This document shows, one piece after another, positions 1-64,000 of a stretch of DNA of 64,000 bases (its first letter is position 1; each line of letters begins with the position of its first letter). This stretch comes from Mustelus asterias. Taxonomy: Eukaryota. The stretch lies in the NCBI RefSeq assembly GCF_964213995.1, contig NW_027590173.1, positions 434,001 to 498,000 on the forward strand, written 5' to 3'. The notes below the pieces were generated by a model. The model was given only the letters and a program-made list of their open reading frames with translations. It made no database searches and had not been told where the DNA came from. Made by a program: the position numbers and the translations under genes.

Positions 1-522
1 TTTACTCACTCTCTGATACCGTGTGTGAGTGCGGGATTTACTCACTCTCTGATACCGTGTGTGAGTGCGGGATTTACTCTCTCTCTGATACAGTGTGGGA
101 TTTACTCACTCTCTGATACCGTGTGTGAGTGCAGGATTTACTCACTCTCTGATACAGTGTGAGAGTGTGGGATTTACTCACTCTCTGATACCGTGTGTGA
201 GTGCGGGATTTACACACTCTCTGATACAGTGTGTGTGTGTGGGATTTACTCACTCTAATACAGTGTGAGAGTGTGGGATTTACTCACTCTCTGATACAGT
301 GTGAGAGTGTGGGATTTACTCACTCTCTCTGATACAGTGTGAGAGTGTGGGATTTACTCACTCTCTGATACAGTGTGAGAGTGTGGGATTTACTCACTCT
401 CTGATACAGTGTGAGAGTGTGGGATTTACTCACTCTCTGATACAGTGTGAGAGTGTGGGATTTACTCACTCTCTGATACAGTGTGTGAGTGCGGGATTTA
501 CTCACTCTGATACAGTGTGTGA
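1..522. repeat. 36-bp minisatellite (GGGATTTACTCACTCTCTGATACAGTGTGAGAGTGT)n, about 14 units, runs off the window start
   Basis: Direct tandem repeats; gives 12-aa periodic spurious ORFs (VSKSHTLTLYQR). Degenerate units resume at about 2897-2945 after the CR1 insertion. Confidence 0.95.
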
Positions 523-812
523 GACCATAAGTTATCGGAGCAGAATTAGGCCACTCGGCCCATCGAGTCTTATCCGTCAATCATGACTGATATTTTTCTC
601 TTCCTCATTCTCCTGCCTTTTCCCCATAATCCCTGGTCCCCTTATTAATCAAGTCTATCTATCTCTGACTTAAAAAACACTCAATGACTTGGCCTCCACA
701 GCCTTCTGCAACAAAGAGTTCCACAGATTCACCAGTCCCTGGCTGAACAAATTACAGTAAGAAGTCTCACAACACCAGGTTAAAGTCCAACAGGTTTATT
801 TGGTAGCAAATA

Positions 813-849
813 CCATAAGCTTTCGGAGCAATGCTCCTTCGTCAGATGG
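813..849 (-). ncRNA. Minimal type I hammerhead ribozyme (Penelope pLTR, inverted arm)
   Basis: Reverse complement reads CCAT-CTGACGA-A-GGAGC-ATT-GCTCC-GAAA-GC-T-T-ATGG. Confidence 0.75.
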
Positions 850-1751
850 AGTGGTCTCTGTTCTCAAACAGGGCACAGACACAGAAATCAAATTACAGAA
901 TACTGATTAGAATGCAAATCTCTACAGCCAGCCAGGTCTTAAATGTACAGACAATGTGGGTGGAGGGAGCATTCAACACAGGTTAAAGAGATGTGTATTG
1001 TCTCCAGACAGTACAGCTTGTAAAATTGTGCAAGTCCAGGAGGCAAGCTGTGGGGGTTACTGATAATGTGACATAAATCCAACATCCCGGTTTAGACCGT
1101 CCTCATGTGTGCGGAACTTGGCTATCAGTTTCTGCTCAGTGACTCTGCGCTGTCGTGTGTCGTGAAGGCCGCCTTGGAGAACGCTTGCCTGAAGATCCAA
1201 GGCTGAATGCCCGTGACTGCTGAAGTGCTCCCCCACAGGAAGAGAACAGTCTTGCCTGGTGATTGTCGAGCGGTGTTCATTCATCCGTTGTCGTAGCGTC
1301 TGATGAATGACAACGGATGAATGAACACCGCTCGACAATCACCAGGCAAGACTGTTCTCTTCCTGTGGGGGAGCACTTCAGCAGTCACGGGCATTCAGCC
1401 TTGGATCTTCAGGTAAGCGTTCTCCAAGGCGGCCTTCACGACACACGACAGCGCAGAGTCACTGAGCAGAAACTGATAGCCAAGTTCCGCACACATGAGG
1501 ACGGTCTAAACCGGGATGTTGGATTTATGTCACATTATCAGTAACCCCCACAGCTTGCCTCCTGGACTTGCACAATTTTACAAGCTGTACTGTCTGGAGA
1601 CAATACACATCTCTTCAACCTGTGTTGAATGCTCCCTCCACCCACATTGTCTGTACATTTAAGACCTGGCTGGCTGTAGAGATTTGCATTCTAATCAGTA
1701 TTCTGTAATTTGATTTCTGTGTCTGTGCCCTGTTTGAGAACAGAAACCACT

Positions 1752-1788
1752 CCATCTGACGAAGGAGCATTGCTCCGAAAGCTTATGG
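1752..1788 (+). ncRNA. Minimal type I hammerhead ribozyme (Penelope pLTR)
   Basis: Stem I CCAT/ATGG, core CTGACGA, stem II GGAGC/GCTCC, GAAA, and palindromic AGCT in place of stem III. Confidence 0.8.
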
Positions 1789-3844
1789 TATTTGCTACCA
1801 AATAAACCTGTTGGACTTTAACCTGGTGTTGTGAGACTTCTTACTGTGCTTACCCCAGTCCAACGCCGGCATCTCCACATCATGAACAAATTACTCCACA
1901 TCTCTGTTTTAAAGGATCGTCCCTTTAGCCTGAGATTGTGCCCTCTGGTTCTAGTTTTTCCTGATTTTGGAAACAAACTCTCCATGTCCACTCTATCCAG
2001 GCGTCACAGTATCCTATAAGTTTCAACAAGGTCCCCCCTCATCCTTGTGAACTCCAATGAGTACAGACTCAGAGTCCTCAACTGTTCCTCATATGACAAG
2101 CTTTTCATTCCAGAGATCATTCTTGTGAACCTCCTCTGGGCCCTTTCCAAGGCCAGCACATCCTTCCTTAGATACGGGGCCCAAAGATGCTCACAATACT
2201 GCAAATGGGGTGTGACTGGAGCCTTGTCCAGCCTCAGAAGTACATCACTGCTCTTGTACTGTATCCCTCTCGACATGAATGCTAACATTGCATTTGCCTT
2301 CCGAACTGCCAACTGACCCTGCCGGTTAACCTTAAGAGAATCTTGAACAATGACTCCCAAGTCCCTTTGCGCTTCTGATTTCCTCAGCATTTCCCCATTT
2401 AGAAAATAGTCTATGCCTCCATTCCTCCCTCCAAAGTGCATAACCTCACACTTTTCCACATTGTATTCCATCTGCCACTTCTTTGCCAACTCTCCTAGCC
2501 TGTGCAAGTCCTTCTGCAGCCCCCCTGCTTCCTCAGTACTACCTGTCCCTCTCCATATCTTTGTATCATCTGCAAACTTAGCAACAGAGCTTTCACTTCC
2601 TGCTTCCAAATTGTTAATGTATATGGTGAAAAGTTGTGGTCCCAGCACTGATCCCTGAGGCACACCACTCAACATCGGCTGCCATCCTGAAAAAGACCTC
2701 TTTATCCCCACCTTCTGCCAGTCAGCCAATCCTCTATCCATGCCTGGATCTTACCCTTAACATCATGGGCTCTTAACTTATTTAACAGTCTCCGACTCAG
2801 CACCGTGTCAGAAGGCCTTCTGGAAATCTAAATAAATCACGTCCACTGGTTCTCCTTTATCGAACTTCCTTTTGCCTCCTCAAAGAACTTTAAAACTTAG
2901 TGTGGGATTTACTCACTGATAGAGCATGTGAGTGTGGGATTTGTATCTGTGAATGGATGAGAACATATCTGAGTTTATGATTCATTCTGTATCTGGGTCT
3001 CATTGTGTGTCTGTCCAAAGGTGGTGCATGTGACTGCATGTAGTAATAATTCTCTTCTTGGTGGTATTAGTTTTATTTTTGTTTGTATCGCTCTCATCCA
3101 CAATATCAGTGTGTTCATTTTATTCTGTATCTGTCAGTCTCTGTACCTGTATTTCAGTGCATGTGTTGCAGGACGGCAGTGGAATCACACACTGACTCTG
3201 TTTGACTGTTCTTCCTTTGCGCTTGATAAGCAATTGATAAAATACTCAATGTATCGTGTATTTTCTACCTATCCTCTTAAATTTAATCAACATTTTTCCT
3301 TCTGACAGGCAAAGAGTTGAAACCAGCAGAATAAATGGAGCGATTCTTTCACACAAGGTGAATTCCAGCCAGCTCCTCACACACAGTAAGTGTCACTCAC
3401 ACACACAGCAGAGATGGCCAAGAGGTTCACTTGCTGGAGTTCTGATCCATTGTGCTCTGCAAGCACAGGCCCCAAGCACAACATTGTTGTTGGTTTATGG
3501 TTCAGTCATCTGGTTGGTTCGACACCAGCACATAGAAGTAGCAGAAAGGAATAAGGCAGAAAGGAGGGAGAGTGATGGATAATACTGGAGAAGGAGCAGA
3601 CTAAGAAGCATTGAAGTTAGTCCTCTTCCAATTTAGAATGTCTACTTTAGATTGTTCCTTGCTAATGTCAAGCTTGTGATCCAATGATCACTGGATAAAA
3701 ACACAGACACTTGATTCATGTGGCCAACCTTGGCCCACCCCATTCCCCAGCACCAGATCCAGCAATGCTTTGTTCATAGTTTCTTGAGAATACTCTGGTC
3801 CAAGAAATTCTCTTGAACATATTTCAAAAATTCCCAGACAGATG

Positions 3845-3985
3845 AATGTATGAATTAGGAGCAGGTGTAGGCCACTTGGCCCCTTGCGCCTGCTCCACCA
3901 TTCAATATGATCATGACAGGTCTGATTGTAACTTCAAACCCACATCCTTACCTATCCCCGATAATCTTTCACCTCCTTGCTTCCT
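3845..3985 (-). mobile_element. CR1 3' UTR fragment
   Basis: AGGAGCAGGTGTAGGCCACTTGGCCCCTT is the reverse complement of the CR1 tail seen elsewhere in the window. Confidence 0.6.
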
Positions 3986-5283
3986 CATAGCACCAGGGAG
4001 CCGGGTTCAATTCCAACCTTGGGTGACTGTCTGGAATTTGCACATTCTCCCTGTATCAACATTTGTTCCTCTGGGTGCTTTTTCTGAGTGGCAGTCAGTG
4101 ACTAGTGCAGCTCTGCAGGGATCAGTGCCAGGACCCCAACTGTTCACATTATATATTAATGATTTAGAAGAGGGAACTAAATGTATTATCTCCAAATTTG
4201 CAGATGATACGAAGTTGGGTGGGAGGGTAAGCTGTCGGGAGGATGCAGAGTTACTTCAGCGTAATTTGGACAAGCTGAGTGCATGGACATCGCATGTCAG
4301 ATGCACTATAATGTGGATAAATGTGAGGTTATCCACTTTGGTAGAAGGAATAGGAAAAAAGATTATTACATGAATGGTTGTAAATTTAGAGAGGTGGATA
4401 TTCAATGAGATCTTGGAGTCCTCATGCATCAGTTGCTGAAAGTAAGAGCGCAGGTACAGCAGGCAGTAAAGAAGGCAAATGGTATGTTGGCCTTAATAGC
4501 GAGAGGATTTGAGTACAGAGATAGGGATGTTTTGCTGCAATTGTGTAGGGCATTGGTGAGGCCACACCTGGAGTATTGTGTGCACTTTTGGTGTCCTTAT
4601 CTGAGGAAGGATGTCCTTGCTATAGAGAGAGTACAATGGAGGTTTACTTGGCTGATTCCTGGGCTGGCAGATGTGTCATATGATCGGAGACTAAATTGCT
4701 TAGGATTCAGAGAGACTAAGTTGGCTGGAAAGAATATTCCAAATGGTGGGGGAGTCCAGAACTAGAGGTCTTGGTTGAGGATAAGGGGTAAAGCTTTTGG
4801 AACTTGGGTGAGGAGAAATTTCCTCACCCAGAGGGTGGTGAATGTGCAGAATTCACGACCACAGAATGTAGTTGAGGCCAAAACGTTGTCTGGTTTCAAG
4901 AAGAAATTAGATATAGCTCTTGGGTTCAAAGGGATCAAGGGATATGGGGGGGAGAGTGGGGATCAGGATATTGAATTCAATGATCAGAATGAATTGTGGA
5001 GCAGGCTCGATGGGCTGAATGGCCGACTCCTTCTGATTTCTATGTTTCTACGCTCCAGTTTCCTCACACATTCCAAAGATGTGCAGGTTAGGTGGATTGA
5101 CCATGCTAACTTGCTTCTTTGTGTCCCAAGATGTGTAGGTTAGGGGGATTAGCAGGGTAAATGCATGGGGTTACAGGGATGCAGCAAGGAGTGGGCCTCA
5201 GAAAGATGCTCTGTTGGAAAATCAGTGCTAACCCGAGGGGCCAAATGGCCTTCGTCGACACTGTAGGTATTCTATGATTTTCT
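3985..5283 (+). mobile_element. V-SINE/HE1-like SINE (3985-4075 and 5052-5283) split by a nested CR1 fragment
   Basis: CACCAGGGAGCCGGGTTCAATTCC...TTTGCACATTCTCCC resumes as CTCCAGTTTCCTCACACATTCCAAAGATGTGCAGGTTAGG after the CR1. Confidence 0.7.
4075..5050 (+). mobile_element. 5'-truncated CR1 (RT C-terminus to 3' tail), frameshifted
   Basis: LQGSVPGPQLF, KFADDTK and RPHLEYCVHFW motifs; ends in a TTTCTATG-like tail. Confidence 0.88.
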
Positions 5284-5284
5284 A

Positions 5285-5650
5285 TCCACCTCTGCAATCA
5301 AAATATTGAAAGATTTTGCTTGCTTTGCCTTTTGAGGAAGGGAGTTCCATCGACACACAACCCTCTGAGAGAAAATAATCTCGCCTCATCTGTGCCTCAA
5401 ATGAATGACCCTTTATTTTTAAACAGTGACCCCTCATTCTAGATTCTCCCACAAGAGGAAATATGCTCTTCATATCCATCCTGTCAAGACCACTCCGATC
5501 TGTAAAGTTTCAATCAAGTCGACACTTACTCTTCTAACCTCTCGCCTGCAAATTTATTCCCTCCAACATTTCCTCATGAGACAACCCGCTCCTTCCTGGT
5601 ATTAATCCCGTAAACCTTCTCTGAACTGTTTCAAGCACATCTACATATTT
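5285..5650 (-). mobile_element. CR1 3' ORF2 fragment
   Basis: IFPLVGESRMRGHCLKIKG motif in ORF 5282..5479(-). Confidence 0.7.
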
Positions 5651-5926
5651 AGCTGAAGCTAAACGAAGCATGTTATTTATTGGGAAAATTATTATATATT
5701 ATCTTTATTTGTTCTCGCAAGTAGTCTCACAGTACAAGGTTAAAGTCCATCTGGGTTTTTTGGTGGCATGAGCTTTCAGCGCGCTGCTCCTTGTTGGAGT
5801 GTAACCGGGGACAACTTTGATTGGATGTAATGTGACCAATGGGAACAAGATGTAAGGGTCAGCTGACCCAAAAAAGCATGGAACCAATCACAGAGTGATG
5901 TAATAGTCAGCTGATGAGCTGATTCA

Positions 5927-5960
5927 TTCTTGGCCTTTTGGCTGAGATCAGGTGTAGTAT
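5927..5960 (+). pseudogene. U2 snRNA 5' fragment (about nt 6-39, ending just after the branch-point recognition sequence GTAGTA)
   Basis: TTCTtGGCCTTTTGGCTgAGATCAgGTGTAGTAT, 31/34 identical to vertebrate U2 as recalled. Confidence 0.85.
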
Positions 5961-6041
5961 GGTCGGCTGCGCTTGGTTGAGGTCATTGGGTTGCACTGAA
6001 GCTTCGTGTGTTTCATATGAAGCAATTTTTTTAAAGCGGCA

Positions 6042-6062
6042 TCTCGGCCTTTTGGCTAAGAT
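6042..6062 (+). pseudogene. Second U2 snRNA 5' fragment (about nt 7-27, stem-loop I)
   Basis: TCTCGGCCTTTTGGCTAAGAT, 21/21 identical to U2 as recalled. Confidence 0.8.
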
Positions 6063-6283
6063 GCAGATGAGCTCAAGTCTTGGAGGAGGAACCTCCCCCT
6101 TCTCCAATCAGCTTAGCTCATGTAGATCAGGCCCAGGACAGGGTGATTTGGTCGCTCGCCCTGTCTTGTTAGCCTGGATCTGAAATGTCTCAACTTGTTG
6201 AGACTCTGAATTGGATTTGATTTGATTGAATTGGAAAAGTATAAAAAAAATATATGCCCTGTTTGTGAACCCAATTCTCCACT

Positions 6284-6318
6284 CACCTGAGGAAGGAGAA
6301 GTGCTCCGAAAGCTCGTG
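6284..6318 (+). ncRNA. Minimal hammerhead ribozyme (Penelope pLTR)
   Basis: CAC-CTGAGGA-A-GGAG-AAGTG-CTCC-GAAA-GC-T-C-GTG. Stem I (CAC/GTG) differs from the 1752 copy but still pairs. Confidence 0.72.
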
Positions 6319-6439
6319 CTACCAAATAAACCTGTTCGACTTGAACCTGGTGTTGTGAGACTTCTTACCGTGCCCACCCCAGTCCAATGCCGGCATCACG
6401 ACATCTGATTTGTTCTAGTATAAGGTGTAAATTTTACAT

Positions 6440-8150
6440 TGAAGACACGTCAGGTGAAGACAGCTGAGTGGAATGTGCGGTTTGTCTCATGTGGGGAGTC
6501 TTGGATGCGGCCAGTGTCTTGAATGACCACATGTGCAGGAAGTGTTCCCAGCTGCAGAATCTGGAGCTCCAGGTTTCGGACCTTGAGGAGCAGCTGGACA
6601 GACTGTGATGCATTTGAGAGGCTGAGAGTTATGTGGACAGCACATTTAGAGAGATGGTCACAGCAGAGCTCAAGGTACTAGAGGAAAGAAGGGAATGGGT
6701 GACCACTGAGCAGTCCAGGAAGAACAGGCATGTGGAATCATAGAATAGAATTATTGAATCCCTACAGTGCAGAAGGGGGCCATTCAGCCCATCGAGCCTG
6801 CACCAATAACCATCCTACCCAGCCCCTATCCCCATAACCCCAGGTATTTACGCTGCCAATCTCTCTAACCTACACATCTTGGGGCACTAAAGGGCAATTT
6901 AGCATGGTCAATCCACCTAACCTGCACATTTTTGGACTGTGGGAGGTAACCAGAGCACCAGGAGGAAACCCACACATAAACCGGGAGAATGTGCAAATTC
7001 CACACAAACAGCCATCCAAGGCCAGAATTGAAGCCGGGTCCCTCATGCTGTGAGGCAGCAATGCAAACCACTTTGTCACCCTGCCACCCAAACGGGTACT
7101 GCAGGAGTCCCCTGGGATCCTAGTCACGAACATGTCTTCCATTTTGGATGCAGATGAGGGTGCTGGTCAGCACCCCAGAGGAGTGCAGTCAGAGCCAAGA
7201 TTCTGGCACCACAAGCATCTTGCTTGAACAGGTGGGGAAGAAGAAGACAGGAAGAGCAATAGTGATAGGGAATTCATCAGTCAGTAGAGCAGACAGGCAT
7301 TTCTGTGGCCAAGGATTTGACTTCAGGATGGTGTGTTATCTCTCTGGCCAGTGTCAGGGATGTCACTGAATCGCTGCAGGACATCCTGAAAGAGGAGGGT
7401 GATAGGATAGAGGTTGTGATACATATAAAAGTAGCAGAAAGGAATAAGGGCAGAAAGGAGGGAGAGTGATGGATAATACAGGAGAAGGAAGTAACACCAT
7501 GTTGGATAGAAGGAGATTAACAAGTACTATGAAGAATGTCCAGACAGGTTTCCAATGTATGTAAACACAAAGTGTGATAAATAAGGTTGATGAGCTTGAA
7601 GGACCAAGAGAAATGTGGGAATCTGATGCGAAGGCAATGACAGAAATGTGGCTTAAAGAGTGAAGACAGGGTGCTGAATATTCAAGAATTGTGTTCAGAA
7701 AGAGATAGATAAGAGAAAAGGAGAGGTGGGATGACAATACTGACCAGGGAAGTCATTGTAGTGTTGGAGAGTGGAGATGTCCTTGAGGTGACAAGGACAC
7801 AATCCAGTTGTTTAAAGTCTGAAATCAGTGTAAGGGGAACTATTGAGAAAAATTGTGAGGGTCAAAATTAATCTCCATTTGCAGAGGCAAGGATTAATCA
7901 AGGATAGTCAGCATGGCTTTGTTCGGGGGAGATCATGTCTAACAAATTAGATTGAATTTTTTGGGGAGTTGTCTAGCCTTGTAGGTCAGGGCAGTGAGTT
8001 GATGTCGTCCACATGGACTTCAGTAAGGCATTTGACAATGGGAGACTGGTCAAGAAGATATGAGCCCATGGGATCCAGTATAATTTGGAAAATTGCATCA
8101 AAACCTTTCGTAGTGGCATAAAGCAGAGGGTGATGGTCACAGGTTGCATG
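6440..8150 (+). mobile_element. Decayed CR1 (ORF1 and ORF2 remnants with internal deletions)
   Basis: RAIVIGNSSVSRADRHFCG...RMVCYL esterase-like ORF1 motif; ATGGACTTCAGTAAGGCATTTGAC (MDFSKAFD) at about 8012. Confidence 0.75.
6735..7089 (-). mobile_element. V-SINE/HE1-like tRNA-derived SINE
   Basis: tRNA-like head, central TTTGCACATTCTCCC...GGTTTCCTCC domain and CR1-like tail. Confidence 0.85.
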
Positions 8151-8289
8151 TTCCTTTGTGTTCCAGCTTGTGCAGATTCAATGGTTTGTGGGTTATTTGG
8201 ATAGTGTGGGAGGGGTTTGTGTGGGCAAATGTAAGATGCTGAGTCAGTGCAGACTAGATGGCATAAATATCCTCCCCCACTATAGGGAT

Positions 8290-8600
8290 GCAAAGAACAA
8301 AGAACAATACAGAACAGAAACAGATCCTTTAGCCCACCAAGTCTGTACCGATGCAGATGCCTCTCTGATCTTTGGAACAAGTTTGGTGAACCTTTGTTAC
8401 ACTTTCTATCACAAAATAATTATCCTTCCTAAGGTAAGGGGACCAAAACTACACACAGTTCTCCAGGTGCCGTCTAACCAAGCTGCTATACAATTAAAGT
8501 AAGGCTTCACTTCTGCTGTACTCAAAACCTTTTGCAATAACGTCCAACATATCATTAGCCTTCCTAATTGCCATCTGGACCTGCATGTTAACATCTTTAG
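8290..8600 (-). mobile_element. CR1 fragment
   Basis: AGAACAAAGAACAATACAG tail plus a decayed RPHLEYC-region remnant. Confidence 0.55.
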
Positions 8601-9739
8601 TCCTTTTGTACATCTACATTTTCTTATCTTTTATCTTGACAGGTATATATCACAGGAATAAAACAAATTCATCCACTCACAGATATAAAACACGGTGTCA
8701 CCTTGATCACACATTAAGTAATAATTCTTCGCTCAGACAGATAAAAGATAATTGTACAATACTGAATAAATTACAATTAATTACCTGATAAATATGTAAA
8801 TGAATCCAAAAAAGCTCAATATGAGTAAGACAGAAAGATGTAACAGCAATTCCTTTGCTTCCAATTGCAGGAATTGCTTCCCAGGTTATGTATCCAATTG
8901 TTACCATTCACAGAATTACAAATTGAATACTCACACACAGCTGCTGAATATAAACAGGGACAGTCAAATGTACTGGAAATCTACATGAAAAAATAAATTG
9001 AAAGATGAACAAATATCAATACATTATGTTTTTAGCATGCAGTGTTTATCACAATGTCTGAGATACATGTAAAGTTAAAGTACAGAAGTATCCCACACTT
9101 CAACACAACGCAAGAGACACATGGATAAAGATTGATTCCTACACCCACATGGATAATCAGAGAATCACAGATGTAAAATTAATCCTACTTTCTCAAACTC
9201 TCTAGAGACAGATGGAAGAACAAGGAATTCCAAAACATACTAGAGAATGACAACTACAGAATGATACCTACATTCAAACTTTTGTTTTGAGAAACAGTGA
9301 AGCAAAATGAAGTCCACTCTCACACAGTATCACAAGTAGCATCCATAGAATGAACCCTGCATTCACACACAACACCACAGACAGACAGAAAAGCACACCC
9401 AGATGTTGTACCAGAGACCGATGCATACAGTATGATTCAGACACTTATGCAGTTACTCAATGACACATGCCTGCAGAACTGAAATCAAACTCCCATTCAA
9501 TTCAAGACACTGGCATGAGCAGAATTTACCCCATATTAACATACACAGTGGAGACTGATATAGTGCGTGAGTCACAAAATTATGTTCAGCCAATCTCACA
9601 CATGCAAGCTGGCAATCAACAGACAAATACACATTTTGTTTCACATACTGTACCCAATACTTACAGGCACATAATTAATCACATTCTGTACATGAAATAG
9701 AGAGATGCTATTTCAGTCCCACACTCAGCCTCACTGATT

Positions 9740-10072
9740 TAGAATAGGATCCCTCCAGTGCAGAAGGATGTTATTTGACCCATCAAGTCTGCACTGACTC
9801 AGCATTTTACCCAGGCCCTATCCCCATAACCCCACAAATTTACCACGGCTACATCCCCTAACTACACATCTTGGGATACCAAGGGGCAATTAACATGGCC
9901 AATCCGAATAACCTGCACAACTTTGAACTGTGGGAGGAAACCAGTGCACTTGGAGAAAACCCATGCAGATAAGGGGAGAATATGCAACCTCCACAAAGAC
10001 AGGCGTCCGAGGCCGGAAACGAACCTGGGTCCCTGGCATTGTGAGGCAGCTCTCTAACCATTGTGTCGCCCG
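9740..10072 (-). mobile_element. V-SINE/HE1-like SINE
   Basis: Same head, body and tail as 22560-22902, in reverse. Confidence 0.85.
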
Positions 10073-10419
10073 TTCTTGCAGTGTACTTCACAAATGGTGC
10101 ACACTGTGTATGAATGGTTGAGGGAGTAAATGCTGAAGCTGGTGAATGGTTTGCAAGTGAAACCAAAAACTAGATTTGTTTCTGAGATTCTTTGGTGTTG
10201 TTGGAGGTGCACTGACCAGTGAGTGGAGAGTATTCCATCCCTTACCTAAATGTGGTATTCAATTGTGAAAAGTCTGTTGGAAAATAGGTCAGTCACTAGC
10301 TATGGACATGCTCTGTTCTATTTTTAAAGCCAAAGTCATATTGTGACAGGATACAAGAAGTACCTTGTACTCATTTATCGTTAATTACAGTCACAGAATG
10401 ATGACCATGCTAAAACATA

Positions 10420-11000
10420 ATTAGAAGATAAGAAATTGGAGCAAGAGTCGGCCATTCGGCTCTTCGAGTCCACATTGCCATACAGTGAGATCATGACTGA
10501 TTTTCCACTTCAACACCATTTTCCTGAACTATCCCCGTAACCCTTGATGTTTTTGATATGTAGAAATCTATCAATCTCACTCATGAACATATTTAATGAT
10601 TAAATCTCCTCATATCTCTCCGCATTGCTTCTATCTGCAAAATTGTTGTCCATTCGCTCAGCCTCTTCAAATACACACAAAGAGTCTTTGCCTCCTTCTC
10701 ACAACTCACACATCCACCTTGTTTGTGACAGCTACCAATTTGGAAATATTACCTTTAATCCCAAATCATTGATACACAGATTGTAGAAAGCAGTGGCCCA
10801 AACACTGATCCTTGTGGTAGCCCACTTGTCATAGCCTGCTAACTTGAAAATGACCCATTTGTTCCTACTCTCAGTTTTCTGTCCATCAGCTCGTTCTCAG
10901 TCTATTCCAGGACATTCTCTCCCCCAGCACCACCACCACCCCCCCCCCCCCCCCGTGCTCTCATTTTCTTTATTTGCCTCTGGTGTGGAACCGTATCAAG
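10420..11000 (-). mobile_element. Decayed CR1 fragments
   Basis: CR1 tail (GGAGCAAGAGTCGGCCATTCGGC) and CACTGATCCTTGTGG (PQGSV) remnants. Confidence 0.6.
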
Positions 11001-11379
11001 GCGTGTAGCCAGTAATATCCAATTCTGATTCCACTCCTTCTTGCAGTCAGCTTTTTGTTTTAGCAACAATGTCAATGTGGCTGTTGCTCATCAAACTTAT
11101 TCCCCTTCCACACGCCCAGATATTGTACACTGCCAGCTCCCGGTGATGGGCGGAAGTAAAGCAGAGCAGTTGGTGCTGGTGAGGAAGGGGAAATGTATGA
11201 ACAGTATCAGCAGTCTGATAGAGTGATGTGGGATTAGCAGCAGAGAGAATGCGCTGGTGCGGCAGAGGGAGTGAGAGGGTCAGGGGGTTGGGTGGATCGG
11301 GGCGGACAAGGGGAAAGGACGGATTGACAACAGACTGGTTGCTGCTCAAATCCACAAACTATGTGTTTGTGTATCTGAA

Positions 11380-11495
11380 CTAACCAATCAGAGAGAGAGC
11401 GTCACGAATTGACATCATTGTGAATGAGCCAATGGGGAACAGGGCTTTCAGCAATCCTTCATTAGCATAGGCCTCTGCTTTGGTCTATAAAAGAG
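11380..11495 (+). promoter_or_regulatory. H2B promoter: two CCAAT boxes, CRE-like sites, octamer-like ATTAGCAT (11461-11468), TATAAAA (11486)
   Basis: The order CCAAT-octamer-TATA is the established vertebrate H2B promoter layout. Confidence 0.7.
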
Positions 11496-11544
11496 GAGTT
11501 CCGAGCGCGACTCAGTGATTCTGTGTCTGAAATTAACTGTGAGG

Positions 11545-11919
11545 ATGGTGGATGAGAAGAAAGCAGCTCCTAAGAAGGGGGCGAAGAAAGTGATTAAGAA
11601 ACCGGTAGTAAAGGGCGGCAAGAAGCGGCGAAAGTCGAGGAAGGAGAGTTACTCCATCTACATCTACAAAGTGATGAAGCAGGTTCACCCCGACACCGGC
11701 ATCTCCTCCAAGGCCATGAGCATCATGAACTCGTTCGTGAACGATATTTTCGAGCGCATCGCGGGTGAGGCTTCCCGCCTGGCCCATTACAACAAGCGCA
11801 GCACCATCAGCTCCCGGGAGATCCAGACCGCCGTGCGCCTGCTGCTGCCCGGGGAACTGGCCAAGCACGCCGTGTCGGAAGGGACAAAGGCGGTGACCAA
11901 GTATACCAGCTCCAAGTAA
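11545..11919 (+). CDS. H2B: Histone H2B, replication-dependent (124 aa)
   Basis: [12 protein letters not shown]...[33 protein letters not shown]...TKYTSSK; intronless; first ATG after the TATA box. Confidence 0.97.
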
Positions 11920-11955
11920 AACCCCCCATGGACTGAAAAACATCCCAAACACAAC

Positions 11956-11971
11956 GGCTCTTTTAAGAGCC
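11956..11971 (+). terminator. Histone 3' stem-loop, with purine-rich HDE at about 11987-11997
   Basis: GGCTCTTTTAAGAGCC followed by GAAAAAGCTGT. Confidence 0.95.
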
Positions 11972-12855
11972 ACTCACAATCTCCCTGAAAAAGCTGTATC
12001 ATCCATTTAGTTTCAATTAATCTTTCACGCTGAAGCGTCTCGAACAATCTAATTGTTGTTTTTACTGTTGATCAATGATAGGTACTGAGTAATGCAAGTT
12101 GATCGCCCAGCGTCTGATTAATAATGTTTCATGAATTAATTAATTGGTTTCCGACCGCCTCTGCACTTAGATCTCAGAGGCCCGTTTCCCCGACTTTAGA
12201 GAGGGAGAGAGAGAGCTAATGGAGCAAATGTGTCAGCTTCCAATTCTGTTCGTTTGGTCTTAATAATCGATCAGTTTATTCCCTATCAGCCCCGGTTGTG
12301 CAGGAACCTCAGTCTCGGCACTGGTCAATTTACACCGAAAATGTTCACTCCCCTCTTGATTCTCACGAATATGGAGAACATCCCGTCCGTTTACAGAACG
12401 ATGTCAATGAGACTTTCTGGCGGCGAGTTCGAGAGTTTTAAAAAGGGCCGAGATTAACCCCGAATGGATCCAGGATTCTAAAAGCAAATCTGCAACTTGG
12501 GATAAAATGTGAAATGGTGCAAACACAGACTGATGTTTTAAACACTTTGTTGTTCAACAGTTAATTATTGAGAGATTTTATTTGAAATGTATTTCTTGTT
12601 TTATAAATACATCTGCGAACTTTTCAAAAATGAATAGTGAAAATTTTGTTATTTTCGACTTTTCCGAAAAACCCAGGCTGAAAATCAGAAACTGCCAGAT
12701 ACAGGTTAACTATAGACTGGGGAAGGAGAGAAAGGGAGATTCTTACATTACTCAAAATTAATTAACCATTACCTATTCGTATAATTTTCGAGACTCTTGT
12801 TCTTTCCGCTTTGGCGGCTTTTACAGTTTGAAATGAAATCGGTTGGAATCTGAGA

Positions 12856-13459
<604 letters not shown>

Positions 13460-13489
13460 AGCGCCCATTCTTTCATCTGATAACCCAAA

Positions 13490-13505
13490 GGCTCTTTTCA
13501 GAGCC
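13490..13505 (+). terminator. Histone 3' stem-loop
   Basis: GGCTCTTTTCAGAGCC, with GAAAAGGGCG downstream. Confidence 0.95.
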
Positions 13506-14479
13506 ACTCACTTTTTCTGGAAAAGGGCGATCTATTGTTTGCCCCTCAGATGCTGCGCTGCTATTCACAGTCCAGCTGTTTCCCGCTTTGTTTTATCAAT
13601 CCGGAGTTCCCCCTGTGTACGATAGTAAATAGACCCCATCAGTCTCGCAGCAGATAGAGGAATTCATCAGGCGAATACACCATCCACATTACGATAGTAT
13701 TGTCACAGGCAGTATTTTAATGCATGCAAGTTGCTGTTTTTTATTAATAGTTGATATCTGGAACTCGGGTTCTGATTTCAGTTAATCAACAATTTCATCA
13801 TTTGCGCCGTTTTTTGTGCAGCAAATAACCATCTGTGCAAACTAAGACTATTCCATTCTTACACAGATTATTACAGGTACAGAGAGGATTTGAAGTCTAT
13901 CTTCCGCCACTTAGTGCGTTAGACTCGATCTCCGACCCTTTTCTCTCAAGCCCATTCAGATTTAACATATAAACTCACAGGATCAGTGAAAGGGCTGCTT
14001 CCTGGCAGCAGGGAGTCAGAGATGGAGTTATTGTCACGGTGGATTGATCTGTTTCTGATTTGTTTACTGATGTTTTCAGTTCCCTCTCTATATTGAGCTC
14101 AAGTGAATAATTGAACGACATGGTGTCAGAATCAAGGTTTTTATAAATCCTTCAGTTTGCTTCATACCGAGTCCATCCCGGTGCATTATCGACAACAAGG
14201 AAGAATTTCGCAGTTGGAGAATTATATATTTTCCTCTGTCGGATGATCTGGGCGTCGCTCCCGGAACAGAGTAAAGGCGGGAATGAAGAGGTTATTCTCG
14301 GGCTGATCTGTTTCTTCCGCAGCTTTCCCAGAGGACGGAATCAGCGAGATTTCTGCACACACAGGACCTGAGTCCATTGCAGCGCTTGAAGATCTGCCTC
14401 CCCCCGGCGCTCCCTATTCTCCAGACACAAAGCTGCCTGTTCCACCGGCGGGATCGGGCCGGGGATTCTCTCCGCACTT

Positions 14480-14960
14480 CCCATTGTAACATTCCCGGCC
14501 GCTTTCAGGGGAGAGGATCAGAAATCAGCCGTTTCCCTCTGTCCCTGTGAAGCCTGTGTGAAGGGGTTGGTTGGTGATCTCTATGTTTCTGCTTTTCCAC
14601 TGAGCTGAGATTTGCTCCGTTTTAAATTGCTGAACGGGGTCTGATTACCGCGGGTTATAGATAAGAGATTGAGAAATTCAAACTGTTGCTAAAATAGCGC
14701 CAGGATTCTGTGGCGGAAAATACAATAAACAGATTATAAAGTGTGAGATTGAAATAGTTTCCTGAACATTCAGGCGTTCGGTTATTTTGTATTTTTCCTG
14801 CACTGAAATTGGCGGGTTTTTCCAATTTGAAAATGTGAACCAATCAAAACCTCCCATTTCTTCTCCCTGGCTCTCCGATTGGTTACCAATCTGATTGAAA
14901 TGTGAGTGACCAATCAGAGCTCGAGTCTGACTGCAGCCTCACAAACCGCTCACAATGATT
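14480..14960. promoter_or_regulatory. Gene-less CpG-rich E2F/CCAAT module, paralogous to the H3-H4 intergenic region (37980-38450) and to 61780-62240
   Basis: TGAAATTGGCGGG at 14804, TTTGAA, and four CCAAT/ATTGG boxes at 14839-14915. Confidence 0.6.
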
Positions 14961-15145
14961 ATTAACAGAGATTAAACTGACGGAATCTGTATCTTCTCTC
15001 TCACCTGTACTTGAATTTTAAAATATACTTTGTTTCCACAGACAAATTATTGAAGGAACGTGAATAAATGTGATGTCTCCTCCACGCAAGTTACAGGGAA
15101 GTGAGTCGCCGGCTCCTTCTCACGTTGTCTCTGACGGAGCTCAGA

Positions 15146-16380
15146 CAGTAAGAAGTCTCACAACACCAGGTTAAAGTCCAACAGGTTTATTTGGCAGCAC
15201 AAGCTTTTGGAGTCTCAGGCTCCTTCAGGTGAGTGAGAAGCTGTGTTCACAAACAGGGCACATACAGGCACAAACTCAATTTACAAGATAATGGTAAGAA
15301 TGCGAGTCTTTACAGGTAATCAAGTCTTAAAATTACAGACAGTGTAAGTGGAGAGAGGGCCAAGCACTGGTTAAAGAGGTGTGTATTGTCTCCAGCCAGG
15401 ACAGTTATTGATATTTTGCCCAGGCAAGTTGTGGGGGTTACAGATAGTGTGACATGATCCCAAGGTCCCGGTTGAGGCCGTCCTCATGTGTGCGGAACTT
15501 GGCTATCAGTTTCTGCTCAGTGATTCTGCGTTGTCATGTGTCGTGAAGGCCACCTTGGAGAATGCTTACTCGAAGATCAGAGGTTGAATGCCCATGACTG
15601 CTGAAGTGTACCCCGACAGGAAGGAAGCACTCCTGCCTGGCGATTGTTGAGCGGTGTTCATTCATCCGTTGTCATAGTGTCTGCATAGTCTCTCCAATGT
15701 GCCATGCCTTGGGACATCCTTTCCTGCAGCGTGTCAGGTAGACAACATTGGCCAACTCGCAAGAATATGTACCGTGTACGTGGTGGATGGTGTTCTCATG
15801 TGAGATGATGGCATCAGTGTCAATGATCCGGCACATTTACCGAGGTTGCTGTGGCAGGGTTGTGTGGTGTCGTGGTCAATGTTCTCCTGAATGCTGGGTA
15901 ATTTGCTGCAGACAATGGTCTGTTTGAGGTTATGCGATTGTTTGAAGACGAGAAGTGAGGGTGTGGGGATGGCCTTGGCGAGATGTTCGTCTTCATACTT
16001 GACATGTTGAAGGCTCCGGAGAAGATGTCGTAGCTTCTCCGCTCTGGGGAAGGATTGGACAATGAAGGGTACTCTGTCTATCGTGTCCTGTGTTTGTCTT
16101 CTGTGGCACATCGGAACTGTCGATCAATGAGCCGAGCACCATATCCTGTTGTTATGAGGGCATCTTTCAGCGTCTGTAGGTGTCTGTTGCAACACTCCTC
16201 ATCTGAGCAGATCCTGTGTATACGGAGGGCTTGTCCACAGAGGACGGCTTCTTTAACGTGTATAGGATGGAAGCTGGAGAAGTGGAGCATCATGAGGTTA
16301 TCCATGTGCTTGCGGTACAGTGAAGTGCTGAGGTGACCGTCCTTGATGGAGATGCGTATGTCCACGAATGCAACCAATTC
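15146..16380 (-). mobile_element. Penelope-like element 3' part (RT thumb, GIY-YIG and pLTR with a degenerate hammerhead)
   Basis: FVDIRISIKDGHLSTSLYRK...LHFSSFHP...QALRIHRICSD motifs; pLTR of the same family as 756-1292; absent from the right duplication arm. Confidence 0.9.
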
Positions 16381-16509
16381 CAGACACACAGACATCTTAT
16401 TAGTTCAACGGTCTCAGAGAGCAGAAATAGTTGCAGACACATTTTCAATCCATCAATCAAACAGAGCAGGAGAGACAGACATTTTTGTCCATGTGACTCT
16501 AAATATCCT

Positions 16510-16592
16510 ACCAGGATGGCCGAGTGATTAAGCGGTTGGACTTAAGATCCAATGGACTTCTGTCCGTGTGCATTTGAACCGCACTCCAATTA
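16510..16592 (+). pseudogene. tRNA-Leu(UAA) pseudogene
   Basis: ACCAGGATGGCCGAGTGATTAAGCGGTTGGACTTAAGATCCAATGGAC...; D-arm, T-arm/B-box and 3' acceptor strand mutated; paralog of 61456-61538. Confidence 0.85.
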
Positions 16593-16601
16593 AATGGACT
16601 T

Positions 16602-16740
16602 TTAACACTACATTCTGCACCCTCTCCTTTCCTTCTGCTCTATGTGCTGTATGAACTGTCTGCTTTGTCTGTATAGCACGCAAGAAAACAATACCTTTCA
16701 CTGTATACCAATGCATGTGACAATAATAAATCAAATCAAA
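16602..16740 (+). mobile_element. Rex1/Babar-like LINE 3' tail immediately after the tRNA-Leu
   Basis: Matches 50425-50545; ends in AATAAATCAAATCAAA. Confidence 0.75.
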
Positions 16741-17041
16741 CCCAGTACCATTGATAGTGGGATCCATAAATCCAAGTCCAAATTGACTCCTGCCATCAGA
16801 TCATCACAGTGTCAATCCCACAATAGAGCAGCCTTAGCTCCAAATTAAATATATGATAAAACTGACACATGGATTCTAATTAAAAGTTACACAATGAACA
16901 TTAATAATGTACTCTGAGATTCGACTTAAATACATCACGCAAATCAGGGGTTTTGAATTGACTGTACTAATGGCCACAGTGAATATTCACAAATACATTT
17001 GATACAAATCCAAATCTGAAATACATTCTCAGATTGAGGTA

Positions 17042-17185
17042 TGATTTGATTTATTATCGTCACATGTATTAGTAAATAGTGAAAAGTATTGTTTCTTGCG
17101 TGCTATACAGACAAAGCATACCATTCACAGAGAAGGATAGGAGAGAGTGCAGAATGCAGTGTTACAGTCATAGCTAGGGTGTAGA
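17042..17185 (-). mobile_element. Rex1/Babar-like LINE 3' tail
   Basis: TGATTTGATTTATTATCGTCACATG...GCTAGGGTGTAGA. Confidence 0.75.
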
Positions 17186-17229
17186 GGCCATCCTCACCGC
17201 CCCATATGGAACAGTGTGAGTGAGAGGAA

Positions 17230-17461
17230 ACAGAGAGCAGTGGTTAATGGTTGTGTTTCAGACTGGAGGAAGGTTTCCAGTGGAGTTCCCAGGGCTCGGT
17301 GTTAGGAGCCCTGCTCTTCCTGATATATATTAATGACACACACCTTGGTGTACAGGACACAAGCTCAACATTTCCACACGCCACCAAACTTGGAGGCATT
17401 GGCAACTGTGAGGAGGAAAGTGGGAAACTTCAATAAGACACGGGCAGCTTGGTGGAATGGG
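17230..17461 (+). mobile_element. CR1 RT fragment, also present in the right duplication arm at about 56090-56325
   Basis: QGSVLGALLFLIYIND motif. Confidence 0.75.
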
Positions 17462-17716
17462 AGTGGTACAGTGGTTAGCACTGCTGCCTCACAGCGCCAG
17501 GGACCCGGGTTCGATTCCTGGCTTAGGTCACTGTCGATGCGAAGTCTACACAATCTCCCCATGTCTGCATAGGTTTCCTCTGGTCATTGGTCATGCTAAA
17601 TGCTCTCTCAGTGTACCCAAACAGGCGCCAGAGTGCAGTGACTAGAGAGTTGTCAGAGTAACTTCATTGCAGTGTTAATGTAAGCCCTACTTGTGACACA
17701 AATAAATAAACTTTAC
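17462..17716 (+). mobile_element. V-SINE-like SINE with an alternative 3' tail
   Basis: HE1-like head; tail ...TTGCAGTGTTAATGTAAGCCCTACTTGTGACAC-AAATAAATAAACTTT. Confidence 0.75.
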
Positions 17717-17814
17717 AAGTGGCACTGGGGAATGTTCCAGCACAGATTGCCCTGTGGCTGTGCCTGGGCAAGTCAGTGTCCTGGATAGAGCACTTTCCGG
17801 GGCACAGAGCATTG

Positions 17815-18120
17815 TTTTTATTAATTCATGTGATGTGGGCATCACTGGCTTGTCAGGCCATTTCAGAGGGCACTTAAGAGTCAACCACATTGCTGTGTGT
17901 CTGGTGTCACATGTAGGCCAGAACAGTAAATTTGGGCAGATTTGCTTGCCTGAAGGAGCATCAGTAAATGAAGTGGGTTGTCATGACGTGGTCATCATTA
18001 GACCTTAATTCCAGTTTTTTTTTAAGTTCAAATTGCACTCTCTGCTGTGGTAAAATTTGCTCCCATTGCATTACACTGGAGCACTAGTCCAGTGACAATA
18101 CCACTACACCATTACCTCCC
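17815..18120 (-). mobile_element. Second tRNA-SINE family (as at 29998-30356)
   Basis: Reverse complement of GGAGGTAATGGTGTAGTGG...GTGGTTGACTCTTAA...CCCACATCACATGAAT. Confidence 0.7.
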
Positions 18121-18684
18121 CATGTGGGAACTGCGGCCGCCATGAGTGGATATTAGGAAGTGTTTTATCTCATGCTGATTGTCAGTGAGCTGAAACATGA
18201 ACTCTGTTTCTCTCTTTGCAGATGCTACCTGACCTGTTGTGTATTCCAGAATTTTCACCTTGTTTCAAAATTCCAGTGGCCACATGATTTTACCAGTGAA
18301 TTATTGTAGCTGTTGCTCAGAGAAATGAGGCCAGAAATGGACAAAGAATCCATTTGAACCAGGGTGGATGTTGGTTGTGAAAATTGGTGTCTCACTTTCT
18401 GTGAAGGTATGTTCTTGTTGGCTGGCTTTGAACTGGAGTGTTGATGGAGGAAAAGCTGATGGGTTTAACCCTGAGTACATTTGAGACCAGTCGGGCCCAA
18501 ACATTTCTCATCAAGGTGTCCTGTACAGTAACAGAGACTGACAGAGACATTGCACACTCATATAAAATTAGTAATGGAAAGGGAATCAGTTCTGCACTCA
18601 TATGCAGTGTCAAACGTAAGTTAATTCCACACTGAAATACTGAAACAGAGACTAAGAGAGTTAGTTCCACGTTGACATCAAATC

Positions 18685-19590
18685 AGAACATATGAAGCAG
18701 GAGTAGCAGAAGGCAATTTGTTCTTTCGGGTTGCCCCACCATTCAGTAAGATCGTGGTTGATGTGATTATGGCCTCAACTCCATTTTATTGCCTGCCCTA
18801 TAACCCTTGTCTCTCTCGTAGATCAAAATTCTTCCTACCTTAGGATGGAATCTAATCAATGCCAAAAATTAAGGACACTTTGAGAGGAGAAATTCCTTCT
18901 CATCTCCATCTTAAGTGGGGCATACTTTATTTTTAAACTGTGTCCTGTAGTTCCAATTTTGCCCATAAATGGAAACATTCCTCTCAACATCTACTCTGTC
19001 CAGTCTCCTCAGATTCTTCAATATGATCATCTCTCATTCTTCTCAACTTCTATGATATTAGCTTAACTTGATTAAACTTTCCTCATAAGATGACTCCTTC
19101 GTCTTAGCAATCAACCAAGTGAATCTTCATTGCCTACAATACAAGTGTTTCCCTCTTTAAATCAGAGAAAGCATATAAACGTGTAGACTCAGCAATGCCA
19201 TGTATTTGCAGCAACATTTCCCGACTTTTATACTCCACATATGTCCTTATAATTACAGTTAGATCCTCTGTACTGTAACATTCTGCTGTCTCTTCCTCTA
19301 ATTAAATAATGTTCTGCCTTCCAATTCTTCCCACTGAAGTGGAAAGCCTCACTCTTTCCTGCATTGTATCCTACCTGCCAGATTTGTGTCCACTCACTTA
19401 ACCTCTCTATATCCCCTTGCAGACTTTTTGTGTCCTCCTCACAACCTGCTTTCCCACTTACCTATATATTGCCTGAAAATTTGGTGTTGATCTGTCCCTT
19501 CATCTGGGTCATTAGTATAGATTGTAAATAGCTGAGAACCCAGCACTGATCCCTGTGGCTCTCTGCAAGCAGCAGCTTGCTAAGCTGACA
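18685..19590 (-). mobile_element. Decayed CR1 3' region
   Basis: CR1 tail at 18685-18760 and a CCCAGCACTGATCCCTGTGG (PQGSVLG) remnant. Confidence 0.65.
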
Positions 19591-19604
19591 GTGACCCACT
19601 TCCA

Positions 19605-22205
19605 TACAGTAACAGAGACTGACAGTTAATTGCATACATTATTAATAGATAGCTAGGGATTTATTTCCACAATCACACAGTAACAGATTGAGAGAGAGTT
19701 AATTCCACATTCACACTCAGTAATAGTTTGAGAGGGAGTTAATTACACATACACAGTAATTGGCTGAGAGAGTGTCAATTTCACACTCTCACACTGTAAC
19801 ATATTGAGAGAGAGTTATATCCACACTCTCACACAGTAATAGATTGAGAGAGAGTTCTTCCATCCTCACACACAACAATACAGTGAGAAACAGTTAATTC
19901 CACGCTCGCACACAGTGCAATAGATTGAGAGAGAGTCAATTCCACACTGACACACAGTAATAGATTGAGAGTTAATTCCACACTGAAACACAGTAATAGT
20001 TTGAGAGAGAGTTAATTACACACTCACACAGTGATAGATTGAGAGATTATTCATTGCACACTCGCACACAGTAATAGATTGAGAGAGATAATTCCACACT
20101 CTCTCACAATTCAATTCAGAGGGTGTTAATTCCACACACACACACTAACAGATTGAGATGGTTAATTCCACACTATCACATAGTAATAGATTGAGAGAGA
20201 GTTAATTCCACACACTCTCAGGAATAGATTGAGAGGGAGTTTATTCCACACTCATGCATAGTAATAGAACAAAGAACAATACAGCACAGGAACAGGCCCT
20301 TCGGCCCTCCAAGCCCGTGCCGCTCCCCGGTCCAGGATTGAATCCTGAAACCAGGATCCCCGCCCAATTTTCCAGCCTATCTACATACCAATATCCTATC
20401 CACCGAGCTGTCCCTCACAGCTACGATGCTTTGTTCATTACAACCTATTAACTCACCCCCACCCCCCTATTCCAGACCATGTGATCTCCAGGGAGAGGCG
20501 AAAACCCAGAGTGAAATAGATGGGAGTTAATTCCACCCTCTCACACAGTAATAGATTGAGAGAGAATTAATTCCACACTCACACTCAGTAATCGATTGAG
20601 AGAGAGTTAATTCCACACACTCTCAGGAATAGATTGAGAGGGAGTTAATTCCACACTCGCACCTAGTAATAGATGTGAGTTAATTCCACCCTCTCACACA
20701 GTAATAGATTGAGAGAGTATTATTTGCACACTCGCACTCAGTAATAGATTGAGAGATAGTTAATTCCACACTCACACTCAGTAATAGATTGTGAGAGAGT
20801 TAATTCCACACTGACAGAGCAATAGATTGAGAGAGAGTTAATTCCACACTGACAGAGCAATAGATTGAGAGAGAGTTAATTCCACACTGACAGAGCAATA
20901 GATTGAGAGAGAGTTAATTCCACACTGACAGAGCAATAGATTGCGAGAGAGTTAATTCAACACACACACAGCAATAGATTGAGAGAGCTACTTCCACAAT
21001 CACACAGAGGAATAGATTGAGAGAGAGTTAATTCCACACACACGCACACATGCACACACAGTAATAGGATAGAGTTAATTCCACACTCACATACAATAAT
21101 AGATTGAGAGAGTTAATTCTGCACAGTAATCGATAAAGTATTAGAAGAGAGTCATTTCCACACTCAAACACAGTAATAGAGTGAGAGAGTTAATTCTACA
21201 CTCACACACTAATAGATTGAGAGAGTTAATTCGACACTCATACACAGTAATAGACTGACAGAGGGTTATTTACACACTCACACACCTTAATAGATTGAGA
21301 GAGAATTAATTCTACACACAGTAACAGATTGAGAGAGTGATAATTCTATACTCTCACATAGTAATAGATTGTCAGAGAGTTACTGCCACACTCTCACATA
21401 GTAATAGATTGAGAGAGAGTTTCTGCCACACTGACACACAGGAGTAGATTGAGACAATTATAATTGCCGCTCTCACACACTAATGGATTGAGAGAGTCAA
21501 CTCCACACACACACACAGTAATAGATTGAGAGAGAGTTAGTTCCACACACACCACACACACACTCACACAGTAATAGATTGAGAGTTAGTTCCACACACA
21601 CACATACACACACACACTCACACAGTAATATATTGTCAGCTCGTTAATTCCACACACTCTCACACAGTCATAGATTGAGAGAGAGTTAGTTCCACATACA
21701 CACACACACAGTAATATATTGTCAGCTAGATAATTCAACACACTCTCACACAGTAATAGATTGAGAGGGAGAGTTAATTCCACACTCTCACAGTAATAGA
21801 CTGAGAGAGAGAGTTAACCACACACTAATAGATTGTCAGTGTTACTTGCACACTCTCTCACAGTAATAGATTAAGATAGAGTTAATTCCACACCGACACA
21901 CAGCAACTGATTGAGAGAAAGTTAATCCCACACCCACACACACTGTTAGATTGAGAGAGTTTTAATTCCACACACACACAGACAGTAATAGATTGTTAGA
22001 AGGTTAATTCCACCCAAACACAGCACTAGATTAAGATAGAGTTAATTATACACTGAGACACAGTAATAGATTGAAAGAGAGTTAATTCCACACTCTCACA
22101 CTAATAGATTGAGAGTTAATTCCACACCCATACAGTAATAGATTGAGAGAGTTGATTCTTCACGCACACTCGCTGATAGATTGAGAGAGTATTCATTGCA
22201 CACTT
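19605..22205. repeat. About 36-bp minisatellite (GAGAGAGTTAATTCCACACTCACACAGTAATAGATT)n, roughly 65 variable units
   Basis: Direct tandem repeats with GA/CA slippage; a homogeneous sub-block of near-identical units at about 20790-20960. Confidence 0.95.
20266..20515 (-). mobile_element. 5'-truncated copy of the extended CR1 3' UTR of the 31.6-36.5 kb element, inserted in the minisatellite
   Basis: Near-identical reverse complement of about 36259-36502. Confidence 0.9.
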
Positions 22206-24700
22206 ACACTGCTTCTAACGTGTTTACATCTTTCTTTCGATAAGGGGACCAGTACTGTATACAATCCTCCAGATGTGGTCTCACCTCGTCCTGTTCAAGT
22301 GAAGCATCAATTCCCTACAATTCCTCACATTAAGCAATAACATTCTATTTGCATTCCTAATTATTTGCTGCACATCTATATTAGCCTTTTCTGATTCATG
22401 CACTAGGAACCCAGAACCAGAGGGTTTTCACACAGAGTTGTGAGTGTCTGGAACGAGCTGCCAGAGGCAGTCGTAGAGGTGGGTACAATTTTGTCTTTTA
22501 AAAAGCATTTAGACACTTACATGGGTAATATTGGTATAAATTGGAATTGTAGGGAATTGGGGCGGCACGGTAGCACAGTGGTTAGCACTGCTGCTTCACA
22601 GCTCCAGGGACCTGGGTTCGATTCCTGGCTTGGGTCACTGTCTGTGTGGAGTTTGCACATTCTCCTCGTGTCTGCATGGGTTTCCTCTTGGTGCTCCAGT
22701 TTCCTCCCACAGTCCAATGATGTGCAGGTTAGGTTGATTGGCCATGCTAAAATTGCCGCTTCGTGTCTCGAGATGCGTAGGTTCGAGGGATTAGCGGGTA
22801 AATATGTCGGGATAAGGGGGTAGGGCCGGGATGGGATTGTGGTCGGTGCAGACTCGATGGGCCAAATGGCCTCTTTCTGCACTATAGGGCTTCTATGATT
22901 CTGAAGGGATACAGGCCGAATGCAGGCAATTGAGACTAGCTTAGTGGTATAAACAGGGCAGCTTGGACAAGTTGGGCCAAAGAGCTGTTTCCATGCTGTA
23001 AACCTCTATGACTCCAAGGATCCTATCAGCCTTATTAATAACTGTTTCAACTTGCCTTGCCCGCAACAGAGCATTATACACTTGAAACCCAAGTTCTCTC
23101 TGCTCCTGTACTTCCCCTAAATGCTGTACCATAATGGGCATATTTTCGCCTCATGTTTCTTGTACCAAAATGCATTTCCTCACATTTTGCTGCATTGCAA
23201 TTCATCTGCCAGGTGTCTGCCCATTTGGGCAACTTGTCAATGTCCCTCTAAAGTCACTCAGCATCATTCTCACAATTCACTATTCTCCCCAGCTTGGTAT
23301 TGTATGCAAATTTTGCCCTTTACAGCGATCTCTAAATGGTTTATATAAATCAGAAAAAGCAAGTGTCCCAACACTGATCCCTGGGGAACACCACTTTCAA
23401 CTCGTCTCGAGTCTGAGAAATGCACATCTGTACCCAACCTCTGTTTCCTATCTTTCAGCCAACTTCTAATCCATGCTGCCAAGGACCCATCAATCACAAA
23501 CATTTCTAATTCGCTCACCAACCTGCCATGTGGCACCATATCAAATGCTTTCTGATAGTCCAAATATACAACATCCACGGCACTACCCTCATCCAATGTC
23601 TGTGTCTCATCTTGCCAAACATGACCTGCCCTTGAGAAAATTATGTCATCTGCCGAGTATGAACTTATATTTCTCTGAGAGTATATCTATATCTTATTTC
23701 ATACTGTGGCCTCCATCTGTTTTCTCACTATTGATGTCCAGCTGAGAGGTCTGTAGTTTCCTGGGGTATCCTTTGCCCCTTTCCTGAAAAACAGCATTAC
23801 ATTTGCAATCCTCCAATCCCATGGGACTAATTCTGTGTTCAAAGAGGCCAGGAAGTTTCTGTCAATGGCTGCGCAATTTGCTCCCTCACCTCTCAGCAAT
23901 CTACGATGCATCCAGTCTGGACCTGGTGACTTCTCTACTGAGAGTGCTGCCAGAGTTTTAGTGCCTCTTCTTTATCTATCACTATACTGTTCAGTTACTG
24001 AGCACCCATATTTTCAACAAGGCCATTGTCACATTGTTTAATTTTGTAAAGACAGAAGCACCGTACTCATTTAGTATCTCTGCCATACCCTCTGCTTCAG
24101 TGACCAGTTTACCCTGCTCGTCCCTTATGAGCCCCACTTTATCCTTCACTAACCTTTTCACATGTATATGTTTGAAGAACATTTTACTATTTGTTTTAGC
24201 GCAGCCTGCTATCCTTTCCTCATGCTCCCTCTTAGCCTCCCTTATTAAAGCCTTAGCCTCTCTCCTGCATTTGAACTGTTTTTCCTGATTTCTATTGCTA
24301 TTATTATTCCAGCATGCATCCTATGTCTCTTTTTTCTTCCTTATTTTCTCATCAATATCCTTAGACTCCAGGATACTCTAGCTTTGGATGCCGTGTATTT
24401 ATTTCTGGTGGCTATGTGCCTGGCTGGCACCCTATTCATCTCAACTTTGAAAGTCTCAATTTTTCATCCACTGTTTCATCCTCGCAATTTGCCTCATTTG
24501 CCACATTTTGCCAATTCACATAACCTATCTGTTTCCTTTTGTAGCCTCCTTACGTACACTTTGCAATTAATTTCTTGTCAATCTTTATGCTGTCAGCAAA
24601 TTTAACAACCGTATCTTCAGTCCCTTCATCAAAGTCATTTTTATAAATTGTAACAAGTTGTGGCCCTGGTACAGATACACCATTCGACATATCCTGCCAC
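22205..24700. mobile_element. Nested decayed CR1 fragments (mostly minus strand; plus-strand 3' piece at 22420-23015 split by a SINE)
   Basis: DVVYLDYQKAFDMVPHGRL, GVPQGSVLG and DWRIANV...PGNYRPLS motifs. Confidence 0.85.
22560..22902 (+). mobile_element. Full-length V-SINE/HE1-like SINE
   Basis: A-box-like GGTAGCACAGTGG, B-box GGTTCGATTCC, V-domain, CR1-like tail ending TTCTATGATTCT. Confidence 0.9.
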
Positions 24701-24709
24701 CCAGAAAAA

Positions 24710-24840
24710 GATGTGGAGATGCTGGCATTGGACTGGGGTAAACACAGTAAGAAGTCTTACAACACCAGGTTAAAGTCCAACAGGTTTATTTGGTAGCAAA
24801 AGCCACCAGCTTTCGGAACAGGCTGCCCCTTCGTCGTCGA
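24710..24840 (-). mobile_element. Penelope pLTR end with tail
   Basis: GATGTGGAGATGCTGGCATTGGACTGGGGTAAACACAGTAAGAAGTC...AGCTTTCGG. Confidence 0.8.
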
Positions 24841-24947
24841 ATAGCTGTCAGGGTAACAGCCTGTAGTTCCCTGTTTTCTCTCTCCATCCCTTTTTGAATA
24901 AAGGTGTTACACTTTCTATATTTCATTCTAATGGAACATTCTCTGAA

Positions 24948-25104
24948 CAATAAGAAGTCTCACATCACCAGGTTAAAGTCCAATAGGTTTATTTGGTAGC
25001 ACAAGGTTTACTTAGTAGTAAAATAAACCTGTTGGACTTTAACCTGGTGTTGTAAGACTTCTTATTGTGCTTACCCCCCAGTCCAACGTCGGCATCTCCA
25101 CATC
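24948..25104. mobile_element. 157-bp mini Penelope fold-back with a 12-bp TSD
   Basis: About 50-bp inverted arms plus tail; TSD ACATTCTCTGAA at 24936-24947 and 25105-25116. Confidence 0.85.
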
Positions 25105-25811
25105 ACATTCTCTGAAGCCAGGGAATTTTGCAAAATTAAAACAAATGCATCAGCTATCTCATTAGCCACTGATTTCATGTCCTGAGTGTGAAGCCCATCC
25201 GGACACAGGGATTTGTCAGCCTCCAGATCCGACAATTTGCTCAATACCACTTTCCCTGGTGATTGTAATTTTCCTGAGTTCCTCCCACCCTTCCATTTGC
25301 TGATTTCCAGCTATTTTTGGGATGTTACTTGTGTCCTCTATAGTGAACACAAATGAAAACTACCTGTTCAATTCATTTGTCAACATCCTATTTTCCATTA
25401 TCAATTCCCCAGATGCACTTTCGATAGAACCAATGCTCACTTTAACTCTTTTATTGTTTAAATACCTACGGAAACTCTGACTATCCACCTTCATGTTACT
25501 GGCTGCTTGTCATCTTCAGCTTGTTAATTTCCTGATAAACTCAGCTTTAAAAATTGTTTGTGGACAATTCAACATTCCCACCATCCTCTATCAAGAAGCT
25601 TTTCCTGAAATTAAGTAAGGGGATCAGGGATTATGGGGAACAGGCAGAACAGTGCGGATGAGAAAAATATCAGCTATGCTTCATTGGCAGAGCAGACTCA
25701 AGCGGCCAAGTGACCTAATTCTTATATCTTATATTCTTATATCTTATGGTCTAAATTATCCCTGAAATGTCTCACTCTCATTTTACGGTGAGGTTCCCCC
25801 ATTCAGAGCTA

Positions 25812-28800
25812 ACATAGAACAGTACAGCACAGAACAGGCCCTTCAGCCCACGATGTTGTGCCGAGCTTTATCTGAAACCAAGATCAAGCTATCCCACTCC
25901 CTATCATCCTGGTGTGCTCCATGTGCCTATCCAATAACCGCTTAAATGTTCCTAAAGTGTCTGACTCTACTATCACTGCAGGCAGTCCATTCCACACCCC
26001 AACCACTCTCTGCGTAAAGAACCTACCTCTGATATCCTTCCTGTATCTCCCACCACGAACCCTATAGTTATGCCCCCTTGTAATAGCTCCATCCACCCGA
26101 GGAAATAGTCTTTGAACGTTCACTCTATCTATCCCCTTCATCATTTTATAAACCTCTATTAAGTCTCCCCTCAGCCTCCTCCGCTCCAGAGAGAACAGCC
26201 CTAGCTCCCACAACCTTTCCTCATAAGACCTACCCTCCAAACCAGGCAGCATCCTGGTAAATCTCCTCTGCATTCTTTCCAGCGCTTCCACATCCTTCCT
26301 ATAGTGAGGTGACCAGAACTGCACACAGTACTCCAAATGTGGTCTCACCAAGGTCCTGTACAGTTGCAGCATAACCCCACGGCTCTTAAACTCCAACCCC
26401 TTGTTAATAAAAGCTAACACACTATAGGCCTTCTTCACAGCTCTATCCACTTGAGTGGCAACCTTTAGAGATCTGTGGATATGAACCCCAAGATCTCTCT
26501 GTTCCTCCACAGTCTTCAGAACCCTACCTTTGACTCTGTAATCCACATTTAAATTAGTCCTACCAAAATGAATCACCTCACATTTATCAGTCCAAAGATG
26601 TGCGGGTTAGGTTGATTGGCCAGGTTAAAAATTGCCCCTTAGAGTCCTGGGATGTGTAGGTTAGAGGGTAAATATGTGGGGGTAGGGCCTGGGTGGGATT
26701 GTGGTCGGTGCAGACTCGATGGGCCGAATGGCCTCCTTCTGCACTGTAGGGTTTCTATGGTTTCTATGGTTTAAACTCCATTTGCCATTTTTCAGCCCAG
26801 CTTTGTATCCTATCTATGTCTCTTTGCAGCCTACAACAGCCCTCCACCTCATCCACTACTCCACCAATCTTGGTGTCATCAGCAAATTTACTGATCCACC
26901 CTTCAGCCCCCTCCTCTAAGTCATTAATAAAAATCACAAAGAGCAGTGGACCAAGCACTGATCCCTGCGGCACTCCGCTAGCAAGCTGCCTCAAATCCGA
27001 AAATTTTCCATCGACCACCACCCTCTGTCTTCGATCAGACAGCCAGTTACCTATCCAATCGGCCAACTTTCCCTCTATCCCACACCTCCTCACTTTCATC
27101 ATAAGCCGACCATGGGGGACCTTATCAAACGCCTTACTAAAATCCATGTATATGACATCAACTGCCCTACCTTCATCAACACACTTAGTTACCTCCTCAA
27201 AAAATTCTATCAAATTTGTGAGGCACGACTTGCCCTTCATGAATCCATGCTGACTATCCCGGATTAATCCGCATCTTTCTAAATGGTCGTCAATCCCATC
27301 TCTAAGGACCTTTTCCATCAATTTACCAACCACCGAAGTAAGACTAACCGGTCTATAATGACCAGGGTCATTTCTATTCCCTTTCTTAAACAGAGGAACA
27401 ACATTCGCCATTCTCCAGTCCTCTGGCACCATCCCCGTGGACAGCGAGGACCCAAAGATCAAAGCCAAAGGCTCTGCAATCTCATCCCTTGCCTCCCAAA
27501 GAATCCTCGGATACATTTCATCAGGCCCAGGGGACTTATCGACCTTCAGTTTATTCAAAACTGCCAGGAAATCCTCCCTCCAAACATCTATTTCCTCCAG
27601 CCTATTCGCCTGTAACACCTTCTCTTCCTCAAAAACATGGCCCCTCTCCTTGGTGAACACTGAAGAAAAGTATTCATTCATCACCTCGCCTATCTCTACT
27701 GACTCCATACACAAGTTCCCACTACTGTCCTTGACCGGCCCTAACCTCACCCTGGTCATTCTTTTATTCCTCACATAAGAGTAAAAAGCCTTGGGGTTTT
27801 CCTTGATCCGACCCGCCAAGGACTTCTCGTGTCCCCTCCTAGCTCTCCTAAGCCCCTTTTTCAGCTCATCCCTTGCTAACTTGTAACCCTTAATCGAGCC
27901 ATCTGAATCTTGTTTCCTCATCCCTACATAAGCTTCCCTCTTCCTTTTCACAAGACATTCCACCTCTTTCGTGAACCATGGTTCCCTCACTCGGCCATTT
28001 CCTCCCTGCCTGACAGGGACATACCTATCAAGGACATCCAGTATTTGTTCCTTGAAAAAGTTCCACTTTTCATTAGTTCCTTTCCCTGACAGTTTCTGTT
28101 CCCAACTTATGCCCACTAATTCTTGCCTAATCGCATCATAATTACCTCTCCCCCAATTGTAAACCTTGCCCTGCCGTACGGCCCTATCCCTCGCCATTGC
28201 AATAACAAAAGACACCGAATTGTGGTCACTATCTCCAAAGTGCTCTCCCACAACCAAATCTAACACTTGGCCTAGTTCATTTCCCAGTACCAAATCCAAT
28301 GTGGCCTCACCTCTTGTCGTCCTATCCACATATTGTGTCAGGAAACCCTCCTGTACACACTGCACAAAAACTGCCCCATCCGAACTATTTGACCTACAAA
28401 GGTTCCAATCAATATTTGGAAAGTTAAAGTCCCCCATGACAACTACCCTGTGACCCCCACACATATGCATAATCTGCTTAGCAATTTCTTCCCTCACATC
28501 TCTATTACTATTTGGGGGCCTATAGTAAACTCCTAACAACGTGACCGCTCCTTTCCTATTTCTACCCTCAGCCCATATTACCTCAGTGAGCAGATCCCCC
28601 TCGAAGTGCCTTTCCGCAGCCGTTAAACTATCCTTGATTAACAATGCCACTCCTCCACCTCTTTTACCAGCTTCCCTACACTTAGTGAAACATCTATACC
28701 CCGGAACATCCAACAACCATTCCTGTCCTTGTTCTACCCACATCTCCGTAATGGCCACAACATCGTAGTCCCAAGTACCAATCCACGCCCCAAGTTCATC

Positions 28801-29690
28801 TACCTTGTTCCGGATGCTCCTTGCATTGAAGTAGACACACTTCAACCCACCTTCCTGTCTACCGGTACCCACCCTTGACCCTGATACCTTCCCCAATACC
28901 TCACCACCCTCACTGACTTCTGGACTACAACTCCTTTTCCCACTCCCCTGACAAATTAGTTTAAACCCCCCTAAAGAGCCGTAACAAATTTCCCTCCCAG
29001 GATATTGGTGCCCCTCTGGTTCAGGTGCACCCTGTCCTGTTTGTACAGGTCCCACCTTCCCCAGAATGTGTTCCAATTATCCACGTATCTGAAACCCTCC
29101 CTCCTACACCATCCCTGCAACCACATGTTTAACTGCACTCTCTCCCTATTCCTCAACTCGCTATCACGTGGTACCGGCAACGTACCACATGATGGCACAT
29201 GATGATACCACAGATGACCACATGTTTTGTCTTGGCTCTCAGCTTCCAGCCCAGCTCCAGAAATTCCTGCTTTAAATCCCCGTCCCTTCTCTTACCTATG
29301 TCATTGGTACCAATGTGTACCACGACTTGTGACTGTTTCCCCTCCCCCTTCAGAATCCGGAAAACACGGTCTGAGACGTCACGGACCTTGGCATCCGGTA
29401 GGCAACATACCATCCGTGAGTCTCTTTTGCTGCCACAGAACCTCCTATCTATCCCTCTAACTAACGAGTCCCCAATTACTATTGCCCTCCCACTCTGCCC
29501 CTTACCCTCCCGAGCCACAGAGATGGACACAGTGCTGGAGATCCTCTCACTGCGGCTCACCACTGGTATGTCATCCCCCTCAACCTTATCCAAAGCGGAA
29601 TACTTGTTGCTAAGGGGAACGACCACCGGGGATCCCTGCACGGACTGCTTTCTCCCAGCCCCTCTCACCGTCACCCATCTGTTTTCATTC
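25812..29690 (-). mobile_element. Young, near-full-length CR1 LINE (part of ORF1 esterase-like domain; ORF2 APE endonuclease plus RT) disrupted by a SINE
   Basis: IVIGDSLVRG (SGNH-like), YFNARSI, GDFN, SDHN, GVPQGSVLGP, FADD; ORF2 is open on both sides of 26591-26767. Confidence 0.95.
26591..26767 (+). mobile_element. 5'-truncated V-SINE/HE1-like SINE inserted in CR1 ORF2
   Basis: TCCAAAGATGTGCGGGTTAGG...GCACTGTAGGGTTTCTATGGTTTCTAT. Confidence 0.85.
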
Positions 29691-29997
29691 TAACAGTTTA
29701 TCTCTCTGCACCCGATCAAATCATTCACTGTAAACATCTCACTCACATCACCACTTAATCTTCCATGTTCAGGTTATTACAGGACTAGTCTTTGCAATCT
29801 GTCCTCATCATTTGAGTCTGGCATCACTGCTGAAATTCTGCTGCTCCCACTCCAAGGCCAATCTAATCTTCCTGGGTTGAACACAGTGATCTAAATGGGG
29901 TCTGAACAGAGTTTTCTGCAACTGTAACACAAATTCCAATCCTTCATAGACTATTAGCTTTATTACTTCACCTACCAGTTAATGATGTCTGTACACT

Positions 29998-30356
29998 GGG
30001 GGAGGTGATGGCCGAGTGGTATTATCACTATGCTATTAATCCAGAAACTCAGCTAATGTTCTGGGGACCCGGGTTCGAATCCTGCCACGGCAGTTGATGG
30101 AATTTAAATTTGATAAAAAAATATCTGGAATTAAGAATCTACTGATGACCGTGAAGTTATTGTCGATTGTCAGAAAATCCTATCTGGTTCACTTCCTTTC
30201 GGGAGGAAATCTGCCGTCCTTACCCGGTATGGCCGTCATGTGACTCCAGAGCCACAGCACTGTGGTTGACTCTCAACAGTCCTCTGAACAAGGGCAACTC
30301 AGGATGTGCATTAAATGCTGGCCAGTCAGCGATGCCCATGTCCCACAAATGAATTT
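29998..30356 (+). mobile_element. tRNA-derived SINE, second family (possibly Meta-domain type)
   Basis: A box TGGCCGAGTGG, B box GGTTCGAATCC, central CTGGTTCAC...GGAAATCTGCCGTCCTTAC...GTGACTCCAG; tail shared with the LINE at 58920-59490. Confidence 0.75.
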
Positions 30357-30884
30357 TATAAAAACACGGCCCTCTGTTCGTCTACAGTTTCCTGCATCTC
30401 GCCACAAACATAACCACTCTGCTCTATTACATCACAAGGACGTTTTAAACGAAATGTGTTCCCAAGGATAATCTGTTTCTGTCACTATGAACTTTTCTCG
30501 TTGTTCTTTCAGCCGGTGTAAATCCAGAGAATGGAAGGGATGGAGGGAAAAATCTTTCCCGAATCCTATTTGGTCATCATTCCAATAACATTTGGGTGAG
30601 GAAATCTAATCGTCAGTCTCTGTGAAAAGCTGTAAACGGCACCTTCCTATTCGATGGTTAGAATGTAAAATGGAATAACTTCGACTGCTGTTTGTGTCTC
30701 CTGTCCTGTAAACCAAACACTGACCCAGAATTCACTCACTGCGATAGGAGAATGAAGCACATTGAAAGAAAATGTTAAAGCCGCACCTGCGATTGGTGAC
30801 GGGAAGAGCTGAATGAAAGCAAATCAATAGAAGGGATTTGAAATCTCTGACTAAGGGCGACATTGATTTGAATTCGCTCCTTTC

Positions 30885-31500
<616 letters not shown>

Positions 31501-31530
31501 AGCGCCCATTCTTTAATCTGATAACCCAAA

Positions 31531-31546
31531 GGCTCTTTTCAGAGCC
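31531..31546 (+). terminator. Histone 3' stem-loop
   Basis: GGCTCTTTTCAGAGCC. Confidence 0.95.
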
Positions 31547-31877
31547 ACTCATTTTACCTGAAAAAGGGCGAGCTGGTGTCTATCGGTCAGTTTCTGCACT
31601 GTTATTCACAGCACAGCTGTTTCCCGCTTGGAGAGAGTCTTAGCAGGAGTGCTGAGAGTAAGCAAAGAAGTGATTTAATTATTCATTTATTCATTTAAGG
31701 GTATTCCTAGTATATTTCGCGGGCTTTTTTCAGGGTTTTGAATTGAGGAAGTGAGGTCGGCTGAAGGGGATTCTGGGAGGTTGAGTCTTAGTATAAAAGG
31801 CAGTTACCTGGGGCGTTCGCCTGGAGCATTAAAAGCCGGCTGCACTATACAGAGGGCAGCGTCGGGAGCGGGCAGTG

Positions 31878-31981
31878 GAGTGAGTGGGAAGCAGAGTGTG
31901 AACTATAAGGGCTTTGGCTCACAGGGCTTGAGTGAGTGGGAAGCAGAGTGTGAACTATAAGGGCTTTGGCTCACAGGGCTT
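31878..31981 (+). repeat. Perfect 52-bp tandem duplication in the CR1 5' UTR
   Basis: GAGTGAGTGGGAAGCAGAGTGTGAACTATAAGGGCTTTGGCTCACAGGGCTT twice. Confidence 0.9.
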
Positions 31982-33084
31982 AGGCTGAAAGGGCGAGGCA
32001 AGGCTAGTTATTTTTTATCCAACCCTATAAAGGATAAGGGCAGGTATGAGTGATCGGCCAGTTCAGTGCTTCCGATGTGGGAGTTCCTGCAAACACCTAG
32101 CTTCCCAGAGGTTCACATATGTGCCAGGTGCGTGGAACTGCAGCTCTTGAGGGACCGTGTCATGGAACTGGAGCTGCTGACCTTAGGCTAGTCAGGGAAA
32201 ATGGGAGAAAAATTGACAGGAGTTATAGGCAACTAGTTACACCGGGGCATCGGGAGGAAGACACGTGGGTCAGAGTTAGGAGTAAAGGGCAGAAGGGTAA
32301 AGTACCAGGGAGTACTCCAGTGGCGGTCTCTCAAAATAGGAAGGGCTTGGTGACAGGTGTGGGAGGGGAGTGAACAGTTAGAAGAGGGGTCACCTGTGGT
32401 TGTCCCACTCCAAAACAGGTATATTGTTTTGGATAGTGTGGAGGAGTGTGCCTCTCCAGGGGTAAGACACAGTGACCAGGTCACTGGCACACAGTCAGGC
32501 TCTGTGGCCCGGAAAGGGAAGAGGGGGGTTAGGAGAGCGATAGTGGTGGGGGATGCATCAGTTAGAGGCACAGACAGGCGATTCTGTGGGGGCGAACGGG
32601 ACTCCAGGATGGTAGTCTGCCTACCTGGTGCTGGGGTCACGGATGTCTCCGAACGGATAGGAGGCATATTAAAAGGGGAAGATAAAGAAACGGATGTCAT
32701 TATACACATTGGTGGAAATGACGTAGATAGGAAGAGTAGGGGGATCCTAAGAGAGCAATTCAGGGAGTTGGGAAATAGGTTAAAAAGTAGGGTCACTAGG
32801 GTGGCCATCTCTGGGCTGCTCCCAATGCCTCGTGCCAGTGAGGCTAAGAATAGGGAGTTGGTACAAATGAATGCCTGGCTAAAGGACTGGTCCAGGAGGG
32901 AGGGCTTCATTTTCATAGATCAATGGGAAGTTTTCAGGAGAGGATGGCACCTGTACAAGAAGGAGGGGTCACAACTAAGTTGGAAGGGCACAAATATCCT
33001 GGCTGGGAGCTTTGCTAGTGCAGTTCGGGGGGGTTTAAACTAGTATGGCAGGGGGGTGGGGATCAAAATATTAGGTCTACAAGT

Positions 33085-35971
33085 GTGGAGGCTGGGGACG
33101 AGCTTGGGGCTGGGACAAGGCTGGCAAAGAAGAAGAGCACTCTGGGGGAGGACGACCTCACTGGGCCTGGAGGTCTGGAGTGCTTATACTTCAATGCAAG
33201 GAGCGTAGCAGGTAAGACAGACGAACTTGGGGCCTTAATGCGCACGAGGAATTTGGATGTGGTTGCGGTGACAGAGACTTGGTTGAAAGAGGGACAGGAC
33301 TGGCAGCTGAATATTCCAGGGTACAAGTGTTTTAGGCGAGACAAAGGAGGGGCCAAAAGAGGTGGGGGAGTAGCGGTATTAGTTGGAGAGCATATATATT
33401 ACAGCGGTGCAGAGGGAGGACAATTCAGAGGGGTCGTGTAACGAGTCACTCTGGGTGGAGCTTAGAAACAGGAAAGGCGCAGTCACTATGTTGGGGGTGT
33501 ACTACAGGCCCCCCAACAGCCCAAGGGAAGTGGAAGAATGGATATGTCAGGAGATACTGGATAGGTGCAGGAAAAATAGGGTTGTTGTAGTGGGAGACTT
33601 CAATTTCCCTGGTATAGACTGGAAATCGCTGAGGGCAGGGACTCTGGATGGGGAGGAATTTGTAAAATGTGTACAGGAGGGTTCGTTGGAACAATATGTA
33701 GACAGCCCGACTAGAGAGGGGGCTATACTGGACCTGGTACTGGGGAATGAGCCCGGTCAGGTCTTCAAAGTTTTGGTAGGGGAACATGTGGCAAATAGTG
33801 ACCACAATTCTGTTAGCTTTAGGATAGTGATGGAAAAGGATGAGTGGTGTCCCAAGGGTAAGGTGTTGGATTGGGGGAAGGCCAACTTTAGTGGGATCAG
33901 GCAGAAATTGGCAGCTCTTGATTGGGAGAGGCTGTTTGAGGGTAAATCCACATCTGGTATGTGGCAGTCTTTTAAGGAATGGTTGTTAGGGCTACAGGAC
34001 AAGCATGTGCCTGTAAAAAAGAAGGATAGGAAGGGTAGGATTAGAGAACCGTGGATAACCAGGGAAATTGAGGGACTGGTCAAAAAGAAAAGAGAGGCAT
34101 ATGTTAGGTCCAAGCAGCTAAAAACGGAGGGAGCTCTGGAGGAGTACAAAGAAAGTAGGAAAGTACTCAAACGGGGGATGAGAAGAGCAAAAAGGGGTCA
34201 CGAAATGTTCTTGGCAGACAGGATTAAGGAGAATCCCAAGGCATTTTATTCATACGTTGGGAACAAAAGGGTTGTTAGGGAAAAAATCGGACCTCTCAGG
34301 GACAAAAGTGGGGACTTATGCTTGGAGCCCAAAGAAGTAGGGGAGATCCTAAATGAATACCTTGCGTCGGTATTCACAAAGGAGAGGGATGTGTTGACTG
34401 GGAGTGTCTCGGAGGGGAGTGTTGAACCGTTGGAGAAAATCTCCATTACAAAGGAGGAAGTGTTAGGTTTGTTAGAGAATATAAAGACTGACAAATCCCC
34501 AGGGCCTGATGGAATCTATCCAAGGCTGCTCAGGGAGACGAGAGGTGAAATCGTTGGGCCTCTGACGCAAATCTTTGTCTCGTCACTGGACGCAGGTGAG
34601 GTCCCAGAGGATTGGAGGATAGCCAATGTGGTCCCGTTATTTAAGAAGGGTAGGAAGGATAACCCGGGTAATTATAGGCCGGTGAGCTTGACGTCCGTGG
34701 TGGGGAAGTTGTTGGAGAAGATTCTTAGAGATAGGATGTATGCGCATTTAGAAAGGAATAAACTCATTAACGATAGTCAGCATGGTTTTGTGAGAGGGAG
34801 GTCATGCCTCACTAACCTGGTGGTGTTTTTTGAAGAAGTGACCAGAATGGTTGACGAAGGAAGGGCCGTGGATGTTGTCTATATGGACTTTAGTAAAGCG
34901 TTTGACAAAGTCCCTCATGGTAGGCTAGTGAAAAAGGTTGGATCTCATGGGATAAAGGGGGAGGTGGCTAGATGGGTGGAGAACTGGCTTGGTCATAGAA
35001 GACAGAGGGTGGTAGTGGAAGGGTCTTTTTCCGGCTGGAGGCCTGTGACTAGTGGTGTACCGCAGAGCTCTGTATTGGGACCTCTGCTGTTTGTGATTTA
35101 TATAAATGATCTGGAAGAAGGAGTAACTGGGGTGATCAGTAAGTTTGCGGACGACACAAAACTGGCAAGACTTGCAGATAGTGAGGAGCATTGTCAGAAG
35201 CTACAGAAGGATATAGATAGGCTGGAAATTTGGGCAAAGAAATGGCAGATGGAGTTCAATCCTGATAAATGCGAAGTGATGCATTTTGGTGGGAATAATG
35301 TAGGGAGGAGCTACACGATAAATGGAAGAACCATAAAGGGTGTAGAGACGCAGAGGGACCTGGGTGTGCAAGTCCACAGATCTTTGAAGGTGACGTCACA
35401 GGTGGAGAAGGTGGTGAAGAAGGCATATGGCATGCTTGCCTTTATAGGACGGGGCATAGAGTATAAAAGTTGGGGGCTGATGTTGCAGATGTATAGAACG
35501 TTGGTTCAGCCGCATTTGGAATACTGCGTCCAGTTCTGGTCGCCACACTACCAGAAGGACGTGGAGGCTTTGGAGAGAGCACAGAGGAGGTTTACCAGGA
35601 TGTTGCCTGGTATGGAGGGGCTTGGTTATGAGGAGAGATTGGGGAAACTGGGGTTGTTCTCCTTGGAAAGACGGAGGATGAGGGGAGACTTAATAGAGGT
35701 GTATAAAATTATGAAAGGCATAGATAGGGTGAACGGTGGGAAGCTTTTCACCAGGTCGGTGGTGACGTTCACGAGGGGTCATAGGTTCAAGGTGAAGGGG
35801 GGGAGGTTTAACACAGATATCAGAAGGACATATTTTACACAGAGGGTCGTGGGGGCCTGGAATGTGTTGCCGGGCAAGGTGGTGGAGGCGGACACACTGG
35901 GAACGTTTAAGACTTATCTAGACAGCTATATGAACGGAGTGGGAATGGAGGGATACAAAAGAGTGGTCTAG
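33085..35971 (+). pseudogene. CR1 ORF2 (APE plus RT) with one frameshift at the CATATATATT run (about 33391-33400) and PQG changed to PQS
   Basis: ORFs 33085..33441 and 33383..35971 overlap in different frames; FADD is intact. Confidence 0.88.
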
Positions 35972-37094
35972 TTTGGACCAGGGAGCGGCGCGGGCTAATT
36001 GTTCTTTGTTTCTCGTTTCAAGGCTTCATTCTATGATCATCTTGCTGGTGCCAGTACAGAGCGAGACTGCGGATAGTTGGGAACCTGTCTCGGGGGCAGG
36101 GAATTCAGATGGTGTTCGTAAAGCAGAAGTGGAAATGAATAGGGTTGGGAAGCATTTTCTGATCAGGGCCAGTGTGATCTCCTGGACTCGTTTCGATCGC
36201 CTCAGGGGGTCGGAGAGGAATTTCCCAGATTTTTCTTTCTCCATATTGGCCCTGGGGTTTTCACTCTGGGTTTTTGCCTCTCCCTGGAGATCACATGGTC
36301 TGGAATGGGGGGGTGGGGGTGAGTTAATAGGTTGTGATGAACAAAGCATCGTAGCTGTGAGGGACAGCTTGGTGGATAGGATATTAGGATGTAGATAGGC
36401 TGGAAAATTGGGCGGGGATCCTGGATTCAATCCTGGACCGGGGAGCGGCGCGGGCTTGGAGGGCCGAAGGGCCTGTTCCTGTGCTGTATTGTTCTTTGTT
36501 CTTTTTCGTACTATTGACACATACAGTATTTTAATGCAAGTTGCTGCTGTTTATTGGGGAAACTATCCCAGTGAACATAAATGCTCCTATTTCAAATATA
36601 ATTGCTTTAAAATGTGATAATCTGCGAGGACATTCATCTGCAGCCCATCGGTTTTCAGTCAGTCACTATCTGGAAAAGTGTTAATTATTGTCTATGCGAA
36701 TGTGCAAGCGTTTCTGCAATGGCTATATCTGTGTGAGTGGGCTCCTGTTTGAGACATGCTTCATATTCTGAACCTAATTGACGCAATTTTCAACACTCGC
36801 TGCGACTCGAAACACGTGCGGAGAAAGTGGATTTGCGGAATTATTGCTCGGAAACTGAAATGATCGCAGGTTTAATAAAACCACTTTAAAATTGAATTGC
36901 GGCAGAATTGTTAACGGCATCGTTTTTACTCTAACCATCGAAGGATTGGAGATATGAGTGACCCCAATGCAACGGAGAGTTAATTGTAACATTGAGAGGT
37001 TTCAGTACTGGAGTCCTGGGAATATTCTGTCCTGGGAATTCAAACACGAGAATCGTTAACAGGAGATCGCAGCTCTTTCATTTGCCGATTTTGT

Positions 37095-37110
37095 GGCTCT
37101 TAAAAGAGCC
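37095..37110 (-). terminator. Histone 3' stem-loop (H3), with HDE AAAGAGCTG at about 37070-37078
   Basis: Reverse complement GGCTCTTTTAAGAGCC. Confidence 0.95.
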
Positions 37111-37139
37111 GTTGTTGTACTTGGTGCTGAAGTCGGGGT

Positions 37140-37610
<471 letters not shown>

Positions 37611-38835
37611 TTAAACTCTGTGAGGAACCGCCCCCAGCGGGAATTGGCCCAGGAAGTTTCAATCAAACTCTGACCAGGGAATTAATGTCTGTAACTCAGG
37701 TTCTGATTGGTTCAGTTGTTTTGTTAACCGCGCCTTTCAGAAATTGGGCCGTTTTCGATGCAGGAAATAGCCGTCTGTATAAAAGACGGCTATTTATCCC
37801 GTCCTTATTAAAACAAACATTACTCGAAATATTGAAGATTTGAAGTCTATCTCCCTGCACTGAGTGCTTTAGACCCTTTCCCCGCTCTCTGGGCTGTTCA
37901 TTCCCAGAATCTCCCGCTGTTCCACTCGATCCCTGTCCCTTTCCTCTCCAGCCCATTCAGATTTCCCCTCTCCTGCCGCTTGTAACATTCGCCGCCGTTT
38001 CCGGGGAAAGGATCAGAAATCCTTCTCTGTGTCTCCCTGAAGCCGGTGTGAAAGGGGTTGAGTCTGTTGTTTGTTACAGAGAGTGACTTCATATTTGTCC
38101 CGTTTGACATTACTGAATAGAGCCGTTTACCGCCCGTGGCGGACAAATGTTCAGAAATGAAACCTCTTTGTAAAATAATCTTAGAGCAGAATATTAATTG
38201 AGAATCTATTTTTAATAAGTTAAGAATTTGTCTCAATTCCCTTTCCCGCGCTGAAATTGGCGGCATTTCCCCCCAATTCAAAATTTCTGCCGGTTGACAG
38301 TTGAAGCCAATGATTGGTTCAATGTTCACATTCGATGCTCTGCGATTGGTTCAGAGCTGCGAATGCGGAGAGGATGGCCAATCAGAAGCAGGCTGGGGTT
38401 GGAGCGGCTCAAACTGCGGGAATTGCGGGTTTGTGAATGACTGAGCGGAAACTGATCAGTTTCACAAAGCGTCAGTTTCAGTGCAGGAAACAACCGTCTG
38501 GGGCAAATAGCATCACAACTGGGACTGGTTCCAGTGAACGATTCACCGGCTGCTGCTACTAAACTCCGCTATTCCAGAGAAAGCTTTGATACACTATGAA
38601 AACACTGTGATTAGGCAGGAGTGATGTGGCGTTTCACTGAGGGCACATGTCAACTGTGGGCTGATTCGACAATACACTAAATTTCAAAAACAATCCGCAT
38701 GGCTGCTCCAAATGAAATGTTAAATTCGGTGATTCCCGCACTGTAACCTAAACAAAACAAACATGCATCTCAAACATTGAACAGCCTGTCCCAGCTCCGT
38801 CCCCAGGTCACTGCTCTCTCTGTGAAGCGGTGAGT

Positions 38836-38851
38836 GGCCCTTAAAAGAGCC
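38836..38851 (-). terminator. Histone 3' stem-loop (H4)
   Basis: Reverse complement GGCTCTTTTAAGGGCC (one G-U pair). Confidence 0.92.
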
Positions 38852-38885
38852 TTTGTTGTGTGTTCGGGAGAAAGGATCGAGTTGT

Positions 38886-39206
<321 letters not shown>

Positions 39207-39253
39207 TCACTCAGATCACTGCGCAATATGAGACAGGAACTTTTTCAGGCTCC

Positions 39254-39290
39254 TTTTATACAGCCCGCCCCGACCTGACTGAGAAAGGCG
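39254..39290 (-). promoter_or_regulatory. H4 promoter: TATAAAA, GC box and site-II-like TCAGTCAGGTCGG
   Basis: Resembles the vertebrate H4 site II / HiNF-P element (TCAATCTGGTCCG, as recalled). Confidence 0.55.
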
Positions 39291-40030
39291 GAGTGAGAGC
39301 AGAGAGGGGAGGAGGGAGTGAAGATTAAACACAGAGCGGGAGGGAGGAGAGAGCCGGACCGACACACACACACAAACACAGAACGGCCCCTGATCTTTCA
39401 GCTCCACCTCCAGTTTCTGCAACCGCCAATTTCAACCCGTTTATTAACAATGGAAGCGAAACACAGCTCCCCACACAAACCCTTCCAGAGCCGCCCTTCA
39501 CACACAAGAGTTTCCACAAACCCGGAGCTTTGAAATATGGAATCAAAACAGAAAATGCTGCAAATAATCAGCAGCTCCGGCAGCTTTTGTGAAGAGAGAG
39601 AGACAGAGTTAACGATTCGGGTCGTGACTCTTTGCTTTTGTGTTTTTAAACCTGGCCCCGTTATAATTCCCAGTCAGTAATATTCCGACCTAAACACAGC
39701 AAGAATCTCCCTCAGTAACATCCTCACCCACATCCGCTTCCAGCTGTTTACAAATACCTTATTGCAGCTGTTTGGGGAAATCTCCTGTGTTAAAATTGAA
39801 GTTGGAAAGCGGTATTTAGCCGCCAGTGTTACTGTCTCACACTGAATCTACCAGACATCTTTATTATGAGAGAAAGTGACGATTGAACAAATGTGAAATT
39901 CAAATGAAATTCAGTATCTGCTGTGTTTTGCTTTAGTCTGAATTTGAAATGATCTCTATTGAGAATGAGCCGGGCCGCGGGACAGGAATCATTTCCTTTC
40001 GGGATCAGCTCTTTCCTGAGAGATGTGGGT

Positions 40031-40046
40031 GGCTCTGAGAAGAGCC
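40031..40046 (-). terminator. Histone 3' stem-loop (H1), with HDE AAAGAGCTG at about 40006-40014
   Basis: Reverse complement GGCTCTTCTCAGAGCC. Confidence 0.92.
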
Positions 40047-40082
40047 TTTGGGTTCAGAGGTTTACAATTTGCTCGGGTTGTT

Positions 40083-40733
40083 TCACTTCTTTCCTGACGC
40101 TTTCTTCGCTTTTGCTGCTTTCACTTTGGGTTTGGCCTTCGATTTAGTCGCTTTTTTGACAGACTTTCCGCCCGTCACCTTCTTCACAGGAGACTTTTTC
40201 TTCAGGGCTGCTTTCTTCACCGCCTTTTTTGGAGTTGCCGCCTTCTTGCTGCTTGTTTTCTTCACTGTTGATTTCTTCACTGGAGTTTTCTTTGCTGCGA
40301 GTTTCTTGGCTGCGGGTTTCTTTGTTGTCACCTTCTTGGCCGCTGTTTTCTTTACTAAAGATTTCTTGGCTGTTGGTTTCTTCAACTTCTTTCCCATTTT
40401 CCCCGGGCTTTCCTTCTGAGCGAGTTTGAAGGAGCCGGAGGCGCCCTGTCCCTTTGTCTGCACCAGAGACCCTGTCTCCACCTTCCTCTTGATCGTTAAC
40501 CTGATCTGGGAGACGCGCTTCCCCACATCCACTCCGCTGCCAGCCAAAGCTTTCTTTATCGCGGCCAGGGACATCCCCTTGCGATCGCTGCAACCCGCCA
40601 CAACATTGAGGATCTGCTCGCCTAACTTGGGACCGGCTGCCGCAGGTCGGGGAGCCGCCTTCTTCTTCCTGGGAGACTTCACTTGAGCGGGAGCGGCTGG
40701 AGGAGCCGTTTCGGCGGCTGCACTTTCAGTCAT
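40083..40733 (-). CDS. H1: Linker histone H1, replication-dependent, divergent globular domain (216 aa)
   Basis: SLAAIKKALA...LVQTKGQGASGSFKL winged-helix motifs, K/A/P-rich tail with S/TPxK sites; H1-box AAACACA at 40876-40882. Confidence 0.95.
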   Translation of the reverse strand: MTESAAAETAPPAAPAQVKSPRKKKAAPRPAAAGPKLGEQILNVVAGCSDRKGMSLAAIKKALAGSGVDVGKRVSQIRLTIKRKVETGSLVQTKGQGASGSFKLAQKESPGKMGKKLKKPTAKKSLVKKTAAKKVTTKKPAAKKLAAKKTPVKKSTVKKTSSKKAATPKKAVKKAALKKKSPVKKVTGGKSVKKATKSKAKPKVKAAKAKKASGKK

Positions 40734-41531
40734 ATCCGAGAGTGTGTGGAAAATCTGTGTGAGTCAGAACTGGATCCGAAATGAACCCAGTGGTGGCGGC
40801 ACAGAGCAACTTAAAGGCAGAGAGCGGACGGAGCAGAGACAAGCTGCTGTCAGCTCCCGGCTCCTCCAGCCTCTCTGTGTTTCTCTCTCCTCACAAACTC
40901 TCCCCTTGCAATGAAATTCCGCCTCTCCAGAGATCCAGCTCACATCCTTCATGTCTCTGACACACGAATGTTTGCTGTTGAAAAGGTTTCACTCGAACTG
41001 AGAACTCCATTTTCCACTGAAACCCGTTTTACTGCTGCACTGATCGCGCTCTCACACGCGATAGCTGACATGTTCTCTACTTTTCCACTGAAATCTTCAA
41101 TTTAGCGAAACAATTGCCTTGAAATCTCATTTTGGGGCTCAGCAGGGGGATTGGGGGGAATCTTTGATTGAAAATCGTTTTATTTTACACAAGAGAAACT
41201 CGGAGATCTCATGATCAGAACAGACACACAAACACAGTTGGATTAGTCTGACCCGCCCGCTCCTTTCATACACTCTCTCTTCCACAATATTCACACCTAC
41301 ACATTCACAGGACAAAACCTTTACCAACTGTAAGGTCCCAGCACGGAATGTTTTACTCTTTCCGGCCTTTGCTCCGGATGCCAGGGGGTTAGTTACAGTT
41401 TTTCACCTCAGTAACTGTTAAACACTCTGAGGCCCGCTCCCCACAGTTTGTCTTTGAATTCATTCATGGAATGTGAGTGTCGCTGTCTGGGTCAGTATTT
41501 ATTGCCCAGACTAGCTGCAGGAAGGATGTTT

Positions 41532-42018
41532 TAGAACATAGAACATAGAAAGCCACAGCACAAACAGGCCCTTCGGCCCACAAGTTGCGCTGATCATATC
41601 CCTACCTCTCGGCCTATCTATAGCCCTCAATCCCATTAAATCCCATGTACTCATCCAGAAGTCTCTTAAAAGACCCCAACGAGTTTGCCTCCACCACCAC
41701 CGACGTCAGCCGATTCCACTCACCCACCACCCTCTGAGTGAAAAACTTACCCCTAACATCACCTCTGTACCTACCCCCCAGCACCTTAAACCTGTGTCCT
41801 CTCGTAGCAACCATTTTAGCCCTTGGAAATAGCCTCTGAGAGTCTACCCTATCCAGACCTCTCAACATCTTGTAAACCTCTATCAGGTCACCTCTCATCC
41901 TTCGTCTCTCCAGGGAGAAGAGACCAAGCTCCCTCAACCTATCCTCATAAGGCATGCCCCCCAATCCAGGCAACATCCTTGTAAATCTCCTCTGCACCCT
42001 TTCAATGGCTTCAACATA
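41532..42018 (-). mobile_element. Young 5'-truncated CR1 3' end
   Basis: Open ORF2 C-terminus VEAIERVQRRFTRMLPGL...; (TTCTATG)n tail. Confidence 0.9.
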
Positions 42019-42019
42019 C

Positions 42020-42348
42020 GGCATAAATGGGTCTTTGTCCTTGGTTGGGGAATGTAGAACAAGGGGACACAGTCTTAGGATACAAGGTTCACCATTTAGA
42101 AATGAGATGAGGAGAGATTTCTTCACTTAGAACCTGTGGAATTCTCTACCACAGAAGCTGTGGCGACCAAGTCACTGCATATATTCAAGAAGGAGAGAGA
42201 TAAATTTTTAGATTTTAATGGCATCAAGGGGTATTGGGGAAAACTGAGAATATGGAATTGAGATATAGGATCAGCCATGACCACATTGAATGATGCAACA
42301 GGCTCAAAGGCCTGAATGGCCGACTCCTGTTCCGAGTTTCTATGTTTC
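42020..42348 (+). mobile_element. CR1 3' fragment
   Basis: AGAACAAGGGGACACAGTCT (RTRGHS) and a GGCCTGAATGGCCGACTCCTG tail. Confidence 0.75.
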
Positions 42349-42350
42349 CA

Positions 42351-42463
42351 AGTTCTGATGAAAGGTCACAGACCTGAAAAACTAACTCTGTTTCTCTCTG
42401 TAGACAGATGCTGCACAATCTGCTGAGCTTTCTTTTCTGTTTCATTTCAGATTTCCAGCGTCT
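42351..42463 (+). mobile_element. Second Penelope-like pLTR family with a degenerate hammerhead (other copies at about 18190-18290, 39545-39632, 55450-55545)
   Basis: AGTT-CTGATGA-A-AGGTC-ACA-GACCT-GAAA-aact-AACT, then CTGTTTCTCTC...CAGATGCTG...TTTCAGATTTCCAGC. Confidence 0.6.
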
Positions 42464-42689
42464 GAACTGAACCCAGCCAGAGTCAGCACCTTCAGGAGAG
42501 AGAGAGAGAGGAATCAGTGAGTGTAGAACTGAACACAGCCAGAGTCAGCACCTTCAATAGAGAGAGAGGAACCAGTGAGTGTAGAACTGAACACAGCCAG
42601 AGTCAGCACCTTCAGGAGAAAGAGAGAGAGGAATCAGTGAGTGTAGAACTGAACCCAGCCAGAGTCAGCACCTTCAGGGGATAGAGAGG
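42464..42689. repeat. 58-62-bp minisatellite, about 3.7 units
   Basis: GAACTGAACCCAGCCAGAGTCAGCACCTTCAG(GA)nGGAATCAGTGAGTGTA; units start at 42464, 42526, 42584 and 42646. Confidence 0.92.
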
Positions 42690-42849
42690 TAATTAATTTA
42701 AGCCCTGTATTCAAAATCAGAAGTAGAGAGGATTTGATTTGATTTATTATTGTCACATGTATTAACATATTGTTTCTTGCGCGCTATCCAGACAAAACAT
42801 ACCGTTCATAGAGAAGGAAATGAGAGAGTGCAGAATGTAGTGTTACAGG

Positions 42850-43765
42850 AAAGAGGGGACCAATGACCAGTGAGCTGAACGTCGGTCGTAGGGCAGTTGC
42901 TGGAGTCCATTATCAAGCGTTTGAAAAGCAGTGCTCTAATCAGATAAAGTCAGCATGGATTTACAAAAGGGAAATCATGCTTGACAAAACTACTAGAATT
43001 CTTTGAGGATGTAACTAGTAGAGTTGACCAGGGAGAACCGGTGGATGTGATTTATTTCGACTTTCAGAAGGCTTTGGACAAGGTCTTACATAACGGTTTT
43101 AAGTTATAAAGTTTAAAGTTTGTTGATTAGTGTCACAAGTAGGTTTACATTAACACTGCAATGAAGTTATTGTGAAAATCCCCCAGTCGCCATACTCTGC
43201 CACCTGTTCGGGTAGATTGAGAGAATTAAGCATGGCCAATGCAACTAACCAGCATGTCTTTCAGACTGTGGGAGGAAACCAGAGCATCCAGAGGAAACCC
43301 ACGCACACACAGAGGGAACATGCAAACTCTACAAGTGACCCAAGCCAGGAATCGAACCGGGCTCCCTGGCGCTGTGAGACAGCAGTGCCAACCACTGTGC
43401 CGCCGTGCCACCCTGCTACTATGTAAAATTAAAGTACATGGGATTGTGGGTAGCGTCTTGAGATGGATAGAAAGCTGGTTAGCAGACAGGAAGCAAAGAG
43501 ATGGCATAAATGGGTCTTTTTCCAATTGGAAGGCAGTGATTAGTGGGGTACCGCAGGGATCTGTGCTTGGACCCCAACTGTTCATATTATACATTAATGA
43601 TTTGGACACAGGAACTAAATGTATTATCTCCAAACATGTAGATGATACAATATTGGGTTGGAGGGTGAGCTGTGAGGAGCATGCAGAGATCCTCCAGCGT
43701 GATTTGGACAGGCTGAGTGTGTGGGCATCTGCATGGCAGATGTGGTATAATGTGGATAAATATGC
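42850..43765 (+). mobile_element. CR1 RT fragment split by a SINE
   Basis: SQHGFTKGKSCLT and GVPQGSVLGPQLF motifs. Confidence 0.8.
43101..43413 (-). mobile_element. V-SINE-like SINE with the alternative tail
   Basis: Head GGGTGGCACGGCGGCACAGTGG; tail as in 17462-17716. Confidence 0.8.
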
Positions 43766-44084
43766 AGCGACCACTATGGGAATGTGGAAAATATGTAAGA
43801 AAATGTGGGTCCGTAACTCCCTTTCTTTAATATGGGGTGTGTCGTCTGGGCACATTCATCAGTCTGTGTGGGTTTGTGATGATTTCTGGACTCTATCAGT
43901 AGTACCATATCTGTGTGTCAGACTGATTAGTGTCATTCAGGATCAGGCTCTGTCAGTGAGTTCAGTAACAGTCTGTATCTGTCAGTGTCTGGTAATGGAC
44001 ATGTGCTGGAGAATGATTCTGAATCTGTCAGTCACCTGTTACTCTGACAGTGTGGGATTCATTACATAACCGCAGGCTTTGGGA

Positions 44085-44730
44085 CAGTTTAACAGTCTGG
44101 ATTCATTCCACATTGAAATTTCAGTGCAGAAACAGGCCATTGATGCTGTAGGTTTTTTCAAAAAGAATTCTAATTTTTGCCTTGTATTAAATCACTTTGT
44201 GTGAGCACAATTGTGGAGGATCATGCATCTTTTCATCTAACACGCCATTGTTAAGTAAAGGTAAGTGTAATTCACATTTTAATAATCAAATTGATTCCTT
44301 TATCATTCACTGTGTTTGGGAGAACTTTATACTTGAATGTTGAGCTCAGTTTGACTGTGAGAATTATTACAATTTCTGCCCTACACGTCTGAGGCTTTAA
44401 GTCAGGTATGTGATCTGTATCTCAGTTTGTACCAATTTATATGTATCCTTATTATAATAATCAGTGTGTGTCTCAGATTATACAATCATTTATTTCTATC
44501 TGGTATTTAATTGAATTGCAACTAATGCTACAATATTGTAGGACTGACACACTGACAATCTGATAGCGGGTGAGAATTTGGACTGGGATTTATGTATCTC
44601 CCTGTCAGTGGTACTGACTTGGGATGACATGGAAACAATGTCTGTCTCTCCTGCTCTGATTGATTGTTGGATTGAAAATGTGTCTCTGCAACCGGTTCTG
44701 CTGCCTGAGACTGTGGAACTGATGCACTCT
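44085..44730 (+). repeat. Diverged third paralog of the tRNA-Leu flanking block (direct to about 60565-61640), lacking the tRNA and LINE tail
   Basis: Shared CAGAAACAGGCCATTGATGC, TTTGGACTGGGATTTATG and AATGTCTGTCTCTCCTGCTCTG. Confidence 0.7.
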
Positions 44731-44896
44731 GAGAGAGAACAGACATACTGTGTGTGAGGAGCTCACTGCACTGTTCATTGCAACTCAGGTGAGGAAACTT
44801 CAAACTAACATTGATTGGTTCAATGATTTGCCTGTCAGGAATAATTTACTCATTGTAACCCAATTACAGGTGAGGGAATAATACACAGCCCTTGTT

Positions 44897-47720
44897 CAAT
44901 TTGATTTACTGTTGTCACATGTATTGGCATACTGTGAAAAGTATTTTTTCTTGTGCGCTATACAAGCAAAGCATACCATTCATAGAGTACATGGGGAGAA
45001 AGAAATGACAGAGTGCAGAATGTAGTGTTACATTCATAACTATTCTGCAGCAAAAGATCAATATAAGATAGGTCCATTCAAAAGTCTGATGGCAGCAGGG
45101 AAGATGCGGTTCTTGAGTTGGTTGGTACATGATCTCAGATGTTTGTATCTTTTTCCTGTTGAAAGAAGATGGATGAGAGAATGTCCGGGGTGCATGGGGG
45201 TCTTTGATTATGCTGGCTGCTTTTCTGACGTGATGGGAAGTGCAGACGGAGTCAATGGATGGGAGGCTGATTTGTGTGATGGACTGCGCTACTATAAGAA
45301 CTGTTCGTAGTTTAAGGCGGTCTTGGTAAGAGCAGGAGCCATACCAAGCTGTGATACATCTGGAAAGGGTATTTTCTATGGTGCATCTGTAAAACTTGGT
45401 GAGAGTCATAGCGGAAATCATAGAAATTATAGAAACCCGACAGTGCAGAAAGAGGCCATCTGGCCCATCGAGTCTGCACCGACCACAATCCCACCCAGGC
45501 CCTACCCATATCCCTACACATTTCCCTCTAACCTACACATCTCAGGACACTAAGGGGCAATTTTAGCATGGCCAATCAACCTAACCCGCACATCTTTGGA
45601 CTGTGGGAGGAAACCGGAGCACTCAGAGGAAACCCACGCAGACACGAGGAGAATGTGCAAACTCCACACAGGCAATGCTGAATTTCCTTAGCCTCCTGAG
45701 AAATTAGAGGTCTTACTTAACTATAGTGTCAGCGTGGAAGGACCAGGACAAGTTATTGGTGATCTCAACACCCAGAAACCTGAAGCTCTCGACAATTTCC
45801 ATTTCACCCCCATTGATGTAGACAGGGACATGTCCTCCACGATGCTTCCTGAAGTTAATGACAATCCCCTTTGTTTGGTTGACATTGAGGGAGAGATTAT
45901 TGTCGTTGCACTAATTTACCAGATTCTCTATCTCATTCCTATAGTCCGTCTCATCATTGTTTGAGATCCGACCCACTATGGTGGTATCATCAGCAAACTT
46001 GAAAATAGATTTGAAGCGGAATTTGGCCACACAGTCATAAGTGTATAAGGAGCATCGTCAGGGGTTGAGGATACAGCCTTGTGGGGCACTGGTGTTGAGA
46101 ATAATCATGGAGGAGGTGTCGTTGCTTATCTTTACTACTTGCGGTCTGTGGGTTAAGAAGTCTAGGATGCAGTCGCAGAGGGAGGAACCAAGCCCTAGCC
46201 ATGGTGTTTGAAGATGGGTTTTGTAGGAATAATGGTGTTGAAGGCTGAGCTGTAATCAATAAATGGGAATCTGACATGGGTCTTTGTTATCTAGTTGTTC
46301 CAGGGTTGAGTGTACGGTCAGGGAGATGGCATCTACTGTGGACCTGTTGCAGCAGTAGGTGAACTGTCGTGGATCCAGGCAATCTGGGAGACTGGAGCTG
46401 ATCCGTGCCATGACTAACCTTTCGAAGCAGTTCATAATGATGGATGTCAGAGCTACCAGGCAATAGTCATGAAGGCACGATGCCTGGCTTTTCTTTGGTA
46501 GAGGGATGATGTCATCTTCTTGAAGCAGATAGGGACCTCAGATTGGTGAAAGGAGAGGTTAAAGATGTCTGCGAATACCCCTGCCAGCTGGTCCACGCTG
46601 GATCTAAGTGCCTGTCCCCGTACCCCATCCAGGCCAGTCGCTTTCCGTGGGTTAACTTTCAAGAAGGCTGATCTGAAGTCTGTGATGGTGACCTCGGATA
46701 CAGGTTCGGCCAAGGCTTTCAGAGTGGAGGGCATCCTCTCTCTTCCTCAAAACAGACATAGAATGCATTGAGCCCATCAGGGAGAGGGGCATTGTCGCTG
46801 GCAATTCGACATGCCTTCATCTGGTAGCCTGTTTTGCCTTTCAGACCTTACCATAAACGGTGGGAGTCCATGTGGCGAGCCTCGGACTCTAGCCTGGTCC
46901 GGTACTGGCACTTGGCATCTTTGATGGTTCCCTGTAGGTCACATCTGGATTTCTTTACAGTTCAGGGTCCCCTGACTGGAACCCCTCGGACCTGGACTTC
47001 AGGAAGCAGTGGATATCCCTGTTCATCCATGCTTTCCGGTTGGGAAAAACATGGATTTGCTTCTTTGGCTCAGTCTTCTATGCAATGACTAAGGAAGTCA
47101 GTTACTGTACTGACGTACTCATTCAAGTGCTTATCTGAGGCCGCTGTACGGTCCATTCGGTGGATGGAGAAGCCCTGAGGTTGTAGGGCACTGTCCGGTG
47201 AAGCAGGTGTGGTCTGTGTCTCCGTGAAACAGAGCACACAGCAGTCTCTCAGTTCCCTTTGAAAAGTGAGTCTGGTTTTAAGTTCATCTAGATTGTGTTC
47301 CAGAGATGGAACATTTGCCAGGAGTAAGCTGGGGAGGGGGGCCTTGGAACCACATTGTTTCAGTCTCACCTGCAAGCCTGCGCGTTTCCCACGCTTCCTG
47401 GGGTGGCTGCTTCCTGTCGTGCCTGTGAGACGGTGTTTAGTCTGTGGGATCAAGGGTGTAGCTGTATCCTGTTTCCGCTTTGGTTGGTGTGTGGATGGAG
47501 GATTTGTTGCCATGGTCACGGTTCCTGCGTCGGCAGTCGGGTCTGAGCGGTTGGGAGTTCCGGGTCGCTGTCGGGCTGCGGTTTGAGTTTGGAGGGTGTT
47601 CACACCACACTCCGCCGTGGACGGGTTGAAGGCCGGTTAGTGGATGGGGTCTCCGGGGTCACGGCTGGGTCCACGTGTTCGGGTTCTCCGGGTCACTGCC
47701 AGGTCGGGGTCTTCCTTCCG
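44897..47720 (-). mobile_element. Rex1/Babar-like LINE, internally deleted, with a SINE at 45414-45672
   Basis: PLPSLLLANVPSL...DELKTRLTFQRELRDCCVLCFTET, KVNPRKATG and FYRCTIE motifs; (AATCA)n tail. Confidence 0.85.
45414..45672 (-). mobile_element. 5'-truncated V-SINE/HE1-like SINE
   Basis: Body and tail match 22560-22902. Confidence 0.85.
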
Positions 47721-48189
47721 AGGTCAGAGGATCTCTAGTCTTGCAAATAAATTTAAAAGAGCAGTTTTAGTAATTTATAAATCTCAGTATATAATCATAA
47801 TGAACATCCACAAAGGAACCCCAGTGATACAAACATTGTCAATGTGTGACTGCAGGCCTCAGTGTCTGTGTACGAGATGCATGATCAGTGGCGGTAGGTG
47901 CTATGACAATTCAATGACATTCAGATAGAACTGAAACCCTGCACTGCTCCATGAATGGGATAACCGGATGGAGCAGGGACATTTGTAATGTTCATATTTC
48001 CATTCATTGCTCCCGTGTGATTAACCAGATCGTAATCAAAACCAAACAGTCTCTGTTTAAAATGTGTCCATCCTCGTTCTCACCTGGTGCCTGCAAGAGC
48101 TGCTCTTTGTCTAACTCCCCACATCCTGACTGTCTGCCTCTGCTTCCAATCTTCACTATCCAATAACAGACAACCAGGGGAGACTGGAA

Positions 48190-48790
48190 TTAGAGTCATT
48201 ACCGTATGGAAGGAGGCCATTCGCCACATCCAGTCCATGCTGGTTCTCCATGGAGCAATCCAGTCAGTCCCATTCTCCAGCTCTACCCCCATAGCCGACA
48301 AGTTTATTTCCCTCAAATGTCCCTCCAAATTCCTCTTTGAAATAATTCATCATCTCAGCTTCCAACCTCAGAGACAGCAACTTCCAGGTTGTCACTCGCT
48401 GCATGAGAAGTTCTTCCACACATCCCCCCAGTATGTCTTCCAAAACCTTCAACTTGTGCCCCCTCGTCCTTAAACTATCAGTGATTGGGATTAGCTTTTC
48501 TTTGTCTACCTGAACCACACCAGCCATAATCCTGTCCACCTCTATCAGATCTCTCTCTCAATCTGCTTTGCTCCAAAAAGATCAACCCCAGCTTCTGCAA
48601 CCTAACTTTGTGGCTAAAACCCCTCATTGCTGAAACCATTCTGGTCAATCTCCTCTGCACCCGCTGAACCACCGTCACATGTTTCCTCAAGTGTGCTGAG
48701 CAGAACTGGACTCAATGCTTCAGCTGTGATCCAATCAGAGTTTTCAAAAGGCTCAGCATAACTTGCATGATTCTGTACTCAATGCCTGTG
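48190..48790 (-). mobile_element. CR1 3' fragment
   Basis: QRVQRRLTRMV and LRTRGHKLKV motifs. Confidence 0.75.
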
Positions 48791-48879
48791 TCCTCATGGA
48801 GAGGGTCACTCATGTGGACGAGGAGGGTTTGAACTAAACTGGCAGGGGGATGGGCACCATTATATAGAATGGAAAAGAG

Positions 48880-50545
48880 GAATATCTAGAGAAAGAACAA
48901 AAATCACCGGCTCCAACGCACGCCTCCCTGATGAGCTCAATGCATTCTGTGCCCGCTCTGAGCAAGAGGTCAGCGAGAGCACGCCCTCCACCCTGGAATC
49001 CTGAGATGAATCTGTATCTGAGGTCACCATTGCAAATGTCAGAGCAGCTTTCTCAGAGGTCAACCCAAGGAAAGTGACTGCCTCGGATGGGGTACCCGGA
49101 CGAGCACTCAGATCCTGCATGGATCAGCTGGCGGGCGCATTCGCAGACATCTTCAACCTCTTTTTACAACAATCTCAGGTCCCTACCTGTTTCAAGACGA
49201 CGACCATCATCCCAGTACCAAAGAAAAGCTAAGCAGCGTGCCTCAATGACCATTATCCAGTGGCTCAGACATCCATCATTAAGAAGTGCATTGAAAGATC
49301 ATGGCACAAATCAATTCCAGCCTCCCAGACTATCTGGATGCACTACAGTTCGCCTACCAGCGCAACAGGACACAGCAGACGCCATCTCCCTGCCCCTGCA
49401 CTCAGCCCTGGAACACCTAGATAACAAAGACACTTACAGCAGACTTCTATTTATTGACTACAGCTCAGCCTTCAACACCATTATTCCACAAAACTCATCT
49501 CCAAACTCCGTGGCCTGGACCTCGGCTCCTCTCTCTGCGACTGGATACTGAACTTCCTAACCCACAGACCACAATCAGAAAGGATAAGCAACAACACCTC
49601 CTTCACGATCATCCCCAACACTGGTGCCCCACAAGGCTGTGTTCTCAGCCCCCTACTATACTCCTGATACACCTGTGACTGTGTGGCCAAATTCCGCTCC
49701 AATTCGATTTTCAAGTTTGCTGACGGCACCACCGCAGTGGGCCGGATCGCAATCAATGATGAGAGAGTTCAGGAACGAGATAGAGAATCTGGTGAACTGG
49801 TGCGGCGACAATAATCTGTCCCCCAAGGTCAACAAAATGAAGGAGATTGTCATCTACTTCAGGAAGCATCAGAGAGAACATGCCCCTGTCTACATTAACG
49901 GGGATGAAGTAGAAATGGTCGAGAGCTTCATGTTTTTAGGTGTCCAGATCACCAACAACCTGTCCTGGTCCCCCTCATGCCGACACTATAGTTAAGAAAG
50001 CACCACCAACGTCTATACTTTCTCAGCAGACTAAAGAAATTTAGCACATCAGCTACGACTCTCACCAACTGTTCGAGATGCACCATAGAAAGCATTATTT
50101 CTGGTTGTATCACAACTTGGTTTGGCTCCTGCTCTGCCCAAGACTGCAAGAAACTACAAAATGTTGTGAATGTAGCCCAATCCATCACGCAAACCAGCCT
50201 CCCATCCATTGACTCTGTATACACTTCCTGCTGCCAGCCAGCAGAATTCAGGACCCCACTCACCCCGGACATTATCTCTTCCACCTTCTTCCGTTGGGAA
50301 AAAGATAGAAAAGTCTGAGGTCACGTACCAACCGACTCAAGAACAGTTTCTTCCCTGCTGCTGCCAGACTTTTGAATGGACCTACCTTGCATTAAGTTGA
50401 TCTTTCTCTACACCCTAGCTATGACTACATTCTGCACTCTCTCCTTTACTTCTCTATGAAAGGTATGCTTTGTCTATATAGCGCACAAGAAACAGTAATT
50501 TTCGCTGTATACTCATACACGTGAAAATAATAAATCAAATCATAT
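48880..50545 (+). mobile_element. Rex1/Babar-like LINE 3' half
   Basis: [27 protein letters not shown] and [10 protein letters not shown] motifs; tail AATAATAAATCAAATCA. Confidence 0.88.
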
Positions 50546-50624
50546 AAGGTAGGAGTAGATGAAGAAGGAATCTCAGTGGAATACAAGGATAGGTTTGGAA
50601 AGCATGTGTGTAATCACACAAAGT

Positions 50625-51872
50625 GTCATCGAGTCAGAGGTTTACAGCATGGAAACAGGCCCTTTGGCCCAACTGGTCCATACCACCCCGTTTTTTAACC
50701 CCCTAATCTAGTCCCAATTGCCTGCATTTGGCCCATATCCCTCTATACCTATGTTACCCATGTAACTGTCTAAACACTTCTTAACAGACAAAATTGTACC
50801 CACCTCTACTACTACTGTGGCAGCTTGTTCCAGACACTTATCACCCTCTGGGTGAAAAAATTGCCCCTCTGGACTCTTTTATATCTCTCCCCTCTCACCT
50901 TAAACCTATGCCCTCTCGTTTTAGACTCCCCTACCTTTGGGAAAAGATATCGACTATCTAGCTGCTCGATGCTCCTCATTATTTTATAACACTCTATAAC
51001 ATCACCCCTCAGCCTTGTACGCTTCAGAGAAAAACGTCTCAGTCTATCCAGCCTCTCCTTATAATTCAAGCCATCAAGTCCCGGTAGCATCCTATAAATC
51101 TTTTCTGCACTCTTTCTTATTTAATAATATCCTTTCTATAATGTGACCAGAACTGTACACAGTATTCCAAGTGTGGCCTGATCAATAGAACCATAGAACC
51201 ATAGAAAATTACAGCTCAGAAACAGGCCTTTTGGCCCTTCTTGTCTGTGCCGAACCATTTTTTGCCTCGTCCCACTGACCTGCACTTGGACCATATCCCT
51301 CCACACCCCTCTCATCCATGAACCCGTCCAAGTTTTTCTGAAATGTTAAAAGTGACCCCGCATTTACCACTTTATCCGGAAGCTCATTCCACACTCCCAC
51401 CACTCTCTGCGTGAAGAAGCCCCCCCTAATATTCCCTTTAAACTTTTCTCCTTTCACCCTTAACCCATGCCCTCTTGTACAACTTCGACAAGACGTCCCA
51501 ATGTCTTGTACAATTTCAAATACCCAATGTCTTGTACAACTTCAACAAGACGTCCCAACTCCTGTATTCAATATTCTGACCAGTGAAACGAAGCATGCTG
51601 AATGTCTTCTTCACCATTCTGTCCACCTGTGTCTTCACTTTCAAGGAGCTATGAACCTGTACCCCTAGATCTCTTTGTTCTATAACGCTCCCCAACTCCC
51701 TACTATTAACTGACTAAGTCCTGCCCTGGTTCGATCTACCAAAATGCATCACCTTGCATTTGTCGAAATTAAACTACATCTGCCATTCGTCAGCCCACTG
51801 GCCCAATTGATCACAATCCTGTTGCAATCCTAGATAACCTTCTTCACTGTCCACTATGCCAGCAATCTTGGT
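50625..51872 (-). mobile_element. CR1 3' fragment with a second CR1 tail nested at about 51186-51475
   Basis: MLPGLDGLNYKERL...FFTQRV motifs; nested tail AGAACCATAGAACCATAGAA. Confidence 0.85.
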
Positions 51873-51879
51873 AACATAG

Positions 51880-53680
51880 TGGACAGTGTGGTGAATAAGG
51901 TTGGTGAGTTAGAAGCACAAATAGCCACACAGGAACACAAGAGAGTGTCAATGTTGAAAATGTGGTCTGGGAATGGAGAGAACCGGGCGATTACTATTCA
52001 ATACAATGTGAACAGAAAAGAGAGAAGGGTAAAAGGTAGGTGTGGTGAGGAGGAAATAGAGCAGCAAATCTATAGGCAGATCATGCATTGTAGATACAGA
52101 ATTAATTCCATTCTCACACAGACTGACAGGGAGGTTGACCACATGATCCAAGTGTCTGGAGGTGGTCACTTGAGTAACAGTGATCATTGTATCACAAGCT
52201 TGATATTAGCAAGGAACAATCTAAAGTAGCACTTCTGAATGGGAAGAGGACTAACCTCAATGGGAGGAGCTGGAATTGAGCCAGAGTAAACTGGAGCCAA
52301 AATCTGACAGGAAAAGCTGTCACAGAACAATGGGTGATCTTTCAGGAGATGTTTCAGGTACAGACTCGGTACATTCTAATCAGGGTGAAAGGGAGGGGAA
52401 CCAAAGCCAGGGCTCCTTGGAGGATGAGGAAGATAGAAAGTATAATGAAACAATGAAGAGGCCATTTGATTGAGTTTGTTGAAGGGGTAACCAAGAAGGT
52501 AGATGAGGGCAGTGCAGTTGATGTTGTCTACATGGACTTTAGCAAGGCCTTTGACAAGGTACCGCATGGTAGGTTGTTGCATAAGGTTAAATCTCACGGG
52601 ATCCAGGGTGAGGTATCTAATTGGATACAAAATTGACTTCTTGACAGAAGCCAGATGGAGGTTGTAGAGAGTTGTTTTTCAAACTGGAGGCCTGTGACCA
52701 GCGATGTGTCTCAGGGATCTGTGCTAGGTCCACTGTTATTTGTCATTTATATTCATGATTTGATGAGAATATATGAGGAATGGTTAGTAAGTTTGCAGAT
52801 GACACTACGATTGGTGGCAGAGTGGACAGTGAAGAAAGTGATCTCCAATTGCAAGGGGATCTTGATCAATTGGGCCAGTGGGCTGACGAATGGCAGATGG
52901 AGTTTAACTGCGAGGTGATGCATTTTGGTAGATTGAACCAGGGCAGGACTGACTCAGTTAATAGTAGGACATTGGGGAAAGTTACAGAACAAAGAGATCT
53001 AGGGGTACATGTTCATAGCTCCTTGAAAGTGGAGTCACAGGTGGACAGAGTGGTGAAGAAGGCATTCGGCATGCTTGTTTTCATTGGTCAGAACACTGAA
53101 TACAGGACTTGGAAAGTCTTGTTGAAGTTGTACAAAACATTGGTAAAGCCACACTTGGAATACTGTGTGCAATTCTGGTCACCCTATTTTAGAAAGGATA
53201 TTATTAAACTAGAAAGAGGGTAGAAAATATTTACTAGGATGCTACCGGGACTTGATGGATTGAGTTATAAGAAGATGCTGGATAAACTGGGACTTTTTCT
53301 TCTGGAGCATAGGTGGTGATCTTATAGAGGTCTATAAAATAATGAGGTGCCCAGATCAGATGGATAGTCTATATCTTTTCCCAAAGGTAGGGGAGTCCAA
53401 AACTAGAGGGGAGAGATACAAAAGTGTCCAGAGGGGCAATTTTTTCACACAGAGGATGGTGAGTGTCTGGAACAAGCTGCCAGAGGTAGTAGTAGAGGCG
53501 GGTACAATTTTGTCTTTTAAAAAGCATTTAGATAGTTACATGGGTACAATGGGTATAGAGGGATATGGGCCAAATGTGGGCAATTGGGATTACCTTGACT
53601 TTGTTTTTTAAAAAAAGGGCGGCATGGACAAGTTTGGCCGAAGGGCCTGTTTCCATGTTGTAAACCTCTATGACTCTATG
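51880..53680 (+). mobile_element. CR1 fragments: decayed APE part (51880-52460) and younger RT-to-3' end (52466-53680)
   Basis: MDFSKAFDKVPHGRL, KFADDT and PHLEYCVQFWSP motifs. Confidence 0.88.
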
Positions 53681-53714
53681 CATATCAGAAGAATTCTTCA
53701 AGTGAGAACCATTA

Positions 53715-54560
53715 GAGTGTGGAATTCACACTCTATCTGTCCATCTCTGTTACTGTATGAGAATGTGGAGTTAACTCATTCCCACTATCTGTCAATCTGT
53801 ACATGAGAGCACGATTCACTCTGTCAGTCTCTGTTACTGTATCTCAGGGTGGAACGACAGTGAATTTCTTCCTGTCAGTTTATTTGAGGATGGATTAATT
53901 CTCTGATGTGTCAGCCTGTATTCGTGCAGGTGAGTGTGGAATTAAATTGATTCGCCAGTCTCAGTTCCTGTGTTTCAGTTTGCAATTACCTCTCTTGGGG
54001 CATCTTGACAAGTACATGAATGAGATGGGAATAGAGGGATATGGTCCCCAGAAGCGTAGGGGGTTTTAGTTAAATCAGGCAGCATGGTTGGTGCAGGCTT
54101 GGAGGGCCGAAGGGCCTGTTCCTGTGCTATAATTTTCTTTGTTCTCTGTCCTACCCTGGGGGTTGATTTGCTCAGTTGGCTGGACAGCGGGACCGTGATG
54201 CAGAGTAACCCCAACAGCGTGAGTTCATATTCCTGTACCAGCTGAGGATATTCATGAAAGGAGAGAGCAGCCTATGATCATCTGGGACTGTGCTGAATTT
54301 AGCCATTACCTTTCTGTCCATCTTTGTTAGCGTATATGAATATAGAATTAATTCTGTATCTGTTATTCTGCATTACTGTATGTGAATGGGGCATTAACAC
54401 TGTTCATCTCTGATTTGCACATGAAGCTGGAATTAACTCTTCTCTATTCTTTATCCTTTACTGCAGTGTGGCATTAACACTCTGTCAATCTCTATTACTG
54501 TGTGTAGATGTGGAATTGACTCAATCAATTGATAATAATGTCTGTGTCAGTGTCTGATAG
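53715..54560. repeat. Degenerate units of the 36-bp minisatellite (reverse of 19605-22205), interrupted by a CR1 tail (53990-54146) and a deleted tRNA-SINE (about 54155-54295)
   Basis: Recurrent GTGTGGAATTAACTCT and TCAATCTCTATTACTGTGTG. Confidence 0.65.
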
Positions 54561-55609
54561 TGCATGGAAGTGGGTCACTGTCAGCTTAGCAAACTGCAGC
54601 GAGTGGAGGCTGATTCCTGAGATGAAGGAGTTCTCTTATGAGGAAAAATTAAACAAGTCTGGCCAATTTTCAGTGGAGACGAATGAGCGAGGATCGTACT
54701 AAAACATATAAGATTCTCAAGGGCTTGACAGTGTAGATGCTGAGTGGGATGTTGCAATGTGTAGGGGGAAACTGGAACTAGAGGCACAGTTTAAAGATAA
54801 AGCATCTCCAATTTAAGATGGAGATTAGGAGGAATTACTTATTTTAAGGGAACCTTAATTTTTGTCATTGAATAGATTCAATCTTGAGTTAGACAGATTT
54901 TTGAGCTACAAGAGAATCAAGGGTTATGGGGACAGGTACTGAAGTGGAGTTGAGGCCACAATCAGATCAGCCATGATCTTTCTGAATGGCAGAACAGGCC
55001 TGATGGGCTGAATGGCCTTCTCCTGCTCCTTTTTCTTATGTTCTGATAGTGTGTGTGTGGGACTAACTCTTTTTCTCAGTCTCTGTTACAGTTTTCAGTG
55101 TGGAATTAACTCAGTCTGATACTGCATATCAATGTGGAATTGATTCTCTGTCCAACACTTATTGTATGTGAGTGTGCAATGTTTCTTTAACTGCACAAGA
55201 CACAGTTAATGATCTTTGATCAGAAGTGTTTTGACCCTACTGCTCTCAAATTTACTCAGAATTAAACCCATCACTTTCTCCTGCTTCTACAGACCAAAGT
55301 CACCCAAACAAAAACATACCTTCACAGAAACTGAGGGGCCGAATTCCAAAACCAACATCCAGCTTGATTCAAAATCGCTCTTAATTTGTCTATTTCAGGC
55401 CTCAGTTTTCTGAGCAACAGCTGCAATAATTCACAGGTGAAATCATATGGACGCTGGACATCTGAAACAAGGTGAAAATTCTGGAATACACAACAGGTCA
55501 GGCAGCATCTGTGGAGAGAGAAACAGAGTTCATGTTTCAGCTCACTGACAATCAGCCTACAATAAACTACTTGCTGATATCTGCTCATAGCGGTCACAGT
55601 TCCCACATG

Positions 55610-55962
55610 AGGAGGTAATGGTGTAGTGGTATTGTCACTGACTTGTGACCCAGAGATCCAGTGCAATTCAATGGGACCTGATTATCACCTCAGCACAGTG
55701 TGCAATTTGAGCTCAATTAAAATCTGGAATTAAAGGTCTAATGATGGCCATGTTGTAAAAACCCATTTGGTTCACTGATACCCCTTTAGGAAAGGAAACC
55801 CACCCACATTACCTGTTCTGGCCTCCCTGTGACTCCAGACCCACAGTATGTTTTTGACTCTTTAATGCCGTCTGAAATGGCCTAACAAGCCACTCAGTTC
55901 AAGGGAAATTAGTGCAATAAATGCTGGCCAAGCCAGTGATGAACACATCACATGAATGAAAA
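55610..55962 (+). mobile_element. Second-family tRNA SINE (positional counterpart of 17815-18120)
   Basis: GAGGTAATGGTGTAGTGG...AAAACCCATTTGGTTCAC...AATAAATGCTGGCC. Confidence 0.75.
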
Positions 55963-56329
55963 CAATTCTCTGCGCCCCAGAAAGCGCTCTATCCAACACA
56001 CTGACTTGCCCAGGCACTGAGAGTGGGCACGCTCCCCAGGGGCAGCTGCAGGACAATCGGTGCAGGAACTTTCCCCACTGCCACTTGTCTCCCATTCCAC
56101 CAAGCTGCCTGTGTCCTTTTGAAGTTTCCCACTTTCCCCCTCACAGCTGCCAATGCCTCCAAGTTTGGTGGCGTGTGGAAATGTTGAGCTTGTGTCCTGT
56201 ACACCAAGGTGTGTGTCATTAATATATATCAGGAGGAGCAGGGCTCCTAACACCGAGCCCTGGGGAACTCCACTGGAAACCTTCCTCCAGTCTGAAACAC
56301 AACCATTAACCACTGCTCTCGGTTTCCTC

Positions 56330-56545
56330 TCACTCACACTGTTCCATATGGGGCGGTGAGGATGGCCTCGCTGCACCATCCGCTTCATGGTGCCGCTCCC
56401 CCAGCTCCCTCGCTGCACGTCCGCCGCGCATGCTCCGCGCAGACACGCGGTTTCCGAGGACGCGGCCGAACGGCAGCTGCGCCGTGCGGACCATTCTGAA
56501 TGAGATCGACCGTATTCACCCGCGCGCTGTATCCTGGGTTCGTTA
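56330..56545 (-). promoter_or_regulatory. Small CpG island with a putative first exon (Kozak-like GGCACCATG at 56386-56388; donor GTGAGT at 56332-56337)
   Basis: Dense CpG, NRF1-like GCGCATGC; no downstream exons identified. Confidence 0.4.
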
Positions 56546-56723
56546 TGGTGTGGAATGCCGGCGTTGGACTGGGTTAAATACAGTAAGAGTTTTAACAACA
56601 CCAGGTTAAAGTCCAACAGGTTTATTTGGTAGCAAATGCCATTAGCTTTCGGAGCGCTGAAAGCTAATGGTATTTGCTGCCAAATAAACCTGTTGGACTC
56701 GAACCTGGTTTTAATTAAACTCT
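56546..56723. mobile_element. 178-bp mini Penelope fold-back, 14-bp TSD (1 mismatch)
   Basis: TCCTGGGTTCGTTA at 56532-56545 and TCCTGGGTTAGTTA at 56724-56737; the arms meet at 56651-56658. Confidence 0.85.
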
Positions 56724-58419
56724 TCCTGGGTTAGTTACACAGGCCACCATTACATTGAATAAAACAGCACAAGGAATTAAATTTAAACCCATCAGCATTC
56801 CGAAAGAGATTTCCTCTCCCTTTAGTGCAATACTTCCTCTTATCTAAAGTACAGCCTCAAAATGTATTCCTATCCTTATTTGTCCAATGACATTTTGAAT
56901 TTACTTTACATTCTAATTGGCTTCGATTATAGGCACCATATTCAAGATCACAGCAATTTGCTGCCCAATAGAACGACAAATGTGTTCCCTGACGGTTTTC
57001 TTTGTTCTTTTATATCATTCACAATGAACCCGTGCCAGTGTTTCACAGAAACATTTTATTTCAATTTACTCCATTGAAACTGATCACGATTTCACTCACC
57101 TCTCTGAAAACTCCTCTCAACCTTAGTACTGACTTCAAACGGTATGAATGCAGGAAGTATGAATTTAGTTTCGAAGTTCTGTAATTACATAACAAGTGAG
57201 CTGCTGCAGAGACAAACAGTTAATAGCAAATATTTCAGATCAACATCTGCCCATCAGAACTGTTTGAAGTTAGAAATGTAATACATTACAGGCAAATGGA
57301 GAGGAGAGGGGCTCATGTGAAAAAGAACGAAATGGAATATCTGTGACATGCACACATGCATTAAATAATAAGAATTAGTTACACAGTGAAAGGGATAATC
57401 ATCAGATACATAAAGTAAGAAAAATCTGAATGGAGGAGAGGTGCTCTGAACACCAGGAAAGACCCAGGACAGAATGATCCACGTGAGAGTGAGATGCAGA
57501 ATGAAAATGGCAGGTGACTAGAAACTCTTATCAAAAATTCAATCATCATTGTGAACTGATTGGAAATGTTCCAAGTGTGGGACATGGGAGCGACACACTT
57601 GAGAACCCTGCCAACCACAGAGCGGTGAGAGGATTGGTTGAGGAAAGGGAAGAAATATCAGAAGTTCCCGAATGGAAGGCCGCATTATCTTTCCTCACAG
57701 TTCAGTGTCTATATGCAGGAGAATTAGCTTTTGCAACATTATAGTTTTTCTAAAATTTCACTGCTAATGATGTGCTCTGCATTGGTAGATTGAGTGACTG
57801 CTTTGTGGAACATCTCCCATCAGTCCAGAAGCATGACTCAGATCCAATCCTGAACGAGAATCCCAAACCTAAATAAAGTAAACTAGGAAGTTATGAGAGG
57901 TGAGTTTGCTAAAATAGATTACGGATTAATAGATTCATAAAATGGCATAACGGTCGATAGGCAATAGCTAATATTTAATGTTTAATATTTAAGGCATAGT
58001 TGTGTGTAATGAAAGAGTTATACATTCCTTTCTGGCACGTAAACATAACTGGAAAGTGCCCCAATCATGGATAACAAAATAAATTAAATAGTATTGGATC
58101 CAAAGAAGAATATGAGATTATAAATGCGTGGAGCATCAGTCGGCCATTTGTCAGCTCGAGCCTGCACCGCCATTCAATAAGATCATGGCTGATCTTTTCA
58201 TGAACACTTTACACAAATGATCAGTCGGTCCATTCTCCTTTGTCTGTGTCTCCTGACAGTCTCTTGCTGCTTTTATGTGTGTTCCATTCTTGCTGTATTA
58301 AGCATGGAATTGTGCCGCCAGGCGGAGCTGCCTCATTTTCTGACATTAAACAGCAATGCAACAGTGACATTTTGTCCTACTACAGCTCAACAATAATAAG
58401 CAGGAAGCTGTTAGGTAAT

Positions 58420-58491
58420 AACAGAGTGGCGGAGTGGAAGCGTGCTGCGCCCATAACCCAGAGGTCGATGGATCGAAACCATTTTCTGCTA
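58420..58491 (+). pseudogene. Initiator tRNA-Met(CAU), probably non-functional
   Basis: Six changes from the canonical vertebrate iMet sequence, including mismatches in the acceptor, D and anticodon stems; GATCGAAAC T-loop retained; T4 terminator at 58498. Confidence 0.85.
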
Positions 58492-58689
58492 TTCACCTTT
58501 TCAGGAGCAGTTTGAAAGAAAAACATTTTGCAGTTCCCCACAAGTGTCTCTTCTATTTCTTTGCAGGAAACAGTTATTTTCATCAACTCTCGCTTGCAAT
58601 AAACAATTTGATCTGCAACAAGCTCACTGCTGTAAATGCTACAAACAGCTTTCCCACTTTCCTCAGGGCAGTTCTGACAGTCAAATGAC

Positions 58690-58915
58690 CTTTAAATCAC
58701 AGAATCCCTACAGTGCTGAAGGAGACTATTTGGCCCATTGAAACTGCACTGACTCTCCGACAGAGCATCCCATCCATGTCCTATAGCCAGAGCCCCACGC
58801 ACCCACCCCGCTAATCTACCTGACCTTCATTTTTTACCACACAAAGGGCAATCTAGAATGACCAATCCACCCAACCTGCACATCTTTGGACTGTGGAAGG
58901 AAGCCGGAGTACCCG
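58690..58915 (-). mobile_element. V-SINE/HE1-like SINE 3' part
   Basis: CCAACCTGCACATCTTTGGACTGTGG plus tail. Confidence 0.75.
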
Positions 58916-58919
58916 GTTT

Positions 58920-59490
58920 CCAGATGTAACTTGCCTGGGTGAATGCAGCTCCAACAACACTAGAAGTTTGACACTATCCAGTACAAAGCATCTGACTTAA
59001 TTCGTTTCCCATCCACAAAGAGTCACTCCCTGCACCAAAAGTTAAAGTTAAAGTGTATTTATGAGTCACAATAAGGCTTATGTTACCATTGACAGACAGG
59101 GTCAGCAGTGCACACCATCTACAAGATGCATTGCCAGAATTCACAAAGGTTTATTTGACAGAACCTTCCAAACCCACCATGACTATAGCCAAGAAGGAAA
59201 AGGAAAAGCAGATGCATCAGAACAACATCACCTGGAAATCTCCCTCCAAGCCACTCATCATCAGGGCTTGGAAATATATCGTCGTTCCTTCAGTGTCAGT
59301 CGGTCAGAGTCCAGGAACTTCCCACTCCCCAACATCCCCCCCCCAAAAAAAAACGCACTGTGGGTGTACCTATATGGCATTGGCAGCAGCAGTTGAAGAT
59401 TGCAGTTCAGCACCGCCTACCCCAGGGCAATTATGGGTGGCAATAAATCCTGGCCAGTGATGCCCTCATCCCATGAATGGATAAAGTAAA
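58920..59490 (+). mobile_element. Decayed LINE 3' end (L2/CR1-group, clade uncertain) sharing its tail with the second SINE family
   Basis: LAWVNAAPTTLE-like coding remnant; tail GGCAATAAATCCTGGCCAGTGATGCCCTCATCCCATGAATG. Confidence 0.6.
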
Positions 59491-59661
59491 AAAAAAACAA
59501 CTGATCAAAAAGGTTCCTCCTCACATCTGCCTTAAAGGGGAGGTCACATCTTTCAAAAAAAATTCTGCTCTTCTGGTCACATTTTCAGTGTAATCTGAGC
59601 ACAATCAGGATTATTTAGTATGTGTTTCCCCATTGCAGAATCACATTGTGCAGTAGCGACC

Positions 59662-59855
59662 AAAAGAGAAAATGCTGGAGAATCTCAGCAGGTCTGGCAG
59701 CATCTGTATGGACAGAAAAGAGCAGACGTTTCCATTCCAGATGACCCTTTGTCGAAGACCTTTGTCATCTTACAGATGCTGCCAGACCTGCTGAGATTTT
59801 CCAGAATTTTCTCTTTTGATTTCAGATTCCAGCATCCACAGTAATTTGCTTTTAT
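59662..59855. mobile_element. Mini fold-back of the second Penelope-like pLTR family, degenerate 16-bp TSD
   Basis: About 46-bp inverted arms plus tail; TTGTGCAGTAGCGACC at 59646-59661 and TTGTGCAATAGAGACC at 59856-59871. Confidence 0.7.
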
Positions 59856-61304
59856 TTGTGCAATAGAGACCTGCCTGGTGATGTGTATGGTAGGAATTGT
59901 CGTCATGATCCATCATATCCCCGTAGGTATGGGCTGCCCAAGACACACAATCAGTGTTGGAATCAATTCACATGTTTCAGTATCTGGTTCCATTCTGTAT
60001 CTGAATTTGTCTGGTGTTATTTCTGAAGGTGCCAGTTATATATATCTGGCAGACACTTATAAAGTGTGTGAGTGTTGGATCATTCTGGACCTGTCAATGG
60101 CCTCTATATCTGTGAGCATTTTATATAAGTGTGGCAAACATCAGTAATTTTAAATCCCCTGCTGCTGTTTATGGAACATATGTTTTAATTCCCCTGGTAC
60201 TGTTTGCAGAACATCAGCTTCATGCTGTTCCTGTCAGTGGAATTAATCATGTATGTAAATCGATGGTGCTGTTTAAAATTGTGTGTCTCATCTGGGATTT
60301 TGTACTTACGTCTCTCTCTATCTAATCTTCCATTTGTTTCCGTTACTCCGTGTGAGCCTTTGGTTGTTTCCAAATCCCTCAGTGATACAATTGGTGTGTG
60401 TGTGATTTATTTCATATGACTCAGACTCAGCTCCTGTGAGTGAGTGCAGTAAACAGCCTGTACTTTTCAGCTGTTGATGCTGAACATGTGATCAGAACTA
60501 TTCTCTTATTTATCAGTCTTTGGTATTTAGTGTGAGTATGGGATTAATTAAATAACCTTCAATCTCTGGGACAAGTTATCTATTTGGATTAATTCCAAAT
60601 AACTTTCCAACACAGAAATAGGCCACTGATGCAGTAGGTTTGAAGCAAATAATGTGAGTGAGTTTATGCCCAGCAATAAATCTCTATTACTGTGAACACA
60701 ATTGTGAAAGATAATGTATCCTCTAATCTGATACTAGATTGCTTTGCAAGTTTCACTCAGGTTGTTCACATTGATTTGATCTGTGACAGTCTGATTCTGA
60801 GTAAGAATTTTGACATGAGTGTAAAATGGAGCTCAGTCTGGAATTGCTACAGTGTCTTCCATCTGGCTCAGTCTGAGTGAGGATTAGTTTATAATTTATG
60901 GTTCAGTTCATAGTCATCATACTGATATTGTAACTTTTAGTTTCATAATGTGGGTGAGTTTTCAACTGGAACCTGAGTTTGTATCTCAGGTTATACTCGC
61001 TTTCAGAATATCTCAATCTGAGATTGTCTTTCAGATTTGTATCGAATGTATTTGTGAGAACTCGCCATGGCGATTAGTACTGCCAGTTCCAAACCCCTAA
61101 TGTGGGTGATATGACTGGTATTTAACTGGAATCTCAAAGTACATTATTAAGGTTGATTGTGTAACATTTAACCAAAAAACCATTTTACGGTTTTATCAGA
61201 TACTTAATTTGGAGCTAAGGCTGCTCTATTGTGGGATTGACACCGTGATGATCTGATAATGGTTTGGACTGGGATTTATGGATCACCCTGTCGGCGGTAT
61301 TGAG

Positions 61305-61446
61305 ATTGATTTGATTTCTTATTGTGACAAGAAATAATTACTATGCTGTGAAAACTCTGGTTTCTTGCGCACTATACAGACCGAGCATACCGTTCGCAGA
61401 GTATATAGGGGAGAAGGAAAGGAGAGGGTGCAGAATGCAGTGTTAA
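61305..61446 (-). mobile_element. Rex1/Babar-like LINE tail immediately downstream of the tRNA-Leu
   Basis: Paralog of 16602-16740. Confidence 0.75.
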
Positions 61447-61455
61447 AAATCCTTC

Positions 61456-61538
61456 TACCAGGAGTGGGGTTCGAACCCACGCGGACATATGTCCATTGGA
61501 TCTTAAGTCCAACGCCTTTACCACTCGGCCATCCTGGT
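61456..61538 (-). tRNA. tRNA-Leu(UAA), apparently intact (83 nt)
   Basis: ACCAGGATGGCCGAGTGGTAAAGGCGTTGGACTTAAGATCCAATGGACATATGTCCGCGTGGGTTCGAACCCCACTCCTGGTA; stems pair, long variable arm, T5 terminator 6 nt downstream. Confidence 0.95.
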
Positions 61539-62753
61539 ACGAAAACTAGACGTGATAGGGACACAGCGTCTGCCTTTCCTGCTGTTTGATTGCTAGATTA
61601 AAAATGTGCCTCTGGAATCATTTCTGTTCTCGGAGACTGTAGAATTGTGAGAAGGAGCTGGGACATTCTTCCCTGTAACTCCTGTGGAGGAAATATCTGG
61701 TTTCTTCAAATATTTATCTGTGGAAACAAAGTACATTTAATATCTCAAATACAGATTCCGTCAGTTTAATCTCTATTAATAATCATTGTGAGCGATTTGC
61801 GAGGCTGCAGCCAGACTCTAGCTCTGATTGGACACTCTCATGTCAATCCAATTCTTCACCAATCGGAGAGCCAGGGAGGTTTTGATTGGTTCACATTTTC
61901 AAATTGGAAAAACCCGCCAATTTCAGTGCAGGAAAAATACAAAATAACGGAACGCCTGAATGTTCAGGAAACTATTTCAATCTCACGCTTTATAATTTGT
62001 TTATTGTATTTTCCCTCACAGAATCCTGGCGCTATTTTAGGAACAGTTTGAACTTCTCAATCTCTTATCTGTAACCGGCGGTAATCAGACCCCGTTCAGC
62101 AATTTAAAACGGAGCAAATCTCAGCTCAGTGGAAAAGCAGAAACATAGAGATCACCAACCAACTCCTTCACACAAGCTTCACAGGGACAGAGATAAACGG
62201 CTGATTTCTGATCCTCTCCCCTGAAAGCTGTCGGGAATGTTCCAATGGAAGGTGTGGAGAGAATTCCTGACTCAATCCCGCCGGTGGAACAGCCAGGTTT
62301 GTGCCCGGAGAATAGGGAGCGCCGGGGGGAGGCAGATCTTAAAGCGCTGCAATGAACTCAGGCGCTGCTTGTGCACAGATCTCGCTGATTCCGTCCTCTG
62401 GGAAAACTGCGGAAGAAACAGATCAGCCCGAGAATAACCTCTTCATTCCCGCCTTTACTCTGTTGCGGGAGCGGTGCCCAGATAACTCGAGTGAAAAAAA
62501 AAACCTTATTCTGAAACTGAATATAGTTATCATTAAATGTAAATAATTACGTCCTGATATTGTGCTGGGCCTCATTGTCCGTCACAAATCCCAGACTGGG
62601 GTTTAAAATCTGCTCTCAGTTCAGTTTGATTGTCCCTTCAATGTGAGAGTGTGTGTAAGGGGCGGATATGAAGTAACATTCACAGCATTCCGGAACGGGA
62701 CAAATCTCTATCCTCCAGAAAGAGATTTCTCATTAACTCAATAAGGGAAAAGA

Positions 62754-62826
62754 TGGTGCAGATTTTTCAGAGATTGTGGCTGGCTCTTAAAAGAGCCGTT
62801 GAGTTTGAGGTGTTTTTCAGCCATCA
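62754..62826 (-). pseudogene. Orphan H2B-type 3' UTR with an intact stem-loop (62782-62797) and no coding sequence
   Basis: Reverse complement ATGGCTGAAAAACACCTCAAACTCAACGGCTCTTTTAAGAGCCAGCCACAATCTCTGAAAAATCTG aligns to 11928-12000. Confidence 0.85.
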
Positions 62827-62984
62827 ATCTTTGATGCTGTTTCTCACTCTGGGGCAATTGTGTACCTGCATTTAAATAATTACCTCAGACATGGTGCTGG
62901 AAATGATATTTCTAACATATGTAAAATGTTCACCAATAAATAGCATAAATTTACATGCATTAAAACACCTGGGTCAATAATGTG

Positions 62985-63064
62985 GTAAGAAGTCTCACAA
63001 CACCAGGTTAAAGTGAGACTTCTTACCGTGTTCACCCCAGTCCAACGCCGGCATCTCCACATCA
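62985..63064. mobile_element. 80-bp minimal Penelope fold-back with an 11-bp TSD
   Basis: GTAAGAAGTCTCAC / GTGAGACTTCTTAC arms plus tail; TSD TCAATAATGTG at 62974-62984 and 63065-63075. Confidence 0.85.
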
Positions 63065-63186
63065 TCAATAATGTGCACAGGGCGAACGACGGATTGATAA
63101 AGCAAAGCGAGAAACAGCTCTACTGTGAATAGCAGTACACTGTCTCTGACGGTTAAACAGATCACCCTTTTTCAGATAAAGTGAGT

Positions 63187-63202
63187 GGCTCTGAAAAGAG
63201 CC
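63187..63202 (-). terminator. Histone 3' stem-loop (H2A)
   Basis: Reverse complement GGCTCTTTTCAGAGCC. Confidence 0.95.
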
Positions 63203-63232
63203 TTTGGGTTATCAGATTAAAGAATGGCCGCT

Positions 63233-63682
<450 letters not shown>

Positions 63683-63755
63683 TTATAGCTCTGGGAGGAA
63701 TGGAGGTGCGGACATTGCTGATTGGTCACTTTGTTGCTGCCTCTCAGCATCTTGT

Positions 63756-63912
63756 CCTCTTCTAAGGTCAAACCAAACCAAGTAAACAAACTCAGATTAA
63801 ATCAGGACACAGTAAAAGGGGGCAGCTCCCCAAAAAGGAGGGGGAACAGCCCGAACAGAAATCAAAGTACAAAGGAAACTTAAAAACATCAAATTAAAAT
63901 GTGATTATTAGG
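63756..63912. mobile_element. Unclassified 157-bp insertion in the H2A promoter with a 14-bp TSD
   Basis: TCTCAGCATCTTGT at 63742-63755 and 63913-63926; absent from the paralog at about 12935-12950. Confidence 0.85.
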
Positions 63913-64000
63913 TCTCAGCATCTTGTTCATATGACCAATCAGAAATCTGCTTAACGCACCAATCCGGAGAGCCCACGGAGTGAGGGCGGAAAATAACGTC

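Follow-up and report, generated by a model that had tools for sequence, protein, structure and literature searches.

How did two pieces of U2 snRNA come to lie inside an inverted repeat in the genome of the shark Mustelus asterias, and what kind of element do they belong to? The question is raised by positions 5793–6250 of the window (the whole stretch of DNA analysed, 64,000 nt, positions 434,001–498,000 of contig NW_027590173.1), which a first-pass annotation had described as one structured cassette with two U2 heads, carried inside a Penelope fold-back. That annotation left a choice between a dimeric U2-headed SINE and the UTR of a U2-targeting LINE, possibly captured in trans, and added that a transcript could mimic U2. 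We found that a dispersed U2-headed family in 5927–6250 is real, and we examine below its relation to the surrounding repeats, to the U2 genes and to a LINE that inserts into them.

Three nested elements at the locus

The motifs reported for 5793–6250 are all in their places in the sequence: ATTGG at 5820, CCAAT at 5836 and 5884, both U2 heads, the hairpins, the T7 run, the inverted arms (5719–5792 and 6293–6366) and the 9-bp duplication (starts at 5707 and 6408). They do not, however, form a single cassette, since three elements are nested in 5707–6416 and only 5927–6250 is the unit. On the plus strand, the left copy of the duplication (5707–5715) is followed by the left arm of an inverted pair (5716–5791, minus strand), which is interrupted by the first 135 bp of a solo LTR-like repeat of ~308 bp (5792–5926, plus strand). 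Then come the U2-headed SINE-like retroposon itself (5927–6250, plus strand), the right arm (6251–6407, plus strand), a high-copy repeat with a fixed 3' end, and the right copy of the duplication (6408–6416, plus strand). Both arms and the LTR-like repeat lie outside the SINE.

This partition comes from a search of the 3.68-Gb genome with 5793–6292, in which 40 of the 5,358 first-look candidates were scored. Among these 40, seven matches are full-length duplicates of the window locus and the remaining long matches span only about 5927–6250, which marks that stretch as the dispersed unit. The segment 5793–5926 alone has 1,699 genome candidates and forms the start of the ~308-bp repeat; TG...CA ends, 5-bp duplications (seen at two dispersed loci) and a TATA box directly after the CCAAT boxes in uninterrupted copies identify the repeat as a solo LTR. 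The three CCAAT/ATTGG boxes thus belong to it and have to be taken out of the cassette.

Seven paralogues (L038–L044) have the window's flanks, the inverted arms and the whole LTR and lack the U2-headed element, holding instead 235 extra bases at its place. These empty sites give an order of events: inverted pair, LTR, element with a 235-bp loss, regional duplication. The window copy was the last to arrive, landing in a site already made of an LTR within a fold-back, with 235 bp lost there before the region was duplicated. Capture in trans by Penelope is refuted by the same loci, because in all seven close paralogues with a complete LTR the fold-back is present and the element is not. The window locus (5600–6450) has been segmentally duplicated at least 14 times, seven times with and seven times without the element (on C141, C223, C85, C102, C103 and C130), and in four more copies (L045, L047–L049) another repeat interrupts the LTR. 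The six dispersed arm loci examined all lack a U2 head. The arms, which we take to be Penelope-like, have related DNA at two of eight GIY-YIG loci (78–79% identity), so the label is weakly supported. Both the Penelope context and the CCAAT boxes are incidental to the element.

Elsewhere in the window, six histone 3' stem-loops on both strands (11951–63207) and a tRNA at 61456–61538 point to a histone gene region, and tandem arrays are found at 19643–22209 (~40-bp period, 64 copies) and at 1–523 (36-bp period).

Structure of the U2-headed element

The unit 5927–6250 is a ~325-bp non-coding, U2-headed, A-tailed retroposon with no adjoining ORF. Its first head (5927–5960) corresponds to U2 nt 6–39 (91% identity over 34 nt) and ends at the Keno/Utopia site, U2 nt 38/39. 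It is followed by an anti-head strand (5966–5993), predicted to pair with the head in the hairpin 5931–5993 through many G-U pairs, and by a hairpin of variable length and the T7 run (6001–6032; hairpin 6001–6023, T7 at 6026–6032). The second head (6039–6064, match 6042–6062) is a piece of U2 stem-loop I, predicted to form an extended free hairpin and nearly invariant across subfamilies. The body consists of three hairpins (6067–6204, individually 6067–6121, about 6123–6174 and 6187–6204), whose stems are kept and whose loops vary between subfamilies, and the 3' tail (6176–6250) is made of TTGA-like repeats and an A tail and bears a weak end-anchored likeness to the 3' UTR of a Keno-like LINE. 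All these parts read on the plus strand. The window copy belongs to the commonest, and likely the youngest, subfamily, from whose majority sequence it differs by 4.0%; its truncated 5' end falls at U2 nt 6, and no TSD flanks it.

The Rfam U2 model scores 42 bits on the element (E 7e-7, below the gathering score of 46 and with a forced 3' alignment), and there is no Rfam match at the gathering score; a U2 gene or variant with its full structure, including Sm site and 3' stem-loops, would score above that cut-off, and the element does not. No tRNA, 5S or 7SL part was found in the element by Rfam at E up to 10. The element contains a T4 and a T7 run; the latter is incompatible with Pol III read-through, and the T runs argue against Pol III transcription of the element. 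The T7 run resembles an Sm site and lacks the G of what we take to be the Sm consensus, and the similarity between the element's U run and the U2 Sm region is not significant (alignment p 0.26). Derivation of the body from reworked U2 was also considered and gave unconvincing results in eight alignments (p 0.02–0.6).

Family size, ends and subfamilies

A 24-mer from the 3' hairpin has 4,736 exact matches in the genome, evenly on both strands (reversed control, 0), so the element has at least that many copies. The 24-mer is present in 34 of 47 copies reached by other routes, a biased set whose retention rate suggests a total of ~6,500. Ends were studied in a position sample of 70 loci, about the first 75 24-mer matches on contig 1, 65 of which gave 81 copies. 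The 3' end is reached by 80 of these 81; 62 start within U2 nt 1–15, including 17 that start at nt 1, and 21 stand in tandem. TSDs of at least 8 bp flank 29 of 60 solitary copies, compared with 0–3 in five mismatched-flank controls. The flanks of the 23 best dispersed loci, inspected by eye, mostly bear no relation to one another or to the arms, and no shared non-U2 5' extension was noticed among the copy flanks inspected in the same way. Many dispersed copies, common ends, TSDs and the lack of an ORF thus bear out the suggestion of a dimeric U2-headed SINE-like family.

Six subfamilies cover 126 of 132 unique near-full copies (window paralogues reduced to one). Their sequences are 312–333 nt long with an A-rich tail at the end, the mean divergence of copies from their own majority sequence is 2.7–4.8%, and in all six the head ends at the insertion site, U2 nt 39. 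Contigs from sequencing runs of four other organisms hold the family at high depth, in three of the four mostly as alleles of likely older subfamilies.

U2 genes and a probable partner, a Keno-like LINE

The U2 genes form a major array on C24 and a variant array on C21 that is 87–90% identical to the major U2. The element and a U2-headed, Keno-like Tx1 LINE insert at the same base, U2 nt 38/39: among 25 places where an A tail meets U2 nt 39, 20 involve the LINE 3' UTR, three the element and two other sequences, and a second search pattern found six element ends at this junction. These six, counted with an exact pattern, stand against thousands of element 3' ends, and most copies are dispersed; their targets show no evident motif beyond a leading A (by eye). 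One C24 U2 gene contains an element, a LINE and another element in a row. The LINE encodes a zinc-knuckle ORF1, APE, RT and zf-RVT domains and carries its own U2 head, and the 3' flank of its insertions is the target published for Keno (PMC6136364, PMC4640811) and Utopia. It is on account of this flank that we call the LINE Keno-like.

In the C24 array, LINE insertion is accompanied by a 20-bp duplication, and the TSD lengths of LINE and element are similar; the LINE copy examined there has its ORF2 in three pieces. This array (44.81–44.94 Mb, L106) consists of 15 repeats of a ~8,035-bp unit, and every unit holds an intact U2 as well as a near-full Keno-like LINE within a U2 fragment. Away from the arrays the two elements also occur together. 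The LINE 3' UTR has 94 exact matches, 72 of them outside U2 arrays, and of the 50 of these 72 ends that were examined, 19 have an element within 80 bp downstream on the same strand and three directly upstream, where chance adjacency would be about 1e-4 per LINE end by a rough estimate. The common insertion base and this co-insertion away from U2 genes support the proposed link to a Keno-type LINE.

The further proposal that the element is the UTR of such a LINE was rejected, as BLAST of the element against the Keno-like LINE matches the U2 head only and reveals no common tail. An end-anchored alignment of the last 72 nt with the LINE 3' UTR gave weak similarity (p 0.008–0.11 over the six subfamilies, uncorrected), and the LINE 5' UTR does not match the element body (p 0.21).

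Several single loci deserve mention. At L079 (1380–1500), a Tx1-like 3' end precedes a complete U2 gene by 9 bp instead of lying at nt 39. At L105 (C1991), U2 nt 39 directly adjoins the A tail of a Penelope-like piece, and other RNAs may thus have been inserted at the Keno site. At L146 (C12), an element with its own A tail and a 13-bp TSD sits inside a 26-nt U2 fragment (nt 34–59), which is either a minimal U2 target or a transduced piece. At L172 (542–1573), an element and a truncated LINE abut without any spacer, a fusion that may stem from a template switch.

Donor copies in U2 genes and transduced array DNA

Element copies within U2 genes stand in register behind U2 upstream DNA and have a single head. 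The variant array (C21, 28.05–28.08 Mb; L108, L109) has a ~448-bp unit with its own upstream DNA and is heavily invaded by the LINE; it is the source of every transduction seen. Of 21 matches to its U2 upstream DNA, 12 lie outside the array. These 12 continue into the element in eight cases (seven loci, one of them only a stub) and into the LINE in the other four; an intact U2 follows in no case. For the major array on C24, all 22 matches to the U2 upstream junction lie inside arrays and none is dispersed. The two U2 upstream regions share only a weak likeness (p 0.04), with no further promoter elements identified.

Transduced U2-array DNA accompanies four subfamilies. On C14, C6 and C7, a TSD encloses a block of U2 DNA and element whose last part is the element's A tail, and on C1 the TSD-flanked block has the element in its interior. 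Two loci (L254 and L260) start within U2 nt 6–12 and include U2 nt 39–48, which are absent from the element. These nucleotides are a feature of real U2 genes alone. RNAs from element-bearing U2 loci were thus retrotransposed, in four subfamilies. The blocks carrying spacer DNA derive from read-through RNA, not from initiation at +1. The donor copies thus lay in U2 genes, whose promoters likely drove their transcription, and we infer that most copies arise from U2-locus RNAs. The U2-resident copy measured in the C21 array is not evidently the current master, because it differs from its subfamily sequence by 4.9%.

Stacking of copies

Of 32 element–element junctions, 24 join different subfamilies and eight the same one. 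All 24 mixed junctions fit one order, with the likely younger copy 5' and no pair of subfamilies found in both orders, under a subfamily ranking that was set after some tandem members had been seen. Where a TSD extends into the downstream head, it shows the upstream copy to be the later arrival. Dating tandem pairs by divergence failed, the upstream copy being less diverged in just 19 of 32, and the stacking order therefore rests on the order of subfamilies. Some insertions lie inside old heads (L228, L115, L187), two are followed downstream by a truncated LINE that has no head (L233, L236), and at L113 a LINE block is found on the 3' side of an older copy; set against each other, these groups allow site re-use to be either guided by the head or intrinsic to the site.

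RNA fold and the branch-point sequence

The stretch 5920–6260 has a strong predicted fold (z –7.8; 0 of 100 shuffles as good), and the six subfamily sequences behave likewise (z –5 to –10). The sense strand is favoured, with an MFE of –142 versus –106 for the antisense strand and 17 G-U versus 0 A-C pairs. In the largest hairpin (5931–5993), absent from the earlier motif list, the first U2 head is predicted to pair with the sequence that follows it. Changes between subfamilies in the head/anti-head helix keep pairing in 6/9 cases, versus 28/132 among copy-private mutations (Fisher p 0.006). No comparable excess is seen in the other helices (4/6 versus 111/206, p 0.69), and all helices together give p 0.06, so that no covariation signal extends beyond the head helix. 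At the DNA level, plain alignment does not reveal reverse complementarity between head and anti-head (p 0.18 and 0.48), since the helix depends on G-U pairs.

The retention of GUAGUA in the first head had suggested mimicry of U2. In the predicted fold, the anti-head covers five of the six bases of the branch-point recognition sequence (5954–5959); the predicted folds of five subfamilies pair five to six of these six bases, and in the sixth the last base is changed. The predicted pairing argues against U2 mimicry and for masking of the head.

Comparison with known systems

The closest likeness is to SINEU-1, -2 and -3 of crocodilians and their partner Tx1-Mar (Kojima, 2015; PMC4494074), which that paper describes as found in no lineage outside crocodilians. 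As there described, SINEU shares with the shark element a U2-derived head with repeated U2 pieces (nt 1–39 in full shark copies, with a second piece inside), a non-coding unit of less than 500 bp with a poly(A) tail, internal T runs, no Pol III promoter (no tRNA, 5S or 7SL head) and tandem copies sandwiching a TSD. In both, the Tx1 partner is deduced from common targets and itself has a U-snRNA head. The shark copies likewise have TSDs (29/60 solitary copies) or truncations (235 bp missing at the window copy), and they represent a multi-copy unit of common structure rather than independent chimeras (4,736 matches, six subfamilies). Unlike SINEU, the shark element is from another lineage, its partner is a U2-targeting Keno-like LINE, and its targets are U2 genes, older copies and mixed flanks, whereas that described for SINEU is a Mariner (Mariner-N4_AMi; PMC4494074). 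Only in the shark are donor copies visible inside U2 genes and is a head-masking strand predicted. We place the element with the SINEU type on these features, not on body sequence. We found no report of a shark U2-headed SINE in the literature, in a search outside which lay subscription journals, Repbase Reports, Dfam and supplements.

The co-resident LINE resembles Keno, as published, in its APE and RT and in its insertion before U2 nt 39 with the published 3' flank (PMC4640811, PMC6136364), and differs in being also widely dispersed, often upstream of SINE heads. The element itself has no ORF1 or ORF2 and matches by BLAST in its U2 head alone; it is not a Keno end.

R2 has short non-autonomous derivatives in 28S rDNA. 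Like R2 and these derivatives, the shark element is a promoter-less retroelement in a multicopy RNA gene and is likely co-transcribed with it. It differs in that the host gene is a Pol II snRNA gene whose sequence stays on the element as a head, in that the element does not look like a simple internal deletion of the LINE, and in its thousands of copies outside the host gene. Co-transcription of R2 with 28S rDNA is cited in PMC4494074.

Proposed mechanism and alternatives

The reading that we prefer, with a probability of about 0.8, is that of a dispersed U2-headed retroposon that also resides in U2 genes at nt 38/39, is likely transcribed from U2 promoters and is likely copied by the Keno-like LINE. 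An element copy in a U2 gene would give a Pol II chimeric RNA whose head is nt 1–39 of the host gene. The LINE protein would reverse-transcribe this RNA from its A tail at the target nick; the anti-head strand would fold over the head and keep the RNA out of splicing; and older copies would become preferred landing sites, new copies being placed on their 5' side. A bolder version, which we offer tentatively and with the odds somewhat against it, is a self-renewing parasite of snRNA genes: a promoter-less SINE that would nest in U2 genes, take the host's first 39 nt in each cycle and fold this head away, sparing splicing, with the scattered heads serving as decoy pads that divert the LINE and later copies from real U2 genes and stack these newcomers in chronological order.

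Most copies might instead come from dispersed masters of the same SINE that are transcribed from promoters in their flanks and gain or renew their U2 heads when reverse transcription switches template to U2 snRNA, a model discussed for SINEU in PMC4494074; the U2-resident copies would then be of minor importance. More than 99% of copies do lie outside U2 genes, the second, internal head shows that heads can be added, the L172 copy is fused to a truncated LINE without a spacer, and the array-resident copy measured is not the least diverged. We nevertheless consider this unlikely: all six subfamilies have a head that stops at the insertion site, whereas the ends produced by template switching in SINEU-2 vary, as described in the same paper, U2-array DNA was transduced with four subfamilies, and no common non-U2 5' extension was noticed among flanks inspected by eye. 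It is very unlikely that the element, though transcribed from U2 loci, is mobilised mostly by a different LINE that depends on poly(A), be it L1 or some other Tx1 family, and that the Keno-like LINE only shares its hot spots. The lack of a clear common tail by BLAST, dispersed targets with no evident motif past the leading A (by eye) and the 94 exact LINE 3' UTR matches against thousands for the element would fit such an arrangement; the same U2 nucleotide, similar TSD lengths, the 19/50 adjacency and the weak end-anchored tail similarity all speak for the Keno-like LINE.

The sequence might be a structured small RNA with a function, or mimic U2 in splicing, and have left retrocopies as well; this would account for the strong sense-strand fold, the invariant U2 head, the presence of the family in runs of four other organisms and the Sm-like U run between hairpins. 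We judge it highly improbable, since the predicted fold ties up the branch-point sequence, the G of the Sm consensus is missing from the U run, the succession of subfamilies and the TSDs are those of a retroposon, and no dedicated gene was seen outside the U2 insertion sites. Hardly credible at all is the original choice between a cassette captured in trans by Penelope and the UTR of a U2-targeting LINE. The window copy does lie between inverted arms with a 9-bp duplication and without a TSD of its own, but seven paralogues have the same flanks, arms and whole LTR and no element, the flanks of the 23 best dispersed loci mostly show no kinship with one another or with the arms (by eye), and neither an adjoining ORF nor a match of the LINE 5' UTR to the body (p 0.21) was found.

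Implications

How snRNA-headed SINEs are transcribed was left open in the Discussion of PMC4494074 and, as restated in PMC5786205, remained so there. Donor copies in U2 genes and transduced array DNA provide a specific, testable answer from a second vertebrate lineage: borrowing of the U2 promoter and of LINE enzymes would explain how promoter-less elements are copied. The RNA design, judged by its predicted fold, likely conceals a recognition sequence of the spliceosome. In this shark a site-specific LINE and its SINE have spread beyond a small target, the fixed order in which they re-use older sites dates the subfamilies, and the young copies with empty paralogues are usable as markers.

Follow-up and report, generated by a model that had tools for sequence, protein, structure and literature searches.

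ENEs have been described in viral RNAs, in MALAT1/MEN-beta and in plant, fungal, slime-mold and stickleback retrovirus-type elements (PMC7583470, excerpted sections). According to the same excerpts, the PAN ENE of KSHV is a single domain on an RNA with a known poly(A) tail, in which a U-run faces a U-run, with a short 3' bulge and a closing C-G pair above. The double ENE (dENE) of the rice hAT transposon TWIFB1 comprises two U-rich loops with a short duplex between them, lying close to the 3' end of a transposon RNA without introns (excerpts of PMC7583470 and PMC13541005). Its lower domain has a 3-4-nt bulge and an interrupted stem (PMC7583470, excerpt), and a review names a conserved adenosine triad together with a 3'-end pocket motif as dENE features (PMC13541005, excerpt). 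In Arabidopsis, the active LTR retrotransposon Evade (Copia93) bears in its 3' UTR an ENE with four U-tracts in two internal loops; as far as the excerpt of PMC12501189 goes, it raises RNA level and transposition and requires the G-C pairs beside the U-loops, and poly(A) tail, triplex melting and mobility effect were all measured. Stringent-type LINEs (e.g., UnaL2, ZfL2-1/2), in turn, end in a terminal stem-loop and a microsatellite and require the stem-loop, its loop above all (excerpt of PMC4176376; such tails are described also in the excerpt of PMC3747384).

We analysed a window of 64,000 nt from the shark Mustelus asterias (contig NW_027590173.1, positions 434,001 to 498,000). A CR1 LINE sits there between two histone-like reading frames, which we take from their translations to be H2A and H3, and a histone cluster surrounds the element (window 31051-31500, 37140-37610, 12937-13536 and 63156-63755). 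Another contig (L002) repeats the CR1 insertion and its 3' flank at 99.95%, and represents either a duplicated histone cluster or an assembly duplicate. On the plus strand, to which the coordinates below refer unless noted, the element possesses a remnant of an esterase-type ORF1 (32354-33043; Pfam Lipase_GDSL_2, E 2.7e-8, and OSK), with the 5' end of the element upstream of 32354, and an ORF2 for APE endonuclease and reverse transcriptase (33019-35971; Exo_endo_phos, Exo_endo_phos_2 and RVT_1, E 2.8e-34). ORF2 is split over two frames around 33383-33441, near its start; ORF1 appears to be split as well (window 32101-32373). The esterase ORF1, a trait of vertebrate CR1 (PMC13343379, excerpt), the APE and reverse transcriptase domains of ORF2, the microsatellite tail and the 5'-truncated copies identify the host as a vertebrate CR1 LINE.

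Behind ORF2, the initial annotation had placed a 437-bp cassette bracketed by 23-bp direct repeats. The match itself stands (35974-35996 and 36434-36456 are identical at 22 of 23 positions, with 437 nt between them), and the positions given for repeats, helices, stems and loops all agree with the sequence. The repeats, however, are two CR1 tails, i.e., the locus is a two-tail chimera, and a target-site duplication was rejected for the same reason. Compared with the cassette-less copies L011 and L151-L170, the first tail (35974-36011) is crippled: it lacks ~31 nt including the predicted tail hairpin, and 35997-36011 is the leftover of its microsatellite. It is followed by a captured segment, whose 5' part (36012-36165) had no homolog in the 432 kb searched, and by a conserved RNA module (36166-36301). 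The ~130 nt ahead of the second tail (36303-36433) are a decayed piece of CR1 ORF2 joined to this tail; they match window 35129-35264 (26 of 28 positions at 36386-36413) with a local score of 61, reached by none of 100 shuffles (maximum 43). The second tail (36434-36504) is intact, with stem-loop and (TTCTTTG)n and no poly(A), and provides the 3' end used by the copies. Note that most copies have 7 extra nt at 36416-36433, completing a small hairpin that stands in place of the middle of the ORF2-derived piece; these nucleotides are absent from the window copy (2 of 91 rows).

A second, 5'-truncated copy was confirmed on the minus strand of the window at 20263-20516 (20266-20515 in the initial annotation), with 94% identity over 254 nt and a start in the upper U-rich loop, equivalent to 36259. 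In the whole genome (3.68 Gb), a 28-mer from the segment matches exactly at 9,815 places and a 22-mer, with up to two mismatches allowed, at 11,509, so that the cassette indeed belongs to a mobile family of at least 11,509 copies. Of the 9,815 places listed, the 90 that came first were inspected; all 90 end at the same (TTCTTTG)n tail and none in poly(A). In a tree built from the terminal 626 nt of ORF2 (84 rows, including 60 cassette copies and 16 cassette-less sisters, with a midpoint root against a more distant lineage and a bootstrap that has incompletely settled), the 60 cassette copies form one clade (support 100/99) within cassette-less relatives. This nesting shows that the segment was gained once, and recently, from cassette-less CR1 relatives, and the view of the cassette as a captured, mobile 3' UTR extension holds. 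A close sister lineage without the segment (L011) has at least 5,489 tails.

Furthermore, 3'-end capture has recurred in a second CR1 lineage, ~14% divergent, which bears the same 3' end behind its own tail in 11 of the 90 copies. At the junction, the own tail is joined to the sequence from window 35793 onward (L038, L054, L064, L218-L237), and the first hairpin of this lineage has one base missing. The extension was present in 19 of 20 sampled copies with this hairpin lesion vs 1 of 20 with an intact hairpin; genome-wide there are 436 matches for the lesioned form (at least 436 copies) vs 16,907 for the intact one. As in stringent-type LINEs, hairpin loss or loop change goes with the use of a downstream tail (PMC4176376 and PMC3747384, excerpts). 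Template jump or read-through may have joined the module, the ORF2 scrap and the second tail behind the element's own tail; after loss of the first hairpin, ORF2p would start at the distal tail, and every copy would carry the module. The known behaviour of stringent tails and of template-jump chimeras accounts for gain and carriage of the segment, not for the role of the internal module.

Several other arrangements were seen among the copies. Template-jump LINE chimeras are known, and L035/L253, in which the intact tail of the large module-free lineage runs directly into a copy whose truncation lies inside the fold (start equivalent to 36237), is probably a single chimera of this kind. A deletion subfamily (L045, L074, L093, L096, L109; 5 of 90 copies) has in common a loss of 109 nt (36017-36125) that spares the fold. 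About 15 variants segregate mosaically in the segment (36005-36390), and ORF2 (35371-35996) is almost free of subfamily structure; the mosaic suggests recombination between RNAs or quicker change of the UTR.

In the predicted fold of the module, an outer helix (36166-36182/36286-36301), a side hairpin (36195-36211) and a long arm meet in a three-way junction. The ENE-like arm (36212-36283), assigned from predicted fold and copy alignment, starts with a 7-bp stem (36212-36218/36277-36283), followed by a lower U-rich loop (36219-36223/36271-36276), a 6-bp stem (36224-36229/36265-36270), an upper U-rich loop (36230-36238/36258-36264), a cap stem (36239-36243/36253-36257) and an apical loop (36244-36252). 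On either side the lower loop is flanked by G-C pairs, which do not vary among the 5 rows compared, and two conserved adenosines lie at its base; the upper loop is predicted to have C-G above and A-U below. The module is located ~220 nt upstream of the element end, taking the 3' end as in genomic copies. The defining feature of PAN-type ENEs is present in the predicted fold and kept across copies.

The helices and loops are as first annotated, but the window copy proved to be atypical. It has three private changes within the fold: the family alignment has T at 36235 (75 of 79 rows), C at 36240 (78 of 80) and C at 36275 (82 of 83). With these majority bases the cap stem is a perfect 5-bp helix rather than the weak stem described before, and the 5' strand of the upper loop is nearly pure U7-U13. 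The window copy alone folds with a z of -2.2, and within the whole UTR another fold is predicted, with a pair probability of 0 for the module. The majority-type copy L014 folds with a z of -4.6 (-63.0 kcal/mol), matched by none of 500 shuffles. Its fold persists in the whole UTR, with pair probabilities of ~0.6-0.67, and of 0.09 for the pair at the outer end of the 7-bp stem. A descriptor of two nested U-rich internal loops, composed after the fold was seen, was found in 0 of 10,000 cassette shuffles, in 0 of 1,760 random genomic tiles and in 1 of 10,000 relaxed core shuffles; the window's own copy does not satisfy it, and 831,656 bases, overlapping loci included, contained no match to it. In Rfam 15, no family reached the gathering threshold (best E 0.66 and 0.87).

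Inside the family, the 5' strand of the lower loop reads AAUUU in 106 of 107 parsed copies, and both 3' U-runs are retained in 117 of 117. Conservation of the U-runs, on which the initial annotation had made its reading depend, is thus borne out for both loops. Constraint was assessed in a set of 134 copies, with 30 loci chosen for their likeness to the window, counting as common those variants that occur in at least four copies. Among 84 paired sites one has such a variant (a non-breaking change from A-U to G-U); the fold's unpaired sites have 8 in 54, and the flanks 18 in 306. Paired sites differ from all others (1/84 vs 26/360; Fisher p 0.02, or p 0.004 for breaking changes only); without CpG and U-run sites, the selection signal has p 0.13. 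Private mutation rates are equal (0.0033 at paired sites vs 0.003-0.004 elsewhere). These data support the view that lineage-level variants avoid helix breakage. In run X6, deep contigs of another organism show majority differences at several flank positions, whereas in the fold they depart from the window copy at its private changes only; runs X5, X7 and X14 gave shallow contigs bearing the family's own alleles.

A degenerate search pattern, in which the stem was loosened to purine/pyrimidine and the gap range followed in part the CR1 tails of reptiles, retrieved four loci (L258-L261) from a metagenome collection. They have 55-61% GC, are mutually 77-95% related and lie near CR1 pieces. We call them bird-like for the octamer-repeat CR1 end at one of them, which is presumably of the amniote type. 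All four are predicted to fold into the three-way junction of the shark module (z -3.1 to -5.6). The outer helix is long and kept, with a sequence unrelated to that of the shark; all six pairs of the side hairpin are unchanged, and in the 7-bp stem three of seven pairs are altered on both sides (4 of 18 overall). Each also has the lower U-rich loop and an apical loop resembling that of the shark, and outside the search pattern 27-29 of 53 columns are identical. For the covariation check proposed in the initial annotation, compensatory changes exist relative to these distant loci, which are related to each other and so give a single independent contrast with the shark; none of the 134 family copies has a compensatory double change. 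A sequence-only model built from L258-L261 ranks the shark module second within the 464 kb searched, with an E of only 0.15, so that homology rests jointly on pattern, structure and covariation. As the same predicted junction and lower U-rich loop recur with three of seven stem pairs changed on both sides, the core of the module is, judged from sequence and modelled structure, of old age and conserved in its architecture. The bird-like loci lack the upper loop, which is hence shark-specific in this comparison: the shark family has two U-rich loops parted by the 6-bp duplex, vs a single loop in L258-L261. In three of the four loci, a second U-rich unit follows in tandem (E 3e-4 to 0.04).

The bird-like loci form a GC-rich repeat, in which the module is followed by tandem units of ~170 nt, the next one with longer U-runs and the third without them. 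In L259, a CR1 ORF2 start lies ~1,060 nt downstream, and in L258 a complete CR1 end lies ~740 nt upstream. The bird-like module thus lies in the vicinity of CR1 pieces, and its location in a CR1 3' UTR is putative.

Searches for the origin of the module covered several candidate sources. A donor family would place the segment behind another 5' flank; there were 7 and 6 foreign-flank matches in the genome, and those inspected (6 of 7 and 6 of 6) all were truncated or rearranged family copies, so that an independent SINE or donor family in the genome was rejected. The bird-like stem variant had 0 matches in the shark genome, and covariance model R1 revealed no further shark carrier in 588,916 bases. 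Viral contigs contained neither the full pattern (0 matches) nor a CR1 relative, all 19 half-pattern matches were without the U-loop arm, and a viral or bacterial source was rejected. De novo birth of the fold from ORF2 was dropped once the bird-like loci had been found. A related explanation, in which T runs expanded in a decayed duplicate of ORF2 and the fold came about by chance, would be in line with the ORF2 origin of the adjoining 3' third, with the ready expansion of T runs and with an anchored alignment of fold and ORF2 (z 2.7-3.7 for close relatives). The unanchored test revealed no similarity to ORF2, however, 31 of 100 shuffles being equally good, the pattern is missing from shuffles and genomic tiles, and the same module with compensatory changes in L258-L261 largely refutes this explanation, which we consider very improbable. 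In fact, the module is real, non-random and conserved.

The initial annotation had further proposed that reverse transcriptase stalls inside the fold. Counts of 22-mers (two mismatches allowed) were 11,509, 11,074, 10,658 and 9,876 at 36337, 36284, 36208 and 36126, respectively, which corresponds to a truncation rate of 5.0e-4 per nt in the U-loop core vs 7.3e-4 and 9.3e-4 on either side. The highest of these values is inflated, since about half of the copies have a built-in mismatch to the 36126 pattern, so that truncation in the core may still mildly exceed that on the 5' side. Stalling in the fold was rejected, as the U-loop core has the lowest rate genome-wide; a cluster of 7 ends at 36237-36294 among the 90 copies was not sustained across the genome.

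For the function of the module, the best match is a clamp for poly(A), ENE-like and carried by a vertebrate LINE, a reading to which we give an even chance: its opposed U-runs closed by G-C pairs, long conserved and lying close to the 3' end of a transposon, recall the clamp measured for Evade. The CR1 RNA would be polyadenylated downstream of the microsatellite, and reverse transcription starting internally at the microsatellite would leave the A-tail uncopied. The U-rich loops could then hold the poly(A) tail in a U.A-U triple helix, slowing RNA decay, with 3-4 triples in the lower loop and 4-5 in the shark-specific upper one. The sparing of the fold by the deletion subfamily and the capture of the same 3' end by the second lineage also speak for a clamp. 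Against it, the UTR contains no AATAAA or ATTAAA, and an A6 run was found within 45 nt at 2 of 133 copy ends, both times in flanking DNA; within the CR1 group, Zenon alone is credited with poly(A) tails in the excerpt of PMC13343379. Neither the side hairpin nor the apical loop, both conserved, belongs to the features of an ENE, the upper loop has A-U instead of G-C as the pair beneath it, and module-free CR1 lineages are abundant (5,489 and 16,907 tails).

Some of these observations would also fit a functional three-way junction that binds ORF1p, ORF2p or a host protein for RNP assembly, export or translation, the U-loops being protein sites or hinges. A side hairpin of invariant sequence and an apical loop alike in shark and bird-like loci are needed by no simple ENE, a poly(A) source is not encoded, and 3' UTR structures serve protein recognition in stringent LINEs (PMC4176376, excerpt). 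The conserved feature of the loops, however, is the opposition of U-runs closed by G-C pairs; a second U-loop occurs in both lineages, nested in the shark and tandem in the bird-like loci, and the hairpin for recognition by reverse transcriptase is a separate one, at the tail. We regard a protein-binding junction as possible but unlikely. Doubtful to a greater degree is that the module worked in an older donor and has been carried here as a passenger through the broken first tail, with no advantage, although its single recent gain, the crippled first tail that makes carriage obligatory, the large CR1 families lacking it and the modest constraint within the family (p 0.02-0.13) would all agree with this. 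The absence of helix-breaking lineage variants from 84 paired sites, the deletion that spares the fold and the pattern of differences in X6 argue against mere carriage.

Going beyond the clamp itself, one may tentatively picture an ancient three-way-junction ENE that predates the shark/land-vertebrate split, is portable between vertebrate CR1 lineages by tail capture and clamps a never-copied poly(A) tail; its U-loop would have been doubled independently, nested in sharks and tandem in the bird-like lineage, and it would have driven the recent burst of this CR1 lineage. Taken as a whole, we think this scenario less likely than the clamp alone.

The cassette shares with the PAN ENE (PMC7583470, excerpt) the facing U-runs, the short 3' bulge and the C-G closing above, and differs in its A-U pair under the upper loop. 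With the dENE it shares the two U-rich loops, the short duplex between them and the position close to the 3' end of a transposon RNA free of introns. The strict dENE membership suggested by the initial annotation was not upheld: the 3-4-nt bulge and the interrupted stem of the lower domain (PMC7583470, excerpt) are absent, and the bulge in the cassette is instead one of 2 nt, (C/U)G, with a 7-bp stem that runs without interruption up from the three-way junction. Two adenosines are visible, where the excerpted review names a triad (PMC13541005). Furthermore, its host is a non-LTR element with copies that lack poly(A), and the lower loop alone is anciently conserved. We therefore do not class the module as a dENE, and its reading as ENE-like is about as probable as its opposite. 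Evade is similar in its four U-tracts, two internal loops, G-C pairs beside the loops and 3' UTR location, but is a plant LTR element known from measurement (PMC12501189, excerpt), whereas the cassette is known from sequence and predicted fold. The MALAT1/MEN-beta triple helix is likewise vertebrate and has a long U-run (interrupted by one C in some copies of the cassette); in the cassette no tRNA-like processing element was seen and no MALAT1-type downstream A-rich tract is encoded, the longest A run 3' of the fold being 4.

In the literature searched, much of it in excerpt and exclusive of the element lists of Tycowski 2016, we found no report of an ENE in a LINE. If the clamp works, CR1 RNAs would be polyadenylated although their copies are not, and a junction with a nested second loop would represent a new ENE architecture. 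The sister lineages with and without the module would then offer a natural comparison of RNA stability and vertebrate LINE bursts. Even without a clamp, the module is a conserved structured RNA absent from Rfam.

Apart from the CR1 element, the window contains an inverted repeat at 754-1847, with arms of 539 nt that are 99% complementary and separated by 16 nt. Tandem satellites are present at 9-595 (36-nt unit) and at 19655-22250 (38-40 nt), and the truncated second copy of the cassette is inserted within the latter.
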